Shown: positions 1 through 64,000 of the stretch, piece by piece
How positions within the stretch are numbered: the first letter of the stretch is position 1
Layout: every line of letters starts with the position of its first letter
NCBI GenBank assembly: GCA_951406725.2
Contig: OX597819.1
Location: forward strand, 70,804,001-70,868,000
From: Octopus vulgaris
Lineage: Eukaryota
Reading direction: 5' to 3'
Length of the DNA: 64,000 bases
The notes under the pieces: model-generated
Told to the model about the DNA's origin: nothing
Database searches by the model: none
Seen by the model: only the letters and a program-made list of their open reading frames with translations
Program-made: the position numbers and the translations under genes

Positions 1-184
1 GGTGTTGTATGAACATTTAATGTGGTTTTAGAGTTAAGTTTTGGCTGCTATTTCCAGCATGGTGGTATCTCTTAGATACCCTAAATTATAATTTTAATAA
101 TAATTATTACCTTTGAAGATATTTATTCCCATGCTGGCCACCTGATAAGATCGGTATTTAAATAACGATCTTATCCTTATTAAT

Positions 185-250
<66 letters not shown>

Positions 251-328
251 CAATTATGAAGATAAACAAATTAGACACATCAAATATATTACGTATATTA
301 GATACATCAAATACAAAATATGTTTATA

Positions 329-570
329 CTAGTAGAAAGACCGCCCTCCGGGCAGCTTTCTGCTAGCCACTCGAATATATTTCTATATTTGATTCCCAAT
401 TCTAATAATTTTAATGATATTTTGCGTCTAATTATTTCTTTGTATAGTAGTGCTCACTTGCTTAGTAAATATTGCTTTCATTATTTTATCAGTCATAATC
501 TCTCTCTTTTTTAAAGAGTCAATCTGTTATATACATTTATCATTGATAATTGGTAGAAATTACATAGGTG

Positions 571-659
<89 letters not shown>

Positions 660-2030
660 GGATGGATGGAGGGATACACACACATACACACACAAAAGTC
701 TGGTGCTGTGAGAATACATGGGAATGACGCTTCCTGACTTTTTCAAATATACCCAAATTTAAAATGATCTAATATAACGATATTATTCATTCGGTATGTG
801 TTGAAATATTCTAAAACAATTTAATTCCACACATATATTACTTTTCATATAATTTATTTGTTAGTTCTATTTACTGAAACTTGCTAAAAGCATATTTTGC
901 TTTAAAGTAGTATCTCCTTGTAGACACAGTTTTCAGTAATCATGCTGTTTCCATTTCTCTCAGCCAATATTTTTACATTAGCCTTCTTTCGAACTCTAGA
1001 TAATGCAACATACAGCTGACCATGTAAGAAGAATTGTGTCGGAAGATATATTCCAATTTGTTCAAAAGTCTGTCTGTGTTCCTTGTTGCACGTCAAGGCA
1101 AAAGCTGGCTTGACAGGAAATTGTTTGTGTGTAAATGTGAATGGAAATTCCATTACCTGAGATACATATGTTGTTCTTAGGATTATCAGAGTTGATCCTG
1201 CATTAGGACCAGAAGCAACTTCAGCCTCAATAACATGATCATATAAACTGACATTGATGTAGTGTGTGCCATTGCAATGTCCATTAGTAGCATCTAAATT
1301 TCTCAGAAGCATTATGCATCATTTCTTCTTCAGTTTGAGAATATGTGGTGGGAACCCTGATGGTGTAAGTTTGTTGATAAACTCGATTGGGTACAGAGTT
1401 TCCTTATCAACTGTATCTGAGCTTCTGTATATTTTTAGCTCACCAGGGACCCTGTTCAACAGAAAATCCTTCACAAATTGTGCTACTTCCTTTGCTGGAG
1501 TAACAATGGTTCTATTTGCAAGCCACACAGGGTTTGTGAAGTTATTTTTGAGGTCAGCATATACAAAATCACATAGATCTGAAAGAGTACCATTTTCAAG
1601 GCAAAGTTCATTGGGTAGTTTGATTTTGAATTCACCTAGGCTTTTTTCAACAGAAATGTTACCATTTCCTACATCAAGAAGGTAATTAGCATACTCTCTT
1701 TCATCAAAATGACCGTCTGTAAGAAGTCTTAGATTGGTTGTCAACTCCACTACTTCCACATGATTGCAAAGAAAAGATCTCTTTAGTGTTGCATCAACTA
1801 TTTGTATCTGACATCATTATTTTGAAGTAGAATATTCTCCTCTTACGATACCCTAACTAGTCGGTCATTGTAGCGGAAAAAAATCATGTTTACATCTCCG
1901 TGCATATTCAGGCATCTGTTTCAGTCGCTTTACCCTGGTTTCATCCGATTCAGTTGCCCATCTTTCTTTCTGCCGTTGTGCCTTTGCTGCTAAATTTTCT
2001 TTTTCTGTCGCATATTATATATAAATGAAA
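329..2030 (-). mobile_element. Internally deleted Helitron (rolling-circle transposon)
   Basis: On the minus strand, an STPR-like N-terminal peptide (about 2014-1866) lies just upstream of a PIF1 helicase C-terminus (about 1812-902). The 3' end has a GC hairpin CTGCCC-GGA-GGGCGG about 8 nt before CTAG|T at 332-329. The 5' boundary is approximate. Confidence 0.8.
902..1812 (-). pseudogene. Helitron RepHel PIF1-like helicase, C-terminal remnant
   Basis: ORFs 1319-1759 and 902-1312 are in frame, separated by one TGA. Motifs: LTTNLR, LLDVGNG, YPIEFINKLTPSGFPPHILKLK, IMLLRNLD..NGHCNGT, KQFPVKPAFALTCNK, HGQLYVALSRV, TENCVYKEIL. Confidence 0.9.
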
Positions 2031-2088
2031 GCTCGTTAAAAACTATCTTGTTTAGCTTGCTAGAAATAGCAGCGATCACATAGTTATT

Positions 2089-3051
<963 letters not shown>

Positions 3052-3468
3052 TTTATATAGACACGCTTCCAAGTTTTGGTATTATGTACGGTTACAAATT
3101 ACAATACCTGCTGTTCTCCAGGTAGACACTTCCTAACGAAATGACTTTGTCTTACTTCAAACAAAGAAACAGCCACACACAGCAGAGCCGTAACTGACCC
3201 TGATCTGAGTGTCATGTCTCTGACTTCATCATTTCTCAAACATATTCAAAGACAACCAAATGTAATAATGACTTTCAAGACAAGAAAATGAAGATTGATT
3301 TTAAACCCTATGGAAGTTGTTTATAGTCTCTAGGTTAGACTGCTGCTCGTGACTCTGCCAACGAGTAATCTAGTCTTTTAATAATGACTGGAGAAACCCC
3401 AAAAAGTTTCATAAAATAGATAAGCCGACCTATTAGAGAACTGATAATGCCACGCCATGTTACATATA

Positions 3469-4011
3469 CTAGCAGAGATACCCGGCGTTGCCCGGTTACA
3501 TTAAATTGAAGAATTATACTTTTCTGTTATATTTTCTATAATGAACTGGAATATCTATGTTTCGGATTTCATCAAAATTGCAGATGAGGGTTATTTCCCT
3601 CTTTACACACCCTAAAAAAATTGTAATCGTGCCACATGTATCGCATGCTACTGATTTTTATGCGCATATTCCAAAATTCCAGTGTTATTGAACCTGTTAA
3701 AAAGATTTTGCTCCTAAAAAATGAAAGTCATGGAGCTCTAAAATGTGAGAGTTAAGGCCCCTGTTGAGGTGGGCATCTTAATATCAACCAGAGAAGTTGA
3801 ATTGTTGAAAATCTTTTTAACTTGGGTCTTATATCTATTGTTTGAATTTCTTTGAAATATGAAATATATGTTCACTGGGTTTGTAAAAGAGAACAGAACT
3901 ACAGGAAACCAAAAGACGGATGATTACAATAAGCTGTCAGTTACCCTACCCTAGTCGTTACTTGAAGTACCGGTTCAAGAACTATGTTATATATATATAT
4001 ATATATATATA

Positions 4012-4064
<53 letters not shown>

Positions 4065-4686
4065 TTATATATATATATGTATACACACACACAAAGATAA
4101 ATTTATAGATACAACTGAGTGGGCAAACAAAAATATGAGACACTTCGTAGTGCTTTTTTAATATTTTGATAAGCCTGGTACTTATTCTATCAGTTTCTTC
4201 TTGTGAAACCAGTAAGTTAAGGGGATGTAAATAAACGAACACCAGTTGTGAAGCAGTGATGAGGGAGAAACACGAAGACACACACGTAGACTTACATATA
4301 CACATACACATACATACAATTGATTTCTTTCAGTTTCTGTCTACAAAATCCACTGACAAGGCTTTGGTTGGTCTCAGGCTATAGCAGAAGACACATGCCA
4401 AGTTACCACACAGTGGGACTGAACTGAGGACCATGTGTTTTGGAACCAAGTTTGTTACCACACAGCTGCACCTGCACCTATGTATGCGTGTGTGTATGTA
4501 TGGGTGGGTGGATCGGTGTGTGTGTATGGGTGTATATATGTATGCATGTATATATATATGTATATATGTATGTGTACATATTACATGTACATCTATATAT
4601 ACATCAAGACATACATGTTTACATATACATGTATATCTATAGAAATACATCTATACATATACATGTATACATATACATCTATATAT

Positions 4687-4726
<40 letters not shown>

Positions 4727-5115
4727 TCATGTATATATATATATATATATATATCCATATACATACAATAGAGAGGTGCTTTTGTTTCACTTTTAACACG
4801 TAATACTGAAATAGTGGAGAAGATGTGATATTGCTGTGGGCTCGCCCTATGCAAGAAGTTAAACATGACACTACATGGACCCTAAGTAAGGCATGTGTAA
4901 AATTTGAATGAAATTGGTTCTGTATTCCGCAAGTTTTAGGGATTCATGGTGGAGAAGATATGATATTGGTATTGGCTCGCCCTAGGTAAGAAGTTAAAAA
5001 CATTTTTTGCCTATGACACTCCTTGGACACTAAGTAAGGCATATTTGAATGAAATTGGTTGTGTAGTTCTCAAGTTTTAGGGATTCAGACAGTCAGACAC
5101 ACATTCTCAGTTATA
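3469..5115 (-). mobile_element. Non-autonomous Helitron-like element containing SINE fragments
   Basis: Minus-strand 3' end CCGGGCAACGCCGGGTATCTCTGCTAG|T. The 5' end reads ATATATAACTGAGAATGTGTGTCTG. About 135-bp tandem units at 4813-4946 and 4949-5087. Confidence 0.55.
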
Positions 5116-5133
5116 TATATATATATATATATA

Positions 5134-5628
5134 CTAGCAGTATTGCCCGGCTTTGCGAAATGGTCACATTTAATTCAAAGCGTTAAAAATGTTATGAAAA
5201 CAATTGGTATGTGTTCACAAAGTCCAAACGATTAATACGAAAAAACCCTCCAGGCTACATCCCGAAAATTCATTTCTTTGCCGAATTTATACAATGTTTA
5301 CGGCAATTGGTTTTTATATATTTATTTTTTTTATTTTTCATGCAATTTACGCATCCTTGCACGCGTGGTGAACACAGTTCACGTCAAACAGCTGACTGAG
5401 TAAAGTTCACTATTCATTGCATGGGATAAGGCCTAAACAAACACATTATCGATTTTTGCACTTGCGAGATGAATTTTGGAACAGAAATAGCGCAGTTCAA
5501 TTTTCATTCACCTAACCTTTAAGTGGCCCATTTTTGGTGGTTCTACGATTTGTTGGCTAGGAGGAGATGTGCCGGGAAGTTAAACACACAGACACACACA
5601 CAGATACACACACAGACACACAAGTTGA

Positions 5629-5640
<12 letters not shown>
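5134..5640 (-). mobile_element. Non-autonomous Helitron-like element
   Basis: Minus-strand 3' end GCAAAGCCGGGCAATACTGCTAG|T. The 5' end reads TATATAAAACTCAACTTGTGTGTCTGTGTG, inside (TA)n. Confidence 0.55.
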
Positions 5641-5676
<36 letters not shown>

Positions 5677-6088
5677 AAAAGGTAGATTTTCTCTGCCTGT
5701 TCCCATGTTTCTTTTTAATACAATTCTACAATATAGAATTTCTTCAATTGGAATTTACCTATGATTTTTCCAAGTAGATTCGATTGGGTCATGGCATGTA
5801 AAGTTTTTTCAATTTGACCCCCAATTAAGCAAAAATTCGAGAAAACTTAATATTTTACGATTTGCCTCTTTCATTTCAAGTGGTTTACTCCTGCTATTAC
5901 CACCACACTTTCTCCTACTTTCTCTTTTCAAGTGTGAAACTATTAACGTGAAAGTATTATATAACAGGGATGAGCACTTAATAGTGGTCGTCCTTTTTCC
6001 TAGAGGAAGATCCGCTATGGTCTTATATGCTATGCCACTGGTTTTCAATTCATATTAATCAAATTAATATTCAATTTTTCACCCTTAT

Positions 6089-6155
<67 letters not shown>

Positions 6156-6745
6156 ATTAGCAATTCGTATAAAATTGCATCAATGACTTCAACTTGAATA
6201 AGTGGTTTCACATAAATGGGGATAAATTAAAAAGGTTTGTTGTTATTATTATTACTGTTTGACTATTGTAATCACGTTTGTTGGTTCCTCCTCAGGGAAA
6301 CGTTGTTGTGTTGCATTTGTTAAATAATTGTAAACCGTAACCCTCCTCCTTTCGGAGAAGGGGCTTTGGTTGTTGTTTAAAAATTGAATTGTGTCCCTGT
6401 TTGCGGAAATTGACAATATTTTCACCGTCTTTACGGAAGCATTTTTGTTAAAATGCCTTCGATAGAAAAAGTCCAAAAATGAATTTCGCTGCAGCCGTAC
6501 ACTTCTATACAAGAGGGAGGACAAGATCCAATTGATCGAAATTGCAAGAGACGAGCCTACAATTCCAGTCTGTTATATATTTTGAATAGTGTTATCACTA
6601 GCGATATCAAGATATAACTTTGTATTTTGTATTTTATGTGTAGATGTATATATATATAGATGTACATGTAATATGTACACATATATGTATACACATATAT
6701 GTATACACATATATACATGCATACTATATCTACCCATACACACAT

Positions 6746-6796
<51 letters not shown>

Positions 6797-7367
6797 TAGG
6801 GGCAGGTGTGGCTGTGTGGTAACAAACTACGTTCCAAACACATTGTCCTGGGCTCAGTCCCACTGTGTGGTGACTTGGCATGTGTCTTCTGCTGTAGCTT
6901 CAGACCAACAAAAGCCTTCTCAGTGGATTTTGTATATATATACAGGCATACATACATATATATACATGCATGTTCTATATTTTATAAATTACCCATATTT
7001 ACTTACCCATGCTTCATTCCCCTCTTGCCTACCTAGGGCATCCATTCTCTTTTAACACAGCATGAAGTTTTATAACAGCACATCCGCTGCCGTTCGTGGA
7101 AAACGAAGAGACCCTATTCACCTACGAACGTTTTACACCGCCTTCCACGACTATCAAATTTTTACAATTATCAGAACAATAACATGGCTCTTTTCAAGGC
7201 AACCTCGCATTCAATTCTTACACCATTCTACGAGGGTGTAGGAATCCCTTTACACAGCTTTCTATACACTTACAAATACATTCATTCGCCGTAAACTTAT
7301 ATCAATATTTGCCTGAATAATCATCATAATTCAGTGCAATCATTAACAGTACTTTCAAGCAATCCAG

Positions 7368-7396
7368 CCCCGAGCATCGCCGGGCAATTCTGCTAG
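7368..7396 (+). mobile_element. Helitron-type 3' terminus (hairpin plus CTAG)
   Basis: CCCGAGCATCGCCGGGCAATTCTGCTAG|T, the same terminal family as 3469 and 5134 but on the opposite strand. The 5' end is undetermined (possibly near 5670). Confidence 0.55.
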
Positions 7397-7427
7397 TAAA
7401 TATATATATATATACACACACACACAC

Positions 7428-7489
<62 letters not shown>

Positions 7490-7493
<4 letters not shown>

Positions 7494-7898
7494 AGGAGTG
7501 GCTGTGTGGTAAGTAGCTTGCTAACCAACCACATGGTTCCGGGTTCAGTCCCACTGCGTGGCATCTTGGGCAAGTGTCTTCTGCTATAGCCCCGGGCCGA
7601 CCAAAGCCTTGTGAGTGGATTTGGTAGACGGAAACTGAAAGAAGCCTGTCGTATATATGCATATATATATATATATGTGCGTGTGCGTGTTTGTGTGTCT
7701 GTGTTTGTCCCCCTAGCATTGCTTGACAACCGATGCTGGTGTGTTTACGTCCCCGTAACTTAGCGGTTCGGCAAAAGAGACCGATAGAATAAGTACTGGG
7801 CTTACAAAGAATAAGTCCCGGGGTCGATTTGCTCGACTAAAGGCGGTGCTCCAGCATGGCCGCAGTCAAATGACTGAAACAACTAAAAGAGTAAAAGA

Positions 7899-7900
<2 letters not shown>
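7490..7900 (+). mobile_element. Full-length tRNA-derived SINE, family A
   Basis: A-box TGGCTGTGTGGTAAG, B-box GGTTCAGTCC, CTTGGGCAAGT core-like motif, central microsatellite, AAAGAGT tail. Many homologous copies occur in the window. Confidence 0.85.
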
Positions 7901-7946
<46 letters not shown>

Positions 7947-8085
7947 GTGTGTATGTGTATGTGTAATACTTTTTAGGAACGGTGATTCTTGCAGCGAATA
8001 AAGCTATAAATATTCGTAAAAATTATTCCACCTTCTCGAAGTTTCTAGATTCTTATGACGTCAACAGTATATATATAAATATGTA

Positions 8086-8116
<31 letters not shown>

Positions 8117-8207
8117 ACATAATGCATACATAAGCGCACAGACAATAAAAACAAAAGATAAACGCACACACACGCACACATCCACATATACACATACACA
8201 TTCATAA

Positions 8208-9432
8208 ACAGAGCGCTCGGACTAAACCTGACGATTTTTTTATGTCTCATTTTTTTTACGCAGGAACAGCTTGATGTATTGGTGGACCGTCAACAGCGTT
8301 GGAGAGCATAAAGATTAAAACTATAGTCGAGAAAGAGCTGACATGGAAGACTGGAAACCATCTGAATATTGGAAAAGAGTTACCTGTATCATGAGGATTC
8401 GCCCCGGATATCAGAATGCCTATATCATGACAGCTGCTCAATGATCTGTGAACACTGTAAAGGCTGTCAGACATGACATGGGCAGCTGCAACAGAGACTA
8501 CGAAGTGTGGTCTGCATGAAGGGACATAGCAGACCTTCTGGCTGCATCCACAATCCGGACTTCATCCCCACATCTTTGAGCAGGAACTTGGGGTCAATAT
8601 AGAGGACTATGTGAAGCTGTTGGAGACTGTGGTCAATGCTTGGCTGGAGAGGGTTGCTGCTGGAAGGCCATATGTGTAACAGCTGAATTCGGTTCCTTAC
8701 CATACCTCTGGAAAGAGTCAGAAGTGGTTGTTGGAGAATTTCTACGACTTCACCATTTTAAATCCATGGATCACTCTGTGTGGGTCACGGTCGAGAAAGA
8801 CACCAGCCACTCTGTCTGCAACAACAAGGCCGAGATCAGGAACACAAGTATCCAAGATCATAGACACAGGTAGTCAAGATCAGGGGCACTGTGAGGAAAC
8901 ATGCACCTAGTTCCAGAGCCGTCTTGAGGTCTTGGTGGAAGCTGAGGGCAGCTACTTTACGTAAACTGTTATCTCCCTGCCATAATCTAGTTCAATGGTT
9001 CCCAAAGTGGGCGGTATTAACCCCTGGGGTGGGGTGGAGAGTTCAAAGGGGCGTTGAAGAAAAGTGGAGTGATAATGGGGTAGCGATTCATGTAAAAATT
9101 GGGGCAATAATAGGGTAGCGATTCATGTAAAATTTGGGGCAATAACGGGGTAGCGATTCATGTAAAAACAACAAAATAATGAGTTCATTAGGTTAAGTTT
9201 TATTTGTGAAATACAGTTGCTTTGAATTTGCTTCAGAAAGAGGTCTATATTTGTGATGGTTAGTTGGGGTGGGAGCGCTAGGAATGCGGCCTGGGTGTTT
9301 ATGGGGACGGTAGCCCGAAAAAGTTCAGGAACCAGTGATCAAGATGATATTTCTTGATCAGGAAAAAAAAATATTAGAGGGAATATTGTTTAGTTTTTCA
9401 ATTAAATAAACTGTCAAATTTAGCCGGAACAC

Positions 9433-9433
<1 letters not shown>
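8208..9433 (+). mobile_element. Degenerate Tc1/mariner (maT/DD37D-like) DNA transposon
   Basis: Imperfect TIRs (CAGAGCGCTCGGACTAAACCTGAC / GTCAAATTTAGCCGGAACACTATG). Frameshifted peptides YVKLLETVV, WLERVAAGRPYV, PYHTSGKSQKWLLENFYDF, MDHSVWVTVEKDT. Confidence 0.65.
8993..9337. mobile_element. hAT-like MITE nested in the Tc1/mariner remnant
   Basis: TIRs CAATGGTTCCCAAA / TTCAGGAACCAGTG, decayed 8-bp TSD ATCTAGTT/ATCAAGAT, internal 35-bp tandem repeat (3 copies). Confidence 0.6.
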
Positions 9434-9481
<48 letters not shown>

Positions 9482-9483
9482 TT

Positions 9484-10082
9484 ATTATAGGTATACAAGG
9501 CGTGATATTTTGAGGGGAGGGGTTAAGTCAATTATTTCGACCTCAATCCGCAACTAGTACTTACGACCCCGAAAGCATCAAAGGTAATGTCGATCTCGGT
9601 ACAATTCGAATTCAGAACACATACACAGACGAAAGTTCACTAAGCATTTTGTTTGGTGCGCCACCCATTCTGTCAGCGCGCGCTGCTTTAACGGTATAAA
9701 TGATATATTGGGTTGGTGCATAATTATTGCGGCTTTTTTCGATACATTTTATTCAACAAAAACATGTAACAAAGACATCTTTAAATTATTATTCCGGAGC
9801 ATATTCACCATCAACTTCAATTTGCTTGGTAGACAGTCAGACCGTCATTTAAAGATGTTTTTGTTAAATATTGTTATTGTTTTTGTTGACAAAATCGGTG
9901 GCGCACCAAACAAAATGCTTAGCGAACTTGCGTCTGTGTATGTGTTCTGAATTCGAATTGTACCGAGATCGACATTGCCTTTGATGCTTATGGGGTCGAT
10001 TAAATAAGTACTCGTTGCGGATTTAGGTCGAAATAATTGACTTAACTCCGCCCCTCAAAATATCAGGCCTTGTACCTATAAT
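9484..10082. repeat. Inverted duplication of a diverged family B SINE
   Basis: Arms 9484-9675 and 9887-10082 are reverse complements that share private substitutions. Confidence 0.8.
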
Positions 10083-10479
10083 GGAAAGGATTCTATCATT
10101 TACAAACGATGTTATATAAACATAACCATAAATATAATTATCGAGAAATATTTTTTCCTTCATTTATTATAATTATGATAATAATTATAATTATGTTGGC
10201 GTCATTTGTAAACGATATAAATTAATATAATGTCATACATGCGTTTTTACCCACGATCTTACAATTGACCATTAAGTCAAGCGCTTCCACACACACGCAC
10301 GCATGCTCAGATATTACATGCTTCAGCTACACAGTTCTTCTAGCCAATTCTTGTTCTGCGATATTATTTCCCTCTTGATTACTTCGTAATCAATATAAAA
10401 ATAATACGTTATTCGTCTTTTGTACGCTTATACTGGTGTTTTCTCGCCAATTGGAGATATTATCTATTGTAGAAGTGCT

Positions 10480-10850
10480 TCGGAAGCCTGCTACACATCC
10501 TGCCCACAGACCGCAAAACGAACAGCTTTGTTAGGTAGTGAGTCACCAAATACTCTGGTAAATAGGAACCCACCCCTTGCGCTGGGAAAAAGGACGAAAG
10601 CTTGTCTGGTACGGTCATATATACCGCCACAGCATCCTGTCCAAAACTGTTCATTAGGACACACATGGAGGCGGGCAAAAGAGGAGCAGATAGAAAAAAA
10701 ATCTTCATTTGATAACATCAAGGACTGGGACGGGTCACACCGCAACGAACCTGGTACGCATGGGAAGAGAACAGAGACTGGTGGCGATGGCAGACCACGT
10801 CTAGAATGGCACTCCAATGACTGGCTGCATCAGTTAAGGGAGCTTGATGA
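10480..10850 (+). mobile_element. 3' end of a decayed RTE-clade LINE
   Basis: Broken frames give RKLVWYGHI, HSILSKTV, GGGQKRSR and FDNIKDW, typical of RTE ORF C-termini. Followed by a (GAT)n tail. Confidence 0.55.
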
Positions 10851-11055
10851 TGATGATGATGATGATGATGAGGATGAGGAGGATGTTGAAGAAGATGATG
10901 ATGAGGAGGAGGAGGAGGAGGAGGAGAAGGAGGATCAGAATACATTATATATTAATCATATCTGTTGTTAAACAACGATCAAGAGAAGAAGTACTCAATA
11001 CCAAATTAGTGCTGTAATTTCGTAACGGGAGTCCATTGAGCCATTTACTCTAGAG

Positions 11056-11380
11056 CATAGGTTCTCATAGTGGGCACTACCGCCCCCGCCCGGTAGGCGT
11101 TGAGACGGTCCAGGTGGGCGCTGGTGCCTAAGAGGGCGGTGGGGGTGGGTGCGATAGAGAAAAAAGAGGCGTTGGGAGGAAGGCAGTGGACTGGGGGATG
11201 CTATGAATTTATTATAATCTTATTATAGTATTGTATACAAATTATATAATATTAAATATCAAATGATTCATAGTATATATAAAATATTTATTTATACATA
11301 AAAATAGGGGTGGGAGCGCTGGGAGTATTATATGGCCATGAGAGGGCGGGACTGTGGCCCAAAAAGTTTGAGAACCTCTG
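11056..11380. mobile_element. hAT (Charlie-like) MITE
   Basis: TIRs CATAGGTTCTCA / TGAGAACCTCTG and a perfect 8-bp TSD CTCTAGAG (11048-55, 11381-88). Confidence 0.8.
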
Positions 11381-11475
11381 CTCTAGAGTTTCAATGTGTA
11401 TATACATGTGCGTATGTATGCATGCTTAAAAGTATGTATATATGTGCAGATGTATACACTACAATAACATTTGCC

Positions 11476-11720
11476 AGTGGTTCTGAACCATTAGTTTCTT
11501 ATGGACCCCTCTGATTCCAGTTTTACACAACTGGACCTACACAGCCATTCACTGCATATATAAAAAAAGTTTTACTGTATTTTCATAATTAAATATTAGG
11601 GATTGTATAAGAAAAAATCGCTAAAATATTTTGTGTATTGTAGAAATATAACCAGTTTATTGCAGATAGATCTTATATGGAACCTCAAGGGCCATATGGA
11701 CCCCAGTCTGGAACCACAGC
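11476..11720. mobile_element. Decayed hAT-like MITE
   Basis: Ends CAGTGGTTCTGAACC ... GTCTGGAACCACAG with internal GGACCCC motifs. Confidence 0.45.
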
Positions 11721-12321
11721 GTTTTAATAATCGAAAGAACTATAATTAATAATAAGTCATATCGGGTTATATATAACCAGGCAGATGTTTTGTTTCGTTT
11801 CGTTTTGTTTCGTTCCGAGCTAAGTTGCTCTAAATTGTTAGGCCAATCTAATTCTCCTAATTTAACCCCTATTACTACCCAGCATCTTTGCGGAAGTTAG
11901 TTTATGCTGTTTTGTGGCTTCGAAATTAAAAGCCATTCTCATTAATGAACTTATTAAATATAAAGGTAAACAGGTAATCCTACAGCGTTTGTGAATGAAA
12001 CCAGATGAATTTTGGTTGATTGTATTTTGTAATAGGTTTCTTCTTATCTTTCCGTAGTCTAGTCTAAAAGTTTTAAAAAAAATTAATGAAAGGAAATATA
12101 GGCGCAGGCGTGGCTGTGCGGTAAGAAGCTTGCTTGCCAACCACATACATGGTTCTAAGTTTAGTCCTATTGTGTGACGCCTTGGGTAAGTGCCTTCTAC
12201 CATATATTCGGGCCGACCAAAGTCTCATGAATGGGTTTGGTAGGCGGAAACTGAAAGATACCCGTCGTGTATGTGTGTAAGAGAGTGGTACTCCAATGAC
12301 TGGCTGCAGTATTTATATATA

Positions 12322-13023
12322 CGAGGGGAAGTAAAAAAATTATTCGCAATTTCGCCATAGCATATCTTTATTGTCACACTGCCTTCTTATCGTTTGTACT
12401 ATTGTGGTGCTTATAGTAGGTACTGTTGTGGTCACGTAATCGAAGTTTGAGCTTAATCGCGCCATTTTTCTTTCTGGATTTACAGTGTAAGCATGGCCAC
12501 TCCATAGCAATGTGCATCAAAGAAGATCAAAGAGCAGTGATCCGATTTCTCTGGAGAATTCGTGTACGATCAACAGTGCAATATACAGAGCTTTGCTGGC
12601 CAACAAGCTGAAGCCAGTAATTTGCATCAAACGCCGAAGCCTGTTGTCGAAGAAAGTTTTCTTGTTGCATGACAATACACGCCCACACACGGCCGCTCAG
12701 ACTGTTGAAACCATTAACCAATTGTATTTTGAGGTGCTGGAACACCTATAGCCCAGATCTCGCCCCTTCTGACTATCATATCTTTGAACCGCTCAAAGGT
12801 AGTTTACGAGATCGTCGATGAAGATGTGAAGGAAGCGGTGCATAAATGGTTGCACGACCAACTGAAAACCTTCTTCTTAGAGGAAATACGCAAACTTGCG
12901 GACCACTGGACCAAGTGCATCGAAAAGGAAGGAAACTATATAGAAAAATCACGTACTTGTTTATCTCCTGCTTTTGTGTAAATACATAAAAAAAAAACGA
13001 GGGCGTATAACTTTTCTTTCTCA
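12322..13023 (+). mobile_element. Internally deleted mariner transposon
   Basis: TA|CGAGGG terminus. Peptides QRAVIRFL, FLLHDNTRPHTA, YSPDLAPSDYHIFEPLK, VKEAVHKWL, WTKCIEKEGNYIEK. Confidence 0.8.
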
Positions 13024-13289
13024 TATATATATATATATATATGTTTAGCCCTTGTGGGCAATAAAGAAATAAGAAACGCCGGACGAAATGCTTGGCTGTA
13101 TTTCGTCTGTCTTTATGTTCTGAGTTCAAATTCTGCCGAAGTCGCCGACGTCGACTTTGCCTTTCATCCTTTCAGGGTAGACAAATTAAGTACCAGTTGC
13201 GTACTGGAGTCGCTCTAATCGACTGCCCCACCTCCCCCAAAATTTCGGGCTTTGTGCCTAGAATAGAAACTAATATTGAGCTTCTGAAT

Positions 13290-14640
13290 ATAATAGTTGG
13301 GGAAAATAAAAGGCAAGCTGCACTAAAATAAGCAAAACAGTTTAATTCAAGTCACATTTCAATCATAAAACATCTTCATGAAATAGGAAAAGTGTCTAGA
13401 CATAGTCGGTGGGTCCCTCTTCATCAGGGTGTTTCTCATCTTAATCAAAGTGTTGCCCTCTGCTCGTTATAGAAGAGTAAGGCTGGTTGTCAAACTTTTC
13501 TTGGGTAGAATCATCACATTGAAAAGTTGGTTCTCTATATTCATCCCAACGAAAACTACAATAATTAATACCCAATGAAAAAGAAAAAAAACCTTACTCA
13601 AACCACTCCCCAAAAATTCATGCTCTGTGTTTGGTGGGATATGAATGGTGTTGTTAATGATGAAATGTTAAAACAGAAACAGTTTAATGCAGAGACGTAT
13701 TTTCATCAATTGGAAACAATACACAAGTATTTGCAGAAAAGCACTTCTCTTAGATCAACCGTAAAGAGATGTTGCTATCACACGATAATGGAAGACCACA
13801 TATTGCCCAGTCAGGAAAAGATTATATTAAATATGGAAGTTTGGCTTCATTCTCCTTATCCTCCTGACCCCGCTTCATTGGTATTATTATTTTGAGGAAA
13901 AACAGTTTATTCATCTTGAAGCGGTTAAATATGATAGTGAATGTTTCTTTGCTTTGAATCTTGAAGAATTTTACGCCCGAAGGATTAACAATTTGCCAAA
14001 TAAAAGAGATTATGATATCAGTAATGAAGAGAAATATTGATTTCAAATTTTGGCACAAGGCCAGCAATTTCCAGGGGGGGTAAGTCAAATATATCGATCC
14101 CCAGTGCTCAACTAGTGCTTATTTATTGACACCGGAATGATGAAAGGCTAAGTCGACCTCGGTGGAATTTGAACTCAGAACATAAAGACAGACGAAATAC
14201 CGCTGAGCATTTCGCCCGGCGTGTTGAACGATTCTGCCAACTGGCCACCATAATGAGTGGAAATATTTATTTTTTTATTGCCCACAGGGGGCTAAACACA
14301 GAGGGGACAAACAATGACAGACAAAAGAATTAAGTCAATTAAATCGACTACACTGTGTAAACTGGTACTTATTTAATCGACCCCGAAGGATGAAAGGTAA
14401 AGTCGACCTCGGCGCAATTTAAACTCGAGCGGAATTTGAACTCGGGCAGAACTTGAACTCAGAACGTAATGGCAGACAAAATACCGATCAGCATTTCACC
14501 CAGTGTGCTAACGATTCTGCCAGCTCGCCGCCCTTAATGAGTGGAAATATTTACTTGATTTACAATACCAATTTAAGTCAAAAGAAGCATTTGTTTCTTT
14601 CCCATCTTAAAATGCGACAGGATTTTCTTTCTAAACTAAA
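13290..14640 (+). mobile_element. Highly decayed mariner interrupted by two family B SINEs
   Basis: Peptides HLHEIGKVSR, KFMLCVWWDMNGV, HSPYPPDPA. SINEs at 14041-14250 and 14270-14534. Confidence 0.65.
14270..14534 (-). mobile_element. Family B SINE with 19-bp TSD
   Basis: TAATGAGTGGAAATATTTA at 14251-14269 and 14535-14553. Confidence 0.8.
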
Positions 14641-14814
14641 ACTAAAAAAAACAAAAAACTGGAGAATAAGAAGTTAATTGAAATTTTTTTTGTTTTCTTT
14701 TCTCTTTCTTTTTTTTTTTCATTTTTTAAAAAACTTTCAATGTTGTCAGTTTTATGTAAACTATGTTGACAGTCTGACATAAGTACTTTGCTCAATCATC
14801 AACCTTTATAGCTA

Positions 14815-15229
14815 GCCCACAACCACCACCACAACCACCACCACAACTACCACCACAACTACTACCATCACCACCACCACCACAACAACAACAACAACCA
14901 CAACAACAATAAACACCACCACAAACACCATAACTACCACCACCACCACTACAACAACAACAACAACAACAACCACAACCACCATCAAAACCACCACCAC
15001 CACCACAACAACTACTACTACTACTAATACCACCATCACCACAACCGCAACTTCCGCCATCGTAACCACTAGCACCTCAACCACAAACACTGCAAACATA
15101 ACTACCACCACCACCACCACCACCACCACCCAAACCACTTTTACCAACAACACCTTGATTATTCTCATCATTACCACAACCACCACCACTACCACCACAT
15201 TCAATACTACTGTTGCTGCTGATGGGACA

Positions 15230-15279
<50 letters not shown>

Positions 15280-15455
15280 ATGCGTCGCTGTCACCATCAT
15301 CACCACCACTACTATTTCTAAGACTACTACTACAGCAGCCATCGCAACGATTGACATCCCCACAAGCAACAAAGACCACCACCACCACGACAACAACCTC
15401 TACTACTATTTCTTTTGCTCTATTCCCTATTACCACTCTTAGCACCACCAGTGGT

Positions 15456-15504
<49 letters not shown>

Positions 15505-15505
15505 G

Positions 15506-15544
<39 letters not shown>

Positions 15545-15613
15545 TTACTGCTGCCACGACTAACTACTACTACTACTACTACCACCACCACCACCACCAC
15601 CACCACTACTACA

Positions 15614-15670
<57 letters not shown>

Positions 15671-15930
15671 GCTGCTGCTACGACTAACTACTACTACTAC
15701 TACTACCACTACCACCACTGCTACTACTACTACTACCACCACTGCTGCTGCTACGACTAACTACTACTATTACTACCACCACCACCACTGTTACTACTAC
15801 TAGTACTAATACTAATACTACAGTTACTACTACCACCACCACAAGCATCAACGTCAGAGGTGCTGCTGCTACTACTGCTACGACTACTACTACAAATTAT
15901 ACTACTGCTGCTACTACCACTATTATTACT
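14815..15930. repeat. Compound trinucleotide microsatellite (CAC/CAA/TAC/CTG)n
   Basis: Seen directly. It is the source of the poly-V/T/Y ORFs. Confidence 0.9.
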
Positions 15931-16401
15931 CTACATACCACCACCAATAATAAGGGATTGTGTGAAAAACCTCGTCCCTCCTTGTCATTTTCTTCGCTCA
16001 CTACCCCCACCCTTCTACCCATATCCCTCCACCACTTCGACCTCCTCTTCGCACCTTTTTTCTTACTTCTCACCTGTATGTCTATCATCTTATGTTTTGT
16101 CTGTGTTACCTGCCATCCACTGCATTGCTCTTCTTCTTGTATTTGTTGTTCTCTTCTTTTCTTTGTTGTTATTTTGTTCTTAAACATCTTTACTTAATGA
16201 CGTATATATTTTTTTTAATTCTGTTTTATTCTTGACTTCTTATTGTTTTTTCTATTCATCACTGCCACCTCCCTGATTTTCTTTTTTTTTTTTTTTTTTT
16301 TCGTTGTATGTACTCTGTTAACTTCGTTTGTCTTGACATACATAATTCTTGTCCGTTAGTGTTGCCGCCCTTGGCTAACTATTACAGTTGGCTGTCGTAT
16401 T

Positions 16402-16822
16402 GGATCTTTTCGGTTTGAACGGCAGTTTTTAACATAATTTCTAGGTAACTAAAAAATTTTAAACTTCGTATACTGGCAGAATGTGTTTATAAAACATCTT
16501 TTTCTCTTGGCTATATTGAGAAAATTCTATAGTTTGTAAGATATTTGTTGTTTTTTTCTTCAATTTCTGCAATTTCAACCAATCAGTGACGTCTATTGAG
16601 TTAAAAAGCATTCTGTGCCATATGAATATGTCCCTCGTTTAAGAAACAGATTGGGTTTATTTACATTTGTGAAGAAAAAAAGATACATTTTCCCCACCCC
16701 TAACCCTAACCCTAACACTAAAAGAGATTGAAATGCAATAGATCGATTATAGGGACATAATTATGGGTGACAATTTCATATGACACCGCTAGAAAAAACT
16801 GCCGTTCAAACCGAAAAGATCC
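16402..16822. mobile_element. MITE with 29-bp perfect TIRs, 8-bp TSD and internal (CCCTAA)n
   Basis: TIR GGATCTTTTCGGTTTGAACGGCAGTTTTT at both ends. TSD GTCGTATT at 16394-16401 and 16823-16830. Confidence 0.9.
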
Positions 16823-17786
16823 GTCGTATTTACTAATTTATAATGAAGGAAATTTATTATAAGACAAATAATCAGCGCCAAAATTGAAGGGTATCACGGT
16901 ACTCGAGTGAAAAAAGAAAAAAAAAAGAAGAAAAGGAGAGTAAAATGAAGTTCGCTTTGCGACCACGTACATATTAAAATGAGAATGCTCACATTATTAA
17001 TGTTTCCATATTTTTACTTCAAACGGTCGTACTTACATGTGTACAATGAATTAATTGAATTGAGAAACATCTTGTATGTGATAATTTAAAGTTTTCAACA
17101 GTGGAGAGTAGGAATAATATTTTGCTAACTGTATGATAATAGTTTACGGTTGTTTTATGCGATAATGGTTCATAGGCAGAACAAGTAGGAAAAATTAGAA
17201 GACCTATCGTGGAAATGAGTGACAGTGTTTCTTGTAGCGTCAAAGGTCGTTCTGCTTGGAGTTCAATATACCAAGTTTTTATAACATTCAGAAAAGCTTC
17301 AAGAATCTTCTGCAAAACTATTGGCTGGGAATTTGGCGCAGTTTTATTATGTTACATACCAACTGATACTGGTTGATGGAACCATGTTCACCTAGGCGCT
17401 CATGCTTTTTACGGTAATACAGTTAATTTCCCGTAGAAGTTCTTGCCTTTTATGGAAATATTGTTAGGCCGTGGTACTTAACTAGTAATCTAAGGATGAT
17501 AGTTCCAAACTAGACAAAATCCTTGCTACATAATTAAACGCCAGTTTCTTATACTCTCGTGCCCTAGCCCCTAATTTGATAAGCAAACTATTTATTTATT
17601 TATTTTTGCTTTTTCGCATTTCCCCATTATTTGGCCCTGCGATTAAAGAAGCCACCTTGCAACTACGTGGATATGTGTTCAGTTCCAATGCGCAGAACTT
17701 TGGGGCAAGTTTTTCGTACCATAGCCTCATGCCGACCAATGCCTTATGAGTGAATTTGACAGACAAAAACTGCATGGAAGCTCGTC

Positions 17787-17844
<58 letters not shown>

Positions 17845-17913
17845 TTCTTTCTTTCTTTCTGTTAACTTGGGATCCCTTGACGACAATGTAACCTTCATTT
17901 AACCAAGGTATCT

Positions 17914-17986
17914 TCGGCCTGGTGAGTAGCTAGTGAATAGTTATTACTTCCGAGGTCCTGCTAATTACGAAACATACGTAGCTTGG
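17914..17986 (+). ncRNA. Degenerate type I hammerhead motif
   Basis: CTGGTGA (one mismatch to CUGAUGA, 17919-25), stem II GTAGCTAG/CTAATTAC, GAAAC-ATAC-GTA, weak stem I GGC/GCT. Confidence 0.45.
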
Positions 17987-19023
17987 ATTTCACCTGCTCT
18001 ATTCTCTCAATTTGGATTTTCATTCGCATACAGAGCAACCCCAGTTACTAACCGTGCACTATAAAACAACTTAATCAGCTGACCGAACTTCCATATGGCT
18101 AAAATTTGCAATCCTTTCCACCAACAATTGTTTCTAAAAGTTATTTTTCGTTTATATCTTCCCCACACTGATCCGGACTTACTAACTTCCTACACCTGGA
18201 TCCTTGGATCTTACGTTTACATATAATTATCTCTCTCTTTCTCTCTCTCTCTCTCTGCGATGAATAGCTTTACGTAAACCATGGTTCGCTTTGTTCTCTT
18301 ACTTTATTATCATCTTATAATCATCTCATAATAATGACTTTTATGACTCTTATTACTACCTCAGTCAATCTAAATGTATATATTTGTCGTTACCTGTCAT
18401 AAATAGCCCTTTTTTTATTTGCAATGTGCATTTTCGTTGATTTTTCCTATTTTACCCTTATATTTCCACGTGTATTTTATATTTTCTTTTTGTAACATAT
18501 TTCTACTATATATATATTCGTCTTTCAATCTGGCGTTCTACTTCTATCTTTATTTCTCTCTATCTATCCATCTACATATCTCTCTATTTCTCTGTCTACA
18601 TTTCTATCATTATCTGTATGTATGTATGTATGTATGTATGTATGTATGTATGTATGTATGTATGTATGTATGTATGTATGTATGTACCTGTCTGTTTGTC
18701 TGTCTGTCTACCTATCCGTCCTTCTGTCTGCCTGGTCGTCCTTCTGTTTGTTTTTCTGCCAGTTTATCTCTCTATCTCTTGTACGAAAGAACATTGGTTT
18801 CTGCGGCAAGTACAGCTGCAGTGAAATTGTACAGATTACAACCATCAAATATCAGTAGAGGACATCGTTAATCAAAGTGAAGGAATGAAAATATCTTATA
18901 TGGTGTAGGCGTGGCTGTGTGGTAAGAAGTTTCGGCGTGTACTAAGAAGTTTCTTTGAGCAAGTCACTTTATTTCAAGTTGCTCTAGTCCATTCAGCTGG
19001 CAAAAAACAAAATGAGTAGTATA

Positions 19024-19188
19024 GGCGTAGGAGTGGCTGTGTGGTAAGTAGCTTGCTTACCAACCACATGGTTCCGGGTTCAGTCCCACTGCGTGGGTCC
19101 TTGGGCAAATGTCTCCTACCATAGCCTCGGGCCGACCAAAGCCTTGTGAGTGGATTAGGTAGACGGAAACTGAAAGAAGCCCGTCGTA

Positions 19189-19281
<93 letters not shown>

Positions 19282-19495
19282 ATATGTATCTGTTTGTCCC
19301 CCTCGACATGGCTTGACAACCGATGCTGGTATGTTTACATCCCCGTGACCTAGCAGTTCGGCAAAAGAGATCGGTAGAATAACTGCTAGGCTTACAAAGA
19401 ATAAGTCCTGGGGTCGATTTGCTCGACTAAAGGTGGTGCTCCAGCATGGCCGCAGTCAAATGAGTGGAACAAGTAAAAGAGTAAAGAATAAAGAG
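19024..19495 (+). mobile_element. Full-length family A SINE nested in a family D SINE
   Basis: Near-identical to 7490-7900. Family D sequence lies on both sides (18955-19020 and 19496 onward). Confidence 0.85.
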
Positions 19496-19573
19496 TACCT
19501 GTAATTCAATGGGCTAACCTTGGTTACGTTCTGTGTCATGCCGAATCTCCCTGAGAACGACATCGATACGCGT

Positions 19574-19816
19574 AATGCAGTTCTATATTTAAGAGATAAG
19601 GAATTATGTACATTATTTACATTATTTACATTATTTACATTATTTACATTTGACGGATATTTGTCCTCGTCTTCTTTGTTGCTAACACAAGTTTTCGGCT
19701 GATATATCCTCCTGATGAAGGTTGGCGGGTATATCAGCCGAAACGTTGTGTTAACAACAAAGAAGATGAGGATAAATATCCGTCAAATGTAAATAATGTA
19801 AATAATGTAAATAATT
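19574..19816. mobile_element. Palindromic hammerhead-bearing element (Penelope-like inverted pseudo-LTR)
   Basis: About 95-bp inverted arms. Core CTGATGA-A-GGTTG...CAGCC-GAAAC-GTT-GTGT at 19712-19751. 9-bp TSD GATACGCGT (19565-73, 19817-25). Confidence 0.75.
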
Positions 19817-20816
19817 GATACGCGTGTCTGGGGAGTTTTACGAACATGCTGTTCCGTTGATCGGATCGACTGGAACCTTCGTCGACGTAACCGACGGAAC
19901 ACCAGATTAATAACACTCAACACCCACCCTCAGAATGCCTGACTTCGTGACTATGTCAATAGATAATGCACCAGTCAGTTACCGAGTTAGAATTTTTTCT
20001 GACTTTCGCTTGTTTTCTCTCTTCTTCTCATTCTACATGGTGATAGTGTCGTGGGTGACCATTCTGCCTCTTTTCTCCAAGAAGCAGTGCCCATGCTAGA
20101 GCACTGCCATTGTTGTAATTGTTAGCTTAATTTTTTTTTTAATGTCCACAACTCTCCCACGCTGTCTGAGTATGGTGAGTGAATGAGCTGGACCAAAGCT
20201 GTCCTTATTCATGTTTCTCGTCAAGGCGGGGTTCATTTGGTATCTCAGATAAGAAAAAGAAATGTCTTTAAGATTTTTTGAACAGATCCACATCCATACC
20301 TCGCAGATTTTCCTGCTTCTGGAATTAACAACTTCTACACGTCTAATCTGCAAAGAAACCAGAGAACAATACATTTTTTTAATGAATTAGCATAATCGAC
20401 TGCGGATAGCCTAGATGAATCAATTCTGACTTTTGCCACCGCGGGAAATAACCAAATACACAAGTCTTTCCTAGCATAATACCGGGGTCATTTGCTGTCC
20501 CTTTCCTCTTGGAGTTTATTCTTTCCCCACAGAATTAATTCAGCTCTATAACTATTTTCACAATTTGGTGAACTGGGTTAAGTTGATAATTGTGTCATAA
20601 CTCGCTATCCATAAGGCCACCCGCACTACATCGGCGGACTTCGTTAGTTTCCGTCAGCCAACATTCAATCACAAGACCTAGGTCGACTATATGTACACAC
20701 CCAAAAATTTGATACAAACCATTAGTATTATTGTTATTACTAATCCTTTACCGCCCACCCGTCGATTCTCAGATTCACATACTTCATAATCCGTCTGTTT
20801 GCCTTTTAATAGCTGT

Positions 20817-20934
20817 GATTACAGCACCCAGGTTTCCTACGCGCTCACCCATTTTACGTACAGACTAGATACGGTGTTGCTTCACATCGCTCATCAGATA
20901 TGAACCAGTCTTCTCGACGTGATATGGTCGACAA
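20817..20934 (-). pseudogene. Degenerate 5S rRNA copy
   Basis: The minus strand reads GTCGACCATATCACGTCGAGAAGACTGGTTC..GATGAGCGATGTGAAGCAACACCG..GTAC..ATGGGTGAGCGCGTAGGAAACCTGGGTGCTGTA, collinear over about 118 nt with metazoan 5S rRNA but with many substitutions. Confidence 0.7.
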
Positions 20935-21002
20935 TACCAGTAACAACAACAACACCGGCAGCAGCAGCAGCAACAACAACAGTAACAATAATAGTAATAA
21001 TA

Positions 21003-21607
21003 CTTTCTCCTAAAGGCACAAGGCCTGAAATTTGGGGGTGGGGGGATAGTCGATTACATCGACCCCGAAAAGATGAAAGGTATAGTCGACATTGGCGGAA
21101 TTTGAACTCAGAACGTAACGGCAGAGGAAATACCTACTTCTTTACTACCCACAAGGGGCTAAACATAGAGGGGACAAACAAGGACAGACACACGGATTAA
21201 GTCGATTATGTCAAACCCCAGTGCGTAACTGGTACTTAATTTATCGACCCTGAAAGGATGAAAGGCAAAGTGGACCTCGGCGGAATTTGAACTCGGAACG
21301 TAACGGCAGATGAAATACCGCTAAGCACGTCGTCCGGTGTGCTAACGTTTCTGCCAGCTCGAAGCCGCCTCAGACAATAATAAATAATAATGATTTCAAA
21401 TTTTGGCACAAAGCCAGCAACTTCAGGGGTTGGGGGTCAATTATATTAAGCTCTAGTGTTCAACTGGTACTTTTTTCATCGACCTCGAAAGGATTAAAGA
21501 CCAAGTCAGCTTCGGTGGAATTTGAACTCAGAACGCAAAGACGGACGAAATGCTGTTAAGCATTTCATCCGGCGTGCTAACAATTCTGCCAGTTCGTCGA
21601 CTTAGAC

Positions 21608-21658
<51 letters not shown>

Positions 21659-21845
21659 CCATTCTACTCTAGGCACAAGGCCTGAAATTTGTGGGGAGGG
21701 AACTAGTCAATAACATCGACCCCAGTGTGTATCTGGTACTTGATTTATCGGCAAAGTATATCTCAGTGGAATTTGAAATCAGAACGTGAAGACGGATGAA
21801 ACACTGCTTAGCATTTTGTCCGGCGTGCTAACACTTCTGCCAGTA
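21003..21845 (-). mobile_element. Tandem cluster of family B (MetaSINE-like) SINEs separated by (AAT)n
   Basis: Repeated CGACCCCGAAAGGATGAAAGGCAAAGTCGACCTCGG-type domain and tRNA-like heads. Confidence 0.8.
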
Positions 21846-22203
21846 GTAATTGTACGAATGATAATGTCTATATTAGCCGCAAGGGCTCAAAGAAAAGGGG
21901 TACAATACACAAGAAAAGGTACAGCATAATGCGGGGCTTGTATAAAACTTGTAAAATAAAGAATAACATGAAATTTCAAACAGCCAAGGCTCCTTATTAA
22001 TGGGTGGTGGTGGTGGTGATAGGTATCTGCTTTGAGATCAATCAAAGAAACCCTACAAAACCTGAATGACCCTGACTATCTAAAATTAGGGATCTCTTAC
22101 ATCTGTCGTTTCCCAGTCAAGAGAGAGGGGTGGATGAGGGTAAAGTACAAACATGCATTATGTAAAGAACTGCATGCAGATCCATCCATCCATCCATCCA
22201 TCA

Positions 22204-22326
<123 letters not shown>

Positions 22327-22748
22327 CGTGTGTATTAAGTGTTCAAATTAATTTATTACAGCTGGTGCCGTTGCGCGTTTTTATATACAAAACATTGTTA
22401 TACACATCAGTTTATACATACATGCATACATACATGCATGCATACATACATACATACATACATACATACATACATACGTACATACATACATACATTCATG
22501 CATACATACATACATACATACATACATACATACATACATACATACATACATACATACATACATACATACATACGTACATACATACAAACGTACGTACGTA
22601 CGTACGTACATATTATATCCGTGTGGGTGCGTAAAGTTTAAACGTATATTCTACACTTTTCACGTTGTTTGTGTCAATCTTTCACAGTTTCTAATCTTTT
22701 CGTCTGCTTAAATCAAAATATTAATCAACTAAGTAAAACATTCCTTCT

Positions 22749-22793
<45 letters not shown>

Positions 22794-23627
22794 TCTCTCT
22801 CTCATATTCACACACACTTATGCACACTTCCCCTCCTTTTTTCTCACACACTAAATTTCCGTTTTTCATCTTTTTCTTTCTCCTCTTATTCACTCAGTCG
22901 TTCTTCTTCCATTTTTGCCTCTCTATCTGTTTCCTCTCTCTTTTCTTCTCTCTATCTCTCTATCTATCTTTCTCCATTTTTCTCTTACTATACGATGTCA
23001 GCACTTACTAGCATACTCTATTTCTTCCTGTCAGTTAGTCTCTCTTTCCTCTTATCTCTCTTCCTCTCTCTCTCTCTCTCTCACTCGTTCTTCTCTCATC
23101 ACCTTCTCTATCCGTTTATTTCTCCCCTTCCTCTCTCTCTCTCTCTCTCTCTCGCTCTCTCTACACTTACTGACATTCTTTATTTACTACAAAAGGTCTC
23201 CTAATTCAGTGAAAAAAAAAATCTTTTTCCTTCTTCGTTCACACAACGCGATTATCTCCCTCTATCGCACAGACTTCACCATCTCGCCTTTACGTATTAA
23301 CAACATATTAACTTCAACGAAGATCTCAGTGAACTGAGATACAATAAAATTAAATTATCTTTAGGATTTATTCTATCTATCCTATCTTTGTACGAATACT
23401 CAGCATCTGTGAGAGCTGGTTATCCAATACTTTCTATCTCTCTCTCTCATTTTTTCTTTCTCTTTCTCTGCATATAGACACACATCATACAGACTTAATA
23501 ACGTAGATCTTAATTAATATGAATATTTGAGAACTTTAGTGGAAAATACATCGCTAAGACTAATTACAATTTACCCTGTAAAGTACGTTTGCATCTTGTT
23601 GCTTAGCATTCCCTGATTTGATCACTC

Positions 23628-23698
23628 GCATCGGTGGTTCAGTGGTAGAATGCTCGCCTGCCACGCGGGCGGCCCGGGTTCGATTCCCGGCCGATGCA
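23628..23698 (+). tRNA. tRNA-Gly-GCC: tRNA-Gly (anticodon GCC)
   Basis: 71-nt cloverleaf with a perfect acceptor stem GCATCGG/CCGATGC, anticodon GCC at 23660-62, and intact A and B boxes (GGTTCGATTCC). Confidence 0.97.
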
Positions 23699-23704
23699 CA
23701 TCGC

Positions 23705-23722
23705 TTTTTTTTTTTTTTTTTT
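23705..23722 (+). terminator. Pol III oligo-T terminator
   Basis: T18 run starting 7 nt after the tRNA-Gly 3' end. Confidence 0.8.
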
Positions 23723-23968
23723 AAATATATATTTTGGGTGGGTGTCCAATGGAAAACTTTTGTTCTTTGTAGTCTGGACTACTGCTCCCAATTATGGTTT
23801 CCACATAATATCAAACTAACAGTGGAGCTTAAACATTCCAACACAACCATAAGCAAAAGACAGATTGCTTCAGTGCCACAGACAGCCTCCTAGGAAAGGC
23901 TAAAAGAAATAAGGATCTACAAACTGTGAAAGGTGTGCAGTGACAAATATATGTGTGTGTGCGTGTGT

Positions 23969-24277
23969 GGATGCACAATGGCTCGGTGGTTAGGGCGGCG
24001 GACTCGCGGTCGTAGGATCGCGGTTTCGATTCCCAGACCGGGCATTGTGCGTGTTTATTGAGCGAAAACACATAAAGCACTACGAGGCTCCGGCAGTGGG
24101 TGGTGACGATCCCTGCTGTACTCTTTCGCCACAACTTTCGCTCACTCTTTCTTCTGTTGGCCTGCTCACTTAGCGAGCGGGGTGGCGTCACTTGATGGCT
24201 AAAACAATGCGAAGCGCACTGTGACCAGCGATGTGTAGCAACATCTGATAGCCTGGTCGGTCACGGTGATCTCGGTG
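23969..24277 (+). mobile_element. tRNA-derived SINE, family C
   Basis: Head TGGCTCGGTGGTTAGGGCGGCGGACTCGCGG..GGTTTCGATTCCC and TCACGG tail. Homologous to 27996-28303. Confidence 0.85.
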
Positions 24278-24337
<60 letters not shown>

Positions 24338-24769
24338 GTAAGTAAAATTCGGGTAAAAACCTTGTAGATTGTTTTGCAAAGCTCATCCACAGTCATTGGT
24401 CATCTGACGTTATCATACAGCGGAAATGCTCCTGCTACTGGATATACCTCAGGAATTCTATAGTAATCGTAGAGTTTATATAATTTGATAAACGATAGAA
24501 ATGGTGAGGGAATCTAACGAAGAACGTCTTTAAAGGAATCACCTGAGGAGGCGCATTTTACACCTTTGATGTAAGATAATGATTACACAACATCTCACCA
24601 ATATACACCAGATGTAAAAATGTGTCGAAACAATTGTAATGAATTCCATTTTCTATCATTTGTTCATCAACATTCTTTGTCTGATAACCTAGAATGCATG
24701 ACCAAAGATGTCACACAACTCTAACGCGACGTATCATCAGCTGAAAGGATGAGCCTATATGAGCACGGG

Positions 24770-25700
24770 TCACTACGTCCCACTTTGAAAGGTATGCGTT
24801 TGCAATCCAGGAACAGGAAATATCAACCAATTACCTGATGCACAAAAGGAATAGAGACACAGGAAAAGCCGTAAAATGGGACAACCGATGCAGACATTGT
24901 GGAGTTCACACTGAAGATATTACCCATATCATAAGCAGTTGTCCGAAAATGTCATCACAGTATTATTTACCGATGAGACATAATGTCGTAGCTAGGACAC
25001 TCTATAATAAAATCCGTCGGAAGGATAACCCCGAGGACAAAGAAATAAGAATCCACAGTATAGTAGACGTCATAGCCACTCATAATTAAAAAAAAAGAAT
25101 GCTGGTAGAATATTACAGTGAAGACCTCAATAAAATGTAGGCACAACAGACCTGATATAATGATTTGGGATAGAGAAGAGAAACTGTGCACAGTTGTGGA
25201 AATTAGCTGCCCAGCGGATGTTAACATAAAGTAGAAGAGCAGTGAAAATGAGAACACCTATACTGAACTATTGAGAAACCTGCAGTTGCTCTATCCAGAT
25301 TACAAGTTCAGGTTTATACCTGTAATTATTGCGGCCCTGGGATATGTAATACACAGCCTAAATACCAATCTTGAGAAATTAGGCTTCTCAAAACCAGAAA
25401 GTAGAAAGCTAATTCGAAAACTACAGATCCAATCCATCACTGGAGCTGTAAAAATCTGTAAAACTTCTTAGTTTATCATTTAAATATATATGTGTATGTC
25501 TAGATATGCAACTTTATGCATGAGAATACATACATAAAGCAAAACATACAAATCTGCACATATACATACATACATACATACATACATACAAAAATACCCT
25601 GTTGTTGATGTTGAAATTCCAATGAAGGAGCCTTGAATCTAGGTTAGAGACCGGTTCTTTCTCTATTGGTAAGAAATCGAAATAAAACTGAACAATGACA
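24770..25700 (+). mobile_element. 5'-truncated R4/Dong-type non-LTR retrotransposon (zinc knuckle plus restriction-like endonuclease)
   Basis: AIQEQEISTNY, CRHCG..EDITHIISSC (CCHC), RHNVV, RPDIMIWD..VVEISCP, FIPVIIAALG. Stops and frameshifts are present. Confidence 0.85.
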
Positions 25701-25707
25701 TACATAC

Positions 25708-25754
<47 letters not shown>

Positions 25755-25947
25755 CATATATGGAACCAGGGCCTATGAAAGGGCTGTTCAACTAGTACAT
25801 CACACCGGGTTTCTGGGATCTAAGGAAATGCCCTGTGAATTTCTGGCGGGGTGAGGAGAGACACCACCGCCTTCCCAGTTGGGACCCGAAAGCAATCTCG
25901 TTCCGCCTTGCGAAATCTCTTTATGAAATCTTCTGCATGTATGTGAG

Positions 25948-25986
<39 letters not shown>

Positions 25987-26426
25987 GCTCATTTCTTGCC
26001 TTCATTACATATATATATATATCAAAACATACCCACGTTTCTCTTTCCGTCTATACAACGCGCGCCCAAACCCACGCATGCACACGCACATACAGTCACA
26101 CACAGGCACATGCACGCACACACACACCAACACACACGCCCGCACTCAAATCACATGCATATACACACACACACACACACGCGCGCGCGCACAAATGCAC
26201 CAGCCCACATATAACACACAGATGTACATACACACAAACAGACATACCTTAATTCACTCACCCACGCATAATCGAATCCTCAGAAATACACACCTTAAGC
26301 ATAACCACCCCCACCCTGCAAACACAACATGAAACCACAAATGCTCTCAAAACTGCATTGTGTATTCCATTGGTTTTCGAACAGAAAAATACCCGTTTTT
26401 CCACACAGCCCACCATGTATACATAC

Positions 26427-26493
<67 letters not shown>

Positions 26494-26742
26494 TAGTCTA
26501 TTTGTATTGAATTAAAAAATAATTGATGTAAATCAATTGTTGTTCATCAAAACTTCTTTATTTTCTGTTGTTTTTTTAAAAATTTTATATGTGTGGTGAG
26601 AAACTTGCTTACAAACCACATGGTTCCTATTCAGCCCCACTACGTGGCAACTTGGGCAAGTGTCTTCTACTATAGCCTCGGGGCGACCAAAGCCTTGTGA
26701 GTGGATTTGGTAGACGGAAACTGAATGAAACACGTAGTATAT

Positions 26743-27870
26743 ATTGGGCTGGCAACTAAGTTCCCGCCGTTTTTTTTTTAGATTAAAACTTTTTTTAAGC
26801 TTTAATAAATATAGTAACTAATTAATCAATAATGTATTCAGCCTTGCTGTTTACAACTTCTTCCGAACGTTCAACAAGAATTTCAATACCTCGTTGGTAG
26901 AAATCACCCGATTTCGACTCGAAAAATTGATCCAACCAAGCTCTCAATTCTGCATCAGTATTGAACGAAACTCTACGCATAGCATTTGAAAGAGATCAAA
27001 AAAGGAGGAAATCTGTTAGTGCCAAATCAGGAGAGTACGGCGGGTGTGGCAACACTTCCCAGCCATGCGTTTGAATGGCTTCCTTGGTCACATTGGCGAT
27101 ATAAAGAGCGAGCGTTGTCGTGCAGCAGAACTCTATGCTACCGATTAGATCTTTTCTCTTGAATAGCCGTGTTGAGTCGTTCCATCTGTTGAACATAGAG
27201 TTCCACGTTGAACATTTGGTTCCGTTCAAGCAATTTGTAATGGATAATCCCGTCCCAGTCCCACCATACGCACAACATCGTTTTACGCTGATTAAGATCT
27301 TGTTTCACGCGCGGTTTCAACTTGTTTAGCGAGGCTAAGCCATTCCTTACGCTGCTTCATATTGATGTACAGGCAACATTTTTCGTTGCCAGTAATGATT
27401 CGGTAAAGAGATCGTTGCTTGTGTCCATGAGTTGAGCAGTGAAGAGCAAGCAAACCAGCGAAGATTGTGGCTCGTTGATTTTTGTTGTTGTCACTTAAAG
27501 CTTGCGGAACCCATGCTCCATACTTCTGAACCTTTCCCATCGAGTGAAGATGCTTCTCTATAGCAGTATGGGTGCATTCCATTTTCTCTGCCAGTTCCCT
27601 TGTCGTTTGACGAGAATTTTCGTGCAAAATTTACTTTAATCGCTCTTCATCGAACTCAACTAGACGGCCAGAACGAGGTGCGTCTTTGAGGTCAAAATTT
27701 CCATTTTTGAACTTGGCATACCAATCAGGAGCTATGACATCCTCTCCATACACAGCACAAATGTCGCGAGCAGCTTTTGCGGCCTTAGAACCTTGATTAA
27801 AAGCACAAAGGAGGTGTCGAAAGTGCTCGTTTTTCTTAACTTGACATTCCATTTCAATATGAAAATAAAC
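26743..27870 (-). mobile_element. Near full-length mariner transposase pseudogene
   Basis: Frameshifted ORFs 27852-26822 contain GNFDLKDAPRSGR, WVPQAL, IITGNEK, MLCVWWD, HDNAR and PHPPYSPDLA. TIR ATTGGGCTGGCAACTAAGTTCCCGCCG at about 26743. Confidence 0.9.
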
Positions 27871-27995
27871 AAAAATTAACTAAAATTAACTAGGAAAACA
27901 AAAAAAAAAAACAAAATAGATTCCAAAATAATTCAAAAATAGAATTCTCCCCCCCCCCAAAAAAAAAGATTCCAAAATTTAAAAACGCAATAAAT

Positions 27996-28299
27996 AATGG
28001 CCCAGTGGTTAGGGCAGCGGACTCGCGGTTGTAGGATCGCGGTTTCGATTCCCAGACCGGGCGTTGTGAGTGTTTATTGAGCGAAAACACCCAAAGCTCC
28101 ACGAGGCTCCGGCAGGGAGCGGTGGTGATCCCTGCTTTACTCTTCCACCACAACTTTCTCTCACTCTTTCTTCTGTTGGCCTGCTCGCTTAGCCAGCGGG
28201 GTGGCATCATTTGAAGGCTAAAACAATGCGAAGCGTATTGTGACCAGCGATGTGTAGCAACATCTGATAGTCTGGTCGGTCACGGTCACGGTCACGGTC

Positions 28300-28303
<4 letters not shown>
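27996..28303 (+). mobile_element. tRNA-derived SINE, family C
   Basis: Homologous to 23969-24277, with a (TCACGG)4 tail. Confidence 0.85.
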
Positions 28304-28372
<69 letters not shown>

Positions 28373-29228
28373 CAGGGTGTCCATAAAGTCTCTTTACAAT
28401 TTAAAAAAATTATTACAACGGCAGTTGATGAGATAATTAATTTTTTTATTGATATTAAATTTTTGTGTTTCAGATACTCTGTTGATGGAAGGGCACTGAT
28501 TCACTGAACCCCTATAAAATGAGGATGAAGTATTCTTCAAGCGAGTTTGTTTTAGTGACGAGGCGACTTTTCATGTTTTGGGGGAAATTAAACAGACACA
28601 ACGTGAGAATCTGGGAATCAGAACACCCCCATGTGACTAGGGAGCTTCAGCGGGATAGTCCAAAAGTGAATGTGTGGAATCATGTGCAATCGAATGATTA
28701 GTCTATTTTTCTTCAACGAGGCAACAATTACTGCAGATGTTTTCCTCGACCGTCTGACCGAATATGTGGCACCACAACTGATTGATTTACAACCAACCAT
28801 CATTGCACCACCACATTAGGGACGGTATGTTCGACATTTCCTCAGTCAAACATTTCCAGACTGATGGATTGGAAGGGATGGGCCAATTCCATGGCCACTG
28901 CGTTCGCCAGATATCACTCCCTTGGACTTCTTTTTATGGGGTTATGTAAAAGATATCGTGTATCAAACAAAGATTGCTGACTTGAAGCAAAAAATTCGTA
29001 ATGCCATTGCTACCGTTGATGAGGCTATCCTACAGCGAACATGGCAAGAAATCGAGTACCATCTTGATGTGCTTCGCGCAACTAATGGTGCCCATATTGA
29101 GGTCTATTAAATAAAAGTTGAAAAAACTTTAATAAGCAATTATTACAATAAAGCAAATCCGGTTAAGATATCTTGTCAACTGCTTTTGTAGTAAAATTTT
29201 AAAATTGTAAAGAGACTTTATGGACATC

Positions 29229-29231
<3 letters not shown>
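28373..29231 (+). mobile_element. Tc1-like DNA transposon, internally deleted, with about 60-bp TIRs
   Basis: TIRs CAGGGTGTCCATAAAGTCTCTTTACAATTT / AAATTGTAAAGAGACTTTATGGACATCCTG with TA flanks. Peptides FSDEATF, NRHNVRIW, WIGRDGPIPWPLRSPDITPLDFFLWGYVK. Confidence 0.9.
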
Positions 29232-29297
<66 letters not shown>

Positions 29298-29564
29298 CAT
29301 ATATACGACGGGGCTTTCAGTTTACGTCTACTAAATCCACTCACAAGGCTTCAGTCGTCCCGAGGCTGTAGTAGAAGACATATGCCCAAGGTGACACACA
29401 GCGGGACTGAACCCAGAACCGTTAAGAACTTTGTTTTCCAGTAACGCATCTCATCCCGCTACGTGGCAGCTTGGGCAAGTACCTTCTACAACAGCCTCGG
29501 GACGACTAAATCTTGATGAGTGAATTTGGTAGATGGAAACTGAAAGAAGCCCGTCGTATTTATC

Positions 29565-29621
<57 letters not shown>

Positions 29622-30402
29622 GGGTGGAGTCTCTGTGTTTGTATTTGCTCCTCACCGCCGCTTGACAACCGGAGTTCGTATGTTTATGTCTTAGTAACGT
29701 TAGCGGTTCGGTAAACGACAACCGATAGAACAAGTACCAAACTTAAAAGTAAAAAAAAAAAAAAAGAAAAAAAAACACAAGCACTTGGATTGATTCATTC
29801 GACTAAAATCCATCAGGGTAGCGCTCCAGCATGGTCGCAGTCCAAAGACTGAAACAAGTAAACGAATAGAAGAATAAGCTGCGAATAGAAGGGTTTTCAA
29901 TCTGAAACAACCCATAATTTATTCAAATTGTTTGCGTTAATTTATTCATTTACATATTTGTTTCAAATTTGATTCAGTCAGACGACACAGACGCCCACCG
30001 TAACTTATTCCTATTAATTCTCGTGACTATCCTTAAACATGGTCACGTCTCTCTTCCACTCACTCCCACGCAGAATCGTGTACACATACACACACACACA
30101 CTCTCTCTCTCTCTCTTTCTCAAAATTAGTTTCACACACACTCCCATGGTCAAATACACACGTATACACACACACTCCCATGGTCAAATACACACGTATA
30201 CACACACAAACACGCATACACACACACGCTCTTTATTTTTTTCTTCCTCTCCATCTCACTTTCCCACACAAATTCTCTCCCTCTCTCTCTGTTTCTCCCT
30301 CTCTCTCTCTGTTTCTCCCTCTCTCTCTGTTTCTCCCTCTCTCTCATACGCGCGTGCGTGCACATACACACACTTTCACATATGCACACACTTTCTCTCC
30401 GT

Positions 30403-30433
<31 letters not shown>

Positions 30434-31082
30434 ACACAAACTCACCAACACACTCTCTCTTTCTCTTTCTTTCTCCCTCACACACACACACACACTCACT
30501 CTCTCAATCGCACACACACTCTTTCTGTCCCTCTCTCCTCCTCTCTTACACACACATACACACTCTATCACATACTCTCTCTCTCACCCCCACCCACGTT
30601 TTTGCCTACTTGATTACGTGGGTCTTTTGTCAATGACCCTCTTTTGTTAATATCATCCTCAAAAATAAATTTTTTGTTTTATTTCTGTTCAGCCTTTTTC
30701 CATTGTTTCTCTTTTTTTCTTTTTCCATATTTCAAGTTTTTCTTTTCTTTCGTTCTTTCCGGAATGTTCTAAAAATTAATTTGTACCGAATCAACAAATC
30801 TAACTTCTTTTTTTTTTTTTATATATTTTGTTATTATTTCCTCCTTTTTTTTTTTTTTTTTATACTTTCTCTTAAACTTGAAATCTAGTTTCCTCATCCG
30901 GAATTCAATTAAATGGCTGTGGAAATTACGTTAGACACCAATACAACTTCTTGACACTTCTCTCAGCCCCAAACACACACACACACACACTGACATTATC
31001 TAGGCCGGGCTATCCTTTTATATGAAGACAGCCAACGATGGTGGTTGACCGACTCGATAGTATTGCAGAAATAACGGAATGA

Positions 31083-31400
31083 AGTCGCATGGCTCAGGAG
31101 TTAGGACATTCAGCTCAAGATCTGTAAGTCATCAGTTCGATTCCCGGCGACACGTTGTGTTCTTAAGTAAGATACTATATTCCACATCGCTCCAGGCCCA
31201 CTCAGCTGGGTGAAATGAATGGTACCTGTATTTAAAAAAAAGGGCCAGTCTCGTCCCATTCTGTATCAGGCAGAATCTCCCTGACGACTACTCTAAGGGT
31301 ATGTGTGTCTGTGGAGTACTCAGCCACTAACACGTTAATTTCACGTACAAACTGTTTCCTTCGGATGAGCTGGAGCATTCATCGTCGAAACCGACGGAAA
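31083..31400 (+). mobile_element. tRNA-derived SINE, family D
   Basis: tRNA-like head, CCACTCAGCTGG..AATGA..GTACCTGTATTT body, ACCGACGGA 3' end. Homologues at 18955-19900, 58380-58541 and 59805-60103. Confidence 0.75.
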
Positions 31401-32510
31401 GTCAGTTTTTAAAAGTAAAAGAGGCGGTTGACGATTTTTGTGTTTTATCACTGGTGACCAGTGGCATAACTAGAATCTGTGCCGCCCAGGGAAGTCCTTG
31501 ACCTTACCCACTCCCACACTGGCTCCCCAAAACTAAACAGGTTTAAAAGAGTTACCCGAGGCGGGCCGCACCGTTCGCCGCTTGTCGCCCGAATTACGCT
31601 ACTGATGGATTGCATTGTATCCTTAGCCATGACACACAACCGCTGAGTTCGCTAAGCTGTAAATTTATAATGGAAGACAATGCGATAGAACTCATTGCTG
31701 TATCGTCTACTCTATAGAATTAACGAGCATCTTCTTTGGTTTTCGATCATAAGGGCATTTTTTCACACATTGATGTAGTTACCTACAACATACCACCAAT
31801 TACAGACAATCAGTTACCTGTAAATTAACTTGTAATAGACCAGTAGCTACTCGTAACAGACAAGAAGTTACCAGTAAATAAGGTCGGTTGTTACCAGTAA
31901 ATTAGCGTGTTTTAGAACGGTGAAGAGACGATTTATGCCATGTTAACTCATCGTCACTGAATCTGGAGATGAGAAACGATCTACTCTCCATTATATGACG
32001 ATTCTAGTTTATGACACTGATCATGGAGCACCGCTCCCCCACTTCCAGCCCGTGATATATTCAAGCAGAAAAATATACATCACAACATCAACACAACTAA
32101 CACCACCACCACCACCACCACCACCACCACCACCAACAGGACTAATGCCACCACCATCACTCCCATACCACCACCACTTGCACTTGACATAGTGTCAGAG
32201 TTGAAAAGTCAATATGTTGGGACGAGAAGTTGTCGCTTCGTCCCACGACATAATTGAGCAGACATGTAATTAAAAAATGTTCTAATGGAGACCATCCCAG
32301 CTTGGTTTTTTTTTGCCTTTTCAGGCAGTTGATATATATCTAGGCCTACGTTTTTTTCTATTCTATTCATTAGGATTTGAGTCGAATGAATTGACCCTAG
32401 TACTTATTTAAAAAAAAAAACTGGTACTTATTCTATCGGTTGCTTTTGCCGAACAGCTAAGTTGCAGAGACGTAAACACACTAACACTGGTTGTCAAGCG
32501 GTGATGGGGA

Positions 32511-32554
<44 letters not shown>

Positions 32555-32584
32555 AATAATAATAATAATAATAATAATAATAAT

Positions 32585-33390
32585 TATGATATAAAGTTAA
32601 TGTGTGTGTGTTCGTGTGTTCGTGTGTTACTCATAGACTCGAAAACTACTGGACCGATCCTAATGAAATTTATAACGCAAAATCCAAGATTAGAGAGAAG
32701 GGTAATGCCGTATGTTTCATACAATTTTGAGAGGGCATGAACTTCGGATTTTGATGAAATTTGAGCCAAATAAATTTTTAAATATACCCCAAATTTCCAT
32801 TTTTTTTTTTGATAATTTTGAGATCCTTAATGGAGGCTTAACCCCCATATTTTAGCGATTTTTCATGGACAAAATTTATTGAATGAATCCTTATGATATT
32901 TGGAACTTAGATTCAATGCATAAAGGCGGGTATAATGTAGTATGTTTGGTCTGAATTGGGTAGAGGGGGGGGGGGTTAAAGGGGCAGAACCCTTTAAATA
33001 CATAAATTTCCGATGTAATTGACACAAATCAAGAAGTATTCCCAAAGTTTCCGCTTCTAATGAGGATTCTAAGACCCCTTAACACCCAAATTTTAGTCAC
33101 TTTTATGATCCAAAACAAGGTCAAACACACTAAATTGATCTTTATGAAATTTGGAAATTATATTCTATGCATAAGGACAGCTGTAATGCAGTATATGTTT
33201 GAAAGTGAGGTGGACATAAATGGGACCGTAACCTCCATGAAAATTCATATAGTTTTGCTGTTGACGAAATTTTAACCATAGACACAAATGAAGAAATATT
33301 CCTAAAATTTCAACTTCTTAGGAGGTTAGTAAGACCCCTTAATGGGGGATTAACCCCCACAATTTAGTCGTTTTTCCTAAGCCAAGACGA
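32585..33390 (+). mobile_element. Non-autonomous Helitron-like element (5' part)
   Basis: Starts TATAAAGTTAATGTGTGTGTGTTCGTG..AAAACTACTGGACCGATCCTAATGAAATT, resembling the 5' ends at 5115 and 5640. Diverged internal repeats (ACCCCTTAA, TTTAGTC). Confidence 0.45.
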
Positions 33391-35401
33391 ATGCAATTAT
33401 AGTCTTGGAAGCTGTAGAGTCCCCCGAGGATACAAGATGAGCGTTATTTGTAATTCAATGCTACAAGAGTGTAAGGGTTTGCTTTGAGATATACTTAGAT
33501 TGTGATTTCTGCAATGTGGTGCATAAATTGTCAAGTAAAGGAGACGTATCTTTGCCTCCACTGATTCAGTTGCAAAGTGTTATTTTGAGTAAAGTTATTT
33601 AGTTACAGACCTCCTTTGAGTCTATTTATCACTGGGTCAGAGATAGTCCCCAGATTGTAAAATTGATTTCCAGGCCTTTCCAGATAAGTGATTGGTCATT
33701 TAAATAGATTTATAGATTGCAAATTTATTCTGTTCAATTACCTATCGGCATAGTGATCATTGGCAAACTCCAGAGGTGACACTTTCATTTCCCCTAGACC
33801 TCACTTCAAACAGTTGTTAATGTTCATTTGTGTTGGGTCACGCCCTTCCAATTGCCATAGATCCGTAATGCATCTTATGGCTGTGCCGGTCACCTGTATT
33901 GGTGAAGAATCCTACATTGGGAGTGGTAACGGTTAGGATAGGGTTGCTGACTGCCTGAAGACGATTGGACCGATGGATGTCCAGCGCCCAAGAGGACCAC
34001 ATTCTATATTGCGACATTTCATGAAGGTGGTCTCGCTGAAGTCTTTAAAAGAATCTACATGGCATTTCAAAACAGAAGTAAAAAACATACTTGTTTCTTA
34101 CCACACAGCCACGCTCGCGCCTAACGACAGGCGTCTTTCAGTTTCCGTCTTCCAAATCCACTCACAAGGCTTTGGTCAACCCGAGGCTATAGTAGAAGAC
34201 ACTTGCCCAAGTTGCCACGCAGTGGGACTGAACCCAGAACCATGTGGTTGGGAAGTAATGACAGAAAACGTGATGATCGCAACTGCCCCAGTTGTCACGT
34301 TGTCGGATTATTAATCCGAAGGGTTTCAGTTTGCCTCAAATCGCAAACCGTTCTATGAGTCCGGAGCGAAAATATTGAACCTGATGAAAAGTGTTCTTGA
34401 GCAAAACACTCCATTCAGTCCATGCTTCAGTTCACTCATCTGTTAAATGAGTAAACCCTGCGCCTGAATGGCAAGGGAAATGTTTTGATCACGGTCGCTT
34501 ATAGGTCATGGAAGCCAGCTAACCAGCTGTTTTTAGCATCATCATCAGCAGCAGCATCAGTAGCAGCAGCAGCAGCAGCAGCATTAGTAGTAGTAGTAGT
34601 AGTATGAGGGCATGCTCTGTAACAGCGCGTTGCTGCATCCACCATTTGCTGGTGATTCCCTACTACCCCTGGTAGATGTCGCCTCTGCATCATTCAGGTC
34701 AGAGTGCAAATCCGACCTCAGCGTATTTTAGTCGCTTTTTTACAACACACCAAGGTAAACGTTCGGTTTTATTCTTCGACGGTCCGCACACAGCTATTTT
34801 AAGTGCGTGTATTGATAAAATAAATATTGTTTTCTCTCTCCTTGTTTTTTTTTTTAATTTAGAAATTTTAATTTTTTTATTTTACAGCGACGAAACACTA
34901 GAATTTAGGGGATCATTTAGGATGTTGTGATTTCCATGACTTTCCAAATTCCATTAGTGAGATAAATGAAATAAAAGTAGTCCTAATCCTGTTTTCGGTC
35001 CTGAATCGTGTCAGTCCATATCTATGCGTATCTCGTGTTTATAAACACCCGCTACAAGTAAATATTAATTTCAAATTTTGGTACAAGGCCTGCAATTTCG
35101 GGGGCAAGGGGTACTTATTTTATCGACCCCGAGTGGATGGGTCGACCTCGGAGGGCTTTGAATTCAGAACGTAAAGACGGACGAAATGCCGTTAAGCATT
35201 TTGCTCGGCGTGCTTACGATTTTGCCAGCTCGTAGCCCTCGCTCAAATAAAAATTGACTGATTGCTTACTCAGTGGTTCCCAAGATTTTCGGGTTGCCGC
35301 CCCCTTGACTCTCAGGCCACATTCCTAGCGCCCCTACTCCCAACTAACCATTACAAACATAGACCGCTTTCTGAAGCAAATTCAAACCAACTGTATTTCA
35401 C

Positions 35402-35678
35402 CGTTCTACATTTTAGAGAAGAGCAATTCTGTATATTATTTACATTATTTACATTGGACGGATACGTGTCCTCATCTTGTGTTTCGGCTGATTAACCTCC
35501 AGCCTTCATCAGGTGTCCTGATAATAACACCAGCAAAAAAATTCCTTAGGAATGAGAACCCAGGGTTGGGTTCAAAATTCCATCAGGACACCTGATGAAG
35601 ACTGGAGAGTAAATCAGCCGAAACGTTGTGGTAACAACAAACAAGATGAGGACACATATCCGTCCAATGTAAATAATG
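35402..35678. mobile_element. Second palindromic hammerhead-bearing element (same family as 19574-19816)
   Basis: Inverted arms with hammerhead cores on both strands (35588-35630 plus; about 35481-35517 minus). 13-bp TSD AACTGTATTTCAC (35389-35401, 35679-35691). Confidence 0.75.
35588..35630 (+). ncRNA. Minimal type I hammerhead motif
   Basis: ACAC-CTGATGA-A-GACTG-loop-CAGCC-GAAAC-GTT-GTG. Confidence 0.55.
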
Positions 35679-35918
35679 AACTGTATTTCACAAATAAAAC
35701 TTAACCTAATGAACCCATTATTTTGTTGTTTTTACATGAATCTCTATCCCATTTTTGCCCCACTTTTCTTTAAAGCTCCTTTGGAACTTACAACCGCTCC
35801 CAGGGGAACAATACTGCCCACTTTGGGAACCACTGTATGTAAGCCTTACGTAGTTTGAAAAAGAGTGTTGGGATGTTTTGTTTTTTGCGGGGTAGGATTC
35901 GTAGGTATGAGAGACAGA

Positions 35919-36147
35919 GGCGGCGAGCTGGCAGGATCGTTAGCACACCGGGCGAAATGCTCAGTGGTATTTCGTCTGCCGTTGCGTTCTGAGTTCAAAT
36001 TCCGCCGAGGTCGACTTTGTCTTTCATCCTTTCGGGGTCGATTAAATAAGTACCAGTTACGCACTGGGGTCCATATAATCGATTTAATCCGTTTGTTTGT
36101 CCTTGATTGTCCTCTCTGTGTTTAGCCCCTTGTGGGTAGTAAAGAAA
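35919..36147 (+). mobile_element. Family B (MetaSINE-like) SINE monomer with TSD
   Basis: 17-bp TSD TAGGTAYGAGAGACAGA at 35902-35918 and 36148-36164. Domain GGTCGACTTTGTCTTTCATCCTTTCGGGGTCGATTAAATAAGTACC. Confidence 0.85.
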
Positions 36148-36543
36148 TAGGTACGAGAGACAGAATAGAAGAAAAAACAATACAATGAGATTATTACTTA
36201 AGTTGATCCTTTCATCAAGCGGAAGGATCATTACAGTTATTAATCAACTCCTAAGTATGACGGGAATAAGAAATGAATCTTCCACGCTATCAGACGACTG
36301 CTTGTCACAAGTGAGATTTTTCTAGATGTTCTGTTATCTATTTCCTATAATTAGATTTAAAAAACAAAAAACAAAATGAAGGCGCAGGTGTGGGTAAGAA
36401 GCTTGCTTCCTAACCACGTGATCTCTGGTTGAGTTCCACTCCGCGGCGCCTTGGGCAAGTGTCGTCTATAATAGCTTCGAGCCAACCAAAACCTTAGCTT
36501 TCGTCGTGGTGTATGTGTGTGTGAAATTGATTTATCTCCTTTC

Positions 36544-36575
<32 letters not shown>

Positions 36576-36950
36576 GTTCCGCCCTGCAATGTTTCCCTGG
36601 GAGGCCCCCACCTGTGTCTCATTACCATGATTGGCAATTCTTTGACAGCGCCAACAACCGTTCCATTGACCCAGTTACCAACATATTGGAAGTAGTGGAA
36701 ACAATCTCTTAGACGATTCCTCCTCCTCCTCCTCCTCCTCCTCCTCCTCATCATCATCATCATCATCAACATCATCACTATCGTCGTCGACGTCGTCATC
36801 ATCATTCTTCTTTCTCCTTCTCCCCCTTCCTAACGTTCCTCCTTTATCCGGTCCCAGTGAAGCCCAGTGTTACCGCCATAACAGACTCACATTTATCGGA
36901 AAGCTCTTCGCCTTGTATCACCCGCAGCGAGCGATTCAAGCGTAAGGTAT

Positions 36951-37020
<70 letters not shown>

Positions 37021-37126
37021 GTGTGTGTATGTATATGTGTGTGTGTATGTCTGTGTATGTATGTGTGTATGCATGCATGTGTGTGTTTATGCATGTATAT
37101 ATGTGTGTATACATATACACATCCAT

Positions 37127-37164
<38 letters not shown>

Positions 37165-37407
37165 CACATACACACACACATTATACAAATGAAAGTGTAT
37201 GCGTGATTTTAAGTATGCATTTATAGCCCCGAAAAGCTCTGAAACTGTGCCACCTCGAGAAAAACGGATCTGAATTTCCAAATCCGCATCCCAAAGAGAA
37301 GGTTTTCGGTAAATAATAATAACAACAACAACAACAATAATAATAATAATAACAACAACAAAAACAACAACAACAACAACAACAACAATAATAATAATAA
37401 TAATAAT

Positions 37408-37733
37408 AAATTCTTTTATTGACCACAAGGGCTGACAAAAATCAATTATCACATAAAGGGACAAAAACAGGACGAAAGTTACAAAGGGTTTTGTCCGTTT
37501 GTGAAAAAAAAAACGAGTAAAAAAGCAGTTTAACAACGAAAATATAACAGCGAAAAACTCCCAATAGGGGGAGGCGTTACGAAAGGTTCCTGGTGGAAAA
37601 AACCCATAAAAGCCAACGGGAGCCTGGTCAAAAAGTTGGGTAGAGAGCCCCTTTCTCCTTTTATATTACCTTTTTAAATCACAGGTGTAACCTCAGAATG
37701 GCTCCTTTCATACTGGCCATTCTTGCGACATTA
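37408..37733 (-). mobile_element. 3' end of a LINE (probably L1/Tx1-like)
   Basis: Short ORF end NVARMASMKGAILRLHL*, T-rich 3' UTR, ending GCCCTTGTGGTCAATAAAAGAA plus (TTA/TTG)n. The clade is inferred. Confidence 0.45.
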
Positions 37734-39786
37734 ATATAATTTGATACCAGAAATAACTCAACTTTCAGATCGTTTACTCTACCTCTCTCTATCTGTCCTA
37801 TGTGTCTATCTGTCTCTCTCTGTTTTTTACGCTTTCTCCCTTTCTGTATATACATTTACCACACTGTCTCACTGTTTCTATGTATATGTATATCTCTCAC
37901 GCATGCTGCTTGACATTATTCTCTTGATTTGACGTGTAATTGCTTTCGTTTTGTTTGAAACTTAGTCGATGTAATGTTTGCCTTCATTTTGTGATAGACA
38001 GCTATTCCACAGAAAATGCTAGCTTCCAAATCCTGTTTTCTGATTGGGTAAAAATCATTAAATATTTTGGAATAAATGAATCACAGAATTGGATTTACCG
38101 TGAAAGATTATATCAATATACCAAACTGGAAAATTTTCACTTAGTTTTAAAATTACAAAATTTGTGACAGCAACAGAAAAGATCCCTCCTTTTCTCTCTC
38201 TCTCTTTCTCTCTCTCTGAGCTTTTTCGAATTGCATCTTGGTACAACGTGTTTATTCGGAATAAAATTCAGCACAAATAAACACGTTGTGCCGAGATGCA
38301 ATTCGAAAAAAGCCCGCCTTTTACATAAATGTGTAAAGGGTGAACAATTCTATATGCTATGCTGGATACATTGGCTGTTCGTCTGGTATGTTGATTTTTG
38401 TTCATTTTTTATAAATCTTGAATTATGCTTGCACTGAGGATTAAAAAGTGCATTTGTGCACTAATTATGAAATCATATAATATGCAACTGAATTCTGTTT
38501 TTAAGAGGCTCGTTTCGAGAGTTGCATTCCCTCGCATTCGGTACTATGTGTCTATTTATATTGGTAGTTTTGACTTTAAGAGTCCCCCCTAGCATGTGGG
38601 ATTTATGTATAGTAATGCCTTCAAGATAAATGAATATATTTAAGAGAAAAATTGATGGATTTTTCTCTTATGAGGTTTTTCACACTACTTGATAAATTCT
38701 TATAATGGTTTTATCTTATTTTAAATATTTATACATATACATATGTTTGTGTCTATGTCCCCCCCCGCCCCCTTCATAACATCGTTTGACAACCGATGCT
38801 AATGTGCTTACGTCCCCGTAACTTAGTGGTTCAGCAAAAGGGATCCGATTATATAAGTACTAGGCTTACAAAGAATAAGTCCTGGGGTCGATTTGTTCGA
38901 CTAAAGTCGGTGTTCCAGCATGGCCACAGTCAAATGACTGAAACAAATAAAAGAACATTTATGGACCAAGTGGAAAAACAAAAAACTTCATTCATCGAGA
39001 CATTACAAATTGCCTCAAGGCAGAAACATTAGCAGGCTGGGCGAAATGCTTAGCGGTATTTCGTCTGTCTTTATGCTCTGAGTTCAAATTCTTCCACCAA
39101 GGTCGACTTTGCCTTTCATCTTTTCGGGGTCGATCAATTAAGTACCAGTTGGTACTTAATCTAATCTAATCGACTGGCCCCCTCCCCAAAAATTTCGAGC
39201 CTTGAGCCTAGAGTAGCGAAAAAATTATAAATTGCCTCAAATAATGCAGAAATCCGTCCTGATCAAGAGACCTTATCCGAAGGGGAAGACATGGTCTACA
39301 TAAAATGAAAAAATCTCAAATAAAGGCATTCTATTGTGAAATTTGTGAGGCAACGACGGCCTACTTTGCTCGTGTGTCTGTGTCTGTGTGTGTGCGCGCG
39401 CGCGTGCATTCTGCTTTGGTTAAGAAACGTTGACAAGTAAGAATTTTGTAAATAGAATTTTGGCTTTGACTGTATCTATTGACAATAGAAAATAGTGTAA
39501 TATTGGAGCGAATTAACCAACGTTGGAAAATAGATAATACCCATCCTTTTTCCGCCGTGAGTTTATCTACCTCGATGTTAGACTATTTCCTACAGTCAAT
39601 AGATACGGTGAAAGCTTATATGTGTGTGTGTGTGTGTGTGTGTGTATACTCATATATATTTACTATTAGCGACGGAAACAACCTTTGTAACGAATATTAA
39701 TTTGCACATCCAACTTAATTTGGATGCATTGTTAAGAACGCCATAAACTGTGGCAATCGTTCTGAGAAATCCTCTCGTATAGATGC

Positions 39787-40183
39787 TGAGTGCCAAAAAT
39801 GCACAGATTATGTCGGTTGACGAAATTTTGTGAGCACTGTTGTATCACATTATTTCAGCGTAGTTTGTACTTCATCAGCAGCAGGCAGATCGAAAACCCG
39901 TCAAACAGAAATTGTCCAACACCAACTAAACAGTCAGATATGTCACAAAAATATTCATTACGAAGGCTGCTTTCGTCGCTAATAGCTAACTGAATGCACA
40001 TCACTGTCTATCTAGTCAGTTTAAACTATACCGTTTTGACGGATTTTCGATCAGTCATTCGGTGGTAGGATAACTGCTGCTGCTGAAGAACAAATTACGC
40101 TGAGATCACGTGATACAACAGTCCCACTCGCTGGTGTTCATGAAATTTCGTCGGCCATTATAATCTGTGCTATTTTAACACTT
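39787..40183. mobile_element. Old fold-back element or MITE with long imperfect inverted arms
   Basis: 39787-39908 aligns to the reverse complement of 40031-40183 (GCACAGATTAT, GACGAAATTT, CTGTTGTATCAC, CAGCGTA, CAGCAGCAG, GATCGAAAA.CCGTCAAA). Confidence 0.65.
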
Positions 40184-41019
40184 AACGTCCAGCCCACTCG
40201 GTTGTAAATGAGTTCTCGCAATAGTTGGAGAGTTAACGCGCTTGTGCGCTACGGAAAATGGGTTAAGCTCCTCTGGCTTTATGAGTCCTTCGGCTGATGA
40301 TGAACGTCAGTCTTAGCTAACATATAAGCACCTTTTCCTGTTACCTCTTCCTTTGACTCTTGAAAACTTTATAACAGTATAGCCATTGGTAACCATTACA
40401 AGCCGGGTTGTTTTTTTGAGAGTGCGCGCACGCACACACACACACTCACAATGGCATGCCTAATATATGAGCCTCTTTCAATATTTCCTCGATCAGACGG
40501 TGCAGTCCAATATGTGTGTGTATACATGTGTGTTTGAACCTTATATATATATATATGTATGCACGCACGCATGCACACGCACACACGCACACACACAGAC
40601 ATATATATACACATACACACACACGTATACATGTTTATATTCTTTTACTTGTTTCAATCATTTGACTGCGGCCATGCTGGAGCACCGCCTTAAAGGATTT
40701 TAGTCGTAGTTTCAGTTTCCGTCTACCAAATCCACTTACAAGGCTTTGGTCGGTCCGAGGTGCCACGCAGTGGCGCTGAACCCGGAACCATGGGGTTGGG
40801 AAGCAAGCGTCTTACCACACAGCCACTCCTATATATATATATATATACCCTGTAGAGTTCCTCCTAGAAGTTTGTCTTTTAGGGACAGCAAAGATTATCA
40901 GGAGGTTTCTAAGCACTTGAAAGACTACTGAAAACTTATGGATATCTAAGGTTACAGGTAGTAAACCCGTAACCCACATAAATCCTATCAGGAATAAAAC
41001 CGAACCTGAGTCAAACCAA

Positions 41020-41020
<1 letters not shown>

Positions 41021-41103
<83 letters not shown>

Positions 41104-41106
41104 TAC

Positions 41107-41160
<54 letters not shown>

Positions 41161-41175
41161 TGTTATTATTATTAT
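41021..41175. repeat. (AAT)n immediately followed by (ATT)n, a self-complementary microsatellite
   Basis: Seen directly. Confidence 0.9.
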
Positions 41176-41189
41176 ATGAGTAAATATCT

Positions 41190-41860
41190 CTGATGTGCCG
41201 CATCTGAAATAGAGTGGATGAAACCATTGCCCATATCACGAACGAATGCCCTAGATGTACCCAAAACCACTACAAGTTTGTGGCGACACGACCAGATAGC
41301 GAAAGTGCTACATTGGAAACTGTGTGAAAAGTGGGGGCTAGAGAGAGGTAAAACGTGGTATGTGCACAAACCGCAGAGAGTGACAGAGTTGGAGTCTAGA
41401 AAAATCCTCTGAGATTTCCCAGTCCAAACAAATCAAGTGCTAGAGCAGAAAAGACCGGACCTAGTGTTTGTGGACATGGTGCATCACATATACTATGTAG
41501 TTGACTTCGCATGCCCCTTTGACCCACGAATAGTCAAGAAGGAAGGTGAAAAGTTAAATAGATACAACCCCGTAAAGTACGAAGTAACGCGGCTATGGAA
41601 AATGAAGGTGAAGATAGTGACAATTATTGTTGGGTCCTTGGAAACAGTATCAGAAGGCATCAAGAGGAATATAAAGGAAATTGGAATAGAGTGCCCAGTA
41701 GAACTGTTACAAAAGTTTTGCTTCCTTGGCACGGCCACAATAATCTGGAAAGTATTAGATAGCTGAATAGAATGAATAGAATGGTACTGTATGCTGCAGG
41801 TAGTAAACCTGCTATGCATGCAAGACTCCAGAAGTTCCAACGAAACCTGAGATAAAGAGA
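41190..41860 (+). mobile_element. 5'-truncated R4/Dong-type LINE (restriction-like endonuclease domain)
   Basis: ETIAHITNEC, RHDQIAKVLHWKLC, WYVHKP, KIL*DFPVQT, KRPDLVFVD, VVDFACPFD, EGEKLNRY, IIVGSLETV. It has an (AAT)n tail. Confidence 0.85.
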
Positions 41861-41920
41861 AAATAATAATAATAACAACAACAACAGCAACAACAATAAT
41901 AATTATAATAATAATAATAA

Positions 41921-42320
41921 TGGTTTCAAATTTTGCCACAAGGGCAGTAATTTTGGGGGAGGAGATGAGTCGATTACATCGACTCCAGTGTTTAACTGGT
42001 ACTTATTTTATGGACCGCTGAAAGGATGAAAAGCAAAGTCGACCTCGGCGGAATTTGAACTCAGAAGGTAAAGACGGACGAAATACCTATTTCTTTGCTG
42101 CCCACAAAGGGCTAAACACAGAGGAGACAAACAAGTACAGACAAACGGATAAAGTCGATTATATCGACCCCAGTGAGTAACTGGTACTTAATTTATCGAC
42201 CCCGAAAGGCTGAAAGGCAAAGTCGATCTCGGCGGAATTTGAACTCAGATTGTAACGGCAGACGAAATACGGCTACGCATTTCGCCCGGCATGCTGACGT
42301 TTCTGCCAGCTTGCCGCCTT
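41921..42320 (-). mobile_element. Dimeric family B SINE
   Basis: Two Meta-like domains in tandem with two different tails. Confidence 0.8.
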
Positions 42321-42358
42321 AACAACTTCTACAACAACAACAGCAGCAGCAGCAACAA

Positions 42359-42414
<56 letters not shown>

Positions 42415-42439
42415 GCAGCAGCAGCAGCAATGATAATAA

Positions 42440-42775
42440 AGCCAGTATAGATCCCAGAGTATAGCAAAGCGATCTGAAACTGGAATAAACCAATACACAG
42501 ATGTAGGAAGATCAAGGTTAATCAGCCGGATATTGCTGTCAAGGACTGCTGGGAAAGGAAGTGTTTCCTTGTCGATGTATCAACATCAACAGACGACGAT
42601 ATAGCTGTAAAAGAAATGTAGAAATTATCAAAATATCTGGAAATCGAGAAAACGAGAATGTGAGGTGGGGGATGCTGAAAACTGAAACAACCGCCATTGT
42701 ATACTAGTAGGTACCTTGGGAATGATTTGTAATGCATAATGTACAGAAGACAGCGCTTTTAAGCACAGCACAAAC
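42440..42775 (+). mobile_element. Decayed R4-type endonuclease fragment
   Basis: RKIKVNQPDIAVKD, KCFLVDVS, KLSKY, VGTLGMI, VQKTALLSTA. Confidence 0.6.
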
Positions 42776-43729
42776 ATGTTCTACAACATATGGCGTACAT
42801 TACTACTGTCTATAGCACTGATGGAGAAACTGCGGCCCACTGGTGCTTCGGAATGGCCCACCAGCGAAAAATTACTTTGAAGATTTTTAGTTATGCAATC
42901 CGCCTGATGATGAGTCAGATTTCATGCGGCCCATTTCTCGTAAAAAGTTTTCCATGTTTGGTCTCTACAATAGAAAGTAATACACCAAAAAAGAAAGCTG
43001 CACACACACACACGAGGAAAATTGAAGGAAATGATAGATCTTTTCGGTTTCAAATTCTAGAACCGATACTTTTGAAAAGTTTCCACACAGGCTAACTACT
43101 AATAGCACAGATTATAATGGCCGACGAAATTTCGGGCTAACTACGAAAATCATACCTTTGGTGGTGGTGGAATTAAAAATAAAGCAGTTAGAGACCTTTA
43201 AAAATTGTTGTTGTTGTTTTTTTTTAAATTTCAACCAATCAGATACAGCCATTTTCGACACTCCGAAAGTCGGAACAGCCATGTTCACTTCCCATATACT
43301 TTTGTCTCATTTTCTTTCATTAAATGTTTTTGTGTAATTTTTAAAATTTATTTAAAACAAGGAATAATGAAAAATAAAAGAAACTGCAACAAAAACACCT
43401 AAAAACAAAACTGGCAAGTCATCATTTTGTAAAAGCACCCACAAATTCGATGAAACTTAAATTGTAATTACTGTATGTATGCGATATTAACTGATATTGG
43501 TGGCAAAAATATATTTCCAAAGACACCCGTCATGTGAGGGATAATATATTAGTATTATAATACAACACAATGTAAATACAATACAGTTTCTTTTTTCTTA
43601 GACAACACATCGATAATCCATTAAAAGTTTTCCATTAACACACTTTCTACTAATCAATACCGACCAAAACAAAGGTTACAACAAACAGTGTTTTTCTAAT
43701 CAAAATATTTCTAAAACATGGATTAGGAA

Positions 43730-43761
<32 letters not shown>

Positions 43762-44073
43762 AGAGAGAGGGAGAGAGAGAGAGAGATGGGGAGAGAGAGA
43801 CAGAGAGAGAGAGAGAAGGTCATTCACCCACACAACCTTTTTCCATGGTATAGATAAAGAGGTTAGACTAAAAAAAGAGAGTGAATCGTCTCTTTATACC
43901 GACACTCTAGACAAATATCGAAGGATCGCCTATATATTGTACATATACATGTGTACAAACAACCATCCATCCATTCATCCATCCATCCGTCCATCCATCC
44001 ATCCATCCATCCATCCATCCATCCATCCATACATACATACATACATATACACACACACTCATTTGTATTTATT

Positions 44074-44159
<86 letters not shown>

Positions 44160-45404
44160 CAGACAGATATACACAAACATATATACATAATACATGTTTT
44201 ATATATATACGTGTATAGATACACACATTCATATAGATACACAGATTATACATGTGTGTGTGTGTGTGTATGAATGCATGTATGTATACACATATACACA
44301 TATAAATATACACATATACACGCACAGATGTGTGTGTGTGTGTGGCATATATATAGTCATTATTCTAACCTTGCTTATTCTGACAACGAGCAAAAGATTC
44401 TCTTTGCGGCCTTCGTCTTCCATTAAAATTCCATTCACATCCAGGACGCTTTATATGAATATTGATTTCTGATATTGGCACAAGGCCACAGAGTTAGCGG
44501 GAGTGTAGTACTATATATTATCGATCAAATTGATCCAGCACTTATTGATGTTCTATTATATTGATCTCGAATGGATGAAAAGGAAGTTGACTTCTGTGAG
44601 ACGAACTCCAGACGTAATGGATCGCAATTAAATAGAGCAAGCAGTGTGGTAGACGCGCATTAAGTACAGCCTCGTGCAGTGGCTCTTAGACCATTTTTTA
44701 ATCTACGGAGAATGATTTTGACAACCAAATTTTATATAGACTCCACCCCCAAGGTTCAGATGGAACCTGGCTGGGAACCACTGGCCTAGTACAGCTCACC
44801 TTGACCTTGTTGTTACGTTAACAAACTCACTCTACCAAGTAAACTCAAGACGAAGAACGGTGTTGTAAGTCGACCGATCGCCAAGTTATGCCTGATTTTA
44901 GGAGACAATTAGATAGATTTGCATCTACACTTATTATCGGATTTTGATAGGGCCCATATAGTAAAGATGTGGATAGGAAAAATGTGGGTAGAGGGTGATG
45001 TGCTAGCAACCCTCTCCCCTTACTGTTTTACAAAGTAAACAGCAACACAAATAATTACACAGAGGCAGCCATGATTGAAACAAGAACAAGAACAACAACC
45101 ATTCTTAAAAGAGAAAAGAAACATGGTCATTCCTTGTCCAAGTGACCTTATCTTATCGCCCATCACTTGTTATGCGCTCATAAATTAGTTTGATAGTTGA
45201 GCTCTGGTTGGCTGTATGCAAATGAGTTCGTAACTGGGGTCCGGAACTATCGTGGGAGAAAAAAATTAGATTTGTTTGATCAGGACCGATTGAGGACAAC
45301 AACGACAGCAATATAGAGCTATGTGATTATGAGACGTTGACAAAATGAACTTGAAAAACGTACAAACTCTCTATAGCTGGGAAGCGATACGGCTGTCAAG
45401 AATC

Positions 45405-45797
45405 GACGAGCTGGCAGAAACGTTAGCACGCCGGGCGAAATGCTTAGCGGTATTTCGTCTGCCGCTACGTTCTGAGTTCAAATTCCGCCGAGGTCGACTT
45501 TGCCTTTCATCCTTTCGCGATCGATTAAATAAGTACCAGTTACGCACTGGGGTCGATATAATCGGCTTAATCCGTTTGTCTGTCCTTGTTTGTCCTATCT
45601 GTGTTTAGCCCCTTGTGGGTAGTAAAGAAATAGGTATTTCGTCTGCCGTTACGTTGTGAGTTCAAATTCTGCCGAGGTCGACTTTACCTTTCAGCCTTTC
45701 GGGGTCGATGAATTAAGTACTAGTTGCATACTGGGGCCGATGTAATCGACTGGCACCCTCCTCAGAAATTTCGGGCCTTGTGCCTAGAGTAGAAAAG
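45405..45797 (+). mobile_element. Dimeric family B SINE
   Basis: Head GAGCTGGCAGAAACGTTAGCACGCCGGGCG, two Meta-like domains, tail CCTTGTGCCTAGAGTAGAAA. Confidence 0.85.
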
Positions 45798-46376
45798 AAT
45801 ATGGCTGTTCAAAAATGTTGCTCGGCAATCGCGATGTCACGAGTTCAAACTCACTACATGGCAACTTAGGCAAATGTCATTTCCTGTATCGTCGAGTTGA
45901 TCAATACATTATGAGTGAAATCGGGTGAATAGACACTATAGAATCCTATCGGGTATATTAGTACCTGCATTTCAGAAGATACACCCTTGTCACTCACACT
46001 ACGATATGTGTGTCGCGTGTGTCAAGGTGTCACGGTGGAACACCGATTCTGTCTGAAAAATACATTATGGGCATACGACTCTGTGGAGTACTCAGTCACA
46101 TATATGCTATTTCAGGAGCAGGTAATTCAGTCTGATCGAACAACTGAATCCTCATTGTACAACAAGAAAAATCCACCACCATGTTTCCAATTAAGAACTG
46201 CTCGTTCATCTCTTTTATTACTCCTTTAAAATCTTGACGGTATTCTTCTTATCATTTATATATTTCGTAATAATTATTGAAACTTTTCAAGCATTTTTTT
46301 TTCGTTTTGAAATAAAAATATAAGCCGAAGACGGTGTTATATTCCATTCCAATTTATGCCAACTGCCTAAATTATA

Positions 46377-46610
46377 TATTTCTTTACTGCCCACAAGGGG
46401 CTAAACTTAGAGGGGGCAAACAAGGACAGACAAAGGGATTAAGTCAATTACATCGACCCCAGTGCGAAACTGGTACTTAATTTATCGACCCCGAAAGGAT
46501 GAAAGGCAAAGTCGATCTCGGCGGAATTTGAACTCAGAACGTAATGGCAGACGAATTACCGCTAAGCATTTCGTCCGGCGCGCTAACATGTCTGCCAGCT
46601 CGCCGCCTTT
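46377..46610 (-). mobile_element. Family B SINE monomer
   Basis: Flanked by an imperfect TSD ACTGCCTAAATTATA / ACCGCCAAAATTATA. Confidence 0.8.
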
Positions 46611-47639
46611 ACCGCCAAAATTATAACGTACAGCAGAAATACCTTCCATATTTAACACAACTATTAATGTGGTGCTAGAAGAGTTAGCCCGTTAGCAATG
46701 GTATTTTCCCATAGCTAATGTTTTGATATTAAAAAAAAAATTATAATGATGGTTTAGATTAAAAATAAAACTTCGTTTGCAATTGGGATGTTTGTCAAAA
46801 GTAGTGATTCTGAAGGTTTTTTTGTCGCACTCTGTATATTTTATGAGATTCATACTGTCAGTAATAATAAATGATTTCAGTGGCATGGCATATGGTTGAG
46901 CCTGAGGCGGTAATTTATTGCCAACTGTATGTTGTCCATTCTTAATATAAAAATTAAAAAATAAGTTATGGAAAATGTGGGAAGAGTCGACTATTTAGGT
47001 ACTTATATCTGGGGGGAAATCCCCACCCGCTGTACCTATATTATATGAATGTATATCCTCAGACGTACTCTTAAATACATACATACATGCATACATACAT
47101 ATGTATATGCATTTATTATACACACACACACACATACACACACACACAGAGTTTTTTGTAGGTTTGACAAATGCTAATTTCACTAACTTCTGTCGTATTT
47201 TTCAGCTGAAAAAATTCCTTCCACCCGTTTGTAAAACAGAACGTATTTAAGACATACATAATACATAAATATAAATATACATACATACATACATACATAC
47301 ATACATACATACATACATACATACATACATACATACATACATACATAATTCTGTTATGTGAAACAGAAATAATGTATTAAAATAGCGATATGTGTATCAT
47401 ACATAATGTAGATACATCGCAAAAGCAAATTAACTCCGATTTTCGTCCGGTGATAATATCTCTTAGGGACGTACTGCGTTAAATAGCACAAATATATCAG
47501 AAGCGGACATACATCGTCTGACAGCGGCGATGAGTATGCTAAATGTACACTTTTGGACTTTGTCTGTAGCATGTCCTCCTGTTCAGAGCATTTACTCGCC
47601 TTCTCCAAACCAGTCTTGTTAAATAGTTCCCAACGAACA

Positions 47640-48900
47640 ATTCTGCTGTCTTCTTTTGTATTCTCTCCGAGCCAATTTACTGGAACCGCTTAAAATATGT
47701 CTCATTGTGTCTCCAGTTTCATCGCACATTCTATATTTGTCACATTCTGCTTGATGTAGTTAGTACTCAGCGCTTGTTCCTGTGCAAGGACTCTGTTTCA
47801 GATTTGAGGTAAGTTTCTTCCTAGTCGCATCCATCGTTTATCTGGGTCTGTGTTCCTTGGTATTTCTCTCAAGAATTGGCCGTGCATCTTCTTATACTCC
47901 CAGATGTTTTTTCTTCTTTGTTTTCTGTCTTTATTTTGCATTTCATCTGATCCTGGCCGCTTTCTGTATGTTATAAACCTGCTTTCTTTACTTGGTCAAT
48001 TACTGCTTACTGTGCATTATTTATACCCAAAGCAATATCACTTTTCTCCGACTGAATACAGCACTCACAACTTCGCACCTTTGGGCTCATGTGGTAAGAT
48101 GTCATTCTGGTTCATGAACACGTACATTTCATCTGCCAAGTTTTTCCTGTTAACAGCTTCCAATTGATGGGCAGATAGGATATTGGTCTGAAGTCGTCAG
48201 CAGCATTTCCTTTCTGGTACAATATTGTTCGACCTCGGTCAAGAACCGATAATTTCTGTGTGCTTTTCAAGTAATGTGCTTAATTGTTCTACTATCTTTT
48301 CGTGGCTGGCATTCAATAAGTTTCTTCACCCAGTACCCCTTCACTCCATCAGAGCCTGCCGTTCTCTAGTTACTTATCTCCCTATTTACACGTTGAACAT
48401 CCTCCTTGCTTATCTTAACATCATCTTGCAGACGATTTACATTAGTTTCTTTCAGGTTACGCAGCCACTCTGCGTTAGTGTTATGTGTTTCCTTCCCCCG
48501 GCTCATATCTTTTCCCAAAATCTTTGACTCACCTCAGCATTTGGGGGTACATGAATCTTCATGTTTCCTTATTTCTTGATAAAATCTGCTTTAGTCTACT
48601 TTGAAGAGTCAGTTTTGTCTGTACTGTTTGATTCTCTGATCATATTGAAAGATTTTTGCCTTCTGGACTTGCACACGGTGTGTTGATTCCTCTTGTACGA
48701 TCGTTAACCCTTTAAAATGAACACCATACTTTTGTTTCAGCATGTCATATTACCGATAATTCCGCTGTTATCATTTCGTTCCTGCACTGTCAGATCACTC
48801 TCTGTTCTTTTTTATGTTTCTAAAGATCTTTCTTTTCAACCATGGTTCATTATTTATACTTTTCTCTCGTTAATTTACTCCCACTAAATAGTTGACATCT
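47640..48900 (-). mobile_element. Heavily decayed R4/Dong-like LINE
   Basis: Minus-strand peptide fragments YWVKKL, WKLLTG, AQEQALSTNY and ECDKYRMCDETGDTMRHILSG. Boundaries are approximate. Confidence 0.5.
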
Positions 48901-50028
48901 TACATCAAACCCTGTATTTTCTGTCACTTATTTTACTACCTTCATTAGTCTATTAGCGTCAGTGATATTGTTTGTGTGTACATATTTTTACGATCCTATT
49001 TACTTTTCCTCTTTGCTGTATCAGCTTCTATTAGTTCACTTTCTAAAAGTCACATATCGCTCTAAAATTCCCCCAATAGCTTCAACTCTACAATTCCTTC
49101 TTCTTTTTTTTTCTTTCAGCTCTGTCAGTTATCGTGACCCTACTCACGATACAACCCCTAATAAAAGATTTACCTTATCCTAAAATTAAATTATTTTATA
49201 ATCGGCATGATCACCACGACCCAACTCTTATCTGGAAATATCAGACTAACACTTCTGTAAAAAAGTAATTAATTTCATTTTCACTCATTTGGTTCATAAT
49301 TACCAAAATTATTTTAACCCACTTCCAACCGCTCTGTCTGTATATCTCTCCATCCTCTCTCTTTCCATCCGTCTGTCTATCTGTCCATCCGTCTGTCTAT
49401 CTGTCACTCTGTCAGTCTGTTTGTCTGTTTGTCACTCTGTCAGTCTGTCAATCTATCCGTCAGTCTGAGTTCCTACCTGTCTACCTTCCCGTCTGTCTAT
49501 CTGACTGTCTGTCTGTCTGTCATCCCATCTGTTTATCCCCACCACCATCGCCACCACCTCCAACAGCCTTTCATTCTTTTGTATTATTTCCTATAATATC
49601 TTCCCTGCTTATTTATCTCTTTCATCTTCCACCTCATCCGTCCACTTCCCTTTCTCCACCACTCTCTCTCTCTCTCTCTCTCTCTCTCACCGCCACCACA
49701 ACCACCACCATCACCTCTTTCCACCACCCACTCCACCCACGTACTTCCCTTCACTCACACCCTAACCTTAACATTCCCTCCTCCCTACGTTCTTTTCTTC
49801 ATCCTTTCTCTCTGATCCTTCCACCACTACCACCGCCCTCGCCGGCACCACCACCACCACCACCACCACCACCAGTATCTGTTCTTTATTTTGCCTAAAA
49901 CTCAGGTTCTAATCATTTTTCCGACATATCTTCCTAGTTCTTTAACACACACACGTGTGTGTGTGCCCGTGTGTGAATATTGCACCCCTGACCCCACACA
50001 CTAATTTACAAAGGTACAAGTACATATA

Positions 50029-50103
<75 letters not shown>

Positions 50104-50164
50104 ATATATATATATGTAAATATATATATATGTATGCATGTATGTATGTATGTATGTATGTATG

Positions 50165-50230
<66 letters not shown>

Positions 50231-50243
50231 AGTGTGTGCGTGC

Positions 50244-50338
<95 letters not shown>

Positions 50339-50439
50339 GGGTGGATGAGAAAGAAAGACAGAGAGGGATAGAGAGAGAAAGATGAGGTAGATATGTATTA
50401 GTTATGACAAGTATGTGTGCATATCCATGTGTGTATATA

Positions 50440-50477
<38 letters not shown>

Positions 50478-50551
50478 TACATGCGCATGTATGTGTATTT
50501 TTGTATATTATATCATATATGTGTGTATGAACTCCATCTTTTAATTCCAAA

Positions 50552-50589
<38 letters not shown>

Positions 50590-50920
50590 TTCCTCTATTC
50601 CTCCTCCTCTCTTCTTCCCTATCACCGCTTCCCATTCTCTCTCTCTCTCTCACACACTCACTCACCCTGCTCCTCCGTCTCTCACTCGTTTCCAGACAGC
50701 GAGAGGAAAGTCTTCCTCTGTCAAAACAACTTCGCAAATTCTTTGCAATCTTTCGCATCTCTTCATAGAACTATTTCGACGTTATTGTGTGGAATTCTTC
50801 CTTTTATTGAGTTATTTTGTTGTTTTACAATATACTTTTTCTCTTTTTTTTTCCATATTTCTTGCATGTGTATGTGTGAGTGTGGAAGAATGTATGCGCG
50901 TGTGTGTGTATTTGTGTGTA

Positions 50921-50992
<72 letters not shown>

Positions 50993-51136
50993 TGTGTGTG
51001 TGTGTGAATATGCGTGTGCGATTATTCCAATATTCGGTATGAGAAAGGGATCTAAAGAATTTTATTGTTCAGAATATAATTCTTAATTCATCTCTGTATA
51101 CACACACATACATACATATATACATACATACATACA

Positions 51137-51170
<34 letters not shown>

Positions 51171-51325
51171 CATACATATACATACATACATACATACATA
51201 CATACATACATACATACATACATACATACATACGTACATACATACATACATACATACATACATGCAGGCATAAATACACACATACATACATGCATCCACG
51301 CACTCACATACATGCTTGCATAAAC

Positions 51326-51387
<62 letters not shown>

Positions 51388-51423
51388 GCATATATATACA
51401 TATACATGCATACATACACACAC

Positions 51424-51455
<32 letters not shown>

Positions 51456-51604
51456 ATGTAGTAATTTTGAATGGTGTATTCATATTGTAAATGTGTATAT
51501 AGAGCTCTATATACACTTTTACAAAATAGATACATCATTATATGTATGTGTGTATATATATATATATGTATGTATGTATGTATGTATATATATATGTATG
51601 TATG

Positions 51605-51653
<49 letters not shown>

Positions 51654-51700
51654 GCATATATACATATGCATATACATACATACATACATACATACATACA

Positions 51701-51748
<48 letters not shown>

Positions 51749-52306
51749 CATATGTGTATGTACATGTATGTATGTATGTGTTTATGTCTGTGTAGCGGAG
51801 AAAGAATATGTGTACATAATTGAACGCATATTTGTCAAGTTGTGTTCGTGTGTGTGTGTGTGTATATGAGCGCATATTTTGTAATTTGTGCGTGTATGAC
51901 CGCGTGCGAGCATGAGAGAGAAAGAGAGACAGAGAGTGAGAAGGAGAGACAGAGAGAAAGAGAGAGAAGATGCTTGGTATGCGCATGCGTATACATGTTT
52001 TTTTTTTCATTTTATTCTTGAAAACCAAACGTGAACAATTCCCGCCGCTCCTATTGTTCTTCGCCGCTCTGTTACGTAATAATAATCCATACACAGTGAG
52101 TTATGTCGACGTAAATGATAATGGAATCATCATTACGGCAAATTCATACCGACAATCTCCATTATTTCCAAAGAACAATGTCAACAACACCTTCTTTCCT
52201 TCCCTCTCTCTCTCTTTATCTATCTGCCTATCTGTCTGTTTGTCTGTCTTCTTTCTTTCTCCCCCTTTATCTATCTCTCTTGTCTTTCTGATTCTATCTT
52301 TATCTA

Positions 52307-52355
<49 letters not shown>

Positions 52356-52535
52356 AACTATCCATCTGTGTCTATGTCTGTCTGTCTGTCAGTCTTTGTC
52401 TGTTTGTCTGTCTGTCTGTCTGCCTCTCCCTCTTTGCTTGTCTCTATTTCATCACCTTCTCCCCTCGTCCGTCTCTTTGAATGTCTCTCTCTCTCTTTCT
52501 AACTATCCATCTATGTTTATGTCTGTCTGTCTGTC

Positions 52536-52582
<47 letters not shown>

Positions 52583-53248
52583 AACTATCCATCCATGTCT
52601 CTGTCTCTCTGACTCTGTATGTCTGTCTGTCTCTCCCTCTTTGCCTGTCTCTATTTCATCTTCCTCTCCCTCCGAACGTCTCTCTCTCACTCTCTCACTC
52701 TCTCTCTCTTCCTCTCTCCCTCTCTCTCTCTCCTTCTCTCTGTATCTGTCTCTCCTTGTCCCTCTCTGCCTTTCTCTCTCTTTCTCCCGTCCTCCCCTCT
52801 CTCTCTAGTACTTATTCCATCTGGCTCTTTTGCAGAGTATTTAAATCACAGGGACGTAAGCAAACCAACACCGTTTGTCGTGCGGCAGGGAGACAAGCAC
52901 ATCTATTTTCCCTTTCTTGTCTTAGTCATTGGAGTGTCGTAGCCATTGGAGTGCGACCAAGTGGGAGTGCTGCCTTGAAGAGATTACTCGAGCAAATTGA
53001 CCTCAGTATTCTACTGTAACCTTCTGCCAAACCGCTAGGTTACGGGGACGTAAACAAACCAACATCGGTTTTCAAATGATGGTATTGGGAACAAATATAA
53101 ACAAACATGGACGTACACACACACACACACACACGCACACAGGAATATGGCGTGCAGGCGTGCAAGCGCAGTTCCTAAAACTTTGTCGGGGTCAATCAAG
53201 AGGTTTTGAACGTCCCCCTAAAATCTGGGTTTGCGTCCCTTAAGCATA

Positions 53249-53522
53249 TTTTGTTCCTGCACCAATGCACTCACACACACACACATACAAACACAAAATT
53301 TCATCCCATTCACAGAGAATATTCTGATCTCAGAGGCCTACACGGATAGAGGGTCACCAGTTCTGAGAGTCCTAGGTCTCGAGATACAACTTAACTTTCT
53401 TACAATGCTGGTGTGTCTCCGTCCCCGTAACGTAGCGGTTCGACAAAAGAGACCGATAGAATAAGTACTAGTCTTACAAAGAGTAAGTTCTGGGGTCGAT
53501 TTGTTCGACGAAAAAAAAAAGG
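53249..53522 (+). repeat. Direct duplication, copy 1 (copy 2 at 55411-55674)
   Basis: Unique sequence fused to the SINE A 3' half, with the same junction and shared variants in both copies. Confidence 0.85.
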
Positions 53523-53744
53523 CGGTGCTCTAGCATGGCCGCAATCAAATGACTGAAACAAGTAAAAGAATGCTATCGGTTTTCTTTTGCCGAACTGCTA
53601 ATTTACAGGGACGTAAACATCGGTTGCCAGGGGTGATGGGAGGACAAACACAGAGACAGAGATATACACTTATACACAGTGGCTTCAAAGTATAGGAGCA
53701 CCTCGGTTTACGAATGCCTCTGATGACGAATAAATCGTGCTTTA

Positions 53745-53931
<187 letters not shown>

Positions 53932-53949
53932 CAGGATTTATTCGTGATC

Positions 53950-54255
53950 AGGCGAAATACTTAGCAGTATTTCGTCTGCCGTTACGTTCTGAGTTCAAAT
54001 TCCGCCGAGGTCGACTTTGCCTTTCATCCTTTCGGGGTCGATTAAATAAGTACCAGTTACGCACTGGGGTCGATATAATCGACTTAATCCGTTTGTCCTT
54101 GTTTGTCCTCTCTGTGTTTAGCCCCTTGTGGGTAGTAAAGAAATAGGTATTTCGTCTGTCTTTACGTTCTGAGTTCAAATTCCACCGAGGTCGACTTTAC
54201 CTTTCATCCTTTCGGGGTCGATAAATTAAGTACCAGTTGCGTACTGGTGTTGATC
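53950..54255 (+). mobile_element. Dimeric family B SINE (truncated)
   Basis: Two Meta-like domains. Confidence 0.8.
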
Positions 54256-54257
54256 TA

Positions 54258-55147
54258 GACTGCGGATGAGGAACATAGTGATGGGCAGCTGCAGGCACCG
54301 CCTTTTCGTCTGTGTGAGGAGGGTTTTATAAACTTACATGGCTCCGTCAATTTAATTTCTGAACTGCAACGCACGAATCATCAGGGGTTCCTAGTGTTCC
54401 ACTATTCTCTGAAGTGTTTTTGGCGGCCTACATCCGCATACCGTCTCCCTTTATTAAGCATATCGAGGAGTCTCCTTCTCTGTTATAGTAAGCATCTTCC
54501 TCTGGCGCTTGGATTCACTGCCAGAAGCCTTAGAAGGTCCAGAACGTTTGGGCGACATCGTAAGGCTTGAAATAAATTCACAATTATACACACAGAGGCA
54601 AAACAACACCAGACACTCGCCTCCCAAGTTCCGTTTTCTATACAGAATGTGCGATTCTCTGTTTACTCATCTACGGTACATTACGCATTTACTTTTAATA
54701 TATTTTAATTAATGTATTCTACAGTGAAGTACTGTACTGTATATTTTTAAAATTATTCTTATAATTTGTATATGTATATTTTATTATAAATGAAAAACAA
54801 CACCACATACACACCTCCCGAGTTTCGTTTTCCATACTGTATATGCGATTCTCTATTTAGTTATCTACGGTACGCTACACATTTCCTTTTAATATATTTT
54901 AATTAATGTGTTACACAGTGCAGTACTGTATTGTATTTTTATTTATTAATTTATTAATGTTTAGGCGTGAAAATGCTTATTTTACCACAGAAATAATTAA
55001 AATCTACAAATATACAAATACCTATCGACCGCAGAAACCCGCGATATACTGAGGAGTCCGCGACATAAATTTACATTTATTAGCCAGAAAAATCCACGAT
55101 GTACTGAGGGCGCGAAAGGTGAATCGCGACATGGCAAGGGATTACTG
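54258..55147 (-). mobile_element. Internally deleted pogo/Tigger DNA transposon
   Basis: TA|CAGTAATCCCTTGCCATGTCGCG terminus at 55147. An ATG at 54558 opens MSPKRSGPSKASGSESKRQRKMLTITEK/LLDMLNKGRRYADVGR (Psq-type HTH), fused to a C-terminal EPLMIRALQF..VYKTLL. Confidence 0.7.
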
Positions 55148-56357
55148 TACACACAAAGTGCATAAACATAAAGGATTCGGGAAAACAATAAAAAAGATGT
55201 GTGTGCATATGAATGGCTGTTTCTCTGTTCATCTCGTTCGTGGACACGAAAGACAATGGATGAACGTATGTGTGTGTGTATGCGTGCGCGCGCATGCGTG
55301 TGAGTTAGCGACCGTGTCACTATGAAAACTTAAAAATAAATTACAGAAATAAGAAATTTTTCTGGAAATCACCAAACAAATGGATAGATCCGAACGACCA
55401 TTAGTTTCAGTTTTGTTCCTGCACCAATGCACACACACACACACAAAATTCCATCCCATTCAGGGGGAATGTTCTGATCTCAGACGCCTACACGCCATGG
55501 AAAGAGGGTCACCAGTTCTAAGAGTCCTAGGTCTCGAGACACTACTTAACTTTCTTACAATGCTGGTGTGCTACGTCCCCGTAACGTAGCGGTTCGACAA
55601 AAGAGACCGATAGAATAAGTGCTAGTCTTACAAAGAGTAAGTTCTGGGGTCGATTTGTTCGACGAAAAAAAAGGTGGTCGATAGCCTACGGCGGTGTTTT
55701 GCTATTCAAGTTCTTTAACGGGAACGTTAACAATATGAAGTAAAATGACTAGAACCGGGTCATTGAAACCGGTTCGGTGATTCAAATCTTTGGTTATACA
55801 TCTCAACAATACAAGTGCAGAAACCATTGTGTTTGTAAGCAACAGGCTGAGTGAGAACTTCAGTTACTCATTTCGCTAGTTTGATTATCATCACCGCCAT
55901 TTTGTTATAGCATTGACTATTGATATTTAAACTTTGAGGTCTCGCAAAAAGAAAAAAAAAACAAGGACAATGAATAAAAACAGAAAAAGAAAAGGAAGTT
56001 TACATACACGCACACATACGACAGTACAAACATGCACGAACGTCCAATCCCACCTACGCACAGACACACACACACACACTCTCTCTCTCTCTCTCTCTCT
56101 CCTGATCTTACAAACATTCTCACCTCACATCCATAAAACGATATAAACAGAACCTGCAAACTAAGAGACAAACAGACAGACTTAAAGTAGACCTGGAGTA
56201 GAAAGGGTCTGTCACTGATAAGGACGCGAACGGTGATGAAAGAAGTTTGATAGGACTAGCTGAGTGATTGATTGACCGGACAAGTAATCAAACAATCGAT
56301 TAGTTAACGGGTTACATGGTTAATCAGTTGGCAAATAACCAATAAAAAAAAGTTTGG

Positions 56358-56771
56358 TCTTTTACGTGTCTCAGTCACTGGATTGCGACCATGCTGGGGT
56401 ACCGCCTTGAAGAATTTTTCTTTAGTCGAATGTATCGACATCAGTATTTATTTCTTTTAAGCATGATACTTATTCTATCGCTCTCTTTTGCCGAACCGCT
56501 AAGTTACGAGGACGTAAATGCACCAACACTGGATGTCAAACGATGATGAGGAACAAACACCGACACACACATGCACACACACACACGCGCACACACATAC
56601 AGGCACGCACATATAAACAACAGGATTCTTTCGATTTCCATCTACTGAATCCGCTCACAAGGCTTTGGACGACCCGAGACTAAAGAAGAAGACACTGGCC
56701 CAAGGTGCCACGTAGTGGGACTGAAAACACAACCGTGTGGTTGGGAAGTAAGCTTCTTACCACACAGCCAC
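56358..56771 (-). mobile_element. Family A SINE (diverged)
   Basis: Reverse complement of the 7490-7900 consensus. Confidence 0.8.
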
Positions 56772-57009
56772 ATTAAGAAGTTATTCAATCTTAGCCGTTG
56801 ATTGACTTCTTCGAATGTTTCTATGCGATTCATGGGTGATGCCTTGACTCTCCTCCAGATATAAACATGCAACCGGCTCACCTGGACTCTTTTGTCACTC
56901 TCAGCCTGTTTCTGCCTTACCCTGTCTCATTCTGTGTATCCACCCTAATTTAGGTAAATACGAGAGAGTCGCATCCCGCAAAACCCGTCAATTTCTCTGA
57001 ACCTGGCGA

Positions 57010-57070
<61 letters not shown>

Positions 57071-57072
<2 letters not shown>

Positions 57073-57623
57073 CCTGATGCAGTACCAGACAGTGGCTCTC
57101 ATGGCTGCTGATCTTAACTGTTTGGAAGTGTTATCCTGTGCATTGTTTTGTCTTGGTATAAAAGATGGGCTACAGCAAATATTCTGCTTAATACCACAGA
57201 TTTGCTTGTCAGTTGTTTGACCGTAACCAGTTGAACATGTCCCCTTAGTGGCTGACGATATGTGCATCTCTGATCATGAGCAGAAGTAGTGGGGGAGCAT
57301 CATAGCCATGTATTGAGAGGGATACTTTGGAGTTTGAATAATTCACCTCTGAAAACATAGGTGTTTCGTTCAACATCCTTAAACAATTCTTATTCAGGGA
57401 CCTTTTGAGCGGGATGGGCTACTCGACCAGAAGAAAATTCTAACTGGGCCCCACCTGCAATGTCATGTGCTGTTTATCTTGATGAGAGATTACCATGTCG
57501 CGCACATATGGTTGTGATGCATGTGCCTAGTGGACCCTTATCAGACGGGTAGTCATGATGGGTATACTGGGCTTGGTATATTTTACCCCAGTGTCACTTT
57601 GATGGCATGCACTGCTCTCTCAC
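57071..57623. mobile_element. Unclassified ~550-bp insertion within (AAT)n
   Basis: Higher-complexity block bounded by AAT repeats on both sides, with no recognisable ORF, TIR or tRNA head. Confidence 0.45.
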
Positions 57624-57643
57624 ATAATGATAATAATAATAAT

Positions 57644-58541
57644 AATGGTTTCAAATTTTTTGACAAGGGCAACAATTTTGGGGGGAGGAGATGAGTCGAA
57701 TACATCGACCCCATTGTATAACTGGTACTTATTTTATCGAACCCGAAATGATGACAGGCAAAGTCGACCTCGGCGGAATTCGAACTCAGGCCAGCTCGCC
57801 GCCTTGCTATATTTTATAATATTGACCAGAATTAATTTTGGTTATCTCTAAAATCTATTATACCACCTGTGGAGGCGCAATGGCCCAGTGGTTAGGGCAG
57901 CAGACTCGCGGTCATAGGATCGCGGTTTCGATTCCCAGACCGGGCGTTGTGAGTGTTTATTGAGCGAAAACACCTAAAGCTCCACGAGGCTCCGGCAGGG
58001 GATGGTGGTGATCCCTGCTGTACTCTTTCACCACAACTTTCTCTCACTCTTACTTCCTGTTTCTGTTGTACCTGTATTTCAAGGGGCCGGCCTTGTCACT
58101 CTCTGTGTCACGCTGAATATCCCCGAGAACTACGTTAAGGGTACACGTGTCTGTGGAGTGCTCAGCCACTTACACGTTAATTTCACGAGCAGGCTGTTCC
58201 GTTGATTCGGATCAACCGGAACCCTCGCCGTCGTAACCGACGGAGTGCTTCCATTCCATTATACCACCTGTTGACATTTTTCCCAGCCAATCATCTTTGA
58301 AGTCTGCTTTTGATAGGCGTTGACAGACAAAAAGAGAAGGTCTATGGTTTAGAAGTTTTAGCGAAATCAAGGCTTTGAAGGCATGTGTATCAATGGTTAG
58401 GGTATTTGGCTGACGATCGTAAGGTCGTGAGTTCACTTCCCAGTGCGCGTTGTGTCCTTGTGCAAGACACTTTATTTCACGTTACTCCAGCCCACTCAGG
58501 TGGCAAAAATGAGTAGTACCTGTATTTCAAATGGTCAGCCT
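57644..58541 (+). repeat. Left arm of an inverted duplication (right arm about 59960-60565)
   Basis: Unique sequence (AATATTGACCAGAATTAATTTTGGTTAT; AGCCAATCATCTTTGA.GTCTGCTTTTGATAG) and the flanking SINE B and D copies recur in reverse complement. Confidence 0.85.
57871..58257 (+). mobile_element. Chimeric SINE (family C head plus family D tail) with 14-bp TSD
   Basis: TSD ATTATACCACCTGT at 57857-57870 and 58258-58271. Confidence 0.85.
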
Positions 58542-58717
58542 TATCCCAATAATGCTAATAATAATAATAAGAAGAAGAAGAACAACAACAACAACAACAA
58601 ATACTATAATAAAAACAGCTGCTCATTGGAATTATGTAAATTTTACTAAAAGAAAACAGTTATTAAACCCTAAAATGTGTAGAAAATACTTATATATTCC
58701 AATTGTAATAATTGTGA

Positions 58718-58780
<63 letters not shown>

Positions 58781-58885
58781 ATATATATATATATATATAC
58801 ATACGTATATACATGTAGCCACATGTGAGTCGTTGGCGATTTTTTCCTCCGTCTTCCTTCTCTATTGGACTTTCCTTTGTCACCT

Positions 58886-58920
58886 GTTTCTGAATAAGAT
58901 CTTTGCTCGAAATGTAAAAC
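58886..58920 (+). ncRNA. Degenerate minimal hammerhead-like motif
   Basis: GTTT-CTGAATA-A-GATC-TTT-GCTC-GAAAT-GTA-AAAC. The core has substitutions. Confidence 0.3.
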
Positions 58921-59804
58921 CATCTTTCTTTCTTTCCCTGACCGTTTGCTAATACTTCACATGCACCACGTTTTCGTGTTGTTGTTTGTTCATGTTTCTT
59001 CTTTGTTTTTATTTATTTATTATGTATGTATATATAAAATCTATTGAGGTTTTTCTGCTGTCTTTTTTCATGAACATTCAAGTACACACCTCAACCATAA
59101 AGCTAGTTTTTATTCATTGCGACTTAAGTCTCTTTTTCATTTGCTCGTTCTCTACCGTTCTATTCAATTATTTTCATTAAAATATCTTTATTCATCGCAA
59201 AACAATTTCCCTCTTTCGTTCTGGCTCTCTACTGCTTCTGTTCAATTGTTTTCTTTAAAAATAATTGATAACAAAGTTTTTTTCTTTGAGATACATTAAG
59301 AGCATTTGTGAAAATTTTTACACGATATCTATCAAATCAAAACTTCTATGCAGATATTGTCTGATAGCTACACAAACCCCCGACGGAGTGCCAGTCAGCC
59401 AGTCAGTCAGTCATAGCCGCTGTGCTTAAAATATCCAGTCTGCTTTCCATCATGGAATTCTGCAGATAAGTTTTGGCAATTCACAGCTTGAAAATACTGC
59501 AATCACAGCGCTGCACTGCTTATAGGCAGAATAGCAGAAACGTGAAGCATTTTGAATACTTCAAAGAAGGCTCCTTTGTCGAGATGTAAAATTCAGCTAC
59601 TTCGGTCAGCGAGTTTGCAATGTGTGGCTTGTCTTTAGCTCATCAAAATTCAGCCGATATGCATCGACCGTCAAACTGCCAAAAGCTGGGGAGTCTCATG
59701 TAAATGTAAGATACAGCCTCCGGTTACAAAAAAATTCACTTTGAGATAAAATTGAAGAACGAGAAATATCGCACTACGCGTGAGTCTAAAGTCACAAAGC
59801 CTTG

Positions 59805-60103
59805 AGCTGGTACTCTGTCGGTTATAACGGAGAGGTTCCAGTTCAATCGATCAACGGAACAGCTTGCTTGTGAAATTAACGTGTAAGTGGCTGAGTACTC
59901 CACAGATACGTGTACCCTTAACGTAGTTCTCAGGGAGATTCGGCGTGATACAGAATGTAACATGGTTGACCCTATGGAATAAAGGTACAACTCATTTTTG
60001 CCATCTGAGGGGACTGGAGAAACGGGACACAACATGCCACCGGGAACTGAACTCACAACCTTACGGTCGTCAGCCGAACACCCTAACCACTGAGACATGT
60101 GCC
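59805..60103 (-). mobile_element. Family D SINE
   Basis: Reverse complement of the 31083-31400 type. Confidence 0.8.
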
Positions 60104-60767
60104 TTCAAAGCCTTTAGCTACAATAAGAAATTTCCCCATAGAGAGGTGAACTCCGGAGTTTTAATGATTTCGCTAAAACGTCTAAACCATAGACCTTTCG
60201 GCATGAAAAGTAAAGTTTCATTTTTGCCTGTCAACGTCTATCAAAAGCAGACGTCAAAGATGATTGGCTAGAAAAAATGTCAATAGGTGTTATAACAGAT
60301 TTTAGGGATATAACCAAAATTAATTCTGGTCAATATTACCAAATATAGCAAAGCGACGAGCTGGCAGAATCGTTAGCACACCGGGCAAAATGCTTAGTGG
60401 CATTACGTCCATCCTTACGTTTTCAGTTCGAATTCCACCGAGCTAGACTTTACCTTTCATCTTTCCAGGGTCGGTTAAAATAAGTACCGGTTGAACACCG
60501 GGATCGATGAATTCGACTTATCCCCTGTCCTCGAACTTGCTGGCCTTGTGCCAAAATTTGAAGTTAATATTACCAAATATAGTAATATTAATTGATAGTG
60601 CCAATTGTCTCTGGTCAGCACTATCAAATATATAGTGATAATATACGCTAGTGGTTTTTTTTTGTTTTTTTTTTACTTTCAAACATAAGCATTCTAGGTC
60701 CGAATTCGAGGAAGGCTATCAGCTACAAAGTTAACTAAATGAGGATGTAGAGAAATGAAAACAGATA

Positions 60768-60799
<32 letters not shown>

Positions 60800-60877
60800 C
60801 CATCACCATCACCACCACCATCACCACCACCACCACCACCACCACCACCACCACCACCGTCGTCGTCGTCGTCGTCG

Positions 60878-60949
<72 letters not shown>

Positions 60950-61017
60950 GCAACAACAGCAACAGCAACAGCAACAACAGCAACAGCAACAGCAACAACA
61001 GCAACAACAGCAGCAGC

Positions 61018-61110
<93 letters not shown>
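60768..61110. repeat. Compound (CAT/CAC/CGT/CAA/CAG)n microsatellite
   Basis: Seen directly. Confidence 0.9.
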
Positions 61111-61111
<1 letters not shown>

Positions 61112-61112
<1 letters not shown>

Positions 61113-61484
61113 GACCACTCAGAGAGTGCAAACTTCCGCCAAGGCAACACCAACGTCCTCTCAACGATTAGCTAGAAATTATTTTTGAAATGAAAATATC
61201 TGAAATAAACTCGACTGCTCTTACAAACGACAATACTAAAAATGAACCCGACTGCTCTCAAAAATTAAGTAAGAAAAAAAACGGAAAAATAATCCAGAAC
61301 CCTTGTCCGGTACTGGATTGATCCCAAAATCTAATCAGTTCGTGCCAGTCACGAGGCCAAACATCCCTGAACGTTTCATCCGAATCCATCCAGCGGTCCT
61401 TGAGATATCTTGTCCACGGACAAACAAGCAAACAAACAAATGCGACTGAAAACAATACCTCCGCTTTCGCTAAGGCCGAGGTAA
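61112..61484 (-). mobile_element. Helentron-associated non-autonomous element (HINE/DINE-1-like)
   Basis: Minus-strand 5' palindrome TTACCTCGGCCTTAGCGAAAGCGGAGGTA, (TTTG)n microsatellite, 3' subterminal repeat CCTTGGCGGAAGT followed by the hairpin CACTC-TCT-GAGTG, and T-rich flanks. Confidence 0.7.
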
Positions 61485-61707
61485 CAACAACAAGAATAAT
61501 AATAATAACCTTATCTATGATAATAACCTGTTGATAAGCATTTACTTATTATTTTCGATCATTCATGAAAGTCAAGTTATTTTAGATCATTCTCCATTAT
61601 TGCTAGTTTCCTTTTTGAGTCCCGACTTATATTCTGCTAAAATATTCTTTTCTACTCTCGGTATAAGGCCCCACCCCTCTCTCTCTCTCTCTCCCACCTC
61701 TCTCTCC

Positions 61708-61744
<37 letters not shown>

Positions 61745-62190
61745 CTCTCTCTCTTTCTCTCTTTCTCTCTCGTTTTATATTTGATATAATTGATGTAAGT
61801 CAATTAAAACCACTTTTCTGTTTCAAAAACACGCAACAAATATGAAAGGTTATTGGAGTCGACACAGTTTCGTTGACGTTGGAATAAACTTCTAAGTTGG
61901 AGAAATGATTTTACTGCTATGCTTTTAGAAAGTAGCGCCATGAAAGCGTATGGGATGGAGACGTGATACATAGGAAACGCTGTCTTGCAGTGAATTGAAA
62001 TTAGTTTTCGGTGGTTGAAACCTTTGATCATAAAAGATGTATGATACTTTTATATCGATAAAAAAAAAAAAAAGAAAAGAATGCGTGTTGAATTAAAATT
62101 TTTAGGAATATAAGAATTTTTCAGAATTTTCAAGAATATTCTAGACAGTGTTGAGTATATATATATTATTTTATATATATATATATATAT

Positions 62191-62379
62191 TACTCTTTTA
62201 CTTGTTTCAGTCATTTGACTGTGGCCATGCTGGAGCACCGACTTTAGTCGAACAAATCGACTCTAGGACTTATTCTTTGTAAGCCTAGTACTGATTCTAT
62301 GGTTCTCTTTTGCCGAACCGCTAAGTTATGGGGACGTAAACACACCAGTATCAGTTGTCAAGCGATGTTGGGTGGACAA

Positions 62380-62420
<41 letters not shown>

Positions 62421-62581
62421 CACACATATATTCTTTCAGTTTCCGTCTACCAAATCCACTCACAAGGCTTTGGTCGGCCCGAGGCTATAGTAGAAGACAC
62501 TTGCCCAAAGTTCCACTGCGTGGATCTGAACCCAAAACCATGTGGTTGGTAAGCAAGCTACTTACCACACAGCCACTCCTG
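62191..62581 (-). mobile_element. Full-length family A SINE
   Basis: Reverse complement of the 7490-7900 consensus. Confidence 0.85.
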
Positions 62582-62960
62582 TTTTAAGGAAGACGTGTTC
62601 TTTGTCTGCTGTCCTAGCTTGATTCACGCGTTCGCCACCAGAACCACGTTTAGGCTTAGCAGCCCTTCCTGTTTGTTTTCACTGTCCTGTTTGTGTTACT
62701 TATTTTGACTCTCCGCAAAATCCCAAATTTTATTTAATTTGCTTTGCAGGAGCAACTGTTTTATCGAAAGGGTGTATTGTTGCCAAATGCCCGCATTACG
62801 AGACTAGAAAAACAGCCAACAGCTGATGTAGGGACGTTCTTTATGTTGTTCGTTTTATTTTCCATTTGTGTCTTTCGGTGTTCGAAAGAATAACTCATGT
62901 TCCATGTACTCATGCTTCGTACGTTTTCGTTGTACACGTTTCATAACGTCCTGTGGCCAC

Positions 62961-63026
<66 letters not shown>

Positions 63027-63198
63027 GTATAGATGTAAGTATATATATATATATATTATTCATATTATTATATGTTTGAACGTCACGCATCCTCTTCCAA
63101 GTAAAGATTTCAGACCAAGGTTCCTAAAATAAGAACAATAATAGAGCTAATGTGAAGAACAAATGTATTGTACGCGTGTTTATTTGGCAAAAATAATG

Positions 63199-63266
<68 letters not shown>

Positions 63267-64000
63267 TATTCCGAAATATAGCAATGTGTGTGTGTGTGTG
63301 TGTGTTTGAGGGGTTTGAATGAACAACTAAATCATCTCCTCTTAACACATTAAGGAATTATTACCCGGTATGGGGCGAATCACTTATTTCTTAATTGAGC
63401 CATTTCATGACAGAAACCGCAGACAGACAAGAAACTATATCGATATTTTTGTAAAACTTGTGTGGATTATTTCGTTGATTGTCAACTGCGGTCATTTAGC
63501 AAACAGTTCTTTACGATTTCCTTTTGTTTTTCTTGTTTTCACTTTGCATAAGAATCAATATGATGGCCGCTGCTTAAGGAAACTTCGATGAAAACTAGTC
63601 TGATTCAGAAAACTAAAACAAAACAAGACAATTGCAAAACCTTGTTCACAACAGGCAAGCAAATAGCAGAATCTGTTGGCTTAGGGTTTAGAATAACAAA
63701 AACTGTGTGCATCACATTTCCCATCAATCCGTCTTGTACGACGTGATGTCAGACATGATCGGGCAAGACTTGGACCAACACTCGTTAAAACCATGAAAAT
63801 ACGTCAAATACAACAATTTCCGGACACTAATGATGTAAAACCTCTAACAATTTGTATAAATGTACAGATACCTGTATTTCATATAATTATTTAAGTAAAT
63901 TTTGCATTAGCGCAAAGCAGTATTTAGGTATAATCACAATTTAGGTTAGTTGAAATATGTTTGTCACAAATTTCAAATGCTAAAGGCAAATACACTGCAC

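What the first reader, a model, noticed from the sequence alone, without database searches (positions are those of the whole stretch)
19574..19816. Tiny palindromic hammerhead element inserted as a unit with a TSD
Seen: 243 bp with ~95-bp inverted arms ending in (ATTATTTAC)n, the core CTGATGA..CAGCC-GAAAC-GTT-GTGT, a 9-bp TSD and a one-sided ~35-nt tail (GTTCTATATTTAAGAGATAAGGAATT) shared with the copy at 35402. Established: Penelope-like elements show inverted pseudo-LTRs with a tail extension and minimal hammerheads. Inference: a non-autonomous ribozyme-bearing retroelement that looks like a MITE. This copy lost the 5' strand of stem I at the inversion point.
Basis: partly seen in the sequence, partly recalled or inferred. 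Interest (0 to 1): 0.7.

Follow-up and report, generated by a model that had tools for sequence, protein, structure and literature searches.

The report
Penelope retrotransposon end with tRNA head
This 243-base palindrome is two back-to-back, cut-short copies of the end repeat of a protein-coding Penelope-type jumping gene, a known kind of insertion; the unusual point is that the full repeat begins with a tRNA-like head where most longer copies start, which likely acts as the element's promoter.

Summary
In detail: 243 bp, a 9-bp TSD, ~93-bp inverted arms, a one-sided 34-nt tail, a minimal hammerhead motif, and a second copy with a 13-bp TSD. Retrotransposition is supported. Among 87 distinct inverted insertions (116-1406 bp), 65 of 66 resolved junctions differ, a TSD was found in 52 (8-24 bp, mode 12-13), and the tail is on one arm in 81 and on both in none. 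It is not a separate MITE-like family. The arms are the pseudo-LTR and ORF start of a Penelope-like element with RT and a GIY-YIG-like C-terminus, and RT-bearing copies end in the same sequence. This anatomy is published. The variant feature lies outside this copy: the pseudo-LTR starts with a tRNA-Arg-like head with A/B boxes, and 42 of 50 head-bearing arms begin within 26 nt of it (about 10% expected). Solo pseudo-LTRs therefore likely act as SINE-like templates (Pol III inferred, untested). Cleavage is untested, and this copy's ribozyme is probably dead. The scan already noted this family on other DNA.

The parts
19565..19573 (+). left target-site duplication (9 bp)
19574..19712 (-). inverted arm: 5'-truncated pseudo-LTR running through the tail; reads in the PLE ORF frame (..KYPSNVNN..VHNSLSLKYRT)
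   Evidence: same frame continues into the PLE N-terminus in L072
19578..19611 (-). 34-nt PLE tail (start region of the ORF), this arm only
19612..19647 (-). four 9-bp repeats (in-frame VNN codons)
19711..19815 (+). direct arm: 5'-truncated pseudo-LTR ending in three 9-bp repeats, no tail
19712..19752 (+). minimal type I hammerhead motif: core 19712-18, extra A, stem II 19720-24/19735-39, GAAAC-GTT 19740-47, predicted cut after 19747; 5' strand of stem I mostly lost
   Evidence: descriptor from PMC4209133; cleavage not tested
19817..19825 (+). right target-site duplication (9 bp)
35389..35691 (+). second insertion of the family (35402-35678) with 13-bp TSD, a different inversion point, stem I strand present, core at 35592, in-frame ATG at 35552

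Best explanation
The insert is a dead, doubly 5'-truncated, head-to-head inverted copy of the pseudo-LTR and ORF start of a protein-coding Penelope-like element, likely written into the genome in one event by that element's reverse transcriptase and endonuclease. Shown: the arms match the terminus of RT-bearing copies; junctions, lengths and TSDs vary from copy to copy; 3' ends fall at two places ~34 nt apart (the 9-bp repeats or the tail end), with the tail on one arm only. Inferred: the endonuclease makes a staggered cut (mostly 12-14 bp); cDNA starts at those two sites; the second arm arises by fold-back of the cDNA or by priming of the second strand on a template from the same source, so the palindrome is built at insertion and does not itself replicate. 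Inferred (about 0.55): the usual template is a short RNA that starts at the tRNA-Arg-like head of a solo or downstream pseudo-LTR and is read by Pol III, i.e. a built-in SINE. The hammerhead motif lies inside the ORF's first codons; in the parent it would work only as a dimer or with protein help, and in this copy it is probably inactive.
For: Of 19 RT-selected loci, 11 continue ORF end - head - (AAT)n - hammerhead region - 9-bp repeats, and 8 show an inverted pseudo-LTR piece upstream (one more has the inverted ORF end and pseudo-LTR). L072 has an open frame from the hammerhead into a PLE-type N-terminus. RVT_1 hits: E 1.2e-8 (1 of 4 pieces) and 3 of 5 family pieces. ESM Atlas neighbours at 0.96-0.97 are RVT_1 + HTH_animal clusters, one with GIY-YIG in 47% of members. 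TSD in 52 of 87 inverted insertions vs 1.7% of 300 mismatched flank pairs. Tail on one arm in 81 of 87, both in 0 (P 6e-10 if independent). 65 of 66 resolved junctions distinct, 27 with overlap. The two arms share subfamily alleles: at core N7, 44 of 49 A/T pairs agree; at head position 64, 17 of 19. Head: 49/73 identity to a genomic tRNA-Arg(TCG), z 7.3, best of 26 tRNAs; HMM E 6e-5 vs best of 500 shuffles 0.036. 42 of 50 arms stop between +15 and -11 of the head (36 by the script, 6 more re-read by eye), about 10% expected. The same anatomy is described in PMC3846280 and PMC8557442; two RT start sites flanking the tail in PMC11167929.
Against: No intact full-length copy was found; all long copies seen are broken, and the family is old (arms differ by 9.2%). 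The GIY-YIG call rests on a motif read by eye; Pfam did not hit it. Aragorn found no tRNA in 7 of 7 loci and Rfam none in 3 of 3. Lack of T4 runs is weak support for Pol III: 0 seen vs 4.5/2.6/1.5 expected (P 0.006/0.048/0.23), and G4 runs are also 0. RNA reads showed no start or end pile (both strands about equal, possibly another species). 35 of 87 insertions had no scored TSD. 5 of 49 N7 pairs disagree and (AAT)n lengths differ between arms, so strict fold-back is not shown. All position-ordered samples come from the first part of one contig and were picked by exact patterns.
Confidence: 0.85

Rival explanations
1. A distinct non-autonomous palindromic element (MITE-like retroelement) that is transcribed and moves as a 240-bp hairpin unit.
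For: The best 40 matches to the query are mostly short palindromes. Some short tandem units joining ORF start to pseudo-LTR recur (L050, L058, L060 share a junction; L056 repeats one).
Against: Those matches were picked for likeness to the query. In position-ordered samples lengths run 116-1406 bp and 65 of 66 junctions differ; 50 of 70 arms run back through the whole pseudo-LTR body.
Confidence: 0.05
2. Ordinary 5' truncation of full-length Pol II transcripts; the tRNA-like head is a captured relic, and the pile of 5' ends reflects an RT stop, fold-back at the short GCCC/GGGC inverted repeat, RNase P-type processing, or a Pol II internal promoter as in D. virilis Penelope.
For: The head starts with a short inverted repeat, and several copies show fold-back letters there. 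A TATA-like motif lies about 28 nt upstream. Penelope has a LINE-like internal promoter (PMC2377424). The ORF must be translated, which favours capped RNA (established knowledge).
Against: Stop rate at the head is over tenfold that upstream or downstream. A and B boxes are intact in the majority sequence. Head-start arms have longer (AAT)n (median 56 vs 31 nt, P 0.005) and more N7=A (27 of 97 vs 1 of 19, P 0.04) than ORF-linked ones, hinting at separate solo sources (the ORF set was chosen by likeness to one copy).
Confidence: 0.35
3. A DNA transposon (MITE) with terminal inverted repeats.
For: Long inverted arms and a TSD.
Against: TSD length, ends and centre all vary, one end has a tail, and the arms belong to an RT-coding element.
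Confidence: 0.01

Closest known systems
EN+ Penelope-like elements with C-terminal GIY-YIG (Pen2a_Av, PMC3846280, passages read; PAc Poseidon, PMC11167929, parts 1-2 of 4 read)
   Same: Inverted 5'-truncated pseudo-LTR, 30-40-nt tail on one arm, ~9-10-bp TSD, pseudo-LTR holding the first codons of the ORF, hammerhead overlapping the ORF start, two RT start sites flanking the tail.
   Different: The pseudo-LTR begins with a tRNA-Arg-like head plus (AAT)n, and most copies start there; no such head appears in the passages I read. Clade (Penelope/Poseidon) is assigned from domain order and recalled motifs, not from a tree.
Minimal hammerheads of metazoan PLEs (PMC4209133, parts 1-2 of 4 read)
   Same: No helix III, palindromic ACGU, an extra base after the core, G10.1-C11.1, short helix I; dual motifs 100-700 bp apart on opposite strands were already noted there.
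   Different: The cut triplet is GUU; this copy lacks most of the 5' strand of stem I.
Non-LTR retrozymes (PMC7229834, passages; bioRxiv 10.64898/2026.07.22.740005, parts 1-3 of 5)
   Same: Non-coding, hammerhead-bearing, related to PLE pseudo-LTRs; a few loci here hold 250-320-nt tandem units.
   Different: This copy is inverted, not tandem, and the family is mostly dispersed truncated ends.
tRNA-derived SINEs, including hammerhead-bearing schistosome Sm-alpha/Sj-alpha (recalled, not from a call)
   Same: tRNA-like head with A/B boxes at the 5' end of short dispersed copies.
   Different: Here the head is an integral part of the coding element's terminal repeat, directly after the ORF stop.

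Membership tests
EN+ PLE | RT ORF linked to the repeat | tested here: met
EN+ PLE | C-terminal GIY-YIG endonuclease | tested here: inconclusive
   motif VYSIPCSCGRLYKG..R..EH seen; no Pfam hit; one Atlas neighbour cluster has GIY-YIG in 47%
EN+ PLE | pseudo-LTRs in partial tandem or inverted arrangement | tested here: met
EN+ PLE | 30-40-nt tail on one end | tested here: met
   81 of 87 one arm, 0 both
EN+ PLE | variable TSD | tested here: met
   52 of 87, 8-24 bp, 31 of 52 at 12-14
Penelope/Poseidon clade | placement on an RT tree | not tested
   no reference RTs fetched
minimal type I hammerhead | core, stems I and II, palindromic 15.2-16.2 | tested here: met
   family majority, stem II fold; stem I not met in the 19574 copy; no covariation shown
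minimal type I hammerhead | self-cleavage | not testable with these tools
   5' ends near the cut: 3 of 66 arms vs 0.9 expected, P 0.06
MITE / DNA transposon | fixed ends and fixed TSD | tested here: not met
non-LTR retrozyme | tandem units each with a hammerhead | tested here: not met
   this copy is inverted; tandem units only at some other loci
tRNA-derived SINE | tRNA-derived head with A/B boxes at the 5' end | tested here: met
   family level only, absent from this copy; Aragorn and Rfam negative
tRNA-derived SINE | Pol III transcription | not testable with these tools
   T-run test weak; RNA reads uninformative

The most novel reading that the evidence does not exclude
A protein-coding Penelope-like retrotransposon whose terminal repeat is itself a tRNA-derived Pol III unit: it would start both the full 2.9-kb coding RNA (no T4 terminator in the sense majority) and short SINE-like RNAs, with the in-ORF hammerhead and a two-site, one-tail priming rule shaping every insertion.
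Probability: 0.3. Interest if true: 0.7.

Novelty: new variant of a known kind. Interest (0 to 1): 0.4.

Why it matters
The palindrome itself is ordinary PLE anatomy and a trap for MITE annotators. The family matters for two open questions. How are PLE pseudo-LTRs transcribed, and how do they spawn non-autonomous forms? A tRNA-type promoter inside the repeat would give a direct route. How do inverted arms and the tail arise? The strict rule (tail on one arm in 81 of 87, never both; arms sharing alleles) is a constraint that the existing in vitro PLE assay can test.

Tried and rejected
Rfam listed no hammerhead in the shown window matches or three loci, and no tRNA at the head. Aragorn found 0 tRNAs in 7 loci. 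A DNA search with the 69-nt head gave no candidates; an exact pattern then gave 986. No RNA holder was listed by the look-up of sequencing runs. Three raw RNA runs of a possibly different species laid 4,000-5,800 reads each on both strands, with no start or end pile: uninformative. 5' ends at the hammerhead cut are not significant; 7 arm ends at positions 93-96 among the inverted insertions coincide with a natural palindrome and are ambiguous. The N7 T/A variation is not proof of ribozyme selection, because it is also a third codon position (Asp/Glu). The T4-run test is null-dependent. Shared rare variants between arms are in excess (0.37% vs 0.15%, one or more of 500 shuffles reaching it), but gene conversion or subfamily timing could also give this. 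Paper searches (listings only) showed no report of a tRNA-headed PLE. Repbase/Dfam entries, subscription journals and supplements were not seen and may hold it.

Full report
Observation. The second window copy has a 13-bp TSD and a different centre. Paralogues of its host repeat show the empty site (4 of 7 hits span it), so the TSD is real.

Family. The window lies in a 2.8-Gb genome. The 243-bp query gave 5632 first-look candidates. Exact motifs gave 3602 hits (hammerhead 27-mer), 5564 (3' 26-mer) and 986 (head 31-mer); the reversed controls gave 0. I examined 192 entries: the 2 window copies and 190 position-ordered loci from contig C1. Of these, 87 were distinct inverted insertions, 89 were not resolved as inverted (not de-duplicated; some broken by long microsatellites or nested repeats), and 16 were dropped as duplicates. 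The inverted insertions span 116-1406 bp. A TSD was scored in 52 of 87 (null 1.7%), 31 of them 12-14 bp; lengths are uncertain by a few bases, and the longest lie in simple repeats. Of 66 junctions resolved outside the (AAT)n run, 65 differ. The tail is on exactly one arm in 81 of 87 and on both in none.

What the arms are. Past the tail, other copies continue into an open frame with a PLE-type N-terminus, then RT and a GIY-YIG-like C-terminus (the N-terminal and endonuclease motifs are recognised from my own knowledge). The window's own arms translate in that frame, with the 9-bp repeat coding VNN. An in-frame ATG lies about 35 nt before the hammerhead core (L073), so the ribozyme motif sits inside the coding start, as in PAc (PMC11167929). 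RT-bearing copies end in ORF stop, ~30-nt spacer, head, (AAT)n, hammerhead region, 9-bp repeats with or without tail, and many carry an inverted 5' arm. The tiny palindrome is thus the short end of a continuum, the structure described for Pen2a_Av (PMC3846280) and for PLEs generally (PMC8557442).

The tRNA-like head. It is 49/73 identical to a genomic tRNA-Arg(TCG), the best of 26 distinct tRNAs, which cover only some isotypes. Of 50 arms holding the head's middle, 42 start between +15 and -11. The script placed 36 there; I re-read 6 calls at -14 to -22 as fold-back letters. The other 8 run on to between -20 and -519. Background truncation is 0.003-0.004 per nt, so about 10% were expected (4 of 70 arms were left out of the downstream rate as internal deletions or N). 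A transcription start at the head is the simplest reading, and Pol III follows from the A/B boxes by inference. RT stop, fold-back, processing or a Pol II promoter remain rivals. Head-start arms differ modestly from ORF-linked ones in (AAT)n length and N7 allele. The sense majority has no T4 run in 2592 nt, but this is weak. RNA reads did not help.

Mechanism of the palindrome. The two 3' end classes match the two RT start sites reported for PAc. They are not chosen independently, and the arms mostly share subfamily alleles. This fits fold-back self-priming, as proposed in PMC3846280, or asymmetric priming by a dimer on same-source RNA. My data do not separate these two.

Ribozyme. The family fits the published min-HHR description. 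Activity is untested. In this copy stem I is lost and any read-through RNA would fold as a long hairpin.

Novelty. The anatomy is known. I found no tRNA-headed pseudo-LTR in the listings of five searches. The scan's own notes report the same reading on other DNA of this genome and in other genomes. I wrote down my reading before the first look-up; those notes are unreviewed and not independent support.

Papers seen: PMC11167929 parts 1-2 of 4; PMC4209133 parts 1-2 of 4; bioRxiv 10.64898/2026.07.22.740005 parts 1-3 of 5; passages only of PMC8557442, PMC3846280, PMC7229834, PMC2377424; no supplements.

Verdict: a real feature, ordinary as a palindrome, and a variant of interest at family level. 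Interest 0.4.

Noticed in passing
L050, L056, L058, L060 (G000 C29, C24): Tandem 250-280-nt units joining the ORF start directly to the pseudo-LTR, each with a hammerhead; three loci on C29 share one junction. Candidate nascent retrozymes.
   Followed up: partly
L052:1170-1760: Both inverted arms carry nearly the same unusual ORF-start/pseudo-LTR junction, suggesting one template for both arms.
   Followed up: partly
L230:3-2195 (-): A 731-aa stop-free frame with RVT_1 (E 5e-31) and a weak PHD-like hit, from a different retroelement near a PLE copy.
   Followed up: no
window 23628-23698 (+): tRNA gene with GCC anticodon (Rfam 66.7 bits).
   Followed up: no
window 19299-19484 and 19490-19900: The palindrome sits inside a diverged copy of another common repeat, next to a further repeat also found inverted at 62190-62375.
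   Followed up: partly
window about 13427 (-): A lone CTGATGA core-like motif without a matching 3' half; not part of this family.
   Followed up: partly
L112, L322, L325 (G000 C1:21-22 Mb): The same insertion with identical flanks at several places, i.e. later duplication of the surrounding DNA.
   Followed up: no
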